From contig JAKSOH010000001.1 in the NCBI GenBank assembly GCA_024405675.1, forward strand, positions 22,748 to 86,747: a stretch of 64,000 nt of DNA, read 5' to 3'. This document shows, one piece after another, positions 1-64,000 of this stretch; the first letter of the stretch is position 1, and each line of letters opens with the position of its first letter. The notes beneath the pieces were generated by a model that saw nothing but the letters and a program-made list of their open reading frames with translations, was not told the origin of the DNA and did not search any database. A program made the position numbers and the translations under genes. The stretch is from Victivallaceae bacterium. Lineage in GTDB: Bacteria > Verrucomicrobiota > Lentisphaeria > Victivallales > Victivallaceae.

Positions 1-91
1 TAATCGAACGTTCGTCCAGATTCAAGAACCAGGCAAGTTCACCGTCACCAACGCCTGGCCGCGCACGGTAAATACGTCAGCAGTTCTGACG

Positions 92-391
92 TTGCTTTCC
101 CTAATTGGCGCCATCCACGCCGCATGTACAAAGAACGGACTGCTGGCGCTATTCGTCATCTTGTTCGTAATCCTGCTGATGGTTGCCTTGACGATGTCCA
201 AGTACAAACGTGCTAAATGCGAAAACTGCGGATTCGAAGGAACACCATCAAGTGACGGACGGAATGACGGCGGAATACTGATTACGTTGTTCCTGCTGGG
301 CGTAATTCCCGCGCTGGTCTACATTTGCAGCTATCACATAGCCAGCGGCTACAGCTGCCCGCGCTGCGGCAACAGGGAAACGAGACACTGA
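92..391 (+). CDS. small membrane-associated zinc-ribbon protein (LITAF-like architecture), hypothetical
   Basis: 99-aa ORF with TTG at 92 and in-frame ATGs at 179 and 194. Two CxxC knuckles (CENC, CPRC) are separated by a ~20-aa hydrophobic segment GILITLFLLGVIPALVYI. The long start adds an N-terminal hydrophobic helix. No family recognised by eye. Confidence 0.35.
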   Translation: MLSLIGAIHAACTKNGLLALFVILFVILLMVALTMSKYKRAKCENCGFEGTPSSDGRNDGGILITLFLLGVIPALVYICSYHIASGYSCPRCGNRETRH

Positions 392-406
392 AATAGTCAA
401 ACGACG

Positions 407-1222
407 CTAACGAATAATCACCTTGTCCGGAACTCCGAAAAACTTTTCGGATATCCTTTGTGCCGTTCCGTCCTTGACCATGTCGAGAAGTGTCGACTGG
501 ACTTTGTCGCGCATTTCCTCCGCGCCCAACCGGAAACCGATGCCGCAGTTCTCAGGAAGTATTCTATCCGGCAATATGCGGTAGCTTTTTGCATCGTTGC
601 AACGTAGCATCGCAAAAGCCTCGTCGACCATGACAGCCTCGGCAGAGCCGTTGTTTAACTTCTCCATGACGTCCTCCGAGCTATTGCCAGGTACGATCTG
701 GTGAATCGATTTGCCCAAGGCGACAAGCGAGCGCTGCCCCGTCAATTCGCCACGCAATCCGCGCAAGATGGGCGTGTCCAGTTGGACACATAGAATGCGG
801 TCGCGCAAATCGTCGATACCCATTATGTCCGAACTGGCCTTGACCACAACCTTCTGGCAGTTTTCGAAATACGGCTTGGTCCAGCAACAACGCGACTCGC
901 GTCCGGTCATCGAGAAACAGCTCCAGATGCAATCTACGTTGGACATCTCCAGTTCGTCAAACTTGCGATCCCACTTGATTGGAACCGGTCGAAGGGTCCA
1001 TCCGTTCCGGTGGCAGACCTCACGGGCCAACTCGATGTCAAATCCCGTGTATTCACCGGTCCCCTGATCCTTGTAGACGAATGGGGCGAAATTGTCATCG
1101 AATCCGACGCGCAGTTCCGCCATCTGTTCCTCGCTTGAATCGCCGCAACCGGCAACAAACGACAATGCAAGCGCCGACATCAGGCAGACGACCAGAGTCG
1201 ATATGCTAGAAAAATGTTTCAT
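407..1222 (-). CDS. family-3 solute-binding protein (polar amino-acid ABC type), lipoprotein
   Basis: Start trimmed from 1339 to ATG 1222, with GGAGGA 9 nt upstream. Signal peptide plus lipobox LSFVAGC. SBP_bac_3-like motifs LRVGFDDNFAPFVY, GFDIELAREV, WDRKFDELEMSNVDCIWS. No permease or ATPase adjacent. Confidence 0.8.
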   Translation of the reverse strand: MKHFSSISTLVVCLMSALALSFVAGCGDSSEEQMAELRVGFDDNFAPFVYKDQGTGEYTGFDIELAREVCHRNGWTLRPVPIKWDRKFDELEMSNVDCIWSCFSMTGRESRCCWTKPYFENCQKVVVKASSDIMGIDDLRDRILCVQLDTPILRGLRGELTGQRSLVALGKSIHQIVPGNSSEDVMEKLNNGSAEAVMVDEAFAMLRCNDAKSYRILPDRILPENCGIGFRLGAEEMRDKVQSTLLDMVKDGTAQRISEKFFGVPDKVIIR

Positions 1223-1349
1223 CTTACGTATTCCTCCACAAACGGCGCCACCCCGGCACCTTGATTGTGTTACTATGAACGTTTTGGCGAAAAATACAAG
1301 CAGAAGTGATAGATTATGGGGAAACAACCCATCATTCACGGAGGCCTGA

Positions 1350-1631
1350 ATGGATAAATTCAGCTACATGGGATTCGAGTTCGACGCATTCACGATACTA
1401 AGCGAGCATGCGACAATATTGCTGTTGCGCGCCGGAAACGGATTGCTGGGCTGCGGTTACTTCTCGACCGAAGCCGCAGATAAATTCGGCGACGCGCTGG
1501 CAGTCGTCACCGGGGTCAACTCCTACGACGACATGGTCTTGGCGAAAGTCAAAAAAGTCTCGGCGAAAGCGGAAAAACTCGGTGTGCGTCCGGGGATGAC
1601 CGGCGGCGAAGCGCTGAAAAAGATGTGTTGA
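1350..1631 (+). CDS. DUF1805 (YunC-like) family protein
   Basis: 93 aa. The pattern NGLLGCGYF...FGDALAVVTGVNSYDDMVLAKVKKVSAKAEKLGVRPGMTGGEALKKM resembles Bacillus YunC/DUF1805 (from memory). Confidence 0.55.
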   Translation: MDKFSYMGFEFDAFTILSEHATILLLRAGNGLLGCGYFSTEAADKFGDALAVVTGVNSYDDMVLAKVKKVSAKAEKLGVRPGMTGGEALKKMC

Positions 1632-1632
1632 A

Positions 1633-1661
1633 TTTAAAATTCCACGCAGAAATGCTATATT
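1633..1661 (+). promoter_or_regulatory. putative sigma70-type promoter for tRNA-Arg (TTTAAA-N17-TATATT with extended TGc)
   Basis: TGCTATATT at 1653-1661 and TTTAAA at 1633-1638, about 75 nt upstream of the tRNA. The same TGnTATATT element recurs upstream of other genes in the window. Confidence 0.4.
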
Positions 1662-1736
1662 TGTCTAGCGCCCTTGTCCGGTTCGTGCCGGAAATTGCAG
1701 GCGTATGACCCACCGACGGCGGGTTGCAATACCGAT

Positions 1737-1812
1737 GGTCCGGTAGCTCAGTGGATAGAGCATCTGCCTTCTAAGCAGGTGGCCGTGGGTTCGATTCCCA
1801 CCCGGACTACCA
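1737..1812 (+). tRNA. tRNA-Arg (anticodon TCT)
   Basis: Cloverleaf folded by hand. Acceptor GGTCCGG/CCGGACT with a G1:U72 pair. D arm GCTC-AGTGGATA-GAGC. Anticodon stem TCTGC/GCAGG with loop CTTCTAA (anticodon TCT). T arm GTGGG-TTCGATT-CCCAC. Encoded CCA end. Confidence 0.9.
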
Positions 1813-1903
1813 TTTTCCCGCAACTGCTAGAAAATGCACTGGAAATGGTTTGAATAATCTTGAAAATAGCAACGCGAATTATCGCACACAGGAGGCAAGC
1901 ACA

Positions 1904-3163
1904 ATGAAAATCTTCTCGTTCTGCTGGAATCTCATTCTGGATTTATTCGGCATCATAAAGACTTCAGTCCAGAAATCGCTTAGCGACAACATTCCCGAAA
2001 AGGCAATGGCCTTGACCTACAATGTGTTTTTCGCCATCGTCCCGATGGCGGCCCTTGCCGTCGGTATCGCCAAGGGCTTCGATCTCGACGAAGAGCTCAT
2101 CGTGGCCATGAACAACTATTTCGCCGAACAGAGCGAAGCGCTGAAATGGATTCGCTCGTTCGCGGACCAGACGCTTAAGGCGAGCGGCGGAGTCCTGGCC
2201 GGCATCGGTGTGTTCATCTTGATCTTCACCGCGACCAAGTTGTTCATCAGCATAGAAAACGCCATCAATCAGGTGTGGGGTGTTTCCAGAAATCAGGGCG
2301 TGCTAAAGCGCATCCCCGTGTATTTCACCATCATGCTCCTGTTGCCGATTATGCTCGTGGTGCTCAGCAGCGCCAACGCACTTTCCCAAGGATGGCTGGT
2401 GAAAATGCTTCCCACCGGACCGACGACACAACTTCTGTTGCTTTGCTTCGCGCGTTCAGTCTCATTTCTCGTGACGTTCAGCGTCTTCTTCATGATCTAC
2501 AAGTTGATTCCCAAGCTACACGTCAACGCAGGAGCCGCGATTTTCGCGGCCGTGATCGGTACTATCCTGTATCTAGCTCTGCAGTTCTTCATCGTCTTCG
2601 CGCAACAGCGGTTGTTCTCCTATAACCGCATATACGGCAGCTTCGCAGTTCTTCCGTTGTTCCTCATCGGAATACAATATTCATGGTACGTCATCCTCTT
2701 CGGGGCTGAAGTCAGCCATGTTGCCCAGGACTGGAAGAAAACCTACAAGACGAAGTCCGACACGCAAGTAAGACCAAGTATTGAACTCATGCTGACTCAA
2801 GACCTGGCTGTGGCATCGCTGATTGCGAAAAGCATGACAAGAACGAAAGAAAATCGCGGTGGATGCGGAATAACCTACAACGAGCTGATGACCAAGATCC
2901 AGTTCAGCTCCCGCGATTTCGAGCGCTGCATCGACGATCTCATCAAGTCCGGCATCGTCTATGCGATCAACGATGGAGAGACGAAGTTCGTTATGGCCGA
3001 GGATCCGGGCGATCTCTCGGTGCGCACCTGCCTCGAGCGGTTCTTCCGCAACGGCAGGGTCGACAAGAACAAGTCGTGCAACCTTGCCGGTGCGAGCAGG
3101 ATACTGGATGGTATCTGGACTACCAACGCCGACGCGATGAAAGCCAACGTCCGCGAAATCTAG
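1904..3163 (+). CDS. YihY/BrkB (virulence factor BrkB / RNase BN-like) family inner-membrane protein with C-terminal soluble extension
   Basis: Start moved to ATG 1904 (AGGAGG 8 nt upstream). Six predicted TM helices and YihY-like motifs (AMALTYNVFFAIVPM, NQVWGV, YGSFAVLPLFLIGIQYSWYVILFGAE). About 140 extra C-terminal residues. Confidence 0.8.
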   Translation: MKIFSFCWNLILDLFGIIKTSVQKSLSDNIPEKAMALTYNVFFAIVPMAALAVGIAKGFDLDEELIVAMNNYFAEQSEALKWIRSFADQTLKASGGVLAGIGVFILIFTATKLFISIENAINQVWGVSRNQGVLKRIPVYFTIMLLLPIMLVVLSSANALSQGWLVKMLPTGPTTQLLLLCFARSVSFLVTFSVFFMIYKLIPKLHVNAGAAIFAAVIGTILYLALQFFIVFAQQRLFSYNRIYGSFAVLPLFLIGIQYSWYVILFGAEVSHVAQDWKKTYKTKSDTQVRPSIELMLTQDLAVASLIAKSMTRTKENRGGCGITYNELMTKIQFSSRDFERCIDDLIKSGIVYAINDGETKFVMAEDPGDLSVRTCLERFFRNGRVDKNKSCNLAGASRILDGIWTTNADAMKANVREI

Positions 3164-3169
3164 GCAAAT

Positions 3170-3898
3170 CTAGCGGAAGAGGGCAGCGGGCCTGCCGCCG
3201 GATTTCTTGACCAGCTTAACGACCAGACCGGCCGTCATCTCCGCCCCGTTCCGGTTCAGGTGGACCTTGTCGTAGTCCAGCCAATTCCGGACCGGGACTT
3301 CCCGCTTCAGGACGAAGTAACTCGCCCCGCCGTTGTCGGATTCCATTGCGACGAGAAATTCCACATTGAGGTCAAGCAGCGGCACGTTTCCATCCGCCGC
3401 AACGCGCCGGATGGCGTCATTGTACGATGCCTTTCTGGCAAGCGTGGCGGCGTCCGCGTCATAGGTGGATGTCGTCGTAAGCAGCACTGGAACGGCTCCC
3501 GCCTCACGGACTTCGCCGACCATTCTTTTCAAGTTGGATTGGAAATCGGCTTCGCAGACGTAGGCGGAAGGATTTCCCTTGTCGGAATCGTTGTTACCGA
3601 AGGCGATGAAAACACAATCGCCCGCCTCCAAATTGGATACCGCCCGCCCCCACAGACCTTTGTCGAGCCACGTCTTGGTGCTCGATCCGGGAACGGCCAG
3701 GTTCCGAACTTCGACACCCTTGGCGCAGTAACCAGAAATAAATTCGCCCCAGCCGAAACAAGGACGCGGATCGCGACGGCTGTAATCGGCCATTATGGAA
3801 TCTCCACAAAGAACGATATCCGAAGCGACCACCCCCGAAACAAAGAACAACGATACCGCCACTATCATACTCCCAAGAAAGCCAATGCGTCTTGCCAT
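3170..3898 (-). CDS. SGNH/GDSL-family hydrolase (carbohydrate esterase-like), exported
   Basis: Start at ATG 3898 (GGAGG 6 nt upstream). Signal peptide. SGNH blocks: CGDSIM (block I Ser), GWG, FGNNDS (block III), DKVHLN (block V D-x-x-H). Confidence 0.8.
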   Translation of the reverse strand: MARRIGFLGSMIVAVSLFFVSGVVASDIVLCGDSIMADYSRRDPRPCFGWGEFISGYCAKGVEVRNLAVPGSSTKTWLDKGLWGRAVSNLEAGDCVFIAFGNNDSDKGNPSAYVCEADFQSNLKRMVGEVREAGAVPVLLTTTSTYDADAATLARKASYNDAIRRVAADGNVPLLDLNVEFLVAMESDNGGASYFVLKREVPVRNWLDYDKVHLNRNGAEMTAGLVVKLVKKSGGRPAALFR

Positions 3899-3971
3899 GG
3901 CACACCTCCAGTTAAACTCCATGCGAAAGTACTAGAGTATAACCCAGGAATCGGCGATATTCAAAGCATTG

Positions 3972-5180
3972 TTACTTTCCGAATTCCGCCTTCCAATCCG
4001 GATTTTCCGGTCCGAAATGCTTGAGCATGACTATCGGATCTGCCTTCGACTGGTTCTCTATGACGACTCCAGCCGTGGCTGCGTCCTCCGATACGAAGTA
4101 CTCGTCAAAGCTCAACTGACCGTAGCGCAGCAATGCCGGCGTCTCGATCGGCAAGCCGTTCAATGTTCCGTGCCCCTGGAGCATTATGAGACCGTACGCG
4201 GCGGCGTCACGGATGACCGCCCGTCGCCCCGGCAGAACGGTAAGTTCCTTTGACGATACGTGACTGCTCTTGTAGCATATCCAGCGATCGGCGTAACCAT
4301 TCGACTCGTTCTCCTCGTCGGACGCCGTCGCGACCGGACGCATGAACCTATGCTCGAGAAAATGCGGATCCACGTTGAGCTCCCAGTCGACGACATCGAC
4401 CAGATAGTCAAAATCGCCGCGATGCTCGGTAGGGCAATCTTTCCATAGCAGGTCCTCGGATATCAGCTGGTCGTCGACCAGGCTTTGGTACATGGCGTAC
4501 ACGTCGCTCGCCACCTGCGGCTCGTATGTGCAGTAGCTGCCCGGCGCATGCAGCAGACCGGGCGGCACGTCCCATCCGGTTCCCGGCTCCAGACGATATG
4601 CCCGGGAAAGGTCGGTTATGCGATTGTCTCCTTTGGTGAAGTTTTCGAGACAGCGCTTCAACTGCTCCCTGGTCGTTCCCGGCTCAAGTCCGAAGAACGT
4701 AAACGGGAAATGGCCGCCGTGGTTGTTCAACTGCGTTGGAAAGAAGTAGCATTCCGGCTTTCCTCTCTGTCCAACCAGTTTGGCATGCTGGTCGCGATGG
4801 TGAATGTGGTGTGGAAGCGGACCGAGGTTGTCGAAGAACTTGGAATATACCGGCCAGCCACCATAGGCGTCCCAGATCCGCGCGCCAAGCAGTTCGGCGC
4901 CAAGCTCGGAAACCCCGTCGGTCAGCGGAATAAGTTCGTTTCCCTCCGCCACGACGTGGCTGATGCCTTCGTTCTTCGCGGTAAGCGGCCCGTTGTCGGC
5001 TGGCGTTGTGCAACCAAGCCAGCGCTCGTCTATTCCGCCACGCGCGCTGCCGAGCGCATAATAGTCGTCTGGATGCAATTTGATGCGCCGTCCCGGAATG
5101 CAGAATGCGCGCGGCACCCAGTTAGGCGCCAGCCTGAAGATTCCGTTGCCTTGTTCGAAAGCCTGTCTGATTTTGCTCAT
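3972..5180 (-). CDS. cupin-fold sugar isomerase-like protein (type I phosphomannose-isomerase-like)
   Basis: 402 aa with GGAGGAG before the ATG. His-rich metal-site region LPHHIHHRDQH and cupin-like C-terminal strands. Family assignment is tentative (by eye only). Confidence 0.5.
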   Translation of the reverse strand: MSKIRQAFEQGNGIFRLAPNWVPRAFCIPGRRIKLHPDDYYALGSARGGIDERWLGCTTPADNGPLTAKNEGISHVVAEGNELIPLTDGVSELGAELLGARIWDAYGGWPVYSKFFDNLGPLPHHIHHRDQHAKLVGQRGKPECYFFPTQLNNHGGHFPFTFFGLEPGTTREQLKRCLENFTKGDNRITDLSRAYRLEPGTGWDVPPGLLHAPGSYCTYEPQVASDVYAMYQSLVDDQLISEDLLWKDCPTEHRGDFDYLVDVVDWELNVDPHFLEHRFMRPVATASDEENESNGYADRWICYKSSHVSSKELTVLPGRRAVIRDAAAYGLIMLQGHGTLNGLPIETPALLRYGQLSFDEYFVSEDAATAGVVIENQSKADPIVMLKHFGPENPDWKAEFGK

Positions 5181-5182
5181 GA

Positions 5183-7237
5183 CTACTTCTCCTCCTGCTT
5201 GAATTCGAAAAACTCGGCCTCGTCGATATGATCCACTGTGAAAGACAGCATTCCGTTTTCAAGAACAAATGGGACGCCGCTTCCATCGGATACCCTGACC
5301 AATCTGAAAACTCCGCCGGCCGGTGTCATCAGGCGGATTTTTACATCGCGCAGCGGGACCGGCGGCAGATCGTCCTGATAATTGACCACGGCGACGCAAC
5401 GTGTCGTCCCGCCTTCGTCCGCGAGAAGCGTCAGTTCTGCTGATTTCGGCAGATTCGCGCATTCCACCGGAGGCTTTACATAACGGAGCACTGTCTCTCC
5501 CGCAAACCTACGGTGCGCATCATTACGACCAGTCATGACGTCATCGTATATGTATACGGCGAGTCCCTTTCCGTAGCGATGCTCAGACATTCCGACGAAT
5601 CCGCTGTCTTCGAGTCCCGGCGGATTCGAATGTATCGATGCGTACGACTCCGGGTCATCCGGTGGAAAATCCGGCATGTTGACCATTCCAAGCACATTGG
5701 TGTCGTTTTCAGCGGTCACCAGCGGAGCCGGAGCGTCGCAGAAGAGCCTTTCCCCGTCCTTCGACAAGTAGGAGACGCGTCCGGTCGACCTACCTGTCCA
5801 ATGGACGCCGAGCACATCGCCAAGGGAAAAGTCGCCGGAACCGGTGCCATCGTCCGCATGAATCGAAGTCCTCCCCGTGGCGATCAAGATGCCTCCTGAA
5901 TACACGTAGTTACGCATCTTCGATTCCTCGTCAGCCGGCAGATAGGCGGCGTTTCCCACCAGCACCAGATCGAATTTCGACCAGTCGATAGTGCGTTCCG
6001 TGACCAATTCATATGGTATGTGAAGTTCTGTCAGGACTCTGGACATGCCCATCGCCTCCTCCACTACCGCGTTGCGGCGAATCGACATGTTGTTGGAATC
6101 TGATTCCGACACCTTTTCCAGGGACACGGGGCCGGAACTTCCCACGCAGCTTGGCATGGAAAAATAGATGCCGACCGTCCCTTTTATGCGTAGCCCCTTG
6201 GAAACCGCCTTGCGGAATGGTTCCAGGCGTCTGTTAATATCGGACAGTGTCCGATAGAACTTCTCGCTGAGTGTTCCGTCCGGATTTATGGCGTCGATAA
6301 AGAAATAGGCGCCGCCGTTGGCCAGGGTAGTCAGCGCATGCATGCGCAGTTCGTCATCGCCCTTGGCCGACGTATGATCATGCAACGAGACGCATCTCGA
6401 GGTCATGAACTCGAACGGCCGGCGCGTCGTGAACGCGTCGAACGCCTTCACCGCGAACCGCTGTTGCATCTTGCCTCCGTAGAAATCGCCGCTGCAGTAG
6501 TCGCAGGCTTCCGCGATTCCGGACGACTGGCCGAGATACCAGCCGTGGAGAACCGGAGAAAACTGATGGGTCACGGTGATGTCGGGACGAAGATTCCGTA
6601 TGAACTGCGTGGTCCTGGCCGCATACTCCGCCATGGAACGCTCCCTGAACCGCTGGAACTTCACCCAATCCGGATTCTCCCAGTCGACCATCGTCGGTAT
6701 TTCAAGACCGCATTCGCGCCGAAACTTTTCGCGACAACAGTCGCAGCAACATATCATCGGCCAGAACGTCATGTCGACGAAGATGCCGCGCAGCTTCTTG
6801 TTCGTCAGGAATTCCGCCATCTGAGCGAAATGAAACTCGGCGGTTCCCGGATTGTTTGGACAGCCGTACCTATAGCGCCCGTGGCGGTCGCGACCGGAAA
6901 TGTCATGCTGTCGGCACTCCGGATGGCGACGCCAGATGTCGTTGTGAAAGATGTGGGTGTAGTAGGCGACCGGAACTATTCCCTCCCTGTCAAGCAAATC
7001 CACCACTTCGCCGAATATGTCCCTGCCACGCAATCCAGCATGCATATGCCCCACCTTGGTCGGATAGTAGCAGTTCCCGTTGTGATCGCAGGAGTACACC
7101 ATGGCCATTTCAACGCCGGACAACTTGACCAGTCGTACATATTCCTTCGGAGAATAGCGGCTCATGTATTCCGGTCTACAATCGGTGATGTGGTTGTCGA
7201 CCAACAACCGCGAATAGCATTTATCTAGCCAGCTCAT
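5183..7237 (-). CDS. GHL6-type putative glycoside hydrolase with C-terminal beta-galactosidase-trimerisation-like domain
   Basis: The N-terminus (LLVDNHI...YVRLVKLSGVEMAMVYSCDHNGNCYYPTKVGHMHAGLRGRDIFGEVVDLLDREGIVPVAYY) matches my recollection of Pfam GHL6 (PF14871). No signal peptide. Confidence 0.55.
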   Translation of the reverse strand: MSWLDKCYSRLLVDNHITDCRPEYMSRYSPKEYVRLVKLSGVEMAMVYSCDHNGNCYYPTKVGHMHAGLRGRDIFGEVVDLLDREGIVPVAYYTHIFHNDIWRRHPECRQHDISGRDRHGRYRYGCPNNPGTAEFHFAQMAEFLTNKKLRGIFVDMTFWPMICCCDCCREKFRRECGLEIPTMVDWENPDWVKFQRFRERSMAEYAARTTQFIRNLRPDITVTHQFSPVLHGWYLGQSSGIAEACDYCSGDFYGGKMQQRFAVKAFDAFTTRRPFEFMTSRCVSLHDHTSAKGDDELRMHALTTLANGGAYFFIDAINPDGTLSEKFYRTLSDINRRLEPFRKAVSKGLRIKGTVGIYFSMPSCVGSSGPVSLEKVSESDSNNMSIRRNAVVEEAMGMSRVLTELHIPYELVTERTIDWSKFDLVLVGNAAYLPADEESKMRNYVYSGGILIATGRTSIHADDGTGSGDFSLGDVLGVHWTGRSTGRVSYLSKDGERLFCDAPAPLVTAENDTNVLGMVNMPDFPPDDPESYASIHSNPPGLEDSGFVGMSEHRYGKGLAVYIYDDVMTGRNDAHRRFAGETVLRYVKPPVECANLPKSAELTLLADEGGTTRCVAVVNYQDDLPPVPLRDVKIRLMTPAGGVFRLVRVSDGSGVPFVLENGMLSFTVDHIDEAEFFEFKQEEK

Positions 7238-7306
7238 GTATTTCCCTTTTCTTAGGCGAATTCATAGCTTATATTTAAATATTGCTTGAAATAGCAAAGA
7301 GTAAAT

Positions 7307-8194
7307 ATGACAAAACAACCATATATAGCACAAATCGAACATATGTCGGCTAAAATGCCGGATGTTCCTGGTTATGGTCCGGTGTGGCGAGGAACTTGGG
7401 ATGCCGGCCGCATTGAACGCAATCGGAAACTATACGATTTCGAACTGGTGCTCTTCGTATCCGGATCCGCCGTGGTCACCACCGAGGCCGGAGTGTTCCG
7501 CTGCGATACCGGCAGCGTCATTGTGATTCCGCCGGACATGGCGCACGCAACGGTAGCCGCCACCAGAGTCGAGAGATGGTGCGTGCATTTCACATGGAAA
7601 GCCGACGTGGTTGTGAACTCCATGCCGACCGTCGAGCATTGGAGCGAAGATGACGGGACGTTCGATCCAAAACGCATCGCGGACATTCCCCATGACTTAC
7701 GGGAGTTCCCCTGGTTCCATGCGGTCATGCCGATCGGCTTCCTGGAGACGGCCCGCGACTTCTTCGACGGACACGGCAAATCGGGCGCGGCCACTCAGAC
7801 CGGACGTCTTATGACAATGCTCGGAATGCTCATTGACGACGAAGGTTCGGTCCGAACGCGGGAATCTCGGCTCGCCATCGACATCAAGCATGAGATCGAG
7901 GAAAATTTCAGAAATCCCGGACTCTCGGTTCTCGGCATTGCCACGGCTCATGGCGTCACCCCTGGCCATGTCGCCAGGGTGTTCCGCGACATCTCGGGAA
8001 TTTCCCCGATGGGATATGTGCTCAAGCTGCGACTGGAGACCGCAAAGGAAATGCTGGCGAAGGAACCGCTACTGAGAATCAAGGAAATCGCGGCGAAATC
8101 CGGCTTCGACGATGCAAATTACTTTTCGAGGGTTTTTCGCAAATCCACGGGGTGTTCGCCGTCGGAGTTCCGTATCAACGCCTGGGAAAATTGA
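7307..8194 (+). CDS. AraC-family transcriptional regulator (cupin sensor + HTH)
   Basis: C-terminal AraC HTH signature (IKEIAAKSGFDDANYFSRVFRKSTGCSPSEFR). N-terminal cupin-like domain. Divergent from the GHL6 gene. Confidence 0.9.
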   Translation: MTKQPYIAQIEHMSAKMPDVPGYGPVWRGTWDAGRIERNRKLYDFELVLFVSGSAVVTTEAGVFRCDTGSVIVIPPDMAHATVAATRVERWCVHFTWKADVVVNSMPTVEHWSEDDGTFDPKRIADIPHDLREFPWFHAVMPIGFLETARDFFDGHGKSGAATQTGRLMTMLGMLIDDEGSVRTRESRLAIDIKHEIEENFRNPGLSVLGIATAHGVTPGHVARVFRDISGISPMGYVLKLRLETAKEMLAKEPLLRIKEIAAKSGFDDANYFSRVFRKSTGCSPSEFRINAWEN

Positions 8195-8218
8195 CAATCC
8201 CGACCGCAATGCTATCTT
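8191..8218 (+). promoter_or_regulatory. putative sigma70 promoter (TTGACA-N16-TATCTT, extended TGc)
   Basis: TTGACA at 8191-8196, TGC at 8210-8212, TATCTT at 8213-8218. Lies about 45 nt upstream of the ATG at 8261. Confidence 0.5.
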
Positions 8219-8260
8219 AGCACATACTTGACTATGGACTTACAAAGGAGACATTCGACT

Positions 8261-9442
8261 ATGAGAAAGGCCATCTCTCTGTTTGCCGCATTCATGGCCG
8301 CGACGGCATTACTCGCAGGAAGTGAAGAAATGGTCAAGGCGATGGCGATATACTATCCGCACTGGCATGCGTATCCCCGCGGCGAGCAATGGTTCGGGAA
8401 AGGGTGGACCGAATGGGAATTCGTGAAAACCCAGACTCCGCGCTACCCGGGACATCCGGTCCCGATCAAACCGCTAATGGGATATTATGACGAATCGAAG
8501 CCGGAGAACGTCGAAAAGGAAATTGATCTCGCGGCCGACGCCGGACTGGACATCTTCCTGTTTGACTGGTATTGCTATGACGGCGAAGTGATTATGCAGG
8601 AGGTACTCGACAACGCCTTTCTCAAGGCGCCCAACCGCGACAGGATGAAATTCGCCCTCATGTGGTGCTACCACGATCGCCGTAATCGCTTCCGCGCTAT
8701 AATCGACGACCCCGGTGCCGAACTCATCGCGCGCGCCGGCACTCCGGACGAATTCCGCAAGTGCTTCGACATCGTGCTTGAGAAATATCTCTGGCGTCCG
8801 GAATACTGGCGCAAGGACGGACACCCGTTCTTCTCCATCTTCAACGCACAGGATTTCGTCGCAAAGATGGGCGGCCCGGAAAAGGTGAAGGAACTGCTCG
8901 ACGAAGCGGACGCCAAGGCTGTCGCGAAGGGGCTGCCGACACTTCACTGGAACGCCATGCAGGTCAGGCCGGCTCTCGTTCCGACATTCAAGGCGGCTGG
9001 ATTCTCGTCCTGTTCCGCCTACAACATCACCTGCCACGACCTGCCTGACTACAAGACGCGCTTCAACAAAGGACAGCAGTTGTTCGAATACAGCGAGGTC
9101 GCCGACATCCATCGTACGTTTTGGAAAAGCTTCGACAACTGCGAACTCATGTTCCTGCCGACGGTCACCCGCGGATGGGATTGCTCGGGACGCTGCCGCA
9201 ATGACGAACCGTTCCCGTGGCGCGCTCATTTCTATCCCTATGTCGGCATCGTCAGGAACAACACGCCGGAACTTTTCCAATCTCTTCTCGCCGATGCGAA
9301 GAAACGGGCGGAAAGCGATCCGGCGAAACCCGGCGTCGTCGTCATCAACGCATGGAACGAATACACGGAAGGATGCTGGCTGGTGCCGGACGAAAACATC
9401 GGCGACGCCTCGTTGCGAGCCATAAGGTCCGTGTTTCGCTGA
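8261..9442 (+). CDS. WbsX-like (PF14307) glycan-active enzyme, exported
   Basis: Start at ATG 8261 (AAGGAG upstream). Signal peptide. Strong WbsX-family pattern: AIYYPHWHAYPRGEQWFGKGWTEWEFVKTQTPRYPGH...MGYYDES...DWYCYDG...MWCYHDRRNRF. Confidence 0.7.
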   Translation: MRKAISLFAAFMAATALLAGSEEMVKAMAIYYPHWHAYPRGEQWFGKGWTEWEFVKTQTPRYPGHPVPIKPLMGYYDESKPENVEKEIDLAADAGLDIFLFDWYCYDGEVIMQEVLDNAFLKAPNRDRMKFALMWCYHDRRNRFRAIIDDPGAELIARAGTPDEFRKCFDIVLEKYLWRPEYWRKDGHPFFSIFNAQDFVAKMGGPEKVKELLDEADAKAVAKGLPTLHWNAMQVRPALVPTFKAAGFSSCSAYNITCHDLPDYKTRFNKGQQLFEYSEVADIHRTFWKSFDNCELMFLPTVTRGWDCSGRCRNDEPFPWRAHFYPYVGIVRNNTPELFQSLLADAKKRAESDPAKPGVVVINAWNEYTEGCWLVPDENIGDASLRAIRSVFR

Positions 9443-9510
9443 TATAGGAACCGCGGGCCAGGCCGCAGTCCATTTTTGTTATTGTTCTCTCCTGTGCACA
9501 CGTTGAAATA

Positions 9511-9538
9511 TTGAATAACGTCCCAACAATGCTATATT
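9511..9538 (+). promoter_or_regulatory. putative sigma70 promoter (TTGAAT-N16-TATATT, extended TGc)
   Basis: TTGAAT at 9511-9516 and TGCTATATT at 9530-9538. Lies about 50 nt upstream of the ATG at 9591. Confidence 0.5.
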
Positions 9539-9590
9539 TTACAAGCTTTTTTAAATAAACTTTCTCATAGCCTTACCAAGGAGCAAGATT

Positions 9591-10619
9591 ATGAAACGAC
9601 TCAACGTGATACTTGCGGCGGCCGTGGCATTGCTGATTGTCGCGGTAATTGTTTTGGTAGTATCTCCATCGGCGTGCGGGAAATCGCGCAAACGGGTGGT
9701 CATCGGACGTGGCTTCTGCCGCGGATTCGCAATGGTGACGCTGAAGAACAAGCACGCCGGGTACGTGTCAAACGTCTACCATTTCACTGGAGATATGGTC
9801 AAGAAGGGCGACGTGATTCTCGAGTACGACGATTACGATTGGCGTGTGAAGCACTCCGCGGCAGCGGACGCCGTGGAACAGCAGAAGCTGGCTGTCATCA
9901 GCGCCCAGATCGCCTTGGACATGAAGAACATCGATCCGCTTCCTAGCGAGTACCGCAATCTTAAATCAAAGAAGATGGCGGCCGCCGCCAAGATGAAACG
10001 TATTGAACACGAAATGGACGTCTACAAGAAACTGCATAACAACAACATTGTCTCCGATCTGGCCTACCGCGAGAAGATAAACGATCTCAAGGACGCGGAA
10101 TCGGACGTCGAAAGCTTTGCCAACGACACCTCGATACTGGAGCGCGGACTAGGGAAACTGTACGTCGACGCCGCAAGGAACAATCTCGAAATCGAAAAGA
10201 AAAAGCTTGTCAACCTCGAGCATGAGCTTGCGCTCATAGAAGAGGATCACAAGTTTTACAAGATCGTGGCCCCCTGGGACGGCATGGTGGAAACAAACTC
10301 GGATACCGTGCACGCATGGAATGACGCCGCCACAGCAGCCGCGGAAATGCACGACTTCTCCAGTGGAACGAAGGTGTACTTCTACATGGACGAGCGTGAC
10401 GTCGGATACGTCACCATTGGGGAGGAATACCGCTGGCGGACCAACCTGTTCGACTGCGACAAGATTGGATTCCCGATTATCCGCCCCTTTAAGGTCAAGA
10501 AAACGCATAGCAGCTTCGGAGACAGGTCGTTGTACCTCGTCGAAACTGTACTGGTGTCGTCTCCTAAGCCACTAGACCTGAACAGTACCGGTCAGGTCGA
10601 AATCGAAGTCGAGGACTAA
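9591..10619 (+). CDS. HlyD-like membrane-fusion (periplasmic adaptor) family protein, orphan
   Basis: AAGGAG RBS. N-terminal TM anchor. Lipoyl-like half motifs GYVSNVYHFTGDMVKKGDVILEYDD and YKIVAPWDGMV flank a ~150-aa coiled-coil-like region. No ABC, RND or MFS partner nearby. Confidence 0.55.
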   Translation: MKRLNVILAAAVALLIVAVIVLVVSPSACGKSRKRVVIGRGFCRGFAMVTLKNKHAGYVSNVYHFTGDMVKKGDVILEYDDYDWRVKHSAAADAVEQQKLAVISAQIALDMKNIDPLPSEYRNLKSKKMAAAAKMKRIEHEMDVYKKLHNNNIVSDLAYREKINDLKDAESDVESFANDTSILERGLGKLYVDAARNNLEIEKKKLVNLEHELALIEEDHKFYKIVAPWDGMVETNSDTVHAWNDAATAAAEMHDFSSGTKVYFYMDERDVGYVTIGEEYRWRTNLFDCDKIGFPIIRPFKVKKTHSSFGDRSLYLVETVLVSSPKPLDLNSTGQVEIEVED

Positions 10620-10826
10620 ATGGCGAAGCTCAAGGTGGTGACGATAACAAAATGGCACCAGACGGTTGGAATTTGCTCCGACTGCAAGGCCACGATTCTA
10701 CCAATGGAGCTAGCGTCGATGCACAGATGTCCGGCTTGCGATGCCAAGTTCGACGAGGATGACGCGCTGCTTGATTTCGTGGCAATTCCCAAGTTGCGCG
10801 ATCTGTTGTTAAAATCGGGGGAATAA
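10620..10826 (+). CDS. small zinc-ribbon protein, hypothetical
   Basis: 68 aa. The ATG immediately follows the TAA of the HlyD-like gene (taaATG). CSDC-x17-CPAC zinc-ribbon spacing and an acidic C-terminus. Confidence 0.5.
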   Translation: MAKLKVVTITKWHQTVGICSDCKATILPMELASMHRCPACDAKFDEDDALLDFVAIPKLRDLLLKSGE

Positions 10827-10830
10827 TCTT

Positions 10831-13119
10831 CTACTTTCCGCCGTTTTCCCGATAGAGGCGTATCAATTCCAAGAAAGCCGGTAGGTATCTCTTTGCCTTG
10901 AACGCGCCGATTCCCCTGATGCCCATGGCGTCTTCCGCCGTCTCCGGCATGGCCTTGACGAGATCCTCCAACGTGGCGTTGCCGAATATCTCATACGGAA
11001 TCACCCCGCGGTCGGCGGCTATGCTGTTGCGTAGCTGCTTCATTGCTTCCAGCAGCTCTCCGCTCGGACGCACGGACTCGATCTCCACCGGAGACGGCGA
11101 ACTCATGTCCAAAGCGGGGAATTCCCTGGTTTCAAGGCATTCCTCGCCGCATTCTGTGATGGTGATGCACGGATATCCGCCGTTATCAACTTTCTCGATC
11201 ATACCAGCCTTGCGGAGCGCGTCTATCTCTGCGATGATATCCGCCTGCTTCAGGCGATGCAGCACGCCGTAGCACGGACTGCGGCGGAATCGTGGCATCA
11301 TGATGTCGGCGGTACGCGATCCGGAAAGAATCTTCGCAAGTTTTACCGAACCGATGTGCCCTCGGAAATACTTCACCGCTATCAATATCGTGCGCAGCTG
11401 CTCTTTCTCGCCTCCGGTCGGAGCCCGTCGGTTCGCGGCCGCAGAATCGCAATGGTCGCAGCAGCGGCATTCCCAGCCGGAGACATCCTCTCCGAAATAG
11501 GATACCAGAACCGCCTGGCGGCAGAGGTTCTGCGGACTTTCAGCATATGATATGACATCCTTGAGGCGCGACATCTCCCGGTCGTATTTGGCATCCAGCG
11601 CCCCGGCTTCTATGCCGGGATCGGTACGGTCAGTGTCAACCAGCATTATAGATCTGCCGCCGAACAGGCGTTCGAACTCCAAGATGCTGCCGTTCAGCGC
11701 GACCAGCACCCTTTTCACCTGATCCGGGCCAAGCGACGACACCTCGCAAAGGAAATCCAGATCATATGCCGTCGTTTTGAGCAAGTCCGCTCCAAAGCGC
11801 AGCGCCATGCGGTGGATGAATCTCGCGCGCTGGTTCTCTTCGCCCTGATATGTCACCGCCAGGGATGAAGGTTTCTGCAAAAACTTCAACGACATCCGGC
11901 TCTTCGCGGTGCCGCGGGTTATCGCCCCGGCCTGCTCAAGAGCGGACAGCGACGACACGACCTGCCCGTCGCTCTTAATCGACGGAACCATGGCGCGGAT
12001 GTCTGACATCTTAAGCTCCATGACCTTCGTATCGGTTTTCGCCGCATATCTTTTCAGCGCATCGTAGACCGCCCGAACCGATGAAGATGGCGGATTGTTG
12101 GTCTCGATCAGAAACTCCTGTACGTAGCGGTCGGAATAGTTGAACAACAGCGTGCATTCGGCTGACTCGCCGTCGCGGCCGGCCCTTCCGGCCTCCTGAT
12201 ACAACGCCTCCAGCGACCCAGGCATCTGGAAATGCACAACGCGCCGGATGTCGGGACGGTCTATTCCCATGCCGAACGCATTGGTGGCGACAAGAACCGG
12301 AGTCTTTTCGGTCATGAATGCATTCTGTGATTTCAAACGGTCCTCGTCTGACATTCCTGCGTGATAGGCAATGACGCCAAGTTCTCCGGCAAGCTTGTCC
12401 ACCGCCTGCCTGGTCGCGGCGTAGATGATGGTTGGAGCCGGAACCTTGAGCATGTTCTTTATCTCATCTATCTTCTCATGCTCTGTCCGGCACGAAAGCA
12501 CGCGGAAAGAGAGATTTGGACGTTTGAATCCGGCTACCATCAACTTCATTTCTGGACGGTGTAGCTGCTCGGTTATGTCCTGGCGCACATGCTCGGTTGC
12601 CGTCGCGGTGAAGGCGCATACCTGCCTTATGCCGAACTCGTCGGCGACGCAGCCAATCCTGCGGTACGCCGGACGGAAGTCGTGACCCCACTGGCTTATG
12701 CAATGGGCCTCGTCTACCACCAGCATCGATGGTGGATTATTATATAGGAAGCGGCGGAAAACGGGGGCGTCGAAACGCTCGGGGGCGACGTAAAGCAGCT
12801 TGATCTCCCCGTCAAGAACCCGTCTCATGATGTCGCGCTGTTCCTGGATGTCGATGGTGCTGTTTATAAATGCGGCCGGAAGGCCGCGCGACTGCAGAGA
12901 CCCGACCTGATCTTGCATCAGGGCGATGAGTGGCGAAGCTACTATTCCGTATCCTTCGCAAATCATCATTGGAAGCTGGTAGCACAACGACTTGCCGGCT
13001 CCGGTCGGCATAACGACGAGGATATCGTCTCCGGACAAAACGGCGTCCACGACTTCCTGCTGGTTGTCCAGGAACTCTTGGTACCCAAAATATTTCTGCA
13101 ATGCTTCTTTGGCGTTCAT
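10831..13119 (-). CDS. recQ: ATP-dependent DNA helicase RecQ (long form with RQC and HRDC)
   Basis: Helicase motifs: TGAGKSLCYQLP, DEAHCISQWGHDFRP (DEAH), TATA, ATNAFGMGIDRPDIRRVVH, QEAGRAGRDG. Zn-binding Cys cluster CRQ...CRCCDHC. C-terminal HRDC-like helix bundle. Confidence 0.92.
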   Translation of the reverse strand: MNAKEALQKYFGYQEFLDNQQEVVDAVLSGDDILVVMPTGAGKSLCYQLPMMICEGYGIVASPLIALMQDQVGSLQSRGLPAAFINSTIDIQEQRDIMRRVLDGEIKLLYVAPERFDAPVFRRFLYNNPPSMLVVDEAHCISQWGHDFRPAYRRIGCVADEFGIRQVCAFTATATEHVRQDITEQLHRPEMKLMVAGFKRPNLSFRVLSCRTEHEKIDEIKNMLKVPAPTIIYAATRQAVDKLAGELGVIAYHAGMSDEDRLKSQNAFMTEKTPVLVATNAFGMGIDRPDIRRVVHFQMPGSLEALYQEAGRAGRDGESAECTLLFNYSDRYVQEFLIETNNPPSSSVRAVYDALKRYAAKTDTKVMELKMSDIRAMVPSIKSDGQVVSSLSALEQAGAITRGTAKSRMSLKFLQKPSSLAVTYQGEENQRARFIHRMALRFGADLLKTTAYDLDFLCEVSSLGPDQVKRVLVALNGSILEFERLFGGRSIMLVDTDRTDPGIEAGALDAKYDREMSRLKDVISYAESPQNLCRQAVLVSYFGEDVSGWECRCCDHCDSAAANRRAPTGGEKEQLRTILIAVKYFRGHIGSVKLAKILSGSRTADIMMPRFRRSPCYGVLHRLKQADIIAEIDALRKAGMIEKVDNGGYPCITITECGEECLETREFPALDMSSPSPVEIESVRPSGELLEAMKQLRNSIAADRGVIPYEIFGNATLEDLVKAMPETAEDAMGIRGIGAFKAKRYLPAFLELIRLYRENGGK

Positions 13120-13979
13120 TTTTTCAAAGTCCAGTTGTCGGACGCCTTGGCGACGCGGTCGTCATTCGACCAGAAAGCCACCAGTTCCTTGCTCAGCGTA
13201 CTCAAATCAATGCCGGTAAACGCCAGCTTTGTCGCAGTTACCGGATCCTTGTGGTTGTGCATGGCCATGTAATATTTTCTAGGAATCTCTGAATAGGATT
13301 CACGCTTCTCCGCCGGAGCACCTACCAGCAAGTAGAACATCAAGGAATGAGCTCTAGAATAGTTCGCATCCACGTTCGACCCATAGAATTCCTTGTAATC
13401 CATGTCGAGAAGCTTCTGCAACTGGATTCCTCCAATGTGTTTCCTCGCATTGTTTATTCGCCAAGGAGCCAATTCTATCCTCCAATATCGTCCTTCGAGA
13501 TCCATGGACTCCAAGGCCTGCGCACATCCCTCGTTGAACCAAGGAGACGGCGTCCTCGACGAAAGGGCGGTGAACACGAACTGGTGAAAACCCTCATGGA
13601 ATAGCGTGTCATGAAGCTGCCGGCGACGGATGTCAGCGGGGAACTTCGGATCCAGCGGAGATATGCTGAGTTCGTTTTTATTTGGATTCCAAAGTCCGCC
13701 GCTCCATGCGTATTGCTTTCCAACGCAGTCAAGATACTCCTGGCGCGTGGCAAAGATGCGCACCTTGCCCTTTTCCGAGCGGTAGTTTCCCATTGGAAAG
13801 ATAATGCCGTAGCACCGATGCGCCTTCTCAAGTTCACGTTGTACGGTCTTGAGATATGCGCGCCCTGGCTGATTGGAGACGAAGATGTAATGCTGGCTGG
13901 CATTGGACCACCATTCAGAATCAGCGGCGGCCAACCTTGCGACGCAGCAGATTGCAAGCAAAACGGGAATACGGAACAT
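13116..13979 (-). CDS. DUF1570-like putative zinc metallopeptidase, exported
   Basis: Signal peptide MFRIPVLLAICCVARLAAA. HExxH motif in LFHEGFHQF. Its stop overlaps the recQ ATG (ATGA at 13116-13119). Confidence 0.5.
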   Translation of the reverse strand: MFRIPVLLAICCVARLAAADSEWWSNASQHYIFVSNQPGRAYLKTVQRELEKAHRCYGIIFPMGNYRSEKGKVRIFATRQEYLDCVGKQYAWSGGLWNPNKNELSISPLDPKFPADIRRRQLHDTLFHEGFHQFVFTALSSRTPSPWFNEGCAQALESMDLEGRYWRIELAPWRINNARKHIGGIQLQKLLDMDYKEFYGSNVDANYSRAHSLMFYLLVGAPAEKRESYSEIPRKYYMAMHNHKDPVTATKLAFTGIDLSTLSKELVAFWSNDDRVAKASDNWTLKK

Positions 13980-13988
13980 CGGATGCCT

Positions 13989-15170
13989 TTATAGCGATGT
14001 AAGAAATCTCTTGATGCGAACCAATGCTTCCTGCAGCTCGTCCATCGCCGTCGCGTAGCAGCAGCGTACGAATCCCTCGCCGCCACCGCCGAAGGCACTT
14101 CCTGGGACCACGGCCACTTTCTCGCGACGTAGCAGTTCAGTGGCGAATGTCTCAGAATCCATACCGAACCTGGCGATACTCGGAAACGCATAGAACGCGC
14201 CATGCGGAATGATGCAATCCATGCCCATAGAATTGAATCCAGCCACAAGTATGTCCCGACGTTCGCGGTAACTGTTGCGCATTTCATCCACGGCGTACCT
14301 TCCGTTCTTCAACGCCTCCAACGCCGCCTCCTGGGCGACCGTCGCGGCGCACATGATCGAATACTGGTGGAGCTTTGCCATGGTCGATATGATGTCGATT
14401 GGAGCGCAGGCGTATCCGACGCGCCAACCGGTCATGGCGAACGCCTTGGAGAATCCATGGAGGAAAATGGTCCGTTCGCGCATGCCAGGCAACGAGGCAA
14501 TCGAAACGTGTACGCCGTCGTAGGTAAGTTCTGAATATATTTCGTCGGTAATCACGATGAGATCGTGTTTCTTAGCTATCGCGGCGACTTCCATGAGCTG
14601 TTCGCGCGTCATGACCGCGCCGGTTGGATTGCATGGGAAGTTGAGAAGCAATGCCCTGGTTCTCGGCGTGATCAGCTTACGCAATTTGTCGGGATTCAAG
14701 GCGAAACCATCGGATACATCGGTCACCAGAGGAACCGGAGTTCCGTTTGCCATGATGATCTCCGCTGGATAAGATACGAAACACGGAGAAGTGTAAATGA
14801 TCTCATCACCAGGATTGGTAATCGCCCTGATTGCTATGTCAAGTGCCTCGCTGACGCCGACGGTCACGAGACATTCCACGTTATAGTCGTAGTCGACGCC
14901 ATAATCGGATGAGACATATTCGCAAATGGCCTTGCGCAGCGCCGGTATTCCGGCGTTGCTGGTATAGCTGGTGTGTCCGTGCTCGATGGAGAATATTCCG
15001 CTTTCGCGAATGGTCCACGGAGTTACGAAATCCGGTTCGCCGATGCCGAGTGATATCACCCCGTCCATCGAGTTAACCAGTTCGAAGAAACGTCTTATTC
15101 CGCTAGGTTTGAGCTGGAGAAGATGTTTTGCGACCCGGTTCTTACTACGGGCAGATCTTGAGACGCTCAT
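13989..15170 (-). CDS. class I/II PLP-dependent aminotransferase (AspC/AlaT-like)
   Basis: Motifs GEPDF, NPTG, SKAFAMTGWRVGY (PLP lysine), PGSAFG. Start set to ATG 15170 (GGAGGA 11 nt upstream); ATG 15182 is the alternative. Overlaps the end of the upstream Lrp gene. Confidence 0.85.
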   Translation of the reverse strand: MSVSRSARSKNRVAKHLLQLKPSGIRRFFELVNSMDGVISLGIGEPDFVTPWTIRESGIFSIEHGHTSYTSNAGIPALRKAICEYVSSDYGVDYDYNVECLVTVGVSEALDIAIRAITNPGDEIIYTSPCFVSYPAEIIMANGTPVPLVTDVSDGFALNPDKLRKLITPRTRALLLNFPCNPTGAVMTREQLMEVAAIAKKHDLIVITDEIYSELTYDGVHVSIASLPGMRERTIFLHGFSKAFAMTGWRVGYACAPIDIISTMAKLHQYSIMCAATVAQEAALEALKNGRYAVDEMRNSYRERRDILVAGFNSMGMDCIIPHGAFYAFPSIARFGMDSETFATELLRREKVAVVPGSAFGGGGEGFVRCCYATAMDELQEALVRIKRFLTSL

Positions 15171-15624
15171 AATTCTCGTCATCCTCCATGATGCGTCCGG
15201 CGGACTTGTATTTCTTCAGCTGGAATCCGGTTGAACATGAAATGACGCCATCAATCGTGGCCAACTTGGATGCGACGAACCCGGCAACTTCGGTAAGGGA
15301 ATTTCCCCGAACCGCGAGAAGCAGATCGTACGATCCGGAAACTAGACAAAGCTCCTCGACCTCTGGGAACTTGGCGATTCTCTTGGCGACGGAATCGAAT
15401 CCACCGTCGCGGGTCGGAGTGATCTTTACTTCTATTATCGCCCGTACCTGCTCCTTGCCATAGGCCTTGTCGTCCAGTACCGCTGTATATCCGTGGATGA
15501 GGCCGTTTTCCTCATATTTCCTTATCTTTTCCCGGATTTCGGCCGGTTTGCCACCGATCCGGTCAGCTATTTCTTTCGCCGTCAATCTGGCGTTGGAAAC
15601 AAGCATCTTCAGTATCCTGTCCAT
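15145..15624 (-). CDS. Lrp/AsnC-family transcriptional regulator
   Basis: 159 aa. N-terminal HTH (ILKMLVSNARLTAKEIADRIG) and a C-terminal RAM/ACT-like domain. Confidence 0.9.
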   Translation of the reverse strand: MDRILKMLVSNARLTAKEIADRIGGKPAEIREKIRKYEENGLIHGYTAVLDDKAYGKEQVRAIIEVKITPTRDGGFDSVAKRIAKFPEVEELCLVSGSYDLLLAVRGNSLTEVAGFVASKLATIDGVISCSTGFQLKKYKSAGRIMEDDENYERLKICP

Positions 15625-15640
15625 CTTGAAAATCCTCCAG

Positions 15641-16486
15641 CTAATTGAGACAAGAGGTCAGCGCATACACCACGGCGCAGCACGGACCTATGTATATGAA
15701 ACTGTCGAACACATCGAATATTCCGCCCATTCCCGGAATCCATGAACCGGAATCCTTTACGCCACTCATGCGCTTGATGCCGGATTCGGTGAGATCGCCG
15801 AAGAAACTGGCGAGTCCTATGAATATTCCAGCGAGCAGGAAGCAATACCATGGCCAAAAACTTTTGACGCAGTAAAATGCCATGCTTACAACGACGCTAA
15901 GCAGAAGTCCTCCGAAAAAACCTTCCCATGACTTGTTTGGACTAAGCGCAGGGGCGATTTTATGCGTGTTTCCGAACAACGTCTTGCATCCTAGCCCGAA
16001 GATATATCCACCGGTGTCCATGGCCTTGGCCGTGAGAAGCAAATAGAACAGCAAATTGACATTGTTGTTATTGAACTTGTAGCAAATGCACAGAAGCAGG
16101 TACGACATGCCGAGCGACGCATACAATCCAAACGTTCCAACCATTCTCTTGAATATCTTTCCGTTGTGGAGAAGCACGAATGTCCATATCATTATGAGCG
16201 GAATCATGCCGACGATCATGCATATCGCAAGAATTGGAATCCTAATAACCATGTCTGTCTTGGTAAGTAGCACAGACATCACGGTGATTGCGGATGCAAG
16301 TCCGGCTATCGATGGGAAGTTCTGTATTCCCATGAGATTGAATAGCAAGCCGCACTCGTATACTGTCAGTCCGACCAAAATCGGCGCCACGATCATGAAT
16401 AGCATAGCGCCAATATCCTTGTTGAAGAATATGAAGAAGACCAGCGCAAGCAGAAGCGGAAAACTGATAATCCTGTATTTGAGCAT
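15641..16486 (-). CDS. cdsA: phosphatidate cytidylyltransferase
   Basis: Polytopic membrane protein with a CdsA C-terminal signature (SPNKSWEGFFGG...FGDLTESGIKRMSGVKDSGSWIPGMGGIFDVFDS). Start at ATG 16486 (GGAAGGA upstream) avoids overlap with the upstream gene. Confidence 0.85.
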   Translation of the reverse strand: MLKYRIISFPLLLALVFFIFFNKDIGAMLFMIVAPILVGLTVYECGLLFNLMGIQNFPSIAGLASAITVMSVLLTKTDMVIRIPILAICMIVGMIPLIMIWTFVLLHNGKIFKRMVGTFGLYASLGMSYLLLCICYKFNNNNVNLLFYLLLTAKAMDTGGYIFGLGCKTLFGNTHKIAPALSPNKSWEGFFGGLLLSVVVSMAFYCVKSFWPWYCFLLAGIFIGLASFFGDLTESGIKRMSGVKDSGSWIPGMGGIFDVFDSFIYIGPCCAVVYALTSCLN

Positions 16487-16497
16487 CTCGTTCCTTC

Positions 16498-17124
16498 CTA
16501 TTTGAAGAAAATATTTTCCAATTGCAGGCATATCGCATGATATATCGGCAGGTGAAACTCCTGGATCAGATATGTCTCAGATTCAGGAACACCTATAGAT
16601 ACATCGGCGTATTTTTCGCATTCTCCATGCCTGTTGCCTGTTAGCAAAATTGTCTTCATTCCAATGGCATGCGCGGAAATCATGGCGTTCTTAACATTCA
16701 CAGAACCACCTCCGGTACTTATGCCAAGCAGGACGTCGCCTGGTCTTCCTAAAGCCCAGAGCTGCTGGGCGTAGATAAGATTTGGATCGACGTCATTGGC
16801 AAATGCGCTCAAAAGACCTGGATGCGAAGTAAGGCTTATCGCCCTTAGACCATTCTGAAGCTTTCCAGGAATATCACTGCCGGACGGAAATTTAGCGACG
16901 GCGGAATTATCCAGCTTCCTTTTACTTTTAAAACCCTTGAGCAACTCGCCGCAGATATGGTCGCAATCGGCAGCGCTTCCACCGTTTCCACAAAGGAACA
17001 GCGTCCCATCGGCGCGGTACAATTTAACCAGCTCGTCGATGGCCGCCGATATGCGATCGGCTATGACGGCGAGTTCCGGATGTCGATTAATCAACGCATC
17101 AAGTATGTCGTATCGAGTTTGCAT
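16498..17124 (-). CDS. SIS-domain protein, phosphoheptose isomerase GmhA / DiaA-like
   Basis: Motifs GNGGSAADCDH, GDVLLGISTGGGSVNV and QEFHL are typical of GmhA/DiaA SIS proteins. Start at ATG 17124 (GGAGG 8 nt upstream). Confidence 0.8.
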   Translation of the reverse strand: MQTRYDILDALINRHPELAVIADRISAAIDELVKLYRADGTLFLCGNGGSAADCDHICGELLKGFKSKRKLDNSAVAKFPSGSDIPGKLQNGLRAISLTSHPGLLSAFANDVDPNLIYAQQLWALGRPGDVLLGISTGGGSVNVKNAMISAHAIGMKTILLTGNRHGECEKYADVSIGVPESETYLIQEFHLPIYHAICLQLENIFFK

Positions 17125-17139
17125 TTGCGAAACCTCCAT

Positions 17140-17416
17140 TATATTTTATTTCAAAATATAGTGTCGCGCGATGGTATTTGCAATCGTTGTTGATAATATT
17201 GTAAATAACTTGTGCCATAGATGGTGATGTTTTGTAGACAAAGGGATATCAACAACGGAATCAACGTTCAAACAAATATGTTACGAACAATGAAATAACT
17301 TTGCAAATACTTATAAATCAACTATTTGTAAAACATATCAACAAAAAACTACCTGACATAATAGATAAAGCAATTTTAAAGTAAGAAAACGTTTATTAAT
17401 ATTCGGAGGTGCTGTC
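17140..17416. other. AT-rich intergenic region with DnaA-box-like repeats; candidate oriC / dnaN promoter region
   Basis: A 277-bp, strikingly AT-rich gap in a GC-rich window. TTATCAACA-type 9-mers: TGTTGATAA (17188-17196, inverted), ATATCAACA (17246-17254), ATATCAACA (17335-17343). Divergent genes flank it and dnaN-recF follows directly. Confidence 0.4.
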
Positions 17417-18529
17417 ATGAACGTAAAGATCAATCGCGAAAAACTCGGCAAGGCATTGCAGAAAGTTGTTGGAATAATTGGAAACAGACCGGTGTTTCCA
17501 ATCCTTAGCAACGTGCTCTTCGAAGCTGAAAATGGAATAGTCAAACTTACCGCCACTGATCTCGAGCTTCGTGTGAGCGCCACCATAGACGCAGAAGTAA
17601 CAGAACCTGGAAGAACCACCATACCGGCTAAGAAACTCGCATCGCTTGTTTCGTGCATGACTGGTGCCGAAGTCACGATATCGCTTGGAGCCAACAACCA
17701 TGTGGCAATATCCTGCGGGTCCGGTCACTTCAAGGTATATGGTATCGCTCCAGATGATTTTCCATCCGTCGAGGACATACAGAGCGAGCATCAGGTAAGC
17801 ATTCCTGAGTCCAGGATAAAGAAGATGATTTCTTGCATTCAGTATGCCGTCAGCGCCGACGATTCGCGCAAGGCGCTTACCGGAGTGCTCTTTAGCGTAA
17901 AGGACAACGAACTTACTTTGGTTACAACCGATGGAAAGCGCATGGCGATAAAATCCGACATCCCAAGCGAGGTTGTCGGAGGTGAGACAGACAAGGTGGT
18001 CCCGTTCCGCTCCATCAGTGAACTTCGCCGTCTTGCCGACGGAGATGAATTGATGAAGATAATATTCTCAGACAATCAGTGCATATTCTCCGGGAACGGA
18101 TTCGAGTTGCGCAGCAAGCTTATAGAGAAGAATTATCCCGACTATCGACGAATTCTTCCGGTTGACTTCACCTACGAGATAAACTTCCCGTCGGATTTAC
18201 TCAAGAACAGGATACAGATTGTCTCATGCCTTCTCACTCAGGGATTCATAAATCTCAACTTTGCCGACAACAAGCTTACGGTTTCCGGTGCCAGCAGTGA
18301 ATTCGGCGAGGGCGACGATTCGATTGACATCGAGTACTCGGGAGAGCCGTTCTGCATATCATTCAACCCCCAGTACATAATGGATCCTCTTCAGTATGTC
18401 GGTGGATCGATGAAGTTCAAGATCAACGATCCTTACGCTTCGGTCGTCATCGAGGGCGACGACAGGTTCCTCTACCTGGTCATGCCGATACGGAAGAAGA
18501 CCGATGCTGAGGGAACTAAATCTATTTAA
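17417..18529 (+). CDS. dnaN: DNA polymerase III beta sliding clamp
   Basis: 370 aa with GGAGG RBS. Typical DnaN start and three-domain layout (MNVKINREKLGKALQKVVGII...PILSNVLFEAENG...LTATDLELRV). Confidence 0.95.
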   Translation: MNVKINREKLGKALQKVVGIIGNRPVFPILSNVLFEAENGIVKLTATDLELRVSATIDAEVTEPGRTTIPAKKLASLVSCMTGAEVTISLGANNHVAISCGSGHFKVYGIAPDDFPSVEDIQSEHQVSIPESRIKKMISCIQYAVSADDSRKALTGVLFSVKDNELTLVTTDGKRMAIKSDIPSEVVGGETDKVVPFRSISELRRLADGDELMKIIFSDNQCIFSGNGFELRSKLIEKNYPDYRRILPVDFTYEINFPSDLLKNRIQIVSCLLTQGFINLNFADNKLTVSGASSEFGEGDDSIDIEYSGEPFCISFNPQYIMDPLQYVGGSMKFKINDPYASVVIEGDDRFLYLVMPIRKKTDAEGTKSI

Positions 18530-19550
18530 CTTCAGGAACTTCCAGTCGGCTTCGATATCGTTTTCCGGATCCGATGTCGTTCTCGTCGGACGCAACGGAT
18601 CCGGAAAGACAAATGTTCTCGAAGCCGTGAACCACCTGTCGATACTCAGGAGTTTTCGCGGAGCATCGGTACGCGAGGAAGTCAGGATCGGCGAATCTTC
18701 ATTCGTCATATCTTGCAAGCTGTATAACGGAATTTCAGAACGTTCCATAGCGGTCAGGGAGTATATTGCCGGTCGTCGTGAACTCATGATCGATTCTGTC
18801 CGCATATCGCGAAGCAGTGAATTCATAGGTGAATTCGGGTGCGTTCCCTTCGTTCCGGAGGACAAGGAGATTATATCAGGAAGTTCAGGTTTCCGCCGTC
18901 GTTTCTTCGACATGCTCATATCTACCGTTGACAGCAGGTATTTCTCGTCTCTAATGAGGTACCATCGTGCGCTGGAGCAGCGTAACGCCGCCCTTAGGAC
19001 CGGTAACATCGGCGCGGCTGAAGCGTTTGAAACCGAACTTGCAGATCAATTCGGCACCATATGTGCCGCTAGGGCCGATATGTCATCCATGGTTTCGGAT
19101 GAAATGTCCAGGCTTATGAGCGGAAGATATGTGTTTTCCATTGAATACCGTCCGTCACATTCCGGCGACCGGAAGTCATATCTCGAAAGATTCGTCGAAC
19201 TCCGTGATCGCGAGATAATGAAACGTCATACGTTGTTTGGTCCTCAACTCGACGAATTCGATTTTATACTGAACGGTCGCCCGTTGCGGGGATTTTGTTC
19301 CAACGGTCAGCAGCGCATTTCGGCCCTGATGCTCAGGCTTGCACAGTTCAATATGGTTAAAAATCATACCTCGATTCCGATAATAGCCCTTGTCGACGAC
19401 GTCACTGGAGAACTGGACGAGGATAATCTGGCATGTTTTCAACAATGCATTTCCAACGCCTCCCAGAGAATATATACTTTCGCCGAAATGCCGAAAAATC
19501 CTTCGTATTCGCCAGCTCAGGTGATAGACGTTTCATTCATTGCCGGTTGA
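18504..19550 (+). CDS. recF: DNA replication and repair protein RecF
   Basis: N-terminus L..L.L.NFRN plus Walker A GRNGSGKTNVLEA. SMC-like signature SNGQQR. Walker B ALVDDVTGELD. Overlaps the dnaN end by 26 nt. Confidence 0.9.
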   Translation: MLRELNLFNFRNFQSASISFSGSDVVLVGRNGSGKTNVLEAVNHLSILRSFRGASVREEVRIGESSFVISCKLYNGISERSIAVREYIAGRRELMIDSVRISRSSEFIGEFGCVPFVPEDKEIISGSSGFRRRFFDMLISTVDSRYFSSLMRYHRALEQRNAALRTGNIGAAEAFETELADQFGTICAARADMSSMVSDEMSRLMSGRYVFSIEYRPSHSGDRKSYLERFVELRDREIMKRHTLFGPQLDEFDFILNGRPLRGFCSNGQQRISALMLRLAQFNMVKNHTSIPIIALVDDVTGELDEDNLACFQQCISNASQRIYTFAEMPKNPSYSPAQVIDVSFIAG

Positions 19551-19574
19551 AAAAAATCCGTTTTAGTCTATATT
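19547..19574 (+). promoter_or_regulatory. putative sigma70 promoter for rpsO (TTGAAA-N16-TATATT)
   Basis: TTGAAA at 19547-19552 and TATATT at 19569-19574. Leaves a ~90-nt leader before the rpsO ATG. Confidence 0.5.
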
Positions 19575-19665
19575 AGGAGAACATCCGCGACAGTCGCGGT
19601 GAAACGGTCGTGGCGGTTCTTGTAAGCGAGCTGCCGGATTCGAAAATAAATCAAGGAGAAGAAGA

Positions 19666-19935
19666 ATGGACAAGGCAACGAAGACGGCTACAATAGCCAA
19701 GTTCGCCCGCAAGGATGGAGACACCGGATCCCCGGAAGTGCAGATAGCTCTGCTCAGCGGACGCATCAATGAACTTACAACTCATTTGAAATCAAATCCG
19801 AAGGACAATAGCACACGTCACGGATTGCTGGCCATGGTTGCTTTGAGAAAGCGTCTGCTCGCCTATCTCGAGCGCGAGAATCACGCCAAGTACATCGAGA
19901 TTACCGACGCGCTTAACATCCGTCGCACCAAGTAG
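19666..19935 (+). CDS. rpsO: 30S ribosomal protein S15
   Basis: 89 aa with a canonical S15 sequence (DTGSPEVQIALLSGRINELTTHLKSNPKDNSTRHGLL.MV..RKRLLAYL). AAGGAG RBS. Confidence 0.95.
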   Translation: MDKATKTATIAKFARKDGDTGSPEVQIALLSGRINELTTHLKSNPKDNSTRHGLLAMVALRKRLLAYLERENHAKYIEITDALNIRRTK

Positions 19936-19954
19936 TCGCGTACAGTAGATTTAC

Positions 19955-19996
19955 AAAACACCGCCCGGATATGATTGCCGGGCGGTGTTTTTTTTG
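19955..19996 (+). terminator. Rho-independent terminator after rpsO
   Basis: AAAACACCGCCCGG (19955-19968) pairs with CCGGGCGGTGTTTT (19978-91). 9-nt loop, followed by a T-run to 19995. Confidence 0.85.
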
Positions 19997-20054
19997 ATAT
20001 ACCGGGGTATTGTATTAGCGTTATAGGCGTAAGAACGCGCAGGAGACATTCAAA

Positions 20055-20324
20055 ATGGTTGAACGAAAGATTGTAGTAAGAAATCGCGCCGGCATCCATT
20101 GCCGTCCGTCCGGCATGATTATCAAGGCGCTGTCCGGATTTCCAGGATGCACTCTTCAAGTCTTGGTTGGAGATTTGTCAGTCAATGTGGCAGGTATGCT
20201 GGATCTGGTCTCATTGGCTATGGCATGCGGTACCGAGGCGACGATCCGGCTAGAAGGTCCTGGAGAGGAAAATGCCGTCAAAATGATTGGGGATCTGTTC
20301 GAGTACGAGTTCGACTTCAAGTAG
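20055..20324 (+). CDS. ptsH: HPr-family phosphocarrier protein (His15 present, Ser46 absent)
   Basis: 89 aa with AGGAG RBS. Active-site GIHCRPS (His15). The region aligned to B. subtilis VNLKSIMGVMSL reads VNVAGMLDLVSL, so Ser46 becomes Gly. Confidence 0.8.
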   Translation: MVERKIVVRNRAGIHCRPSGMIIKALSGFPGCTLQVLVGDLSVNVAGMLDLVSLAMACGTEATIRLEGPGEENAVKMIGDLFEYEFDFK

Positions 20325-20331
20325 CATTGCC

Positions 20332-22215
20332 ATGTTCCAGAAGCTAATTGGAACTGCGATTCGCCCGTCGTTGAGATGGATCGGTTCGCATTGGTTTTTG
20401 CTTATATCCTTGGCCGGATTGTTGTGGAGATTCGAATATCTCCGTGAATTCTCCACATCGCTGGTTTACGATATGGCCTTGGGGCCGGATGTTTCCGAAT
20501 ACCATGCGCGAGCCTTGGAAATCATGTCCGGAGTATTTCTTCCAAAAACGCCGGAAATGCATGCCCCGTTGTATAGCTGGTTCCTAGCCGCCATCTATTC
20601 GACATTCGGAGCAAGCGTTCCAATTGCCAGACTAATCCAGCTCTTCTTGGGATGGTTGGCGTGGATGGCGGCGGCAAGACTTGTTGGAAAGTGCGGATTC
20701 GGAACGGCCGTGGAGCTGACGTTTCTGGCTCTTGGCATGTTCTATCCAACTTCAATCTACTACACGGCGGAACTCTATAGCGAGTCCATAGCATCGTTGT
20801 TTACTGTGGCTTGCATGTGGATGCTGTGGCAATGCGAGACATCGGATGAACACTCCGCTGGAGCCGGATTTCTGGCCGGAGTTGCCGCTGGAGCCGGATG
20901 TCTGGTCCATGGTATGCTGCTCGTGTTTCCGGTAGTGTCGGCAATTTATCTCCTCGTACGCAGAAAATACCGCATCGCCATGCTATTTCTCCTTGGAACG
21001 CTGCTGGTGGTTGGTTCGGTCACGATATCTAAAAGTCTAAAATATAGATCGTTCCAAAGTGTGCAATCAGGCAGCGGATTCAACTACTGGCTTGGAAACA
21101 ATTCATATGCTGACGGAACTTGCTACATGCGTCCTGGACTGGAATGGAGAAGATTTCACCGTAAGGCCGGGGAGATGGCTTCCGCGCTTGGAGTTTCCAA
21201 GGACTGCTATTTCTATGTCCGAGCGTTTGAGTTCCAGACTACGCACCCGTTCAAAGCTATGGCGTTGCTGGCCAGGAAGATGTCGCTCGTCTGGTACGGT
21301 GCCGAACTTCTCTCAAGCGCCGACCCTGGCTTCCTGCTGTATCATACAACGATGATGGAGAAGAGCCGTTATTTTAATTTGGTTTTCATCTTCTTCTGCG
21401 GATTCGGCATCACGGTGTCGCTACTGCGCCGAGACGGAAGGTCCCGGTATTTTGCGTTGCTTGGAATTGCGGTGTATCTGGCTCAGGTGCTCACGGTGAC
21501 CAGTGGACGCTATCGGCAGATGATGGTCATTCCGGTGATACTGATGGCCGCGATAGGACTGACGTCATTTTGCTGGCGCCGCTGGTGGCCGGTGGTGCCA
21601 GTGCTGATCTGTCTGTCAGCCATGTATTATTTTTCCATCTCCGCTGGTCGTTTTGAGGCATGGGGAATACTTGGAGAGGCCGCCTACATGCGCGGCCGAT
21701 ACGATCAGGCGCACGATCTTGTCGTGGCCGCTTCGGTCGCGGATTGCAATCCAGATCCGTCGCGATACGGAAATCTGCTTGGCAATATCGCGGTAAAAAT
21801 GGGCGACTTTGACGAGGCTAGAAAAAGATATCTAGCCGTCATAAAGGAGGAACCGGAGAACTATCTCGCCTACATGAATCTCGGACTTGTTCCAGGAACC
21901 GAACACGAGGAATCGGAACGATTGTTGTTGAAAGCGGCTCGGCTTTCCCCTGAAAGCGGGGAGATATACTACAATCTCGGACTGCTTCGTAGCCGTGAAA
22001 ATCTTCCGAATGCCACGGAAGCCGCCTCGCGAGCGGTGGAACTCTCACCTGATCGTCCGGAGACATGGAATCTGCTCGGTGTGTGTTTGCTCAATGACGG
22101 TCGTCCGGCCGAGGCCGCCAGATGCTTCGAAGAGGCGTTGGTCATCAGCCCAGACAACACGGCCTACATGCAAAACCTGGGAACAGCCAGGGCAAGGATG
22201 CATCGGCGACCATAG
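20332..22215 (+). CDS. GT-C fold (ArnT/PMT-like, PMT_2) membrane glycosyltransferase with C-terminal TPR repeats
   Basis: First ATG at 20332. About 11 TM helices with a periplasmic first loop (YDMALGPDVSEYHARA, HAPLYSW). C-terminal ~190 aa carry TPR-like repeats (AYMRGRYDQA, GNIAVKMGDFDEA, YLAYMNLGL, YYNLGLL, WNLLGVCL). Confidence 0.7.
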   Translation: MFQKLIGTAIRPSLRWIGSHWFLLISLAGLLWRFEYLREFSTSLVYDMALGPDVSEYHARALEIMSGVFLPKTPEMHAPLYSWFLAAIYSTFGASVPIARLIQLFLGWLAWMAAARLVGKCGFGTAVELTFLALGMFYPTSIYYTAELYSESIASLFTVACMWMLWQCETSDEHSAGAGFLAGVAAGAGCLVHGMLLVFPVVSAIYLLVRRKYRIAMLFLLGTLLVVGSVTISKSLKYRSFQSVQSGSGFNYWLGNNSYADGTCYMRPGLEWRRFHRKAGEMASALGVSKDCYFYVRAFEFQTTHPFKAMALLARKMSLVWYGAELLSSADPGFLLYHTTMMEKSRYFNLVFIFFCGFGITVSLLRRDGRSRYFALLGIAVYLAQVLTVTSGRYRQMMVIPVILMAAIGLTSFCWRRWWPVVPVLICLSAMYYFSISAGRFEAWGILGEAAYMRGRYDQAHDLVVAASVADCNPDPSRYGNLLGNIAVKMGDFDEARKRYLAVIKEEPENYLAYMNLGLVPGTEHEESERLLLKAARLSPESGEIYYNLGLLRSRENLPNATEAASRAVELSPDRPETWNLLGVCLLNDGRPAEAARCFEEALVISPDNTAYMQNLGTARARMHRRP

Positions 22216-22217
22216 AA

Positions 22218-23240
22218 TCAGAACATGTTCTTGTCGAACACCGTGTCGCGCAAAAGACGCAGTTCCTCGGAACTCCTGAGGTCGGGATTGCAATCCTCGT
22301 CATCGAACACGCGCACGTGATCGACTTCAAAGTAATCCGGAAGCACCGCCTTGTCCAAGAGCGGGCTGGGCTTGTCGCCGCCGCGGTATCCATGGCATTC
22401 CGTGGTGATAAGTATGAACTGGTCGACCCAGGAAACCGGGCTGTACAACGTTCCGCCGCACGGCTTGCCGTCCTCGTCGAGAACCGGCGCAACCTTGCTC
22501 TTGTCTAGCGTGGTGCTACCGACCAGTTTGCCGTCGATGTAGAAATCGTATCCGGTCGGTTTCCAGTTGACGCCGTAGTAGTGCCAGTTGTCCGGTGTGT
22601 CATGGTGTTTCCAGCGCCAGTGTCCGCTACGATGCCCGGTCTTGCCATAGCCTCCCCAGATCGGTCCGCCGGTTATCTTGCGTTTGGTGTGGTACTGGTA
22701 GGTCTCCATGACGTCTACCTCGACGCCGCAGTAGGCTGGATTCGGATGGGATCCCACTCCTGGGGCTTGGATCCAGAACGCGCTGTGCCAGCCATCGTGT
22801 TTCGGAAGCTTGCATCGTATCTCGTAGTATCCGAACTTGTGCATGAATTTCGGTTTCTCGTATACTCCGAACGGCCAGAATTTCTTCGCATCGTCCGGAT
22901 GCTTAGGGATGTCGTAGGTAAGGCTTCCGGTCTGAAGCTGGGCCGAGCAGTAGTGGCCATCCGGTAGCCGCACGAGATTCAGCCGCAGCGATCCGTCCTT
23001 GACCTCGACGCCCTTGTCGCTGAACGGGCGGAACGGCTTCCCCCAGAAATTAGTTCTGAACAACCACTTGGACATGTCGAGCGAATCTCCGTCGAACTCG
23101 TCGCTCCAGACAAGTTTCCATTTTTTGCCGGTCGGTACCAGGCTGTCGGCGTGTCCGCCGATTTTGAACACTTCAGTCTCGTCCGACGAGATGACTGGAA
23201 ATGCGATGACGGCGGCCAGCAATGCGGCAATCTTTCTCAT
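22218..23240 (-). CDS. glycoside hydrolase family 16 (beta-glucanase/laminarinase-like), exported
   Basis: Signal peptide. EFDG motif. Catalytic ExDxxE as GVEVDVMET. HSAFWIQ strand typical of GH16. Confidence 0.85.
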   Translation of the reverse strand: MRKIAALLAAVIAFPVISSDETEVFKIGGHADSLVPTGKKWKLVWSDEFDGDSLDMSKWLFRTNFWGKPFRPFSDKGVEVKDGSLRLNLVRLPDGHYCSAQLQTGSLTYDIPKHPDDAKKFWPFGVYEKPKFMHKFGYYEIRCKLPKHDGWHSAFWIQAPGVGSHPNPAYCGVEVDVMETYQYHTKRKITGGPIWGGYGKTGHRSGHWRWKHHDTPDNWHYYGVNWKPTGYDFYIDGKLVGSTTLDKSKVAPVLDEDGKPCGGTLYSPVSWVDQFILITTECHGYRGGDKPSPLLDKAVLPDYFEVDHVRVFDDEDCNPDLRSSEELRLLRDTVFDKNMF

Positions 23241-23252
23241 GTCTATTCGCTC

Positions 23253-23774
23253 CTATATGAACCTGTAGTTGTGTGCCTCGAGTGTAATTACGGCGAAATG
23301 GCAACCGAATCTGAACGTCCATTTCAACGCCGCGGCAAGCGCAAGAACCGGATCTACGTCGGCCATCGATTTGCTGTCCTGCATGAAGTCCCAGAAATTC
23401 TGGGCGGCCGTCACCGGGAACTTCGAGGCCTTGAAAGCTTCCGCCAGCGTGTCGTCAGCGTAGATCGGTATATGTCCGTCAAACAATCCGAGAACGTCAA
23501 AGTCTTCTTCCTTGTGATTAGCAAAGTTGGTCACCCATTCCGCGGCTTTTCCAAAGATGAACGCGAAAGCCGACGATATCTCGTCCGGGGACAGTTCGCC
23601 GCGGCCATCTTCCGATCTTTCCCGCAATTTCTTGAGCACCAGAACAATCAGCTTCTTCTCCGCTTCCGAAAACGCCGGGTCGATGGTCACCGGAGAATCC
23701 AGCAGTCCGCATTTTTCCGCCGCTTCCACCACTGTTTTTGCAACGGCCGTCATTGTGATGTTTTCATTATTCAT
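23253..23774 (-). CDS. hypothetical acidic cytoplasmic protein
   Basis: 173-aa ORF with GGAGAG RBS. No signal peptide and no motif recognised. Confidence 0.55.
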   Translation of the reverse strand: MNNENITMTAVAKTVVEAAEKCGLLDSPVTIDPAFSEAEKKLIVLVLKKLRERSEDGRGELSPDEISSAFAFIFGKAAEWVTNFANHKEEDFDVLGLFDGHIPIYADDTLAEAFKASKFPVTAAQNFWDFMQDSKSMADVDPVLALAAALKWTFRFGCHFAVITLEAHNYRFI

Positions 23775-23832
23775 TTCAACTCTCCGCAGTTGTATCGGTT
23801 ATGATGACAATATACACCGGAGTACCGATTTT

Positions 23833-24021
23833 TCATTGCGTCCGGTTTCCCTTGCGGTCGAATCCCATCTTCTGCATCATGCAGGACAGGCTTTTTTCAT
23901 GCTGGGCCCTGGAGATCGCCCCATTCTTCAGAAAGGTGTCCAGGAGTTCGACCTGTCGCAGGAAGAGTTTCCGCAACTTGTCGTCCGGGGACGGCGCGGC
24001 AGGTTTCCGACGATCGTTCAT
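23833..24021 (-). CDS. small hypothetical protein translationally coupled to hrpB
   Basis: 62 aa. Its ATG overlaps the hrpB stop (ATGA at 24018-24021). Basic N-terminus followed by a predicted helical segment LRKLFLRQVELLDTFLKNGAISRAQHEKSL. Confidence 0.45.
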   Translation of the reverse strand: MNDRRKPAAPSPDDKLRKLFLRQVELLDTFLKNGAISRAQHEKSLSCMMQKMGFDRKGNRTQ

Positions 24022-26432
24022 TTGTCCCCCTTGCGTTTCACGGTTCTCGTCGTCGGAGCGGAATCCAACGGATTTTCCGGCCAGATGTGTTTGGGGTACC
24101 GGCTGCGCATCTCCTTACGTACCGCCGCCCAGCCGTTTCGCCAGAATCCAGGAAGATCACTTGTCACCTGGATTGGCCTTCCGGCCGGCGACAGGAGTTC
24201 AATCCTAAGCGGAGTCCGGTTTCTACCGGCGGTCGGATGAACCGCGGTTCCGAAGAGTTCCTGGACCTTGGCGGAAATCGTCGGACGCTCCCCGGAGTAG
24301 TCGATACGATGCACCGCTCCGGCCGGCGTCTTGAACGAACCGGGGTAGTCCTTTTCAAGCTCCCGGAACGTTTCCACCGGCATCATTCCGAGCAGCACCG
24401 CGTCCCAGCGCACGCCAAGTAGATCAGCCCGGCTACGGCATTCACCGAGCAATGGTATCGCCTGTCTCAGCATGTCCGGCCATTTTTTATCGCTCCAGTC
24501 CGGATACCGCTCCGGATCGTCGGCGAACGCATATCTCACTCTGTCAAGCAGCGCTGCGCCTGGGGTTCCTGCGGTGGGAAGATCGATGCGTCTGCGGATG
24601 GCGTCCTCCACAAGCGCCGCGGCGAGAACAGACGGATCCGCCGTGATTTGCTTGCGTTCTACGACAATCGCTCCGAATCTTGTTTCGTTCCAGCCCACGG
24701 CTCGTCCGGAGTCCGATATTTCAACTGAGGACTGGCTCTCGAACATCTCCGGGAAATTGTCCTCGATGTCGCTAAAATCCAGCGGTGCGGCCATCCTGAT
24801 GATGCTTTCGCCGGAACCACGTCCGTCGACCGCAGCGACTGCGATGAAGTCGCAACCGACGAGATCTCCGGGATCGGCCGTTTTCGCGCCACCCGAACCA
24901 GCCATGAGAAAGTCGGTTCCGTATGCGGTTCGGCGTCTTGCAATCCATTCCGGAAAAGCAAATGCCACGGCGAGTCCGGCCGCTTCATCATCATGTCCAT
25001 GGCATCCGATTTGCTCGCGAAGCCTGGCCGCGGTCTTCGCTGTTTCGCCTCGCCGCCGGCGCATTTCGTTCAGTGCGAGGCGAAGATCGACGGCGTCTGG
25101 TTTCCTGCGCTCCTCCAAAATGGCCGCTATGTCGCAGGCCGTTCCCCCGAAACCGGCTTCTTTCGACCGGATAAGCATCGCGGCCAGGCGGGGATGCACC
25201 GGCAGACGCGCCATTTCCAAGCCTAGCCCGGTTATCATGCGTCGATCGTCCAGCGCCCCGATTTTCACCAGAAGTTCTTCGGCGGCCTTCAATGTGGCCA
25301 CCGGCGGTGCGGTCAGCCACTGCAGTTTTTCAGGAATCGTACCCCAGGCGGCCACTTGTAACCTTAGTGGAGCGAGGTCGCAGTCGGAAATCTCCGGGCG
25401 ATTTCCTACTGGGAATCCGCGTTCGTCATCCTTGCAGTACAACCGGATGGCCAGTCCCTCTCCGCAACGCGCCGCGCGTCCTGAACGCTGCGTAGCCGAA
25501 TGCATTGAAATACGCTGCGGTTCCAGAAATGACAATCCGGCTCCGGGATTGTATCGCGGACGTTTCTCCCAGCCGGAATCGACCACGGTGGTGATTCCGG
25601 GCACGGTCAGGCTGCTTTCGGCCACATTGGTGGACAGCACGATCCTGCGCTTGGCGTTCGGATTTCGACGCAACGCCTGGTTCTGACGTTCCACGGTAAG
25701 TCCGCCGTGCAGTTCAATGATTTCCGCATCGCATTCCGATAGCATCGCGGCGGCTGTCGATATCTCCCTGGTCCCCGGCAGAAAGGCGAGTATGTCTCCG
25801 CGGGATTCCCCGAGTATTTCCTTTACGGCCAGCGCCACGTGTCTCGGACAGTCGCGAACATCGGACGAACCGCGTCCCCTTCTGATTTCCAATGGGTATA
25901 GCCGGCCTGGAATGTCGATGACATCGGCTCCGATGAACGCGGCGACGGCTCCGGAATCCAGTGTGGCCGACATTATCGTTAGCAGGAGGTCCGGTCTCAG
26001 GTTGCGTTTGGCGTCCGAAAGTAAGGCCAGCGCGACGTCCGCCTCGCATTGCCTTTCATGGAACTCGTCGAGAACAACGGCGCCGATGCCGTCCAGCAGC
26101 GGGTTGTCCTGCAGCATGTTGAGCAGCACGCCTGGAGTTACGGCCAGCAGCCTTGTCTCCGGACTCCGGCGGCTTTCTCCCCTCACGGCATATCCGATGG
26201 TCTTGCCGACGGTTTCGCCGCGGAGCTCGGCGATGCGGCATGCGGCCGCGCGGGCAGCCAACCGGCGCGGCTCCATAAGGAGGACGATTCCATTGGCGAT
26301 ATCGAGCAGATGTTCCGGAATCAGCGTTGTCTTTCCAGCGCCTGGGGAGGCGGTCACCACGATGGCGCCGCGCTCCTTGAGTTTGCGTCCTATCTCGGGA
26401 AGTTTGCCCAGTACTGGAAGATCGATGTCCAC
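24018..26432 (-). CDS. hrpB: ATP-dependent RNA helicase HrpB (DEAH-box)
   Basis: Motifs SPGAGKTT, VVLDEFHER (DEFH), SATL, TNVAESSLTVPGI, QRSGRAAR. C-terminal HrpB domain. Start reassigned to GTG 26432 (GAGGAG 5 nt upstream), which aligns with the E. coli HrpB N-terminus. The tracked ATG 26501 is probably too long. Confidence 0.9.
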   Translation of the reverse strand: MDIDLPVLGKLPEIGRKLKERGAIVVTASPGAGKTTLIPEHLLDIANGIVLLMEPRRLAARAAACRIAELRGETVGKTIGYAVRGESRRSPETRLLAVTPGVLLNMLQDNPLLDGIGAVVLDEFHERQCEADVALALLSDAKRNLRPDLLLTIMSATLDSGAVAAFIGADVIDIPGRLYPLEIRRGRGSSDVRDCPRHVALAVKEILGESRGDILAFLPGTREISTAAAMLSECDAEIIELHGGLTVERQNQALRRNPNAKRRIVLSTNVAESSLTVPGITTVVDSGWEKRPRYNPGAGLSFLEPQRISMHSATQRSGRAARCGEGLAIRLYCKDDERGFPVGNRPEISDCDLAPLRLQVAAWGTIPEKLQWLTAPPVATLKAAEELLVKIGALDDRRMITGLGLEMARLPVHPRLAAMLIRSKEAGFGGTACDIAAILEERRKPDAVDLRLALNEMRRRRGETAKTAARLREQIGCHGHDDEAAGLAVAFAFPEWIARRRTAYGTDFLMAGSGGAKTADPGDLVGCDFIAVAAVDGRGSGESIIRMAAPLDFSDIEDNFPEMFESQSSVEISDSGRAVGWNETRFGAIVVERKQITADPSVLAAALVEDAIRRRIDLPTAGTPGAALLDRVRYAFADDPERYPDWSDKKWPDMLRQAIPLLGECRSRADLLGVRWDAVLLGMMPVETFRELEKDYPGSFKTPAGAVHRIDYSGERPTISAKVQELFGTAVHPTAGRNRTPLRIELLSPAGRPIQVTSDLPGFWRNGWAAVRKEMRSRYPKHIWPENPLDSAPTTRTVKRKGDK

Positions 26433-26555
26433 GACGGCTCCTCTTTCATATGTGGTTCGCGGGTAACATACATGCGCGCGTTGAATTTTTCCTGCGTCCA
26501 AGGTAACTTAGTCCATGTTGTAATAAACAAATATTTGACATTTCGGAGGACGATC

Positions 26556-28592
26556 ATGTATAGATTGCTTGCGTTTGCTTTCGCCGCGTTGCTGCTGGTT
26601 TCGTGTTCCAAGGATGCAAAACCGGTCGCACGCAAATGGCGGGACATATTGGCATCCGGAAAACTCGTGGTTCTGACGCTTCGCGGCAACGCAGACATCG
26701 AACCGTACCGGACCGAAAGGCTTGTTATTCAGAAATTCGCCGCCCAGCACAATCTTTCCGTGGAATATGTCACCGTCGAATCCGCACGCGAGTTGTTCGA
26801 CGATGCGGCGGCGCACAGGGCGGACATCGTCGCCTCCGGATTGTCCAAATGCCCCGAGCTGCAGACGAAGTATTTGACGAGCATCCCGTACAAGACAGAA
26901 AATTCCGCAATTTTTACCGCGACCGGATCCGACATCAGCGGAAACGGACCTCAGGCGCTTTACCGGCATGTTGGATGCGCCCAGAGGTTCTCTGCCAACT
27001 TGCGCGGACTGAAAGTGATGTCGCGGCAGGATTCCAGGATACTGTCGCCCACCGGTCTCGACGTGACGGCGCAGGAGCTTATTTCACGCGTTGCGTCCGG
27101 CGAGTTCGAATACGGGGTGGTAGACGAGAGTTATCTGAAGAACAGCGCCAATCCTGACGCCGTACGGGTGCTTTTCCTGTATCCGGCGAAGCTCGACCAT
27201 GTGCTGGCCGTTCCGTTCGGTGGCGAGGAGATGCTGACGTTGCTTAACCGGGCCATTGGAATGATGGTTTCGGTTGACGACATGGTTTCGGAAGTCGGGG
27301 ATCTCGACGTCATCCAGTCCCGCGGTTTCATACGTATGCTTACTCTCAACAATCCGTTCTGCTGCTATCTACGCCAGGGGACGACCCACGGATTCGAGTA
27401 CGAGTTGATGCAGAAATTCGCCGCGAAATTCAACATAAAGGTCGTGACGGTGATTCCACCATCGTCCGCCGATCTTACCGAATATCTGAAGGATGCTCGC
27501 GGCGACATCATCGCCGCGAACTTCACCATTACCAAGGCGCGCGCCGCTGAAAATCCGTCGCTGGTTTTTTGCAGTCCGTACACCGGAGCCACCGAGGTGT
27601 TCGTCGGTCCGCGTGGATGCGCCGCTAGGAAAATCGACGACCTAGTAGGACATTGCGTGTGGGTCAGGCGTGGAAGCAGCTACGATGAAACGTTGCGCGA
27701 TTTGCGAGACGGAGGAAAGGACATCATAATCCGCTATGTGCCGGACGGAATGCACACTACGCGTATTATCGAGAGAGTGGCCGCCGGGGAATACGAATAT
27801 ACGCTGGCCGACGACATCTTCGTCCAGCTGGCCATCAACAGCGGCAGCCGCGTTGACAAGCTGTTCCCGTCTGGAACTGTCCATCCGTATGGCTGGATGG
27901 CGAGAAAAACGGATACGAAGCTAATCGCAGCCGTCAATGAATTCTTTACAAGCGAAACCACCAAGACGCTGGTCGACGAACTCAGAAACAAGTTTCTCTC
28001 TACGTATGCGCCATCGGAAATCGGAAACTGGACGCGGGTTGAGTCGGAGGCTCGGATTTCGCCGTATGACGACTTGTTCCGCAAATACGCCAAAGAATAC
28101 GGGCTCGAATGGTATTGCGTGGCGGCGGTCGCCTACAAGGAAAGCAAATTCAATCCGGACGCAATCGGTTCCGGCGATGCCTCCGGAATCATGATGGTCC
28201 CACCTGAAATCGTCGCCAAGTATGGTTTTAAGAATGCGACATCGCCAGAGGACAGCATCAAGATAGGAACGATGCATTTGGCCAAACTGTACGAACGTTT
28301 CGCCGACGTGCCGATACTCTACGACCGCGCCTGTTTCACGCTGGCCAGCTGGAACGCAGGATACGGACATCTGATGGACGCCAGGTTGCTGGCCAAGAAA
28401 AAGGGATTGAATCCCAACTCCTGGAACGACGTGAAGAAGACGTTCCCGTTGCTGGCCGAGTCGGAATATTCGAAGCAGGCTACGCACGGATACTGCAACG
28501 CAGCTGAGGTTATCGCATACGTCCACGACGTGATGGAGCAGCTCGCGGCGTACAACTACATCGTCGATGGATCGGAGTCCGTCGCCAAGTAG
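26556..28592 (+). CDS. MltF-like membrane-bound lytic transglycosylase: two tandem SBP_bac_3 domains + C-terminal SLT domain, lipoprotein
   Basis: ATG 26556 (GGAGGA upstream). Lipobox LLVSC. Two periplasmic-binding-protein-like modules. SLT catalytic region AVAYKESKFNPDAIGSGDASGIMMV. The ORF-track 5' extension (26049-26555) is antisense to hrpB. Confidence 0.8.
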   Translation: MYRLLAFAFAALLLVSCSKDAKPVARKWRDILASGKLVVLTLRGNADIEPYRTERLVIQKFAAQHNLSVEYVTVESARELFDDAAAHRADIVASGLSKCPELQTKYLTSIPYKTENSAIFTATGSDISGNGPQALYRHVGCAQRFSANLRGLKVMSRQDSRILSPTGLDVTAQELISRVASGEFEYGVVDESYLKNSANPDAVRVLFLYPAKLDHVLAVPFGGEEMLTLLNRAIGMMVSVDDMVSEVGDLDVIQSRGFIRMLTLNNPFCCYLRQGTTHGFEYELMQKFAAKFNIKVVTVIPPSSADLTEYLKDARGDIIAANFTITKARAAENPSLVFCSPYTGATEVFVGPRGCAARKIDDLVGHCVWVRRGSSYDETLRDLRDGGKDIIIRYVPDGMHTTRIIERVAAGEYEYTLADDIFVQLAINSGSRVDKLFPSGTVHPYGWMARKTDTKLIAAVNEFFTSETTKTLVDELRNKFLSTYAPSEIGNWTRVESEARISPYDDLFRKYAKEYGLEWYCVAAVAYKESKFNPDAIGSGDASGIMMVPPEIVAKYGFKNATSPEDSIKIGTMHLAKLYERFADVPILYDRACFTLASWNAGYGHLMDARLLAKKKGLNPNSWNDVKKTFPLLAESEYSKQATHGYCNAAEVIAYVHDVMEQLAAYNYIVDGSESVAK

Positions 28593-28594
28593 TT

Positions 28595-29929
28595 CTACTT
28601 TCCGCGATGACGTCTCATGGCGATCAGGTAGGGGACGCCCAACACGGCGACGCTGACGGCCCATGATATCGCGTCTCCAAGGCATACGCCGCCGAATCCG
28701 AAGAACCTTCCGAGGAGAACCGTCATTCCTGACCTGACGATGAGATCGCTGATTCCGGATATTAGCGGAACCAGCGCATAATTCATGCCTTGTAGCGCGC
28801 CGCGTAGCAAGAACGAGAGTCCGAGAAAAGAAAACAGCGGGACTCTAATTCGCATGAACTGGCCGATCAGCGGAATGAGCACCGCGGCGCTTTCCTTGCC
28901 CACGTACAGCGCGGCGATTTCCTCATACCAGGTTATGATTGCCGCGCCGCCGGTCACGCATATGCCGACGATGAAAAGCAGCGACTGGTTGAATCCGGTT
29001 CGTATGCGGTCGAACTTGCCCGCTCCGTAGTTCTGCGCCGCGAATGCGCATAACGTCGCCGATCCGGCGTAGATGAAAGTCGTGCAGAGCTGATCGACAT
29101 GGCATGCAGTGGTGAATGCCGCCGTCGCCACCGGACCAAGCCGGTTGACCGCGCCCTGCATGACGACGCAACTGACGGCTATGAGTTCGCATTGGAAGGC
29201 CATCGGCACGCCGAGCCTAATATGGGTCCAGACGTCGGATTGTCCTATTTTCCAGTCCGCCCGCGACATTCTGAACTGCGGGTATCTGACCACGGCATAT
29301 ATGCATGAGCTGATGCAGACAGCGAATTGCGAAAGCGTCGTCGCGGCTGCAACGCCTTTCACGCCGAGGCCGAGCGAGGTCACGAACCAAATGTCGAGGC
29401 CGATGTTCAGCAACGACGACAGTAGCAGAAACCACATCGGCGTCCGGCTATCGCCCAGGGCGCGGAGCTGGCTGGAGACGATGCTGTAGACGGCGGTGGC
29501 CGGAATGCCTGCGAAAATGATGGTTATGTAGCTTTTCGCCATTGCGAAGAGGTCGTCATGTATCTTTATGAGCCGCAGCAATGGATCGGCAAAGCTGAGC
29601 GCCGCGAGCGAGATCATGATGGAAACCGTCGTGGCCAGGACGAATCCGGTGGCGATGGACCTCCTCACGCCAAGTTCGTCATTGGCTCCGAAACGCTGGC
29701 CGGTGACGATGGAAAGTCCCTGGCCGAATGAACCGCAGAACCATAGTATGGCGAAGCTCAGCACGCTTGCTCCGCCGATCGCCCCCAGCGCCTGCCATCC
29801 GACGAAGCGACCGACGATGATGGTGTCGGATACCGAATATACCTGTTGCAGCAGGTTTCCGCCCACGACCGGCAGGTAGAACAAAAGCATGTGCCGCGCC
29901 GGGCTGCCGGTTGTCATATTCCTGAGCAT
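28595..29929 (-). CDS. MATE/MOP-superfamily transporter (efflux pump or flippase)
   Basis: 444 aa with 12 predicted TM helices. MATE-like N-terminus (LLFYLPVVGGNLLQQVYSVSDTIIVGRFVG). Confidence 0.85.
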   Translation of the reverse strand: MLRNMTTGSPARHMLLFYLPVVGGNLLQQVYSVSDTIIVGRFVGWQALGAIGGASVLSFAILWFCGSFGQGLSIVTGQRFGANDELGVRRSIATGFVLATTVSIMISLAALSFADPLLRLIKIHDDLFAMAKSYITIIFAGIPATAVYSIVSSQLRALGDSRTPMWFLLLSSLLNIGLDIWFVTSLGLGVKGVAAATTLSQFAVCISSCIYAVVRYPQFRMSRADWKIGQSDVWTHIRLGVPMAFQCELIAVSCVVMQGAVNRLGPVATAAFTTACHVDQLCTTFIYAGSATLCAFAAQNYGAGKFDRIRTGFNQSLLFIVGICVTGGAAIITWYEEIAALYVGKESAAVLIPLIGQFMRIRVPLFSFLGLSFLLRGALQGMNYALVPLISGISDLIVRSGMTVLLGRFFGFGGVCLGDAISWAVSVAVLGVPYLIAMRRHRGK

Positions 29930-29960
29930 GATTGGAGGAGGTAGTGTGCGTTTACGTCCG

Positions 29961-31463
29961 TCAGTTGGTCCGCGTTTCTTCCGGTTTCGTCAAGCCCATG
30001 TCGTGGTTGACATCGCGGACGAACCTGTTGAGCCAGTCGACCGTGAACGACCGTTCTGGAGTGACCTGAGGACAATCTGCCGCTGGGTTCCATCCGGATG
30101 TTCCGCCCACGGAGAGCATGGTGTGGTGGTTGTGTGAATTTACCATCTGCCCCCAGGTGGTTTGGAGAATGCCCAGGCAACCTGCTTCCTTTGCCTTCCT
30201 TCCCAGAGCCGTCGTCGTGTCGTACATCCAGGCGCTGCATATCACGTCGAAGCCATCTTTGCGCGCCACGTCCACAATCGGGAACCCGTCGACGCCCTTT
30301 TCGGGGGCCCTGTAGGGATGCTTTGCAAAACGATATTCCCAGTAGCACAGGACGATGTCCCGCGGCATCAGCGAACGGAGTCCCTCCAGTTTCTCGCTGC
30401 CGTTCGCCGTCGACCCCAGCCAGGCCGGATCGTCTGCCTTGAACAGCATGTCGTGCCACATGAGCGCGCGCATGCCGCGCGCCTTGAGTACGTCGCTCAC
30501 ATGGCGAAAGTGGTCGGCGATTTTCCGCTTGTAGTCCCCCTGGCGGCAAAGCGAGCAGCTACCGGCGTTGTACGCCTCGTCGCCGCCGATGCTGAAGTAC
30601 GGCGGGTTTTCAAAGGCGTCGGCAAGTTCCGCCAGTAGGTCGTCGATGAATTTCACTGCATGCGGATTGGAGATGCACCAGGTCCATCCGGACGGCTCGA
30701 AGAGCGGCGCCAGTTCGGGATGGCTGTCCAGCAGGGCGTGTGTCCCGCTTCCAATTCCCCCGAAACCGGTGTGTCCAAACACCGGAATCGCCGGAACGAG
30801 CGTTATTCCGTTCTCCCGTCCGATCTTGACCAGGCGCTTGATTTCCTTCTCGTCAAGCATGCCGTCGAAACAGTACTCGGGATGGCTCTTGAACTTGTAC
30901 GTTCCGCAAGGTTCAAGCACGAAGTAGTTGTACTTGAAGTAGGCGGCGAGACGAATCGCCCGTTCCAGTTGATATGGCTTGCAGTTGCGTGTGTGGAGGA
31001 AATGCAGTCCGCGGAACTTCATCTCCGGGTAGTCGTCGATCCTGACATGCGGTATCACGAATCCGGTGCCGGAGGCGGTCCCGCGCTCCGGTTCGGCGAG
31101 TTGGCGCATGCTCCTCATGGCGTTCAGGATGCCGCGCATGTCCCTGGCTGTTATGATCACCTTTCCCTGTGTCGTGTCCAGCTGGTATCCTTCATCGGCG
31201 ACGTTATCGCCTCCCTCGGACACGGCGACCCTGGCCTTCGCGTTCCACCAGGAACCGAAGGTTTTTTCGACAGCCTTCTTCGCGTCATCCGTCTTTTCCT
31301 TTGTGAACACGCTGACTTCCGGATTGCGCATGTCCAGGCAGGCTGCGTCAATGATTTCTATCTTGTGCGGAACCGGGGCGAGACGGCTTGCTATGTCGTC
31401 AAATTCACCTGCTGATATGACGGCCGCAACAAGCGCCAGCAATGAAGAAAATAATTTTTTCAT
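29961..31463 (-). CDS. glycoside hydrolase family 20 (beta-N-acetylhexosaminidase-like), exported
   Basis: Signal peptide. (beta/alpha)8 start FRGLHFLHTRN. Catalytic-region motif FSIGGDEAY (GH20 D-E pair). WHDM and W..W motifs downstream. Confidence 0.75.
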   Translation of the reverse strand: MKKLFSSLLALVAAVISAGEFDDIASRLAPVPHKIEIIDAACLDMRNPEVSVFTKEKTDDAKKAVEKTFGSWWNAKARVAVSEGGDNVADEGYQLDTTQGKVIITARDMRGILNAMRSMRQLAEPERGTASGTGFVIPHVRIDDYPEMKFRGLHFLHTRNCKPYQLERAIRLAAYFKYNYFVLEPCGTYKFKSHPEYCFDGMLDEKEIKRLVKIGRENGITLVPAIPVFGHTGFGGIGSGTHALLDSHPELAPLFEPSGWTWCISNPHAVKFIDDLLAELADAFENPPYFSIGGDEAYNAGSCSLCRQGDYKRKIADHFRHVSDVLKARGMRALMWHDMLFKADDPAWLGSTANGSEKLEGLRSLMPRDIVLCYWEYRFAKHPYRAPEKGVDGFPIVDVARKDGFDVICSAWMYDTTTALGRKAKEAGCLGILQTTWGQMVNSHNHHTMLSVGGTSGWNPAADCPQVTPERSFTVDWLNRFVRDVNHDMGLTKPEETRTN

Positions 31464-31486
31464 GAGGTTTTTTCCTTGTTGTTATG

Positions 31487-33748
31487 TTACGGCAACAAAC
31501 CGTTGATTTTCATCCAACTAGTCATCGCGTCGGCCCAGGGCAATGCATTCTTGTACGGATACACATCCTTCAATCCCTGGCCGTGCCTGCCGTTCTGGTA
31601 GATATGCAGCTCGCACGGCACGTTGTTCCTGCGCAGCGCGGAGTAGAAGGCGATGCTGTTGTCCGGTGGCACGGCCTGGTCCATCGAGGTGTGCCAGATG
31701 AAGCATTTAGGGGTTTTTTCCGTGACGTTGAGATCGGCCGACATCTTCGCCGCTTCCGCGTTGTCGACATCGCCAAGCAGCATCTTGCGCGATCCCTCGT
31801 GTGTTAGCGGCGGCGTCATTGAGATGACCGGATAGCAAAGCATTCCAAAGTCCGGACGTGAACTTTCCCGCTCGACGGAATCCGCGTCATCCGGTCGTCC
31901 GGCATCGCAGTTAGTCATCAGCGTGGCCGCCAGATGTCCGCCGGCCGACGAACCCATGACGCCGACGCAATCCGGTCTTATGCCGTATTTGCCGGCCATG
32001 GCCCTGATCGTGCGCATGGCGCGCGTCGCGTCGAGAAGCATCGCCGGATGGCGGTAGCCGTCCGAGCCGAGACGATATTTGAGAACGAACGCGGTGACGC
32101 CGTGGAGCGCCAGGTACTTCGCTAACTCCGGACCTTCGTGCCTGGCCAGCATCCGGTATCCGCCGCCAGGCAGTACCAGAACGGCGGTTCCGTTTGGTTC
32201 AGCCGGAACAAATGGCGTCAGCGTCGGGATGTCGGCGTCGTTTGCTCCCCTGGCCAGCGGCGCGTCGCCTTGCCACAGCCTCACGGCCGGTTCCTCGCGC
32301 ACCAAGTTTTTCTCTCCATCGAAAATGCCAAACATGATCGATCTCTCCTTTTCTTTGCCCAACAGCGACTTGAACTTGAACTTCCTTTTTTCTAGCTTGA
32401 CCTTGCGCCCGGTCCATTGTTCGAACTGGCGGAAGTCCTCCGCGTTGCCGATCAGCAGCGCGCCGTCTCTCAGTATGACGTCCTTGTGGAGATTCCATGA
32501 GGTTATGTCCTTGGATTCGCAGGCCGGAATCCTTTCCGGAGTGTAGTTTTCGATCACGCAGGCGAACCACCGCGTTCCGACCACCGCGGGGACTTTTTCC
32601 CCGGGCCGGACGCTGTTCCAGTATTCGATGGCCGGTTGCACGATTGCCATCGGCTCGGTGTGGAGTCGGTAGCTGGTCCGGTACAGCAGGTCCAGCGTGG
32701 TGCCGATGACCATTGCCGCGGTAAACGCGAGAAGCCAGATGAACATCCGGTGGAACATGCCGCGGTCGATCTCGAACGGCCACATCGCCACCATCGCGAT
32801 TCCGGTCCACGATGCCATGGTACAGAACCAGAGCATGACCACGGCGTTTCCGGTCATCGTCAGGATGATCAGGGCCAGTGGCGGGACGATGCTGACAACA
32901 AGCGAAGGAACTAGGAATACTGTACCCTCTTGGGTGCGCTTTGCGGACTTTCTCGCCGGAAGCCAGGCGAGCACCAGGGCGAGAAGCTCCATTGCGAACG
33001 GATAGAGCGCGGTCCCCGTCGATACGAACGGCTGGTCCCATGTCCAGTCGTTTTCAACGCGTCCTGTGCCGTGGCCGAAGCATATGAAGTCGTTACCGGC
33101 GAGCCATACGACGTGAGGCGATATCGTGATTGCGAAGACCGCCATCGCGAGATACGGACCGGATGTCGCGAGCTTCCTGCGCGCGTCGCGATTGGATAAG
33201 AATGCGATGGCGAACGCCAGCATGAAGAGTCCGAAGCTGTATTTGTTGAGGATGCCGAGCCCGGACGCAAGTCCGAATGCCGCCCATCTCAACGGGTTGT
33301 CGGTCGTCACCGCCGTGTAGAGAAAATAGGCGGCGGCCGGGGCCAGTGCCATCTCGACGAAGTAGGTCGAGAACTTCATGTCGCTCGGCGTGTAGTAGTG
33401 CAGGAAGTACAGTAGCATCGCCGCGACCGCCGACCGGTATTCGTCCCAGCGTTGTCGCGCCAGCGCGTAGACAAAGAGCACACCGGAGACGATGCAGACC
33501 TGGCAGAGCATGTACATGCTCCAGTCGGCATATCCGGATGCCGCGGAGACGAGGTAGCCTATCCAGCCGGAAAGAGGTGGGTGCTTGGCATGACCGAGAG
33601 CCATCTGGGCTCCCCACATGATGGTCTCGAGAATATCCATGCCGAGCACGTTCTGAAGCAGTGAGCATTGCAACGTCCAGACCAGCATGGAAGCCGCCAT
33701 GTAGATGAGCAGGACGGCCAACGGGCTAATGTGCTTTTCTGATTTCAT
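31487..33748 (-). CDS. fusion protein: GT-C (ArnT/PMT_2-like) membrane glycosyltransferase + C-terminal alpha/beta-hydrolase carbohydrate esterase
   Basis: First ATG at 33748. N-terminal ~480 aa are polytopic, with LETIMWG...HAKHPPLSGWIGY in loop 1. C-terminal ~270 aa have esterase motifs VLPGGGY (oxyanion HGGG-type), GSSAGGH (nucleophile elbow GxSxG) and a late D/H (MDQAVP, GRHGQG). Confidence 0.75.
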   Translation of the reverse strand: MKSEKHISPLAVLLIYMAASMLVWTLQCSLLQNVLGMDILETIMWGAQMALGHAKHPPLSGWIGYLVSAASGYADWSMYMLCQVCIVSGVLFVYALARQRWDEYRSAVAAMLLYFLHYYTPSDMKFSTYFVEMALAPAAAYFLYTAVTTDNPLRWAAFGLASGLGILNKYSFGLFMLAFAIAFLSNRDARRKLATSGPYLAMAVFAITISPHVVWLAGNDFICFGHGTGRVENDWTWDQPFVSTGTALYPFAMELLALVLAWLPARKSAKRTQEGTVFLVPSLVVSIVPPLALIILTMTGNAVVMLWFCTMASWTGIAMVAMWPFEIDRGMFHRMFIWLLAFTAAMVIGTTLDLLYRTSYRLHTEPMAIVQPAIEYWNSVRPGEKVPAVVGTRWFACVIENYTPERIPACESKDITSWNLHKDVILRDGALLIGNAEDFRQFEQWTGRKVKLEKRKFKFKSLLGKEKERSIMFGIFDGEKNLVREEPAVRLWQGDAPLARGANDADIPTLTPFVPAEPNGTAVLVLPGGGYRMLARHEGPELAKYLALHGVTAFVLKYRLGSDGYRHPAMLLDATRAMRTIRAMAGKYGIRPDCVGVMGSSAGGHLAATLMTNCDAGRPDDADSVERESSRPDFGMLCYPVISMTPPLTHEGSRKMLLGDVDNAEAAKMSADLNVTEKTPKCFIWHTSMDQAVPPDNSIAFYSALRRNNVPCELHIYQNGRHGQGLKDVYPYKNALPWADAMTSWMKINGLLP

Positions 33749-35456
33749 ATGGTTTCTTCCTGCTTTCAAAACCTGGTTTCTTGCTCTCTAGTTCTCTTTC
33801 CCTGGCCGACGGAAAGTAGGCGACGTGGAAGCTTCGCCTCTTCATCGGGCCGAGAAGCGATTTGTATGAATACACGCGCTTTTCCCACGTCACCGGGTAG
33901 TTGACGTGGGGATAGAACTCCAATGTATTTTCCGGATCTCCCAACATGATTGCGCCGTGCTCGAGGATGTCATCGCCGTAGAGTTTCCAGGTGATCTCGT
34001 CTTCGGTATCGTATCCGCGGATTGCGCCCTTGGAATAGTTTTCCATCAACTGCGCGTACCAGCGGTTGGCAATGGCATATCGAGGCATCTCGCCCGGGCG
34101 GAATTTGTGCCAGTGATCGAGGACGATGTCCTTGATTACCTCGGGATTGGAATGGAGCCGGGGGGCCGTGGCTAGCGCCGTGTATGCGGTTTGGGCGATG
34201 TAGAGGAGCATCGTGAACCCCACGAGCAACCACCAGACGGTCCGGAAGAACTTGCGTCCGACGGCATACGACGCCGGCAACGCCGCCAGCAGGAAAGCCC
34301 CGCTAAGGCTTTCCATGGTGGAGAACCACTTCATTATCACCTCGCTGCCTGCCGCCGCCATGGCGATCAGTGCGAGTTTCGGTATTCCGGTGACGCACAG
34401 GGCGCCACAGAACAATGCCGGGCAGCCAATCCAGTGCGGAAAGTTGTTTCGCCGTTTGGAAGCGATTCGCTTTTTCAACCAAAACCTTTTCGAAAACAGT
34501 TTTTTCCACTGCATGCGGGGAAAGTTGTTCCGCCAGTCTGCCACGATTTCCTTTTTCGACCACATTCTTTTTGAAAACAAACTTTCTCCGGTTTCCCTTC
34601 GGCCTAGAAACCATGTTATCAGGAGCACCCCGCCCATGAGTAGCAATGGATACACCGCGGTTCCGAATGCCACGAACGGCGTGGTCCAGTCATGTTTCTC
34701 ATGCATCCTGATGTTGACGTGGCCAAGGCAGCAGAAGTCGTTTTCCGTCAGCCATTCGACGTGTGGGAAGATCACCGCGGTGAACACAATCAAGGCGAGC
34801 CACGGCCCGGGGGTCAGGAGTTTCCCGCGGCGTTTCGCGTCGATCAGCATGTAGACGGCGGCTCCGGCCAGGAATAGGCCGAAACTGTATTTGTTCAGCA
34901 TGCCCAGTCCGGAGACGAATCCGAATATCAGCCATCTCCAGAACTCGCCGAGCTTTTCCGTCCGGGTGGTTGCGCGCCATGCCGCGTCTTGCGATGCGGC
35001 AGAGAAGAAGAGGAGGAACGCGATGGGGAACAACGCTATCTCCGCATCGTACGTGGAAAATCGCATCCACCCGGGGTTGTAGGAGTCGAATAGAAAGTAG
35101 AGCAGCATCGCTCCTGTGGCCGATTTGTGGCGATCCCAGAACTGCCGCATTGTCAGATAGCTGAACGACACCCCGCAGATCAGGCATAGCTGGCAGAGCA
35201 GGTAGCTCCCCCAGTCGGAATACCCGGAGAGGACGGCCGCCGCATGGCCGATCCATCCGGAAAGCGGCGGGTGCTGCCAGTGGCCCCAGGTTTTCTGGGC
35301 CCCCCATGTGATGGTTTCCAACGCGTCGCCCCCGAGTACGTTCTGCAGTACGCAGCACTGCAGCGTCCACAGTATGGCGGACAACGCCATGTAGACGAAC
35401 ATCGCTCGCACCGGATTTCCGAAGAGCCACTCGTCGACACGGCCGTTCGATTTCAT
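33726..35456 (-). CDS. GT-C (ArnT/PMT_2-like) membrane glycosyltransferase, paralogue of the downstream fusion gene
   Basis: First ATG at 35456 (AAGGA upstream). Shares LETITWG...HWQHPPLSGWIGH and the periplasmic C-terminal domain with 31487-33748, but lacks the esterase. Its end overlaps the next gene by 23 nt. Confidence 0.75.
   Translation of the reverse strand: MKSNGRVDEWLFGNPVRAMFVYMALSAILWTLQCCVLQNVLGGDALETITWGAQKTWGHWQHPPLSGWIGHAAAVLSGYSDWGSYLLCQLCLICGVSFSYLTMRQFWDRHKSATGAMLLYFLFDSYNPGWMRFSTYDAEIALFPIAFLLFFSAASQDAAWRATTRTEKLGEFWRWLIFGFVSGLGMLNKYSFGLFLAGAAVYMLIDAKRRGKLLTPGPWLALIVFTAVIFPHVEWLTENDFCCLGHVNIRMHEKHDWTTPFVAFGTAVYPLLLMGGVLLITWFLGRRETGESLFSKRMWSKKEIVADWRNNFPRMQWKKLFSKRFWLKKRIASKRRNNFPHWIGCPALFCGALCVTGIPKLALIAMAAAGSEVIMKWFSTMESLSGAFLLAALPASYAVGRKFFRTVWWLLVGFTMLLYIAQTAYTALATAPRLHSNPEVIKDIVLDHWHKFRPGEMPRYAIANRWYAQLMENYSKGAIRGYDTEDEITWKLYGDDILEHGAIMLGDPENTLEFYPHVNYPVTWEKRVYSYKSLLGPMKRRSFHVAYFPSARERELESKKPGFESRKKPYEIRKAH
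34438..34580 (-). repeat. imperfect 81-nt (27-codon) tandem duplication inside the GT-C paralogue
   Basis: GGAAAGTTGTTtCGCC...CTTTTTCaACCA...GAAAACA at 34438-34499 recurs at 34519-34580. It encodes LFSKRMWSKKEIVADWRNNFP and LFSKRFWLKKRIASKRRNNFP in a basic loop. Confidence 0.8.
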
Positions 35457-35539
35457 TTTCCGTCCTTTCAATTGCCTGATTGCACGCTATCGTTTAAACT
35501 AGCATTTTCATGACGTCAAGTAAATTGCGAATCGGGATT

Positions 35540-36304
35540 TCATCCGGTGTATCCGGGGATGAAGCAAATGGTTCGCGTTTCGCCGTCCCCGACTATCTTG
35601 CACCGGCATCCGTAAGCGCTTCCCAGGTTTTCGGGCGAGAGCGTTTCCGTCGTTGCTCCGGATGCAACCACCTTTCCGTTCCCGATGAGAACCGCGTTTT
35701 CGGCGTATCGCATGGCCAACTGCAGATCGTGCGTCACAACGACGACCGACTTTGTTTTTGCGAGCAGGGACAGTGATTCCATGGTGTCCATGGCCCTGGC
35801 GACGTCCATGCTGGCGGTCGGTTCGTCTAGAAGCAGTATCTTTGTATTCTGCGCTACCACGGTCGCCAGCATGACGCGCTGACGCTCGCCCCCGGAAAGT
35901 TCCGCTAACGTCCGTCCGACCAGCCGGTCCACGTCGAACATTCGCATGGCGCGTTCCACGATTCCATCGTCGCACTTCCCGGGCGATGCGAACGCCGACA
36001 TCCATGCGTTCCGGCCAAGCATCACTGTTTCGCGCACTCCAAGCGCCGCCGTGTTTTGTTCCTGCGGCAGATACGATACCAGCTTCGCCCGGCGTTCTTT
36101 TACCATGCCGCCTGCGCCGTCGATTATTATTTCGCCGGCTGACGGCTTTAGAATTCCGGCGGCCAGTCTAAGCAGCGTGCTCTTGCCGGATCCGTTCGGT
36201 CCTACTATGGTTGAAAGTCCGTGTCCAGTAACCGAAAACGACACGTCAGAAAGTACGCGGTTTTTTCCGTATTCAAAGAAAAGATGATTGAATTCGATTT
36301 TCAT
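35540..36304 (-). CDS. btuD: ABC transporter ATP-binding protein, iron-siderophore/cobalamin (FepC/BtuD) type
   Basis: Real start is ATG 36304, overlapping the permease stop (ATGA). Walker A GPNGSGKST, signature LSGGERQR, Walker B LLLDEPT. The tracked 445-aa ORF has a spurious Arg-rich extension. Confidence 0.85.
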   Translation of the reverse strand: MKIEFNHLFFEYGKNRVLSDVSFSVTGHGLSTIVGPNGSGKSTLLRLAAGILKPSAGEIIIDGAGGMVKERRAKLVSYLPQEQNTAALGVRETVMLGRNAWMSAFASPGKCDDGIVERAMRMFDVDRLVGRTLAELSGGERQRVMLATVVAQNTKILLLDEPTASMDVARAMDTMESLSLLAKTKSVVVVTHDLQLAMRYAENAVLIGNGKVVASGATTETLSPENLGSAYGCRCKIVGDGETRTICFIPGYTG

Positions 36305-37242
36305 GATCGCCTCCCTGCCAGTATCGCGACCAGGAAAATTCCGCCGATGCATGATGTCACCACTCCTACCGGGAGTTCCGCCACCGTTCCAACCGAGCGC
36401 GCGATCAGGTCGCAGACCATGAGGAAAAGCCCTCCGTATGCCGCGCATGGAACAATCGAACGCCGGTGGTCGCCTCCGTGCAGTTTTCGCACCGCGTGGG
36501 GAACGATCAGCCCGACGAATCCAATGATTCCAACTAGCGCCACGGAGCACGACGTCAGCAATGACGATATCGCGACTAAAACCATGCGTAACGCATGGGG
36601 ATTGTCGCCAAGACCCCAGGCGGTCTCGTCGCCAAGCAGCAGGGCGTTCATGCGTCCGGCGAGTCCTCTCAGAAGGACCAGCGCCGCTAGCGTCAGTCCG
36701 GCGGTTGCTGCAAGCGGAATGATGTCCGTGACCTGGAGGTCGCCAAGCAACCACCAGGTGATGCCGGCCAGTTCCTCGGCAGGGGCGATCGAGACCAGCC
36801 AGATTAGCGCACTGCTGGATATGGTCGCCACGGCCACGCCGGAGAGAATCAGCGATTCGCAGCCTCGGCGTCCGCATACCGCTACCGCGGCAAGCGCGAA
36901 TATCGCACCGATGAAAGCGCAGATCGGAACCGCACAGCCGAACGCGGCGGCCAGTCCGGTGACGAAGGCAATTGCCGCTCCAAGCGCCGCTCCGCCGGAT
37001 ATTCCGAGCGTGAATGGATCGGCCAGCGGGTTGTTAAGCGCTGTTTGGAGAGTTCCCCCGGACGTCGCAAGCGCGGCGCCTACAACTAGCGCGGCCAGTT
37101 GGCGAAGCATCCTGAGACGGCAAACCGGATCCAACGAGCCATCGGCGAACCATTCGGCCGGCGATATCCACCACGATCCGCCGCATGTTCCGATGAGGAA
37201 TGCCAGGGGAATGAGAATGACCGGTATCAATGTCTTGCGCAT
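36301..37242 (-). CDS. btuC: FecCD-family ABC permease (BtuC-like)
   Basis: 313 aa with AAGGAGG RBS. About 9 TM helices with FecCD motifs (GAALATSGGTLQTALNNPLADPFTLGISGGAALGA). Confidence 0.85.
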   Translation of the reverse strand: MRKTLIPVILIPLAFLIGTCGGSWWISPAEWFADGSLDPVCRLRMLRQLAALVVGAALATSGGTLQTALNNPLADPFTLGISGGAALGAAIAFVTGLAAAFGCAVPICAFIGAIFALAAVAVCGRRGCESLILSGVAVATISSSALIWLVSIAPAEELAGITWWLLGDLQVTDIIPLAATAGLTLAALVLLRGLAGRMNALLLGDETAWGLGDNPHALRMVLVAISSLLTSCSVALVGIIGFVGLIVPHAVRKLHGGDHRRSIVPCAAYGGLFLMVCDLIARSVGTVAELPVGVVTSCIGGIFLVAILAGRRS

Positions 37243-38051
37243 TCCAGCATCCTCCTTAATTTTTCCGCGCCATCCGGCATCCGCGGTCCCGGACGAAGCA
37301 CTGTAGAATCGCTTCTCAGGTCGAATACCTTTTTGTTCTTGACCGCTTCAAGCGTTCCCCAGAATCCGTCTCTGGCGTCGGGCGGAGGACCGGCCGCCGC
37401 CCATAGCACCACGTCGGGCCGGGCCTTTATCACGTAATCACGCGACATCCTGAAGTAGGCCGTCCTCCTGACGTCGCCGATGTTTTCTGCTCCGGCGAGT
37501 TGGGTCATTTCAGAGAGGAAGGAGTCGCTTCCTGCGGAAATCAGCGGGGAGTCGGACAGCACCCACAGCACTTTGGCTCCATTGCGTGGAAGTTTTTTCA
37601 GGACGGAGATCCGCCCGTCGAACCGCTGCCTTTCCGCCACGGTCCGCTTTTCGCAGCCCAGTTCCTTTCCCAGTCGCTCGAGCCAGAACAGATAGTCGGC
37701 GGAGTTCCTGCACGGATGGACAATGGTCTCGATGCCAAGAGAGCGCAACACCGATGCATGCGAGGGGACGATCAACGTGTCGGAAACAACCAAATCCGGC
37801 CTGGCTGCCGCTATTCGTTCCATGCTGGGGTTGCCGAATTCCCCGCACACGGGAAGCGCCATGGCCTCCTGGGGATAATCGCAGGCGCTGCTCCGTCCCG
37901 CGGCGCGTTCGCCGCCACCGATCAGGAATATGATTTCGGTAAGGGCAGGGGACAGAGACACCACTCTTTCAGCCGAATGCGCGGCAGGGCATGCGATCAG
38001 CAGTATCACCGTTAGCGCGATCAGCGCGTGATTCTGAATAAATTCTTGCAT
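37227..38051 (-). CDS. btuF: periplasmic cobalamin-binding protein (BtuF-like, class 8 PBP)
   Basis: Real start is ATG 38051. Signal peptide. Collinear with E. coli BtuF from memory: RVVSLSPALTEIIFLIG, NPSMERIAAARPDLVV, ...LRPGPRM. Confidence 0.8.
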   Translation of the reverse strand: MQEFIQNHALIALTVILLIACPAAHSAERVVSLSPALTEIIFLIGGGERAAGRSSACDYPQEAMALPVCGEFGNPSMERIAAARPDLVVSDTLIVPSHASVLRSLGIETIVHPCRNSADYLFWLERLGKELGCEKRTVAERQRFDGRISVLKKLPRNGAKVLWVLSDSPLISAGSDSFLSEMTQLAGAENIGDVRRTAYFRMSRDYVIKARPDVVLWAAAGPPPDARDGFWGTLEAVKNKKVFDLRSDSTVLRPGPRMPDGAEKLRRMLECARH

Positions 38052-38803
38052 ATCTTCACCTCGTCTTCTCCGCCGAACCAGCCCAGTCCGGCATTGAGCA
38101 TTTCCGCCTCCCCGCTTCCCCATCCCGAGGTCGTGTAGGTTATGGGACCGTTCGACGTTGCGTGGCCGTCCGCCCATGACACCGACGCCCTGTCTCCGTG
38201 CAGGAAGTGCATCGTCGGTTGCGCCTTCCCCATTCCGGAATCCCGCCCCATCGCGTCGATGAACAACGGCGGACATAGGTCGGATTGCTGGATATAGAGT
38301 CCCGATGACATCCCGGCGTTGTCGGAGAACATTATCGTCCTCGCGGGAGCCGTGACCTGCGCGGTGCACGCAGGTATAGCCAGGGTTCCCATGTATTCCG
38401 TCGCCCCGACCGCGGTCGAATATCCATAGGAGCCGCATCCGTTGTTGCCGCCTTCTTGTTGCAGATCCGCGGCCGGGCAGTCCCGAACGTCTTTGTCCCC
38501 TGCGTATTCCGCAAGACCTCCTTCGTCCGATATGTCGGACCCCCAGGTCCCTTTGGCGATGCCGCACCAGTAGTTGTTGCCCTGGCAGCTAGGCACGAAT
38601 TGGTTCTTCCAGTTCGATGCGTACATGATGTTGGCGCAGGCCAACTGCCTGACATTCGCCTGACACTTGACGGCGGCGCCGAATCCCCTTGCCTTTATCA
38701 GGCCCGGACCCAGTAGTGCGGCCAGCAGGCTTATGATGGTGATTACCACCAGCAGTTCCATCAGGGTGAAACACCCGATGCGACGACCTGGTGTCGTCTT
38801 CAT
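38021..38803 (-). CDS. prepilin-type N-terminal methylation-domain protein, DUF1559 / H-X9-DG family (type II secretion pseudopilin-like)
   Basis: N-terminus RRIGCFTLMELLVVITIISLLAALL. C-terminal H-X9-DG motif HGDRASVSWADG. First ORF downstream of the cobalamin riboswitch. Overlaps the btuF-like start by 31 nt. Confidence 0.85.
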   Translation of the reverse strand: MKTTPGRRIGCFTLMELLVVITIISLLAALLGPGLIKARGFGAAVKCQANVRQLACANIMYASNWKNQFVPSCQGNNYWCGIAKGTWGSDISDEGGLAEYAGDKDVRDCPAADLQQEGGNNGCGSYGYSTAVGATEYMGTLAIPACTAQVTAPARTIMFSDNAGMSSGLYIQQSDLCPPLFIDAMGRDSGMGKAQPTMHFLHGDRASVSWADGHATSNGPITYTTSGWGSGEAEMLNAGLGWFGGEDEVKICKNLFRITR

Positions 38804-38809
38804 GATTTC

Positions 38810-38945
38810 CTTTCCCCGCGTCTCTCGCGCGGCGAATGACGGAACGGCGGATCGGGATCTGGCTACGCGTCATGATTGGCGCTCACAGTTGCGGGACAGC
38901 TCCGGATTCTCACCGGATTCACCGAAAAACGGCCGTCGTTCCTCT
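38810..38945 (-). promoter_or_regulatory. cobalamin (B12) riboswitch
   Basis: The minus-strand leader contains GGTGAATCCGGTGAGAATCCGGAGCTGTCCCGCAACTGTGAGC (rc of 38881-38923), matching the conserved cobalamin aptamer core GGGAA-GGUGxxAAUCC-GCxGxCCCGCAACUGU. A B12-box-like AGCCAGATCCCGATCCGCC follows. Closing helix GGAACGACGG (38933-38942) / CCGCCGTTCC (38841-38850). Hairpin CCGCG-N7-CGCGG lies next to the RBS. Confidence 0.72.
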
Positions 38946-38962
38946 TCGTTTTAAAAACAGCA

Positions 38963-41344
38963 CTAGAAGATGCCCAGGCCGTCAAGCAACCTGACGGCGG
39001 ACATCGCATCCTTAGTATAGTGGTCGGCGCCTATGGCGTCGGCCGTCTCCTCGGTCAGCACCGCTCCGCCGACCCAGATCGGGGCGAAGCATCCGGCTTT
39101 CTTCAACAGGGATATCGTCTTTTCCATGTTCGGGACCGTGGTGGTCATCAACGCGCTCAGGCCGACGACCTTTGGTGCATATTTTCTCCAGGCCCCGACG
39201 ACATCCTCGGCCTTGACGTCTTTGCCCAGGTCAATCACTCCGTAACCATAGCTTTGCAGAACCACCTTGACGATGTTCTTTCCAATGTCGTGGATGTCTC
39301 CCTCCACGGTGCATATCATCACCGGACCCTTAGCCGCCGAAGCGGACGGCAGCTTGGTTTGGATGACTTCGAAAGCCGCCTTGGCCGCCTCCGCGGACCG
39401 CAGCAGCTGCGGGAGGAACAACTTTCCTGACTCGTAGTCGTGTCCGACCGAGTCTAGGGTCGGAATGACCGTGCGGTCCACTACGTCCAGCGGTTCCCGC
39501 CCAGCTAGTTCCGCTTGTGCCAGCAGCCTTGCCTTGTCCGCAAGTCCGCGATAGATGGCCTGTTCCAATGTGTCATCCGTCTCCAATGTCGGTTGTACTG
39601 TTTTTGTCGCCGTTGTCGTCGTCGTTGTCGCGTCATCGGCATGGCGTCCGATATAGACTGTCGCACCGGAGTCTGAACCATCCAAAACGGCAAAGGCGTC
39701 GACCGTGCCCGTCATCTGTGTGTCGAGCGGATTGATTATCGGCATGTCGAGACCATCCTCCAGCGCCATGGCGAGGAAAGTACGGTTCAGCAGCTGGCGG
39801 TTGGGCAATCCAAACGACACGTTGGAGACGCCGAGCGCGGTGAGCATGCCGCGTTTCGAAACGCTACGGAGCGCCTTCAGCGTCTCCCGTACCGCTGATT
39901 GCTGTGCGGATGCGGTCAGGGTAAGGCAGTCGACGACAATCCTACTTTCCGGAATGCCGAACTCCGCGGCTTTCGCAACAATCCGGTCGACTATGGCCAA
40001 ACGTTCTTCCGCCGTTTCCGGTACGGAGTCGTCGAGCGCCAGTGCGATGACAATGGCGCCGTACTTCGCCGCGATCGGCAGTATGGCGTTCATGGACGAC
40101 TGCTTGCCATTGACGGAATTGATTATCGGCCGACCGTTGTAGCACCGGCATGCGGCCTCCACCGCCTTCGGGTCCGACGAGTCGATCTGCAGCGGCAGGT
40201 CAACGACTTCCTGCAGCATGGGAATGACCTTGCGCAACGTTTCCGCCTCGTCTATTCCGGGCAGTCCGACGTTCACGTCGAGTACATCGGCGCCGGCCTC
40301 GTCCTGACGTATGGCCTCGGCCACGAGATAATCCAGCCGTCCCTCACGCAAGGCCGATTGCATTTTCTTCTTGCCGGTTGGATTTATGCGTTCGCCGCAT
40401 ACTACCGGCCGTCCTCCGAATACCACCGTCTTGGTGCCGGAGGAGACGGCAGCCGGAGCGACGACATGTCTCTTGGCGACGTTTCTTGGCAACATTCTTT
40501 TCATGGCCGCGATATGTTCCGGGGTGGTGCCGCAGCAACCGCCGGCAACCGCGATTCCGGATTTCGCGAACGCCGCCATGGCGCTTGCGAATTCATCCGG
40601 ACCTACCGGAAATACTGTCGTTCCATCTCGGATTTCCGGTATTCCGGCGTTGGGCTGCACGAGCACGGGCACCGTCGCGCTGGCCAGGAGTTCGTTGACC
40701 ATCGGTTCTATTTCAACCGGCCCCAGCGAGCAGTTGACGCCTATCGCATCAACGCCCAGTCCCTCCGCTACGTTGACGAAAGTTCGCACATCGGTTCCGG
40801 TCATGGTTCTTCCATTCTTCTCGAAGGTCATGGATGCAAACACCGGAAGATTAGAATGTTCCTTCGCGGCCAGAATCGCGGCTTTGAGTTCGTAGAGATC
40901 GGTCATCGTCTCCAGTAGCACCACGTCCACGTCGTCCGCCGCTATGGATATGATTTCCGAAAAGACATCGCATGCCTCGTCGAACGGCAGCGTTCCTATC
41001 GGTTGGAGCATTCGGCCGATTGGTCCGATGTCGAGCGCCACCGCGGTGGACTTTTTGCATTTCCTCACTGCGTTCCGGGCGTTTTTCACCGCCGATTCTA
41101 CCAATAGTCGAACGTCGTGGCGACATTCCGCCATGCGCAGCCGGTTGCATCCGAAGGTGTTGCAACTGACGATATCGGCTCCGGCGGCCAGATAGGACTC
41201 GTGTATTTGCGATATGAGTTCCGGGCAGTCGACGTTGAGTTCCTCGGGGAAGCGCACCATTGGGGCTTTCGCCTTCTGTATCATGGTGCCCATTCCGCCG
41301 TCGAAAACGAGCAGCCTCTTGTCAAATCCTTCCAGCATTTTCAA
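38963..41344 (-). CDS. metH: cobalamin-dependent methionine synthase, short form lacking the reactivation domain
   Basis: Hcy-methyltransferase N-terminus (VFDGGMGTMIQ), pterin-binding domain, B12-binding DxHxxG motif (EGDIHDIGKN). 793 aa, so there is no AdoMet activation domain. Confidence 0.9.
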   Translation of the reverse strand: MKMLEGFDKRLLVFDGGMGTMIQKAKAPMVRFPEELNVDCPELISQIHESYLAAGADIVSCNTFGCNRLRMAECRHDVRLLVESAVKNARNAVRKCKKSTAVALDIGPIGRMLQPIGTLPFDEACDVFSEIISIAADDVDVVLLETMTDLYELKAAILAAKEHSNLPVFASMTFEKNGRTMTGTDVRTFVNVAEGLGVDAIGVNCSLGPVEIEPMVNELLASATVPVLVQPNAGIPEIRDGTTVFPVGPDEFASAMAAFAKSGIAVAGGCCGTTPEHIAAMKRMLPRNVAKRHVVAPAAVSSGTKTVVFGGRPVVCGERINPTGKKKMQSALREGRLDYLVAEAIRQDEAGADVLDVNVGLPGIDEAETLRKVIPMLQEVVDLPLQIDSSDPKAVEAACRCYNGRPIINSVNGKQSSMNAILPIAAKYGAIVIALALDDSVPETAEERLAIVDRIVAKAAEFGIPESRIVVDCLTLTASAQQSAVRETLKALRSVSKRGMLTALGVSNVSFGLPNRQLLNRTFLAMALEDGLDMPIINPLDTQMTGTVDAFAVLDGSDSGATVYIGRHADDATTTTTTATKTVQPTLETDDTLEQAIYRGLADKARLLAQAELAGREPLDVVDRTVIPTLDSVGHDYESGKLFLPQLLRSAEAAKAAFEVIQTKLPSASAAKGPVMICTVEGDIHDIGKNIVKVVLQSYGYGVIDLGKDVKAEDVVGAWRKYAPKVVGLSALMTTTVPNMEKTISLLKKAGCFAPIWVGGAVLTEETADAIGADHYTKDAMSAVRLLDGLGIF

Positions 41345-41351
41345 TTCCGTT

Positions 41352-41900
41352 CTAGTTTTCCTGTATACCGGTTATTCCTAGGATCGATTTCTGCGGGATG
41401 AACATTCCGCCTTCCGTCAGCGATATTCCAGTTGTTCTCGCAATGTCCAGGGTTTCGCAAAGCATATGGTTCAGCGCGAGCGGTATGTCTCCGTATCCCG
41501 GAGCCATTCTGAATGTACGCCCGGTTCCAATGACCCGGTCCTCGTATTCGTCCAGCATTTCCTCCAGTATCGCCGACGCCGCCGCGTCATGCGTCACGCA
41601 ACTGCCCATGTCTGTCACTTGCATGCGTCTGAGCAACCGTTCCACGCCCATTCCAAGCGTTCCTGCCACCACCGCGACTTCGACGCAACCGGCGAATTCC
41701 GCGACGAGGTCGCTCGATTCCAAGTCTATGCCGAAATCAGTCATCCTGCCTTTGCTGTAATGCGATCGGTAGACGGCCGCCCTGAACTCGCTGGCGTCGA
41801 TTATCGCGTCTACCGCCTTGTCTAGGCCGGGCACGTCTTCAGCCGCCGTTGCGCGGAGATAGCCGGCGGCCACGCCGGCGGCATGTCTCCGGTCAATCAC
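41352..41900 (-). CDS. stand-alone methionine synthase activation (reactivation) domain protein
   Basis: Motifs FRMAPGYGDIPL...ISLTEGGMFIPQKSILGITG resemble the MetH C-terminal activation domain (PF02965). Start proposed at GTG 41900, overlapping the metF stop as GTGA. The tracked ATG 41927 is the alternative. Confidence 0.65.
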   Translation of the reverse strand: MIDRRHAAGVAAGYLRATAAEDVPGLDKAVDAIIDASEFRAAVYRSHYSKGRMTDFGIDLESSDLVAEFAGCVEVAVVAGTLGMGVERLLRRMQVTDMGSCVTHDAAASAILEEMLDEYEDRVIGTGRTFRMAPGYGDIPLALNHMLCETLDIARTTGISLTEGGMFIPQKSILGITGIQEN

Positions 41901-42763
41901 CCGACGATGTTCCTGATTCCGTCGCAAATGCGACGCGCCACCGCCGGATTGTTCATGGTGTAGAGGTGTATTCCACGCACGTCGTGCGCCAGCAGGTCGA
42001 TGATTTGATTTATCGCATAGTATAATCCGGCGTCGAACAACGCATCGCGGTTCTCTCCGAACTTCCGGATTATCCTCTCGAGTCCGTCGGTCAGCGTCGC
42101 TCCGCAGATTGTGATCATCTTCTGTATCAGGGCTGCGTTGATGACCGGCATTATTCCCGGAATCACCGGAATTTCGATTCCCGACAACCGGCAGTCCTCC
42201 AGATGGCGGTAGAAGCGGTCGTTGCCGAAAAAGAGCTGCGAAAGCAGGAACTCCGCGCCGGCATCGACCTTTTTCCTGAGATTGCGAATCTCGCTAACCC
42301 GGTCGGCGGATTCCGGATGTATTTCCGGATAGCAGGCGCCGGCCACCGTGAAGTCATATTTCGACTTGAGATAGGAGACCAGGTCGGACGCGTGGGCGAA
42401 GTCGTCCTTCGCCGGGACCTGCGGACTGCGGTCTCCGCGGAGGGCCAGGATGTTTTCAAGACCTTCGTCCATGAGTTGCCTGGCGAATTCGTCGATCTCC
42501 TGCTTCGAATAGCAGAAGCATGTCAGATGGACTAGCGGTTCGATGCCGTATTGGTCTTTAATCTTCTTTGCCAGCGCGATGGTGCGGTTCCGGTTAGTGC
42601 TTCCGGCTGCGCCGAAGGTCACGCTGATGAAATCCGGATGCAATTCCGCGAGAATGTCCAGCGTCGGGTCGATGTTTTCGAGTTCCGAATCCTTCTTCGG
42701 CGGGAATATCTCGAATGACAGCACCGGCTTGGGTTTGTTCGTGTATATATTGCTTATCTTCAT
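41897..42763 (-). CDS. metF: 5,10-methylenetetrahydrofolate reductase
   Basis: Real start is ATG 42763 (GGAGGA upstream, ATGA overlap with the trmH stop). MetF motifs SFEIFPPK, ISVTFGAAGS, LVHLTC, ILALRGD. Confidence 0.9.
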   Translation of the reverse strand: MKISNIYTNKPKPVLSFEIFPPKKDSELENIDPTLDILAELHPDFISVTFGAAGSTNRNRTIALAKKIKDQYGIEPLVHLTCFCYSKQEIDEFARQLMDEGLENILALRGDRSPQVPAKDDFAHASDLVSYLKSKYDFTVAGACYPEIHPESADRVSEIRNLRKKVDAGAEFLLSQLFFGNDRFYRHLEDCRLSGIEIPVIPGIMPVINAALIQKMITICGATLTDGLERIIRKFGENRDALFDAGLYYAINQIIDLLAHDVRGIHLYTMNNPAVARRICDGIRNIVG

Positions 42764-43590
42764 TTGGTTCCTCCGTTGGATGCCGTGCGGAAATCGCGCT
42801 GCCTGGCCGCTTCGTAGAGCAGTACGGTCGCCGCAGTGGAGACGTTTAACGAATCTATCTTGCCGAGCATGGGAATGACCACTTTCATGTCGGCTCCGTT
42901 CATCCAGAAGTCGGTAAGACCGGTCTGCTCGGCCCCGACCACTATCGCCGTCGCCTTCGTCAAGTCGACGTCGGTGTACTTGAGATCGGTGTGGGGAGTC
43001 GCTGCCAATGTCGCCACATCGTGTCTGCGGAGCCACGCCATGGCCTCCTCGTTGGTGCATTCCGCGAGCGGCATGGAGAATATCGCGCCTGTGCTCGCCC
43101 TTATGACGTTGGGGTTGTAGATGTCGGTGCCTTTTTCGCAGACGATGACACCATCGGCGCCGACCGCATCGGCGCTCCGCAGCATCGACCCGAGGTTTCC
43201 GGGCTTTTCTATCGTTTCCGCCACCATGTAGAGTCCGTTGGGGACGAACTTCATGCTGGCGAGATCGTGGTTGCGCATTTTCGCCACCGCTAGCAACCCC
43301 TCCGGCCGGTCGCGATAGGACACCTTCTCCAGGAGTCCGGGCGCGAGCCGGCGCACGGATATGCCGCTTTTTGCCAGACTCTCCAGCAACGGGTATTCGT
43401 TTTCACCGAGAAACAGTTCCGGTGAGAAGAAGCACTCGGTCAGCGTCATACCGTATTCCACGGCCCGTGTCAGTTCGCGGTAGCCTTCGAGCAGCGTGAG
43501 TCGCTCCCGGTCGCGGTGGCGGCGGTCGCGTAACTTCACTAGATGTTTCATCGCGTCGTTCTTGGCGCTGGTTATGATGTCGAATTCCAT
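42760..43590 (-). CDS. TrmH/SpoU-family RNA 2'-O-methyltransferase
   Basis: Real start is ATG 43590. SpoU motifs NLGSMLRSADAVGADGV, IVVGAEQTGL, IPMLGKIDSLNVSTAATVLLYE. Confidence 0.85.
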   Translation of the reverse strand: MEFDIITSAKNDAMKHLVKLRDRRHRDRERLTLLEGYRELTRAVEYGMTLTECFFSPELFLGENEYPLLESLAKSGISVRRLAPGLLEKVSYRDRPEGLLAVAKMRNHDLASMKFVPNGLYMVAETIEKPGNLGSMLRSADAVGADGVIVCEKGTDIYNPNVIRASTGAIFSMPLAECTNEEAMAWLRRHDVATLAATPHTDLKYTDVDLTKATAIVVGAEQTGLTDFWMNGADMKVVIPMLGKIDSLNVSTAATVLLYEAARQRDFRTASNGGTK

Positions 43591-43754
43591 GTTCCCGTGT
43601 CCAAATGTAACCTTGTGTCGCAGCGGTGGACAAAATGACTCATTACAATATAGCGCGCGCCCGTAAGCGATTCCAACGCGGAGGATTTGGCACGTATTTT
43701 GTTGTATGAGGTTGTGGTCATGGGAGTCGATGACAAACATAGGAGGAAACGATT

Positions 43755-46340
43755 ATGACTACTGACAAGTATACGGAAAAGACGATTGCGGCGCTCCAGA
43801 CGGCGGTGGGAATCGCCCAGAACTACAAGAACAACGAGGTGTCTTCGTTGCACCTGCTTTCCGCTCTGTACGCCGACGATCAGGGACTGGTCAGGTCGAT
43901 GCTGTCCAGGCTCGGAGTCGAGAAAAACGGGTTTTCCGCGGAACTGACCAAGGAGCTGGCCGGGCTTCCGAAGGTCGGTCATCTCGACAGCATGCCATCG
44001 ATAAGCGTCGAGCTTTCGGCGGTACTGGAAGACGCGGAGAAACGCGCCGAGTCAATGCATGACGAGTATGTGAGCGTCGAGCATCTGCTCATCTCCATCA
44101 GCGCGGCCGGCGGACGGGCTGGCAAACTTCTCACCAAGTTCGGTGTGGATTCAAACGCGGTGCTCCGAGCCGCTCAGGAAGTTCGCGGTAACCAGCGCGT
44201 GACGTCAAAGACCCCGGAAGCGACCTTCGAGGCGTTGTCGAAATACTCGAGGGATCTCACTTTGGCGGCCCGGCAGGAGAAGCTGGATCCCGTTATCGGC
44301 AGGGATGACGAGATACGCCGTATGATCCAGATATTGTCGCGCCGTACGAAGAACAACCCAGTGCTGATCGGCGAACCCGGCGTCGGAAAAACTGCCATCG
44401 TCGAAGGGCTGGCCCGTCGTATCGTTCGCGGCGACGTGCCGGAAAGCCTCAAGGACCGCCAGCTGGTGTCGCTCGACATGGGAGCGCTCATCGCCGGGGC
44501 GAAATATCGTGGCGAGTTTGAGGAACGTCTCAAGGCGGTGCTCAAGGAGGTTACGTCCTCCAACGGGCGCATCATACTTTTCATCGACGAACTCCACACC
44601 GTCGTGGGAGCCGGTGCCAGCGAGGGCAGCATGGATGCTGGAAACCTGCTCAAACCGATGCTGGCCAGGGGCGAGCTCCATTGCATTGGCGCTACGACCC
44701 TGGACGAGTACCGCAAATATATAGAGAAGGATCCGGCGCTGGAACGCCGCTTCCAGTCGATACTGGTCGATCAGCCGTCGGTGGAGGACACCATCTCCAT
44801 TCTCCGTGGACTCAAGGAAAGGTACGAGATACACCACGGGGTCAAGCTCCACGACGCCGCGCTGGTGGCGGCCGCGGTGCTTTCCGACAAGTACATTTCC
44901 GACCGGTTCCTGCCTGACAAGGCGATAGACCTGATCGATGAGGCCGCGGCCGTAATCCGCACTGAGATAGATAGCTCCCCCGAGGAGCTGGACGAGAACG
45001 AGCGCAGGGTGACCCAGTTGGAAATCGAACTGACCGGTCTTCGAAACGAGACGGATCCAGCTTCCGTCAAGCGCCGCGAGAATCTAGAGAAGGAGATTGC
45101 GGAGCTTCAGTCGGTCGGCAAGGAGCTGCGCGCCAGGTACGATAACGAGAAGAAGTCAATCGCCGAGCTACGGAAGTTGCGCGAGGGACTCGAGGCCGCC
45201 AAGACCAAGCTGGAGGAGGCCACGCGGGTGTCGGATCTCGAGAAGGCTGCCGAACTCCGGTACGGCATAATTCCCGGTCTCGAAAAGCAGATTAGGGCGG
45301 CCGAGGACGCCATTCGCGAATCCGAATCGTCGTCGGGACGTCTTCTCAAGGAGGAGGTCGGTGAAGATGACATCGCCCAGATCATCAGCCGGTGGACCCA
45401 CATTCCGGTCAGCAAACTGGTGCAGTCGGAATGTGAAAAGCTTATGCATCTCTCCGACCGGCTGCACGAGAGGGTAATCGGCCAGGACGAGGCGGTGACA
45501 GCCGTTTCTGATGCGGTGCTTCGAGCCCGGGCCGGACTTCAGAATCCGAACCGCCCGATTGCCAGCTTCATCTTTATGGGGCCGACCGGAGTTGGAAAGA
45601 CCGAACTGGCCAAGGCATTGGCCGGAGACCTTTTCGACGACGAGCGCGCCATGATAAGGATCGATATGTCGGAGTACATGGAGAAGGAAAACGTCTCTCG
45701 ACTGATCGGCGCGCCTCCGGGATACATCGGCTATGACGAGGGCGGCCAGCTCTCGGAGGCGGTTCGCAGGCACCCGTATTCAGTGGTGCTGTTCGACGAA
45801 ATCGAGAAGGCGCACCGCGACGTGTTCAACGTGTTGCTGCAGATTCTCGAGGACGGACGGGTCACCGATAGCCATGGCCGCACGGTGAGCTTCAAGAACA
45901 CGATTATCATCATGACGAGCAATCTTGGAAGCGACCTGATACTCTCCGGTCGCGACAAGGGAGACGACAAGATCAAGGAGGAGTTGCTGGCCGAGCTCAG
46001 GGTACATTTCCGTCCGGAGTTCCTGAACCGTATTGACGAGATATTGTTCTTCAAGGCCCTGGGAAAGGACGACATCCTGAAGATTGTCGACATCCAGCTT
46101 GAGCAGTTGGCTGCACGCCTGGCGGACAGGAACATCGGACTGGAGGTCTCGGACGAGGCGAAGCAGTTCATCGCCGACAGCGGATACGATCCGGACTTCG
46201 GGGCCCGTCCGCTCAAGCGGGCCATAATCCGCTTGGTCGAAACTCCGTTGAGCCGGCATATCGTTGATGGCAAGTTCTTGCCCGGCGGAAAGGTGCGTAT
46301 CGACAATGAGGGCGACAGCCTGCGGTTTTCCGCGGTCTGA
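43755..46340 (+). CDS. clpB: ATP-dependent chaperone ClpB
   Basis: 861 aa with AGGAGG RBS. Two AAA+ modules ([18 protein letters not shown]) with a long middle coiled-coil domain. Clp N-domain present. Confidence 0.95.
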
Positions 46341-46361
46341 TTCGGACAAGATAGGGCTTCA

Positions 46362-46397
46362 GGCGCCGCGTGGAATCGGTCTCCGCGGCGTCTTTTG
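46362..46397. terminator. possible bidirectional terminator hairpin between convergent clpB and SDR genes
   Basis: CGCCGCG (46364-70) pairs with CGCGGCG (46384-90), 13-nt loop, then TCTTTT. Confidence 0.45.
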
Positions 46398-47111
46398 CTA
46401 CCGGACGGAACTTTTGTAGCTTTCTAGCGTCATGGAGAGCGAGTTGTCGATTTCCGGACAACTATTCGGAACCGGACGGCCCGAAGCCATTGCCTCGAGC
46501 TTTGCCCAGAGCAGCGGCAATGGTATCTCGAACCGATGTCCTATGACAATTCTGGACGGGTGCTCCTTTGCAAGCAGGATTTCCGCAATGCGCTCGACGA
46601 CGTCGTCGACATGGACGATCTTCAGCATTACGTCGTTGATTCGTTCCGGGCATTGGTTTCGTGCCGCGAGATGGCAGAAGGTGGAAACCACAGAGTTGTA
46701 GAACGGACGGCTTCCCGATCCAAACGCGTTTGCGATGAGAAGCGCGGTGGACGGATTGCCGGACGCCGCGAAAATGCGCTCGCACTCCCGCTTCGACGCG
46801 TGGTACGCAAGCTCCTTGTCGATGTGGGTTGTGGAGGAAAGCAGCAGCCAGGTTCCTGTTTTTCGCGTGGCCGCGACCAGCTTTCCCGCGAGACCGACAT
46901 TCACCTGGTAAAGAAAATCGCCGTCATCGTGTCTGCTGAGACCGGCGAAATGGACTATCGCGTCGCAACCACGGCATTTTTCGGCGAGAACAGCGTCGTT
47001 TTTAAAGTCGTCGCGCCCTATCGCCGTCGTCTCGAAACGTCTGTCGCCGTCCAGTAGTCCGAGGAGATGGCTCCCCAGGAATCCGGAGCACCCGGTGATG
47101 CCGACTTTCAT
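46398..47111 (-). CDS. NAD(P)-dependent epimerase/dehydratase-like (atypical SDR) protein
   Basis: Start at ATG 47111, overlapping the ribF stop (ATGA). Rossmann GCSGFLG and catalytic YHASK (YxxxK). Confidence 0.7.
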   Translation of the reverse strand: MKVGITGCSGFLGSHLLGLLDGDRRFETTAIGRDDFKNDAVLAEKCRGCDAIVHFAGLSRHDDGDFLYQVNVGLAGKLVAATRKTGTWLLLSSTTHIDKELAYHASKRECERIFAASGNPSTALLIANAFGSGSRPFYNSVVSTFCHLAARNQCPERINDVMLKIVHVDDVVERIAEILLAKEHPSRIVIGHRFEIPLPLLWAKLEAMASGRPVPNSCPEIDNSLSMTLESYKSSVR

Positions 47112-48031
47112 TTCTTCGCGTCCTCTGTCGCCGCCGCGATGTCTTGTGCGATCTGCCATTTGAGTTCATCGATTGACGAGAACATCTTCTCGTCCCGTAG
47201 GCGTCGGATGATTTCAAGTTCCAACGCATGTCCATATATATCGCCGGAAAACCCGACAATGTGCGCTTCGACAACGCTTTTCGAGTTGTTGCGCCGAAAT
47301 GTCGGTGCCCTGCCGATGTCCAGGGCCACAGGATAGCGTTTGCCGAAGATTGTCGTCGCCGCGGTGTAGACTCCATCCGGAGGGATGACGCCGTATCTCA
47401 CGTCGAGATTTGCGGTAGGCGTATTCATCTCGCGGGCTCCGGCAGCATATCCATGCACGACCTCACCGAATAGCATGGGATTTCCTCCAAGCATCGTTCT
47501 CGCGGAATCTATTTCTCCGCAGGCCATGGCCGTCCTGATTTCGGTCGAGCTGATAATCCGTTCGTCGAGCATTTCCTCGCTGACCGGACAGAAGGAGACA
47601 CCGCGTTTGGCGCACCACCGCGTGAGAATCTTCGAATCTCCATACCCGCCCTTTCCGAATCTCCACCGGCTGCCGACGCAGATGCCCCTTGTTTCGAAAA
47701 GTTCGCATTCCGCCAGGCGGTCGAGAAATTCCTCCGCCGGAAGCTCCGCGACTTCCCTGGTGAATCGCACCACCGCGACTCCGCTCGCCCCGGCTGCGAG
47801 CAGTCGTTTCATTCTGACATCCTCCGGTACGAGAATCGCCGGCGGCTTTCCGGAAACAACGGAACGGGGGTGGGGCGAGAAAGTGACGGCCACCGGAATC
47901 GCGCCGGATTTTCCGGCCAGTACTGTCGCTTCGGCGACTATCTTCCTATGCCCGATGTGAACGGCGTCGAAGACACCTATTCCAAGTACCGCAGGGAATC
48001 GGCCCGAGACGTTTTCCGGCGTCGCCGGCAT
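47108..48031 (-). CDS. ribF: bifunctional riboflavin kinase / FMN adenylyltransferase
   Basis: Motifs GIGVFDAVHIGH and PTANL..., plus a C-terminal riboflavin kinase domain (VEAHIVGFSGDIYG..LE). First ATG at 48031; the tracked start 48052 is TTG. Confidence 0.9.
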   Translation of the reverse strand: MPATPENVSGRFPAVLGIGVFDAVHIGHRKIVAEATVLAGKSGAIPVAVTFSPHPRSVVSGKPPAILVPEDVRMKRLLAAGASGVAVVRFTREVAELPAEEFLDRLAECELFETRGICVGSRWRFGKGGYGDSKILTRWCAKRGVSFCPVSEEMLDERIISSTEIRTAMACGEIDSARTMLGGNPMLFGEVVHGYAAGAREMNTPTANLDVRYGVIPPDGVYTAATTIFGKRYPVALDIGRAPTFRRNNSKSVVEAHIVGFSGDIYGHALELEIIRRLRDEKMFSSIDELKWQIAQDIAAATEDAKK

Positions 48032-48054
48032 ATCTATTTCAAGCGTACGCAAAA

Positions 48055-48083
48055 TTGAAAATCCATGGTGAAAATGTTATATT
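48055..48083 (+). promoter_or_regulatory. putative sigma70 promoter for coaD (TTGAAA-N17-TATATT, extended TGt)
   Basis: TTGAAA at 48055-48060 and TGTTATATT at 48075-48083. A second perfect TATAAT lies at 48097-48102. Confidence 0.5.
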
Positions 48084-48145
48084 CTTTGCAACCGGCTATA
48101 ATATACCGCGCACATCTGGTTTTAACATTCTGCAACGGTGCTTCG

Positions 48146-48625
48146 ATGAAAAGAGTGCTTTATCCCGGATCGTTCGATCCATTTACCAACGGACATCTCG
48201 ACCTGGTCAGGCGGGCATGTAAGCTTTTCGACGAGGTCATCGTCGGCGTGGCCGTGAACTCCGGCAAGAGTCCCATGTTCGACATGGAGGAGCGCAAGAG
48301 CCTGATAGAGCAGAGTTGCGCCGGCATGCCGCAGGTCCGCGTCGTCACTATATCCGGACTGATGAGCAAGGCGATCAAGCAATTCGACGCACAGGCGCTT
48401 CTTCGCGGACTGCGCGTTTTCTCCGACTACGAGTACGAGTTGCAGATGGCACTGGCAAACCGCAGCCTGGAACCGGACTGCGAGACGATATTCATGAATC
48501 CGACGCACCAGAATTCCTTCATTTCCTCGAGCTTGGTCAAGGAAATCGCCGGGCTGGGCGGCGACATTTCCGAATACGTACCGCCGGCGGTTGCCTCGGC
48601 TGTCTACGCCAAGGCCGGTAAGTAG
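48146..48625 (+). CDS. coaD: pantetheine-phosphate adenylyltransferase
   Basis: Start at ATG 48146. Canonical [14 protein letters not shown], plus RGLR..SD.EYE and ISSSLVKEI. Confidence 0.9.
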
Positions 48626-48755
48626 GGATCGTCGGACTCCCGGTTGCGTCGTTTCTTGTGGAATTGAAACGACCTGCGAATTATATTACTATCCAAATGG
48701 ATTATCAATGTGGTCTTTTTGTGTCCATAGACAAACAACAAGAGGGGAATGTCAA

Positions 48756-50597
48756 ATGATCAAGCAGTTGAATGCCGTGCCGACCGCGAACAGCAAGCTC
48801 GTCGAGTGGGTTAACCACTGGGCGGAAATCTGCCAGCCGGAAGGCGTGTACTGGTGCAACGGAAGCCGCGAGGAATACGATCGGCTTTGTAACGAGATGG
48901 TCGAGAGCGGTCTCGCCATACGTCTGAATCCGGCGAAGCGTCCGAACTCGCTTTTGTTTCGCTCCGATCCGAGCGACGTGGCCCGCGTCGAGGCCCGCAC
49001 CTTTATTGCCTCGGTCAAGAAGGAGGACGCCGGCCCGACCAACAACTGGATCGACCCCGTCGAGCTCAAGAAGACCATGCTCGGTCTCTACACCGGATGC
49101 ATGGCCGGCCGCATCATGTACGTTATCCCGTTTTCCATGGGGCCGGTCGGAAGTCCCATCGCCAAGATTGGCGTCGAACTGACTGACAGCCCGTACGTCG
49201 TCATCAACATGGAAGTCATGACCCGCGTCGGAACCAAGGTCCTCGAGGTTCTCGGCGACGGCGAATTCGTGCCATGCGTCCACTCCGTCGGCAAACCGCT
49301 CGCCCCGGGCGAGTCTGATCACGGTATCTGGCCGTGCGCCCCGATGGAGAAGAAGTACATCGCCCAGTTTCCGGAGACCAGGGAAATCTGGTCGTTCGGA
49401 TCCGGATACGGCGGTAACGCCCTCCTCGGCAAGAAATGCCTGGCGTTGCGCATTGCCACCGTCCAGGCCCGCGACGAGGGCTGGATGGCCGAGCACATGC
49501 TCATCCTCAAGCTCACAAATCCGGAGGGCCGTGTCAAGTATGTCACCGGCGCTTTCCCGTCTGCCTGCGGCAAGACCAATCTCGCCATGCTCATCCCGAC
49601 TCTTCCCGGTTGGAAGGTCGAGACAGTTGGAGACGATATCGCTTGGATGAAGTTCGACAAGGACGGCAACCTGCGCGCCATCAACCCGGAGGCCGGATTC
49701 TTCGGCGTAGCTCCGGGAACCAGCATGAAATCCAACAAGAACGCCATGCTGTCTTGCGCCAAGGACACCATTTTCACGAACGTCGCGCTCACCGACGACG
49801 GCGATGTGTGGTGGGAGGGAATCGGCTATGACGCCCCGGAACATCTCATCGACTGGAAGGGCAACGATTGGAAGCCCGGACAGGTCGACGCCGACGGCAA
49901 GCCGGTCAAGGCGGCCCATCCGAACGCACGTTTCACCGCTCGCGCCAACAATTGTCCGGTGATCGCCGACGAGTGGGAAGATCCCCAGGGTGTGCCGATT
50001 TCCGCGTTCCTCTTCGGTGGCCGCCGTCCTTCGACGCTTCCGCTGGTTTACCAGGCAAAGGACTGGGAGCACGGCGTGTTCATTGGATCAACCGTAGGCA
50101 GCGAAGTGACCGCCGCGACGCTAGATGTCAAGGTCGGCACGGTTCGCCGCGACCCGTTCGCCATGTTGCCGTTCTGCGGCTACAACATGGGTGACTACTT
50201 CGCCCACTGGCTGGACATCGGCAAGAAGGGCGCCGCCCAGGGCAACCTGCCGAAGATCTTCTGCGTCAACTGGTTCCGCAAAAGCGCCGACGGCCGCTTC
50301 ATGTGGCCCGGATTCGGCGACAACAGCCGCGTTCTCGCTTGGGTCTTCGCTCGCTGCGAAGGAAAGGGAGATTTCAAGGATACTGCAATCGGCATCATGC
50401 CGACGGAGGACGCCATTGACCGGACCGGAATCGAGAACGAGGTCAGCGACGAGGATATCAAGCAGCTGCTTTCCGTCGATGTCGAGGGCTGGAAGAAGGA
50501 GCTCGCCATGATCGACGAGCATTACGCCAAGTTCGGAAGCCATCTGCCGGAAGCGCTCAAGAAGCAGCTTGACGCTCTCAAGGCCCGCCTGGCCTAG
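48756..50597 (+). CDS. pckG: phosphoenolpyruvate carboxykinase (GTP)
   Basis: Start at ATG 48756 (GAGGGG upstream). GTP-PEPCK motifs: [13 protein letters not shown] (kinase-1a), GDDIAWM, PNARFT, NWFRK. Confidence 0.95.
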
Positions 50598-50611
50598 TCC
50601 GAACTGGTGGT

Positions 50612-50640
50612 CGCCGGGACGTCCGCGTCCCGGTGTTCCT
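50612..50640 (+). terminator. weak hairpin between pckG and glnS (possible attenuator/terminator)
   Basis: CCGGGACG (50614-21) pairs with CGTCCCGG (50626-33), 4-nt loop. Followed by TGTTCCT, so only a poor U-tract. Confidence 0.3.
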
Positions 50641-50676
50641 GCTAACGAAGTGGTCTTGCCAACAGGAGGAGAAGAT

Positions 50677-52374
50677 ATGGCGGACGACAAGACGACCGGC
50701 AACGTTTCCGCCGGCGGAGTCGATTTCATCCGCGAGATAGTCATGGCCGACCTTGCGGCCGGCAACAACGGCGGCAAGATCATAACCCGTTTCCCGCCAG
50801 AGCCGAACGGCTATCTCCACATCGGGCATTCCAAGGCGATTTGCCTCGACTTCGGCATCGCGTCCGAGTTCGGCGGGAAGTGCAATCTGCGTTTCGACGA
50901 CACGAATCCCGAGAAAGAGGACGTCGAGTACGAACAGAGCATCATCAACGACGTTCGCTACCTCGGCTTCGAACCGGCCGGCATCTACTATGCCAGCGAT
51001 TATTTCGACCGCATGTACGAATGTGCGAAAGAGCTCATCCGACGGGGGCTCGCCTATGTTTGCGACCTTTCGGCCGATGAATGGAAGCAGTATCTCGGGG
51101 ACCTTGTGGTTCCAGGTCGCGAATCTCCCGGCCGCAAGCGCACCGTGGAGGAGAACCTCGACCTTTTCGAGCGCATGAAGAACGGCGAGTTCGCCGATGG
51201 CGAGAAGGTGCTCCGCGCCAGGATCGATATGGCGTCGCCCAACATCAACATGCGCGACCCGGTCATCTACCGCATTCGCCATGCCAGCCATTTCAGGCAC
51301 GGCGACAAGTGGTGCATCTACCCGATGTACGACTATGCGCACCCGCTCGAGGACGCCTTCGAGGGAGTCACGCATAGTTTCTGCACTCTTGAATTCGAAA
51401 TACACCGTCCGCTTTACGACTGGGTGCTGGAATCGCTCGGATATAAGGAGGATGCGCGTCCTCACCAGATCGAGTTCTCGCGTCTTAATCTCTCCTATAC
51501 TGTGATGAGCAAGCGCAAGCTGCTCCAGCTGGTCAAGGAAAAATACGTTTCCGGATGGGACGATCCGCGTATGCCGACCATATGCGGAATGCGCCGCCGC
51601 GGCGTTCCGGCCGCGGCCTTGCGCCGGATGAACAGGATTGTAGGTATCACAAAATACGACGGCGTCACGGATGTCGCTTTGCTCGAGCATTGCGTGCGAG
51701 AGGAACTCAACTCCTCCTGCCGTCGCTACATGGCGGTGTTGGATCCGCTGCCGGTCAGGATCGTGAACTATCCGGACAACGGTGTGGAGCCGCTGGATGC
51801 GGTCAACAATCCCGAGGACGAGTCGGCCGGAGTCCGCAAGCTGGAATTCGGCCCGGAACTCTACATCGAGCGCAGCGACTTCATGATGGAGCCGCCCAAG
51901 GGCTATTTCCGTTTGTCCCCCGGTAGCGAGGTTCGCCTGCGCTACGGGTATTATCTTACGTGCGTAAAGGCCAATGTCGACGCAGACGGCAAGGTGACTT
52001 CGCTGGAGTGCACCATAGATCCGGAAAGCCGCGGCGGAACATCTCCGGACGGACGCAAGGTCAAGGGCACCATCCATTGGGTGAACGCGGCGACCGCTGT
52101 CAAGGCGGAGATTCGCCTCTACGACCGTCTGTTCAGCGTTGAGGCCCCCGGTGCCGGCGGCGTTGATTTTCTGACACAGCTCAATCCCGATAGTTTCAAG
52201 AAGATAACCGGATATGTCGAACCGGCCTTGGCTGAGGTTCCCACGGGAACTGCGGTGCAGTTCGAACGCACCGGCTATTTCGCCGTCGATCCCGATGGCT
52301 GTTCGGCCGCTCCCGTGTTCAATCGCACGGTCGGTTTGAAAGATGCTTGGAACAAGCAGAACAAGGGAAAGTAA
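50677..52374 (+). CDS. glnS: glutaminyl-tRNA synthetase
   Basis: Start at ATG 50677 (AGGAGGAG upstream). FIREIV...[19 protein letters not shown] (HIGH) and VMSKRK (KMSKS). GlnRS-type anticodon-binding C-terminal domain. Confidence 0.95.
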
Positions 52375-52375
52375 A

Positions 52376-52948
52376 ATGAACCTTCACCGGGCGTCGCTGA
52401 TGTCGAAGACAAGTCTCGTCATGGTCATGATAGTCGTTTGCTGCGTGGCGCCTGGAGGCGTACTCAAGGCGGTTCCGGCTTCGGCCGCCGTGGCGAATCA
52501 GGTTGTTTCCGCACCGACATCGACGGCTGGAGTCGAAATGGTTCAGCAGGAGTTCACGCAGCACGATCTGAGACGCTGGGCCAAGAGCGGACTGGAGCGG
52601 GCAGGACGGCGCCAGGAACGCGTCGGGAGCGTCACGATTGTGGGGAAGTTTCCCGACGGCAGCTATGTCGTGGACGTGATGCGCGAAGGCGGAACCGTTG
52701 TCCGCGGGCGTCTTTACAAAGATCGCGCGCGCTATAAGATTGCGTTCGACCGCTCGAATCTCGGTATTCTCGAGGTGGATGTCCGGAACCGGAACAACGG
52801 GCGACGGTCTTGCAACAATGCCGATGTCATCGTGCGCAGGGCGCTGCGGGAGACTAGTAGCGGTGCTGCATTGCATGACGACGATTATGGAAGCGAACTA
52901 TTGAATTCAACTTTGGAAACAGGAGGTTGGGCAGATGACGAATATTAA
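52376..52948 (+). CDS. hypothetical exported protein (first gene of envelope lipoprotein cluster)
   Basis: The ATG lies 1 nt after the glnS stop, with AAGGGAAAG upstream. Hydrophobic signal/anchor SLVMVMIVVCCVAPGGVL. No motif recognised. Its end overlaps the next gene by 14 nt. Confidence 0.5.
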   Translation: MNLHRASLMSKTSLVMVMIVVCCVAPGGVLKAVPASAAVANQVVSAPTSTAGVEMVQQEFTQHDLRRWAKSGLERAGRRQERVGSVTIVGKFPDGSYVVDVMREGGTVVRGRLYKDRARYKIAFDRSNLGILEVDVRNRNNGRRSCNNADVIVRRALRETSSGAALHDDDYGSELLNSTLETGGWADDEY

Positions 52949-53960
52949 GTTTACGCTATCGGCGCTGGCGCTGTTGTCATTCGCGGCAATGGGCGCGGAT
53001 GCGCCATCCGTGCAACCCGCTCCGGCGGAGCAGTCCGCAAAAACAAACGTCCAGACGTCGGCACCGGTTGAGTCCGCGCAACAGCCGGTCGCCGCTCCTG
53101 CCGCGTCCGGTGATGCTGCTAAGACGGAGCAGTCCGCTTCTCCTGCCGGGACCAGCGCCTCGGCGCAGCCGGTTGAATCACCGGAACCCCCGGCTCCTCC
53201 AGAGCCTCCGGAATCGGCGATGCCGAGGGTCGCGGTGTTCCCGTTTTCCTGCATCGACATTCAGGGGCTCAATCTCAGCCGGTTCACCGACCGCATCGAA
53301 CCCAATCGTCGTTCTCAGGAAACGTTGGCAGAGACTGAGCGCGATCGCATGACGATCGACGAGAAGATGCTTGGAACCGTGCGCTCCATCGATGTGCGCG
53401 ACGAAGCGGACTATCGTCGGAACCTGAGAACCAGGCTCAACCGCGAAAACGACCGCAATCTTGCAAGGCAGCTCGAGATATACGACAAGATCGTCCAGTC
53501 GTCGTCCAGGACGATGGTCATCGGTGCCGAATATATGGAGGCCGAGCTCGGCCGCTACGACACCGTGGAGGTGGTTGATTCGTCATCCGTCCGCAAGGCG
53601 TTCTCCGAGATGAGGAACATCCAGGCCGGCGGACGCGTGCAGTGGTCCGATTTCAACGCCGTCGGCGCCACCCACATTCTCTATGGAATCGTCGCCGACA
53701 TGCGTACCGAGAGCAAACAGTTCTCCGGATACGGCGCCACCACCATAACGAACATTTATTCGCTTGACGTTCTCTTCAAGCTGGTGAACATCAGGACCGG
53801 TCAGGTCGATTTCTCCGGAGTCTACACCGGACATGACCGCGTGTTCCAGACCGAATATCTTTCCCAGATGGATAGCGACCGCTTCGGCAAGCTTATGAAG
53901 GACGCAGTCGCCCAGGCCGCTGCCGCCATTGACAGTAAATTCGAAAAGGAGAAGAAGTAA
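52935..53960 (+). CDS. exported CsgG/LpoB-like alpha-beta module protein with Pro/Ala/Ser-rich linker and charged insertion
   Basis: AGGAGG RBS. Signal peptide (SFAAMGA-DA). About 85 aa of low-complexity P/A/S/Q linker. CsgG-family-like pattern follows: RVAVFPF ... EAELGRYDTVEVVDSSSV ... GATHILYGIVADM ... LDVLFKLVNIRTGQV. Confidence 0.55.
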   Translation: MTNIKFTLSALALLSFAAMGADAPSVQPAPAEQSAKTNVQTSAPVESAQQPVAAPAASGDAAKTEQSASPAGTSASAQPVESPEPPAPPEPPESAMPRVAVFPFSCIDIQGLNLSRFTDRIEPNRRSQETLAETERDRMTIDEKMLGTVRSIDVRDEADYRRNLRTRLNRENDRNLARQLEIYDKIVQSSSRTMVIGAEYMEAELGRYDTVEVVDSSSVRKAFSEMRNIQAGGRVQWSDFNAVGATHILYGIVADMRTESKQFSGYGATTITNIYSLDVLFKLVNIRTGQVDFSGVYTGHDRVFQTEYLSQMDSDRFGKLMKDAVAQAAAAIDSKFEKEKK

Positions 53961-55313
53961 ATGCGTAGGATACTGACCCTTGTCGTCGCGGCATTCTGCC
54001 TTGTCTGCGGCAGCACCTCGCTTGGAGCTTTGAAGAATCCCGCCCGCAAGACGATTGCCGTCGCCGAGCCGCGCGCCCGCTCCGGAGTCAAGGCGGAGGA
54101 TGTCGCCGGCATCAGCGATTATCTCGAAAGCAAGCTCGGAGTCAAGTACGACGTCTACTCTAGGGCTTCGCTTAACGAAATGCTCAAGGAGGAGGCGTTC
54201 AACAATTCCGGAATGGTGCTTGACGACGCGACCAAGCAGCAGCTTGCCCAGGTCGCCGTCGACTACTTGCTGTCCTACTCGATTACCGCGAGCGGCGGAC
54301 GCATAACGATGACCATCACCGTCATCAATCGCGCCACCGGCGCCGTGATTCCCGGCGGAAGATCGAGCTTCTTCGCGCAGGATATCAACGGACTTTACGC
54401 CGGCATCGACGATGCGTTGAACCGCATGGGCATGCTAGACGTCGCCCAGCAACAGACCATGCGTATCGCCATCATGCCGACCAAGGGGTCTGCCACCACT
54501 TCCCCGGTGATGCTGCAGGGATTCAGCAGCAAGCTCGGGGAGTCGCTCCAGGCCTCCGGATTGTTTGAAATCGTTACCCGCACCGACCTTGAGACCATCG
54601 GAGCGGAGAGCAGCATGCTCAACAAGAGCAACGTCAACCAGGACGACCTGTACAAGATCGCTAGGCTGAACGTCGCGGATTATCTAGTCATAACGGAGCT
54701 CCCGGATTACAACAGCCGCGTGGTCGGAACTTCCGGCGGCTCGGATATCGCCGGCGCTTCTCTCAGCAGCGGCCGTCTGCAGATGTCATCCCGCACGGAA
54801 TTCCGTGTCGTCGAGGTCAAGACGGGCAAGATAATGGCCCAGGGATCTTTCCACTACGTGCTCAAGAGCACCGACATCAATGCCAGCGTGCGCCGCGACT
54901 GGGAGAAGGCCGACTACGACAATGCGTTCTGCGAGCGGGTCGCCGTCAAGGTGTCGCGAAAAATTCTCGACGCGATTGATCCCATCGTCGTCGTCGCGGT
55001 CGATGGCAATCAGGTCTATCTGTCGAGAAGTTCCGGCGTGCTGGTCGGCGAGGAATTCGAGATACGTGAGCGCGGCAAGGAAGCCGTCAACTCCATTACT
55101 GGACGCAGCCTCGGCATTCTTCCAGGGCGCAAGCTCGCAACTTGCCGTGTGACCGGAATGTCCGGCCAGATGGCCATCGCGCAACTCCTGGCAAAGCCGG
55201 TGGCGGATATTCAGGCCGGAGCCGAGTGCAAGCTAGTTGAATGGGAGACCACGGCGGATTCCGCCATGGTTCCTCAGGCTCCGGCAGCACCCGCATATCC
55301 GATGGCTTTCTAG
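53961..55313 (+). CDS. exported protein with two tandem CsgG/LpoB-like modules and a C-terminal beta-rich domain
   Basis: The ATG abuts the previous stop (taaATG). Module 1: KTIAVAEP...ISDYLESKL...VDYLLSYSIT...ITVINRATGAV. Module 2: RIAIMPT...LQASGLFEIVTRTDLE...VADYLVITEL...FRVVEVKTGKI. C-terminus VVAVDGNQVYLSRSSGVLVGEEFEI... Confidence 0.55.
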   Translation: MRRILTLVVAAFCLVCGSTSLGALKNPARKTIAVAEPRARSGVKAEDVAGISDYLESKLGVKYDVYSRASLNEMLKEEAFNNSGMVLDDATKQQLAQVAVDYLLSYSITASGGRITMTITVINRATGAVIPGGRSSFFAQDINGLYAGIDDALNRMGMLDVAQQQTMRIAIMPTKGSATTSPVMLQGFSSKLGESLQASGLFEIVTRTDLETIGAESSMLNKSNVNQDDLYKIARLNVADYLVITELPDYNSRVVGTSGGSDIAGASLSSGRLQMSSRTEFRVVEVKTGKIMAQGSFHYVLKSTDINASVRRDWEKADYDNAFCERVAVKVSRKILDAIDPIVVVAVDGNQVYLSRSSGVLVGEEFEIRERGKEAVNSITGRSLGILPGRKLATCRVTGMSGQMAIAQLLAKPVADIQAGAECKLVEWETTADSAMVPQAPAAPAYPMAF

Positions 55314-55316
55314 TTC

Positions 55317-56825
55317 ATGGCGAATCTCTATTACAAACGCTTGTTTGTCGTGGCCGGCGCCGCGGTGTTGCTATTTTTCGCCGGTTGCTATTCTATCGAT
55401 AGCAAGAAGGAACAAGAAAAGCTGGCGACGCTTTACTACGGAGGTAACATCGCAGAGGCTGCCCAACTGGCGACACAGGCTAGCAACGGACTCGCCGGAT
55501 CCAGCGATGCAGAGGCACTGCTTTGGCATCTCGAGGCGGGAAGCACGAACCTCGACGCGGGAAACATGGATGCGGCCATTGCCGCGCTGAACCGCGCCGA
55601 GAAATACATCTATTGCGTCGATGATGAGGATGTGATCTACCAGCATCCCGGCGTCTACTCCTACCGGGGGACGAGAAACGACAGACTGATGTTGCATTTG
55701 TTGAAGGGATTCTATTATCTTGCGCAGAACTCGTTCGAGGATTTTCTCGTGGAGATACGCCGGTTGCGCCGGGCGCAGTTCCGGTATGTCCACGGCGAAT
55801 CTGATCCGGCCATCGACGAATACGAAAGAAGTAAGAAAGGTGGCGCGAACGGTCTGCCGTTGCGCATGCAGCAGTTGACCGGAGACCGCAATCTCAATGC
55901 GATTTTAAGCGCCTCTGGAACCCGCGGGAAGAAGGGGGCGCTTGACGAGTATTGTCGTACCCGCCGCCATACGGAACTGCCGCTCATGTACAATCCGCTG
56001 GCTTTCTACCTGTCGGCAATCGGCTATTTCTACGACCGCGAATATCAGGACGCTAAAATCGATTTGGAGTATCTGCTCAGGATAGATCCGGATAACCGCA
56101 TATACAAGAGTGACATGGCCGCGGTTTGCCGGGCGTTGATGGAACCCCCGCCGCCGTCGGCAGCAGGCGAAGATCCGACTCCGGGAGGAAATGTCGTCTG
56201 CGTGATCTGGGCCTCGGGGCGTCCATCCGGATGGAAGAGCCGGACCGTTCGCTTTAAGCTCAATGGTTACGTTCCGTCCGAATGGACCTACAGCTATCCG
56301 GACAAGGAGAAGCTGCAGTCATCGAAGTTTTCTGCCAAATGGAAGGACGGGAAGAAGATGACGTCAGGTCATCTTGCCGACGTGTCCGAAATCGCAGGCG
56401 AGGAATACTGGCAGCTGTACTTCTCGCAGATGGTGAAATACGCCTACGAAGTGACCGAATCGACCACTGCGGCGAACAACACGGCGAAGGCCAGCCTCGC
56501 GGCAGCAATGACCATTCCCGACAAGACGGCGCGGGCGGCTGCCATCGTATCTGCGCAGGCCGCCGTCGCCGCGACCAGCAAGGCCAGCATCAAGCAGGAG
56601 GAGTGGCGGCGCTGGATAACGTTGCCGCGAAGCTATGAAATTCTCAATATCGCGTTGCCTCCGCCTTCAGCAGAACGCAAGTTGACGATTGTCCCGCCGT
56701 CTTCCGCCGGCATCAAGGAGAATCTGGAGATCAGCTTTGCGCCTAAGACCAAAAGTGCAATTGTCTACATCAGGGAAATAGGGTCCGGAAAATGCATAAT
56801 AAAAAACTGGGAAAGCAAGGAATGA
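55317..56825 (+). CDS. large lipoprotein with TPR-like helical N-terminal region (COG3014-like by context)
   Basis: Lipobox LFFAGC. Helical repeats (YYGGNIAEAAQLA, EAGSTNLDAGNMDAAIAALNRAE, LKGFYYLAQNSFEDF, YFYDREYQDAKIDLEYLLRIDPDN). Family assignment is from gene context and memory only. Confidence 0.5.
   Translation: MANLYYKRLFVVAGAAVLLFFAGCYSIDSKKEQEKLATLYYGGNIAEAAQLATQASNGLAGSSDAEALLWHLEAGSTNLDAGNMDAAIAALNRAEKYIYCVDDEDVIYQHPGVYSYRGTRNDRLMLHLLKGFYYLAQNSFEDFLVEIRRLRRAQFRYVHGESDPAIDEYERSKKGGANGLPLRMQQLTGDRNLNAILSASGTRGKKGALDEYCRTRRHTELPLMYNPLAFYLSAIGYFYDREYQDAKIDLEYLLRIDPDNRIYKSDMAAVCRALMEPPPPSAAGEDPTPGGNVVCVIWASGRPSGWKSRTVRFKLNGYVPSEWTYSYPDKEKLQSSKFSAKWKDGKKMTSGHLADVSEIAGEEYWQLYFSQMVKYAYEVTESTTAANNTAKASLAAAMTIPDKTARAAAIVSAQAAVAATSKASIKQEEWRRWITLPRSYEILNIALPPPSAERKLTIVPPSSAGIKENLEISFAPKTKSAIVYIREIGSGKCIIKNWESKE

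Positions 56826-64000: not shown

Follow-up and report, generated by a model that had tools for sequence, protein, structure and literature searches.

Known cobalamin-uptake systems and the present locus

Compact class II cobalamin riboswitches (clan CL00101: RF00174, RF01482, RF01689; e.g. env8 HyCbl) control translation via an L5-L13 kissing loop. The RNA described here, on the minus strand of a 64-kb window (the whole stretch of 64,000 nucleotides analysed) from a gut Victivallaceae genome, resembles them in its conserved core, its B12 box, its P1-P6 architecture with a truncated P6 extension, the pairing of its L5 with a covarying segment beside the Shine-Dalgarno sequence (SD), and its position upstream of a B12 transporter, while it differs from them in beginning 11 nt after the metH stop codon without a recognisable promoter of its own and in an L5 that falls short of the Rfam consensus by one nucleotide. 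The transporter itself is comparable to the type II importer BtuFCD of E. coli, with a Peripla_BP_2 protein, a FecCD permease and an ABC ATPase, for which BtuF, BtuC and the corrinoid ATPase rank first among the named models, and with control of the operon, by our analysis, by a cobalamin riboswitch. Unlike in E. coli, where BtuFCD works with BtuB/TonB, none of the three proteins reaches its equivalog cut-off, a pilin-like gene comes first, and a TonB-dependent BtuB-like receptor is found neither in the operon, as the initial annotation had remarked, nor among the window ORFs checked.

In Bacteroidetes, BtuG, BtuH (DUF4465) and BtuJ are accessory B12-capture proteins, being surface lipoproteins that work with BtuB (PMC13398666; bioRxiv 10.1101/2025.07.01.662609; PMC13616437). 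The pilin-like protein is similar to them as a non-transporter protein of a B12-riboswitch-controlled uptake locus, for which an action ahead of the transporter is proposed here, and DUF4465 (BtuH-type) proteins are co-encoded with it in two loci, L031 and L166; unlike them, it has a pilin-type N-terminus, shows no similarity to them in sequence or fold, and binds B12 only putatively. With GspG, PilA and ComGC it has in common an FTLxELLVV helix with E+5 and, as predicted, a long alpha-1 followed by a beta-rich head, whereas it has Cys instead of Gly at -1 (a position variable in the clade), a head of about 200 aa without PDB relative, no assembly genes nearby, and a vitamin riboswitch in front. 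The protein is also homologous over its full length to carriers of the DUF1559 (PF07596, SBP_bac_10) and H-X9-DG (TIGR04294) domains in Planctomycetota, Verrucomicrobiota and Lentisphaerota, although it reaches neither model itself and falls into a small subgroup marked by riboswitch control and by signature residues of its own. No function is otherwise known for this huge family (PMC10632474), and the pairing of riboswitch, pilin and transporter, which recurs in dozens of related genomes, would offer its first testable one.

Riboswitch and operon organisation

On the minus strand, the genes and elements follow one another in this order:

38963..41344, minus strand: short MetH, 793 aa (Pfam S-methyl_trans 2.3e-72, Pterin_bind, B12-binding, B12-binding_2)
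38832..38952, minus strand: cobalamin riboswitch aptamer (RF00174)
38801..38831, minus strand: expression platform (read from the sequence; L5/L13 covariation)
38021..38803, minus strand: pilin-like H-X9-DG protein, 260 aa (TIGR02532; contains RRIGCFTLMELLVV; motif HGDRASVSWADG)
37227..38051, minus strand: BtuF-like periplasmic binding protein, 274 aa (Peripla_BP_2)
36301..37242, minus strand: BtuC-like FecCD permease, 313 aa (FecCD)
35540..36304, minus strand: BtuD-like ABC ATPase, 254 aa (ABC_tran)

MetH comprises homocysteine S-methyltransferase, pterin-binding and B12-binding domains without the activation domain, and its stop codon (38963-38965) is separated by a gap of 159 nt from the next ATG (38803). 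Downstream, the pilin-like and btuF ORFs share 31 nt, btuF and btuC 16 nt, and btuC and btuD 4 nt (ATGA), with an SD of AGGA/GGAGG type ahead of all four starts. The sequence bears out the ORF coordinates, gap, overlaps and aptamer core of the initial annotation, as well as its description of the first regulated gene as a prepilin-type H-X9-DG gene in one overlapping operon with btuFCD.

The cobalamin riboswitch suspected in the metH-pilin gap scores 35.5 bits (E 2.4e-5) with the RF00174 covariance model, whose gathering score is 31.5, and is the sole riboswitch match in the window. Its core lies at 38922-38880 (minus strand), its L5 loop UCCCG at 38896-38892, and its P6 extension is cut to 6 nt against 57 in the Rfam model. 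The closing helix P1, formerly given as 10 bp, is indeed present between GGAACGACGG (38942-38933) and CCGCCGTTCC (38850-38841), but pairs at 9 of the 10 positions, with one A.C mismatch. Orthologous leaders of 17 other loci align with the window leader and have compensatory changes at 17 of 28 predicted pairs. Judged from its sequence, the aptamer is a compact, class-II-like cobalamin riboswitch.

The expression platform includes a small hairpin, CGCG-AGAGA-CGCG, and has no U-tract terminator. Its proposed L13 partner CGGG (38818-38815), which pairs with CCCG of L5 (38895-38892), is followed by the SD AAAGGA (38813-38808) and the start codon of the pilin-like gene (38803-38801). Across seven distinct variants, including CGCG/CGCG, CGUG/CACG, UGCG/CGCA and the CCCG/CGGG of the window, L5 and L13 are 100% paired, where the window L13 segment was picked by its position beside the SD, a choice that favours pairing; both sides have changed in three of the four pairs, and none of 500 shuffles scores as high in covariation. 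A kissing loop that covaries in this way and abuts the SD indicates a translational OFF switch passed along the overlapping ORFs, and the platform as a whole looks translational. With cobalamin bound, the CCCG of L5 would dock on the CGGG directly 5' of the first gene's SD, and ribosome entry at the pilin-like gene would be blocked; because the four ORFs overlap, repression would spread down the operon, reaching btuF, btuC and btuD probably by translational coupling and lost ribosome protection.

Since neither a promoter-like site nor a terminator is found between the metH stop and the riboswitch, read-through from metH is plausible, and metH, immediately upstream, is a possible origin of such a transcript. 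The earlier proposal of an internal attenuator on a metH read-through transcript is thus retained as far as read-through is concerned, but not for attenuation, given the translational look of the platform; moreover, the leaders of relatives have a promoter-like site of their own (TTGCAA-17-TGnTATATT).

As to the transporter proteins, the BtuF-like protein has a signal peptide with a possible lipobox LIAC and matches Peripla_BP_2 (5.9e-26), its top NCBIfam model being BtuF (8.2e-19, below cut-off); its PDB relatives include both B12 binders and heme/iron binders, about equally close. The permease matches FecCD (2.5e-70) and, below the equivalog cut-off, BtuC (7.2e-58) as top NCBIfam model, and the ATPase matches ABC_tran (1.6e-26) and, again below cut-off, the corrinoid ABC transporter ATPase (2.8e-61). 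With sub-threshold scores for all three and a BtuF about as close to heme/iron binders, the corrinoid specificity rests on the riboswitch.

Recurrence of the riboswitch-pilin pairing

We compared 26 GTDB species-representative loci of Lentisphaeria/Victivallaceae having a close pilin homologue (the close clade), all genomes compared being MAGs. On the whole, the pairing anticipated for relatives is found: a cobalamin riboswitch lies directly upstream of the pilin gene in 18 of the 22 loci with enough upstream DNA, the other four being cut by contig ends. A compact riboswitch is directly upstream in 16 of the 26 loci, where matches of the CM R1 are partly by construction and are backed independently by Rfam and by an nhmmer search using just the window leader; two further loci exceed the RF00174 gathering score (L017, 47.1 bits; L019, 39.2 bits), and four close homologues (L013, L015, L018, L021) have no detectable riboswitch. 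The BtuF gene is directly downstream of the pilin gene in 15 of the 26 loci. Most relatives have pilin and btuF alone, so that of the supposed pilin-btuFCD linkage the btuF part recurs while the full set is the exception. In Victivallis vadensis (L008/L016), and also in L017, L025 and L041, riboswitch and pilin occur without btuF, and by this arrangement the pilin gene appears to be a regulated gene in its own right.

Beyond the close clade, the pairing extends to several distant lineages, where homologues stand behind other cobalamin riboswitch types, twice in operons with DUF4465 and in three cases alongside a complete btuFCD set, and a riboswitch-first metagenome scan adds five pilin cases. 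DUF4465 domains bind B12 by experiment (PMC13398666). At eight other paralogues (L033-35, L038, L162-165) no riboswitch is detected. The loci concerned include:

L031, Phycisphaerales: RF00174 (81.7 bits), then DUF4465+PEP-CTERM, a 641-aa PEP-CTERM protein, pilin
L036: distant homologue behind a riboswitch (72.9 bits)
L039/L040: AdoCbl model (46.7 bits), then pilin, a BtuF-BtuC fusion, BtuD
L041: distant homologue behind a riboswitch (47.7 bits)
L166: RF00174 (38.5 bits), then pilin, DUF4465
L090, metagenome scan: riboswitch, pilin, 482-aa ORF, btuF, btuC, btuD
L151, metagenome scan: riboswitch, 628-aa ORF, pilin, btuD, btuC, btuF

These arrangements bear on the idea that the riboswitch serves btuF(CD) and that a pilin paralogue without B12 role has landed between them by chance. 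Such an insertion could be imagined for so vast a superfamily, which has 83,616 cluster representatives at E<=1e-3 and no known function, and whose family HMMs the window protein fails to match. We hold it to be highly improbable, and synteny largely refutes it: the riboswitch-pilin order is kept in the 18 of 22 assessable species-level genomes, cobalamin riboswitches of at least three types precede the pilin, which at the above loci occurs without any btuF, the L13 and SD elements are the pilin gene's own start, and the linked proteins have signature residues in common. Furthermore, a motif scan of the 64 kb finds a single FTLxELL pilin-type ORF, so the juxtaposition is not due to dense local pilin genes.

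The pilin-like protein

The leader is of class III type, MKTTPGRRIGC/FTLMELLVV, with F+1, E+5 and Cys at -1. TIGR02532 matches the protein with 18.7 bits (cut-off 16.3), GspG is its best NCBIfam match (residues 12-62, 1.2e-6), and its PDB profile matches are pilin N-termini. The initial annotation saw the Cys as inserted between Gly and Phe; across the clade, it is better taken to occupy a variable -1 position, held by C, A, P, N, H, T, K, V, S or R and rarely by Gly, while F+1 and E+5 are strictly conserved. Classical prepilin peptidases require Gly at -1, and prepilin processing and fibre assembly are therefore doubtful.

The protein has 595 homologues. Its own subgroup is small, counting only 14 cluster representatives at E<=1e-30. 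Neither PF07596 (DUF1559) nor TIGR04294 matches the window protein directly, even at E<=10, but PF07596 is found in 40 and TIGR04294 in 31 of 83 aligned relatives; the assignment to DUF1559 consequently holds through homologues and not for the protein itself. Shared with the DUF1559/H-X9-DG relatives are C47 and C109 (both invariant), Y61 and H-X9-DG-H (H202-X9-D212-G213-H214), while Y128, F159, H199, F200, G241 and G244 are common to riboswitch-linked proteins and rare in unlinked paralogues. The structure prediction proposed at the outset gives an AF2 model (pLDDT 92.8, pTM 0.88) with a helix at 14-64 and then a beta-rich head. It has no significant PDB fold match, and since the head lacks a solved structural relative, no binding site can be argued for it.

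Possible role in corrinoid acquisition

We consider it probable that the operon serves vitamin B12 (corrinoid) acquisition and that the pilin-like protein is an envelope-anchored component for corrinoid capture or relay before BtuF; with similar likelihood, this subfamily of the PVC H-X9-DG/DUF1559 superfamily would be part of the B12 regulon. The protein, with its N-terminal hydrophobic helix (F+1, E+5) and a presumably disulfide-bonded, beta-rich head bearing H-X9-DG, would sit in a pseudopilus-type fibre or be anchored by that helix in the inner membrane, would bind corrinoid, and would hand it to BtuF-BtuCD.

The fibre is the more specific form of this explanation and can be entertained only tentatively. 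The protein would be processed and assembled into a retractable T2SS/T4P-like fibre, and cobalamin caught outside would be pulled through a secretin, crossing the outer membrane to the periplasm in place of TonB-BtuB. Competence pseudopili import DNA, a comparable uptake and thus a precedent. In its favour are the pilin architecture, in which F+1 and E+5 are invariant and alpha-1 is a long helix, the lack of a TonB-dependent receptor in the operon and among the window ORFs checked, and the surface-anchored PEP-CTERM/DUF4465 B12 binders co-occurring in L031 and L166; in Planctomycetes, pili-like fibres at crateriform structures bind dextran (PMC5394234). Against it stand the variable -1 residue and the lack of linked assembly genes (assembly ATPase, platform protein, secretin or peptidase) in the loci examined: secretin, GspE/F and prepilin peptidase genes are found neither among the 18 window ORFs, mostly the largest, run through Pfam nor in the annotated flanks of relatives. 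We also know of no fibre ever demonstrated for the pilin-like H-X9-DG family.

Alternatively, and equally doubtful in our view, the helix, cleaved or not, would be a mere inner-membrane anchor, and the head would bind corrinoid in the periplasm or aid BtuF docking to BtuCD, similar to anchored solute-binding proteins, with no fibre formed. Another periplasmic binder would seem superfluous beside the dedicated BtuF already there; the fold predicted resembles a pilin and not the two-lobed solute-binding type, and strict conservation of F+1 and E+5 is typical of filament-forming pilins. On the other hand, the non-Gly -1 residue speaks against classical prepilin processing, the conserved Cys47/Cys109 suit a disulfide-bonded periplasmic domain, and BtuF is the tightest and most frequent partner of the pilin-like protein.

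Genetic organization of the operon

The operon structure described in the initial annotation, with its coordinates, overlaps and gap length, is reproduced by our analysis. On the minus strand, a gap of 159 nt separates the metH stop (38963-38965) from the next ATG (38803), and behind it follow four overlapping ORFs, all with a Shine-Dalgarno (SD) sequence preceding the start:

38803-38021, minus strand: pilin-like protein, first ORF
38051-37227, minus strand: BtuF-like binding protein, overlapping the previous ORF by 31 nt (Peripla_BP_2, 5.9e-26)
37242-36301, minus strand: FecCD permease, overlapping the previous ORF by 16 nt (FecCD, 2.5e-70)
36304-35540, minus strand: ABC ATPase, overlapping the previous ORF by 4 nt (ABC_tran, 1.6e-26)

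The Peripla_BP_2, FecCD and ABC_tran gene set of a BtuFCD importer is complete in the window. The best NCBIfam models are BtuF for the binding protein (67.8 bits against an equivalog cut-off of 234), BtuC for the permease (196 against 334) and the corrinoid ATPase for the ABC ATPase (208 against 537); all three stay below their cut-offs, the substrate is inferred from the riboswitch, and the PDB neighbours of the BtuF-like protein include heme and iron binders. No TonB-dependent receptor is present among the 18 window ORFs scanned with Pfam (mostly the largest), in agreement with the earlier statement that the operon has none.

As for the neighbouring genes, methionine synthase is split, with a 793-aa MetH (38963-41344, minus strand) having no activation domain. 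Ahead of it, in the 41352-41927 / 41897-43060 region of the same strand, are a 191-aa ORF with a weak match to the Met_synt_B12 activation domain (24.8 bits, cut-off 25) and an unscanned 387-aa ORF assumed to be metF (MTHFR). With a split MetH adjacent to the uptake operon, a B12-dependent enzyme and the B12 uptake genes may share one transcript. Directly downstream of btuD are two tandem PMT_2 (ArnT-like) glycosyltransferase paralogues (33726-35471 and 31487-33769, minus strand), the second of which has a C-terminal alpha/beta-hydrolase fusion (BD-FAE/Abhydrolase_3/Peptidase_S9).

The cobalamin riboswitch and its probable mode of action

The leader of the operon is a genuine cobalamin riboswitch, and the initial proposal of one is borne out by the covariance model. 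RF00174 (clan CL00101) matches 38832-38952 on the minus strand over the full model (1-189) with 35.5 bits, above the gathering score of 31.5 (E 2.4e-5), and it is the only Rfam family besides one tRNA matched in the whole 64-kb window. All elements reported from the sequence are present, namely the aptamer core, AGCCAG and the closing helix, in which GGAACGACGG pairs with CCGCCGTTCC at 9 of 10 positions. With 6 nt in its P6 extension versus 57 in the Rfam model, the window aptamer is compact and class-II-like. When aligned, 18 leaders give the cobalamin architecture with 17 of the 28 predicted pairs compensatory, and the hairpin after GAA appears across leaders as CCGG/CCGG, CAGG/CCTG, CCAG/CTGG and CCCG/CGGG; minimum-free-energy folding of the leader is uninformative (z-score 0.82). 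In addition, the short-L5 core pattern CTGT-YSY-GCAAC is found in at least 120 contigs (L042-L161) from soils, sediments and guts, showing that the compact variant is widespread beyond Lentisphaeria.

No terminator-like hairpin with a U-tract is found 3' of the aptamer in the window. In the relatives, a conserved segment GUGCGCGUAAC is located 5-7 nt 5' of the SD GAAAGGA, and its CGCG complements the L5 loop of the aptamer. The following pairs of L5 and partner segment are observed:

L5 CGCG, partner CGCG: most relatives
L5 CGUG, partner CACG: locus L029
L5 UGCG, partner CGCA: loci L001, L009 and L011
L5 CCCG (38895-38892), partner CGGG (38818-38815), minus strand, abutting the SD AAAGGA (38813-38808): window

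This 4-bp L5/L13 interaction is 100% paired over seven distinct variants, with three pairs changed on both sides, and its pairing score is equalled by no shuffle, the partner segment of the window having been picked by position. Class II cobalamin riboswitches that act on translation work through such an L5-L13 kissing loop. Located at the SD, it would put the first gene under translational control in the same manner, and repression would be handed on to btuFCD via the overlapping ORFs.

As to the origin of the transcript, a sigma-70 promoter scan over 35300-39400 finds nothing, consistent with the earlier remark that the riboswitch has no room for a promoter of its own. The relatives carry a promoter-like site, TTGCAA-17-(TG)TATATT, directly upstream of P1, while the window is without one. 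Because this site is missing and the riboswitch begins 11 nt after the metH stop, metF-metH read-through is a plausible but unproven source of the transcript.

Recurrence of the riboswitch-pilin association

On the whole, the association of riboswitch and pilin-like gene, often with btuF, is strong, lineage-wide and spread across several riboswitch types. With the head domain of the protein as the sole query, 30 loci were drawn from GTDB species representatives, namely 26 close ones, all Lentisphaeria/Victivallaceae MAGs from animal guts, three distant ones and one from Phycisphaerales (L031). In the nearest homologues a Peripla_BP_2 gene follows the pilin gene, in some of them after an intervening second pilin paralogue or a small ORF rich in Cys. 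Rfam at its gathering threshold gives no match in the loci of these nearest relatives; at an E-value threshold each has a cobalamin-clan match right upstream of the pilin gene, RF01482 scoring 45-46 bits there (45-48 bits among the relatives altogether; gathering score 50) and RF00174 29 bits. In 16 of the 26 close loci, an nhmmer search with the window leader alone detects a homologue of this leader shortly before the pilin gene and on its coding strand, and the custom covariance model R1, built from the alignment of 18 leaders, recovers the same set, partly by construction. Two loci, L017 and L019, have a longer RF00174 riboswitch with 47.1 and 39.2 bits, above the gathering score. Four of the 26 loci end at contig limits, and another four (L013, L015, L018 and L021) show no riboswitch with R1 or with Rfam at E ≤ 0.05.

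The recurrence that the initial annotation proposed to check, with a pilin-like gene first behind a B12 riboswitch, is found across the clade: 18 of the 22 assessable close loci have a riboswitch directly upstream of the pilin gene, and 15 of the 26 have a BtuF homologue directly downstream. Adjacent btuC and btuD occur in the window only, within the close set. Furthermore, Victivallis vadensis (L008/L016), L017 and L025 have the riboswitch and the pilin gene without any btuF, which argues that the pilin gene itself is the regulated gene. That the pilin-like gene is a mere passenger with no role in B12 is largely excluded by this synteny.

Between pilin gene and btuF, several relatives have an ORF of 80-88 aa that is absent from the window (L005 6834-7100, L001 6972-7214 and L006 1008-1274), with a signal peptide/lipoprotein-like start and two CxxC pairs giving a weak zinc-ribbon match; it may be another component of the B12 regulon.

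The association is also found farther away, as listed below.

Riboswitch and gene order in distant loci and in loci from the riboswitch-first scan
L031 (Phycisphaerales), RF00174 81.7 bits: DUF4465 + PEP-CTERM protein (1.4e-49), 641-aa PATR/dockerin/PEP-CTERM protein, pilin-like protein with a 4-nt overlap
L036 (metagenome), RF00174 72.9 bits: 695-aa protein, then pilin
L039/L040 (on 24 contigs), RF01482 46.7 bits (gathering score 50): pilin, BtuF-BtuC fusion, BtuD
L041 (NCBI MAG), RF01482 47.7 bits: pilin
L166 (NCBI MAG), RF00174 38.5 bits: pilin, DUF4465 + PEP-CTERM protein
L090, riboswitch: pilin, 482-aa ORF, then btuF, btuC, btuD
L151 (high GC), riboswitch: 628-aa ORF, pilin, then btuD, btuC, btuF

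The reverse scan, which started from the riboswitch core pattern on at least 120 metagenome contigs of many environments, finds a pilin-like gene downstream in at least five of them. In L031 and L166 the DUF4465 proteins are separate neighbours of the pilin-like protein, and B12 binding by DUF4465 domains is experimentally established (PMC13398666). No riboswitch accompanies eight further paralogues (L033-35, L038, L162-165), whose gene contexts are unrelated. Six residues, Y128, F159, H199, F200, G241 and G244, are common to the riboswitch-linked proteins and rare in the unlinked ones, and a rough neighbour-joining tree (56 pilin-like sequences) does not tell a single from a multiple origin of the B12 linkage. 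The repeated occurrence of the subfamily behind cobalamin riboswitches, beside BtuF and DUF4465 binders, names a candidate ligand and with it a simple assay, both of which the family had lacked.

In the Phycisphaerales-type loci (L031 3064-5884, L036 3889-5976), the riboswitch-controlled genes that precede the pilin code for surface proteins anchored by PEP-CTERM. The 695-aa protein of L036 shares, in its C-terminal half, 56% identity with the N-terminal half of the 641-aa L031 protein; this common region, for which Pfam gives no match in L036, may be a further B12-related domain. In L039 (6898-8517) and L040 (6841-8517), BtuF and BtuC after the pilin form one polypeptide of 539-558 aa (Peripla_BP_2 + FecCD).

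Sequence, family and fold of the pilin-like protein

The protein, of 260 aa, combines a class-III-type N-terminus (MKTTPGRRIGC/FTLMELLVV) with a C-terminal motif H202-X9-D212-G213-H214, and it is the only pilin-type ORF in a motif scan of the 64 kb. It matches TIGR02532 (N-terminal methylation/cleavage) with 18.7 bits, above the cut-off of 16.3, and the Pfam N_methyl model with 16.3 bits, under the cut-off of 21.2. In an alignment of 83 sequences, E16 (E+5), C47, C109, H202 and D212 are invariant, while conservation reaches 90% or more at F12 (F+1), Y61, G213 and H214. Classical type IV pilins and pseudopilins have Gly at -1, Phe at +1 and Glu at +5; the window protein keeps F+1 and E+5 but has Cys at -1, where C, A, P, N, H, T, K, V, S or R is seen over the clade and Gly only among more distant members. 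The -1 residue is therefore variable and non-Gly, so that the earlier reading of a Cys inserted between Gly and Phe is abandoned, and processing by a classical prepilin peptidase is uncertain.

The assignment to the H-X9-DG/DUF1559 family holds by way of homologues. The motif is present, and proteins homologous along the whole length match the family models, PF07596 (DUF1559) in 40 of 83 full-length sequences (E ≤ 0.01, best 2.4e-12) and TIGR04294 in 31 of 83, but the window protein itself matches neither even at E ≤ 10, where Pfam and NCBIfam give N-terminal pilin models only; it is accordingly better described as a diverged homologue than as a scored member. We found 595 homologues, and an exhaustive search over cluster representatives (50% identity) gives 83,616 at E ≤ 1e-3, 988 at 1e-10 and merely 14 at 1e-30, indicating a small subgroup within a huge superfamily.

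The AlphaFold2 model (83-sequence alignment; pLDDT 92.8, pTM 0.88) has the long N-terminal alpha-helix (14-64) and beta-sheet head expected of pilins. Its Foldseek match to pilins is weak (1ay2, E 0.55), no PDB structure is matched at E ≤ 0.001, and the PDB sequence profile matches the pilin N-terminal helix and no relative of the head, so that function is not readable from the fold. A reading of D212-G213-H214 as a cobalt-ligand motif of the DxHxxG type was discarded, for the spacing is unfit and the motif is invariant in riboswitch-less paralogues too. A DUF4465 or BtuG beta-propeller domain is absent from the protein, which distinguishes it from the BtuG/BtuH-type accessory binders. Neither a secretin nor any other type II secretion component is seen in the 18 Pfam-scanned window ORFs (mostly the largest), and prepilin peptidase, assembly ATPase, platform and secretin are likewise not seen in these or in the annotated flanks of the relatives.

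Possible roles in corrinoid acquisition

The riboswitch and btuFCD are ordinary; the novelty lies in a pilin-like H-X9-DG subfamily with a conserved place in the B12 regulon. The riboswitch serves as a ligand-specific label, and we read the locus as a B12 uptake operon with a new type of accessory component. We infer a part for the pilin-like protein in acquiring corrinoids, at a step before BtuF, in either of two ways that we consider about equally likely. The protein may belong to a fibre of pseudopilus type which picks up B12 and assists its passage across the outer membrane, as suggested by the conservation of E+5 (invariant) and F+1 (almost so), the pilin fold of the model, the absence of BtuB nearby, the surface DUF4465 partners and the dextran-binding fibres known in Planctomycetes (PMC5394234). 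It may equally be a periplasmic binder tethered to the inner membrane, to which the non-Gly -1 position, the tight partnership with BtuF and the SBP_bac_10 label in Pfam (PMC2754498) point. A bolder version of the fibre, which we hold to be rather unlikely, is that the subfamily forms or tips a retractable pseudopilus bringing captured cobalamin over the outer membrane without TonB-BtuB and that the H-X9-DG paralogues at large, in their tens of thousands, are likewise ligand-specific capture pilins; if so, they would be the PVC counterpart of the TonB-dependent receptor or SusCD repertoires.

Few paralogue families in Planctomycetota, Verrucomicrobiota and Lentisphaerota are as large as that of the H-X9-DG/DUF1559 proteins. 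Planctopirus has 68 copies, more than of any other paralogue group, two of them essential, and the family was still described as of unknown function in 2023 (PMC10632474). In the literature searched, no link of prepilin-type, DUF1559 or H-X9-DG proteins to cobalamin was found; the recent work on B12 uptake around DUF4465 concerns Bacteroidetes or the DUF4465 family itself, and pilins and PVC phyla are unmentioned in PMC13398666. Our finding gives a direct experimental handle on this very large orphan family. It also suggests that, in gut Lentisphaeria, B12 passes the envelope in a way that differs from the BtuB/BtuG/BtuH relay known from Bacteroidetes, which bears on corrinoid competition within gut communities.

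Variation of the pilin genes in the close clade

Several loci have two tandem pilin-like paralogues behind one riboswitch (L001/L007 7229-8299; L004 4755-5720 and 6001-7002; L009 6869; L011 4439 and 5923). Such pairs would fit major and minor subunits or a recent duplication. In L011, a 177-nt tandem repeat (5545-5945, 2.3 copies, 89% matches) spans the coding region of the pilin N-terminus (..PFTLIELLV..), giving in-frame repeated pseudo-N-termini ahead of the real one. Extra fragments of a similar kind, 'SAFTLIE.LVS.TCQ', are seen together with a 'MPYNACKASASC..HIFRRKMLHTAEPCFIRSAFTLIELL' leader, itself conserved, in L006, L013, L015, L017-L019 and L021, including all four close homologues without a detected riboswitch.
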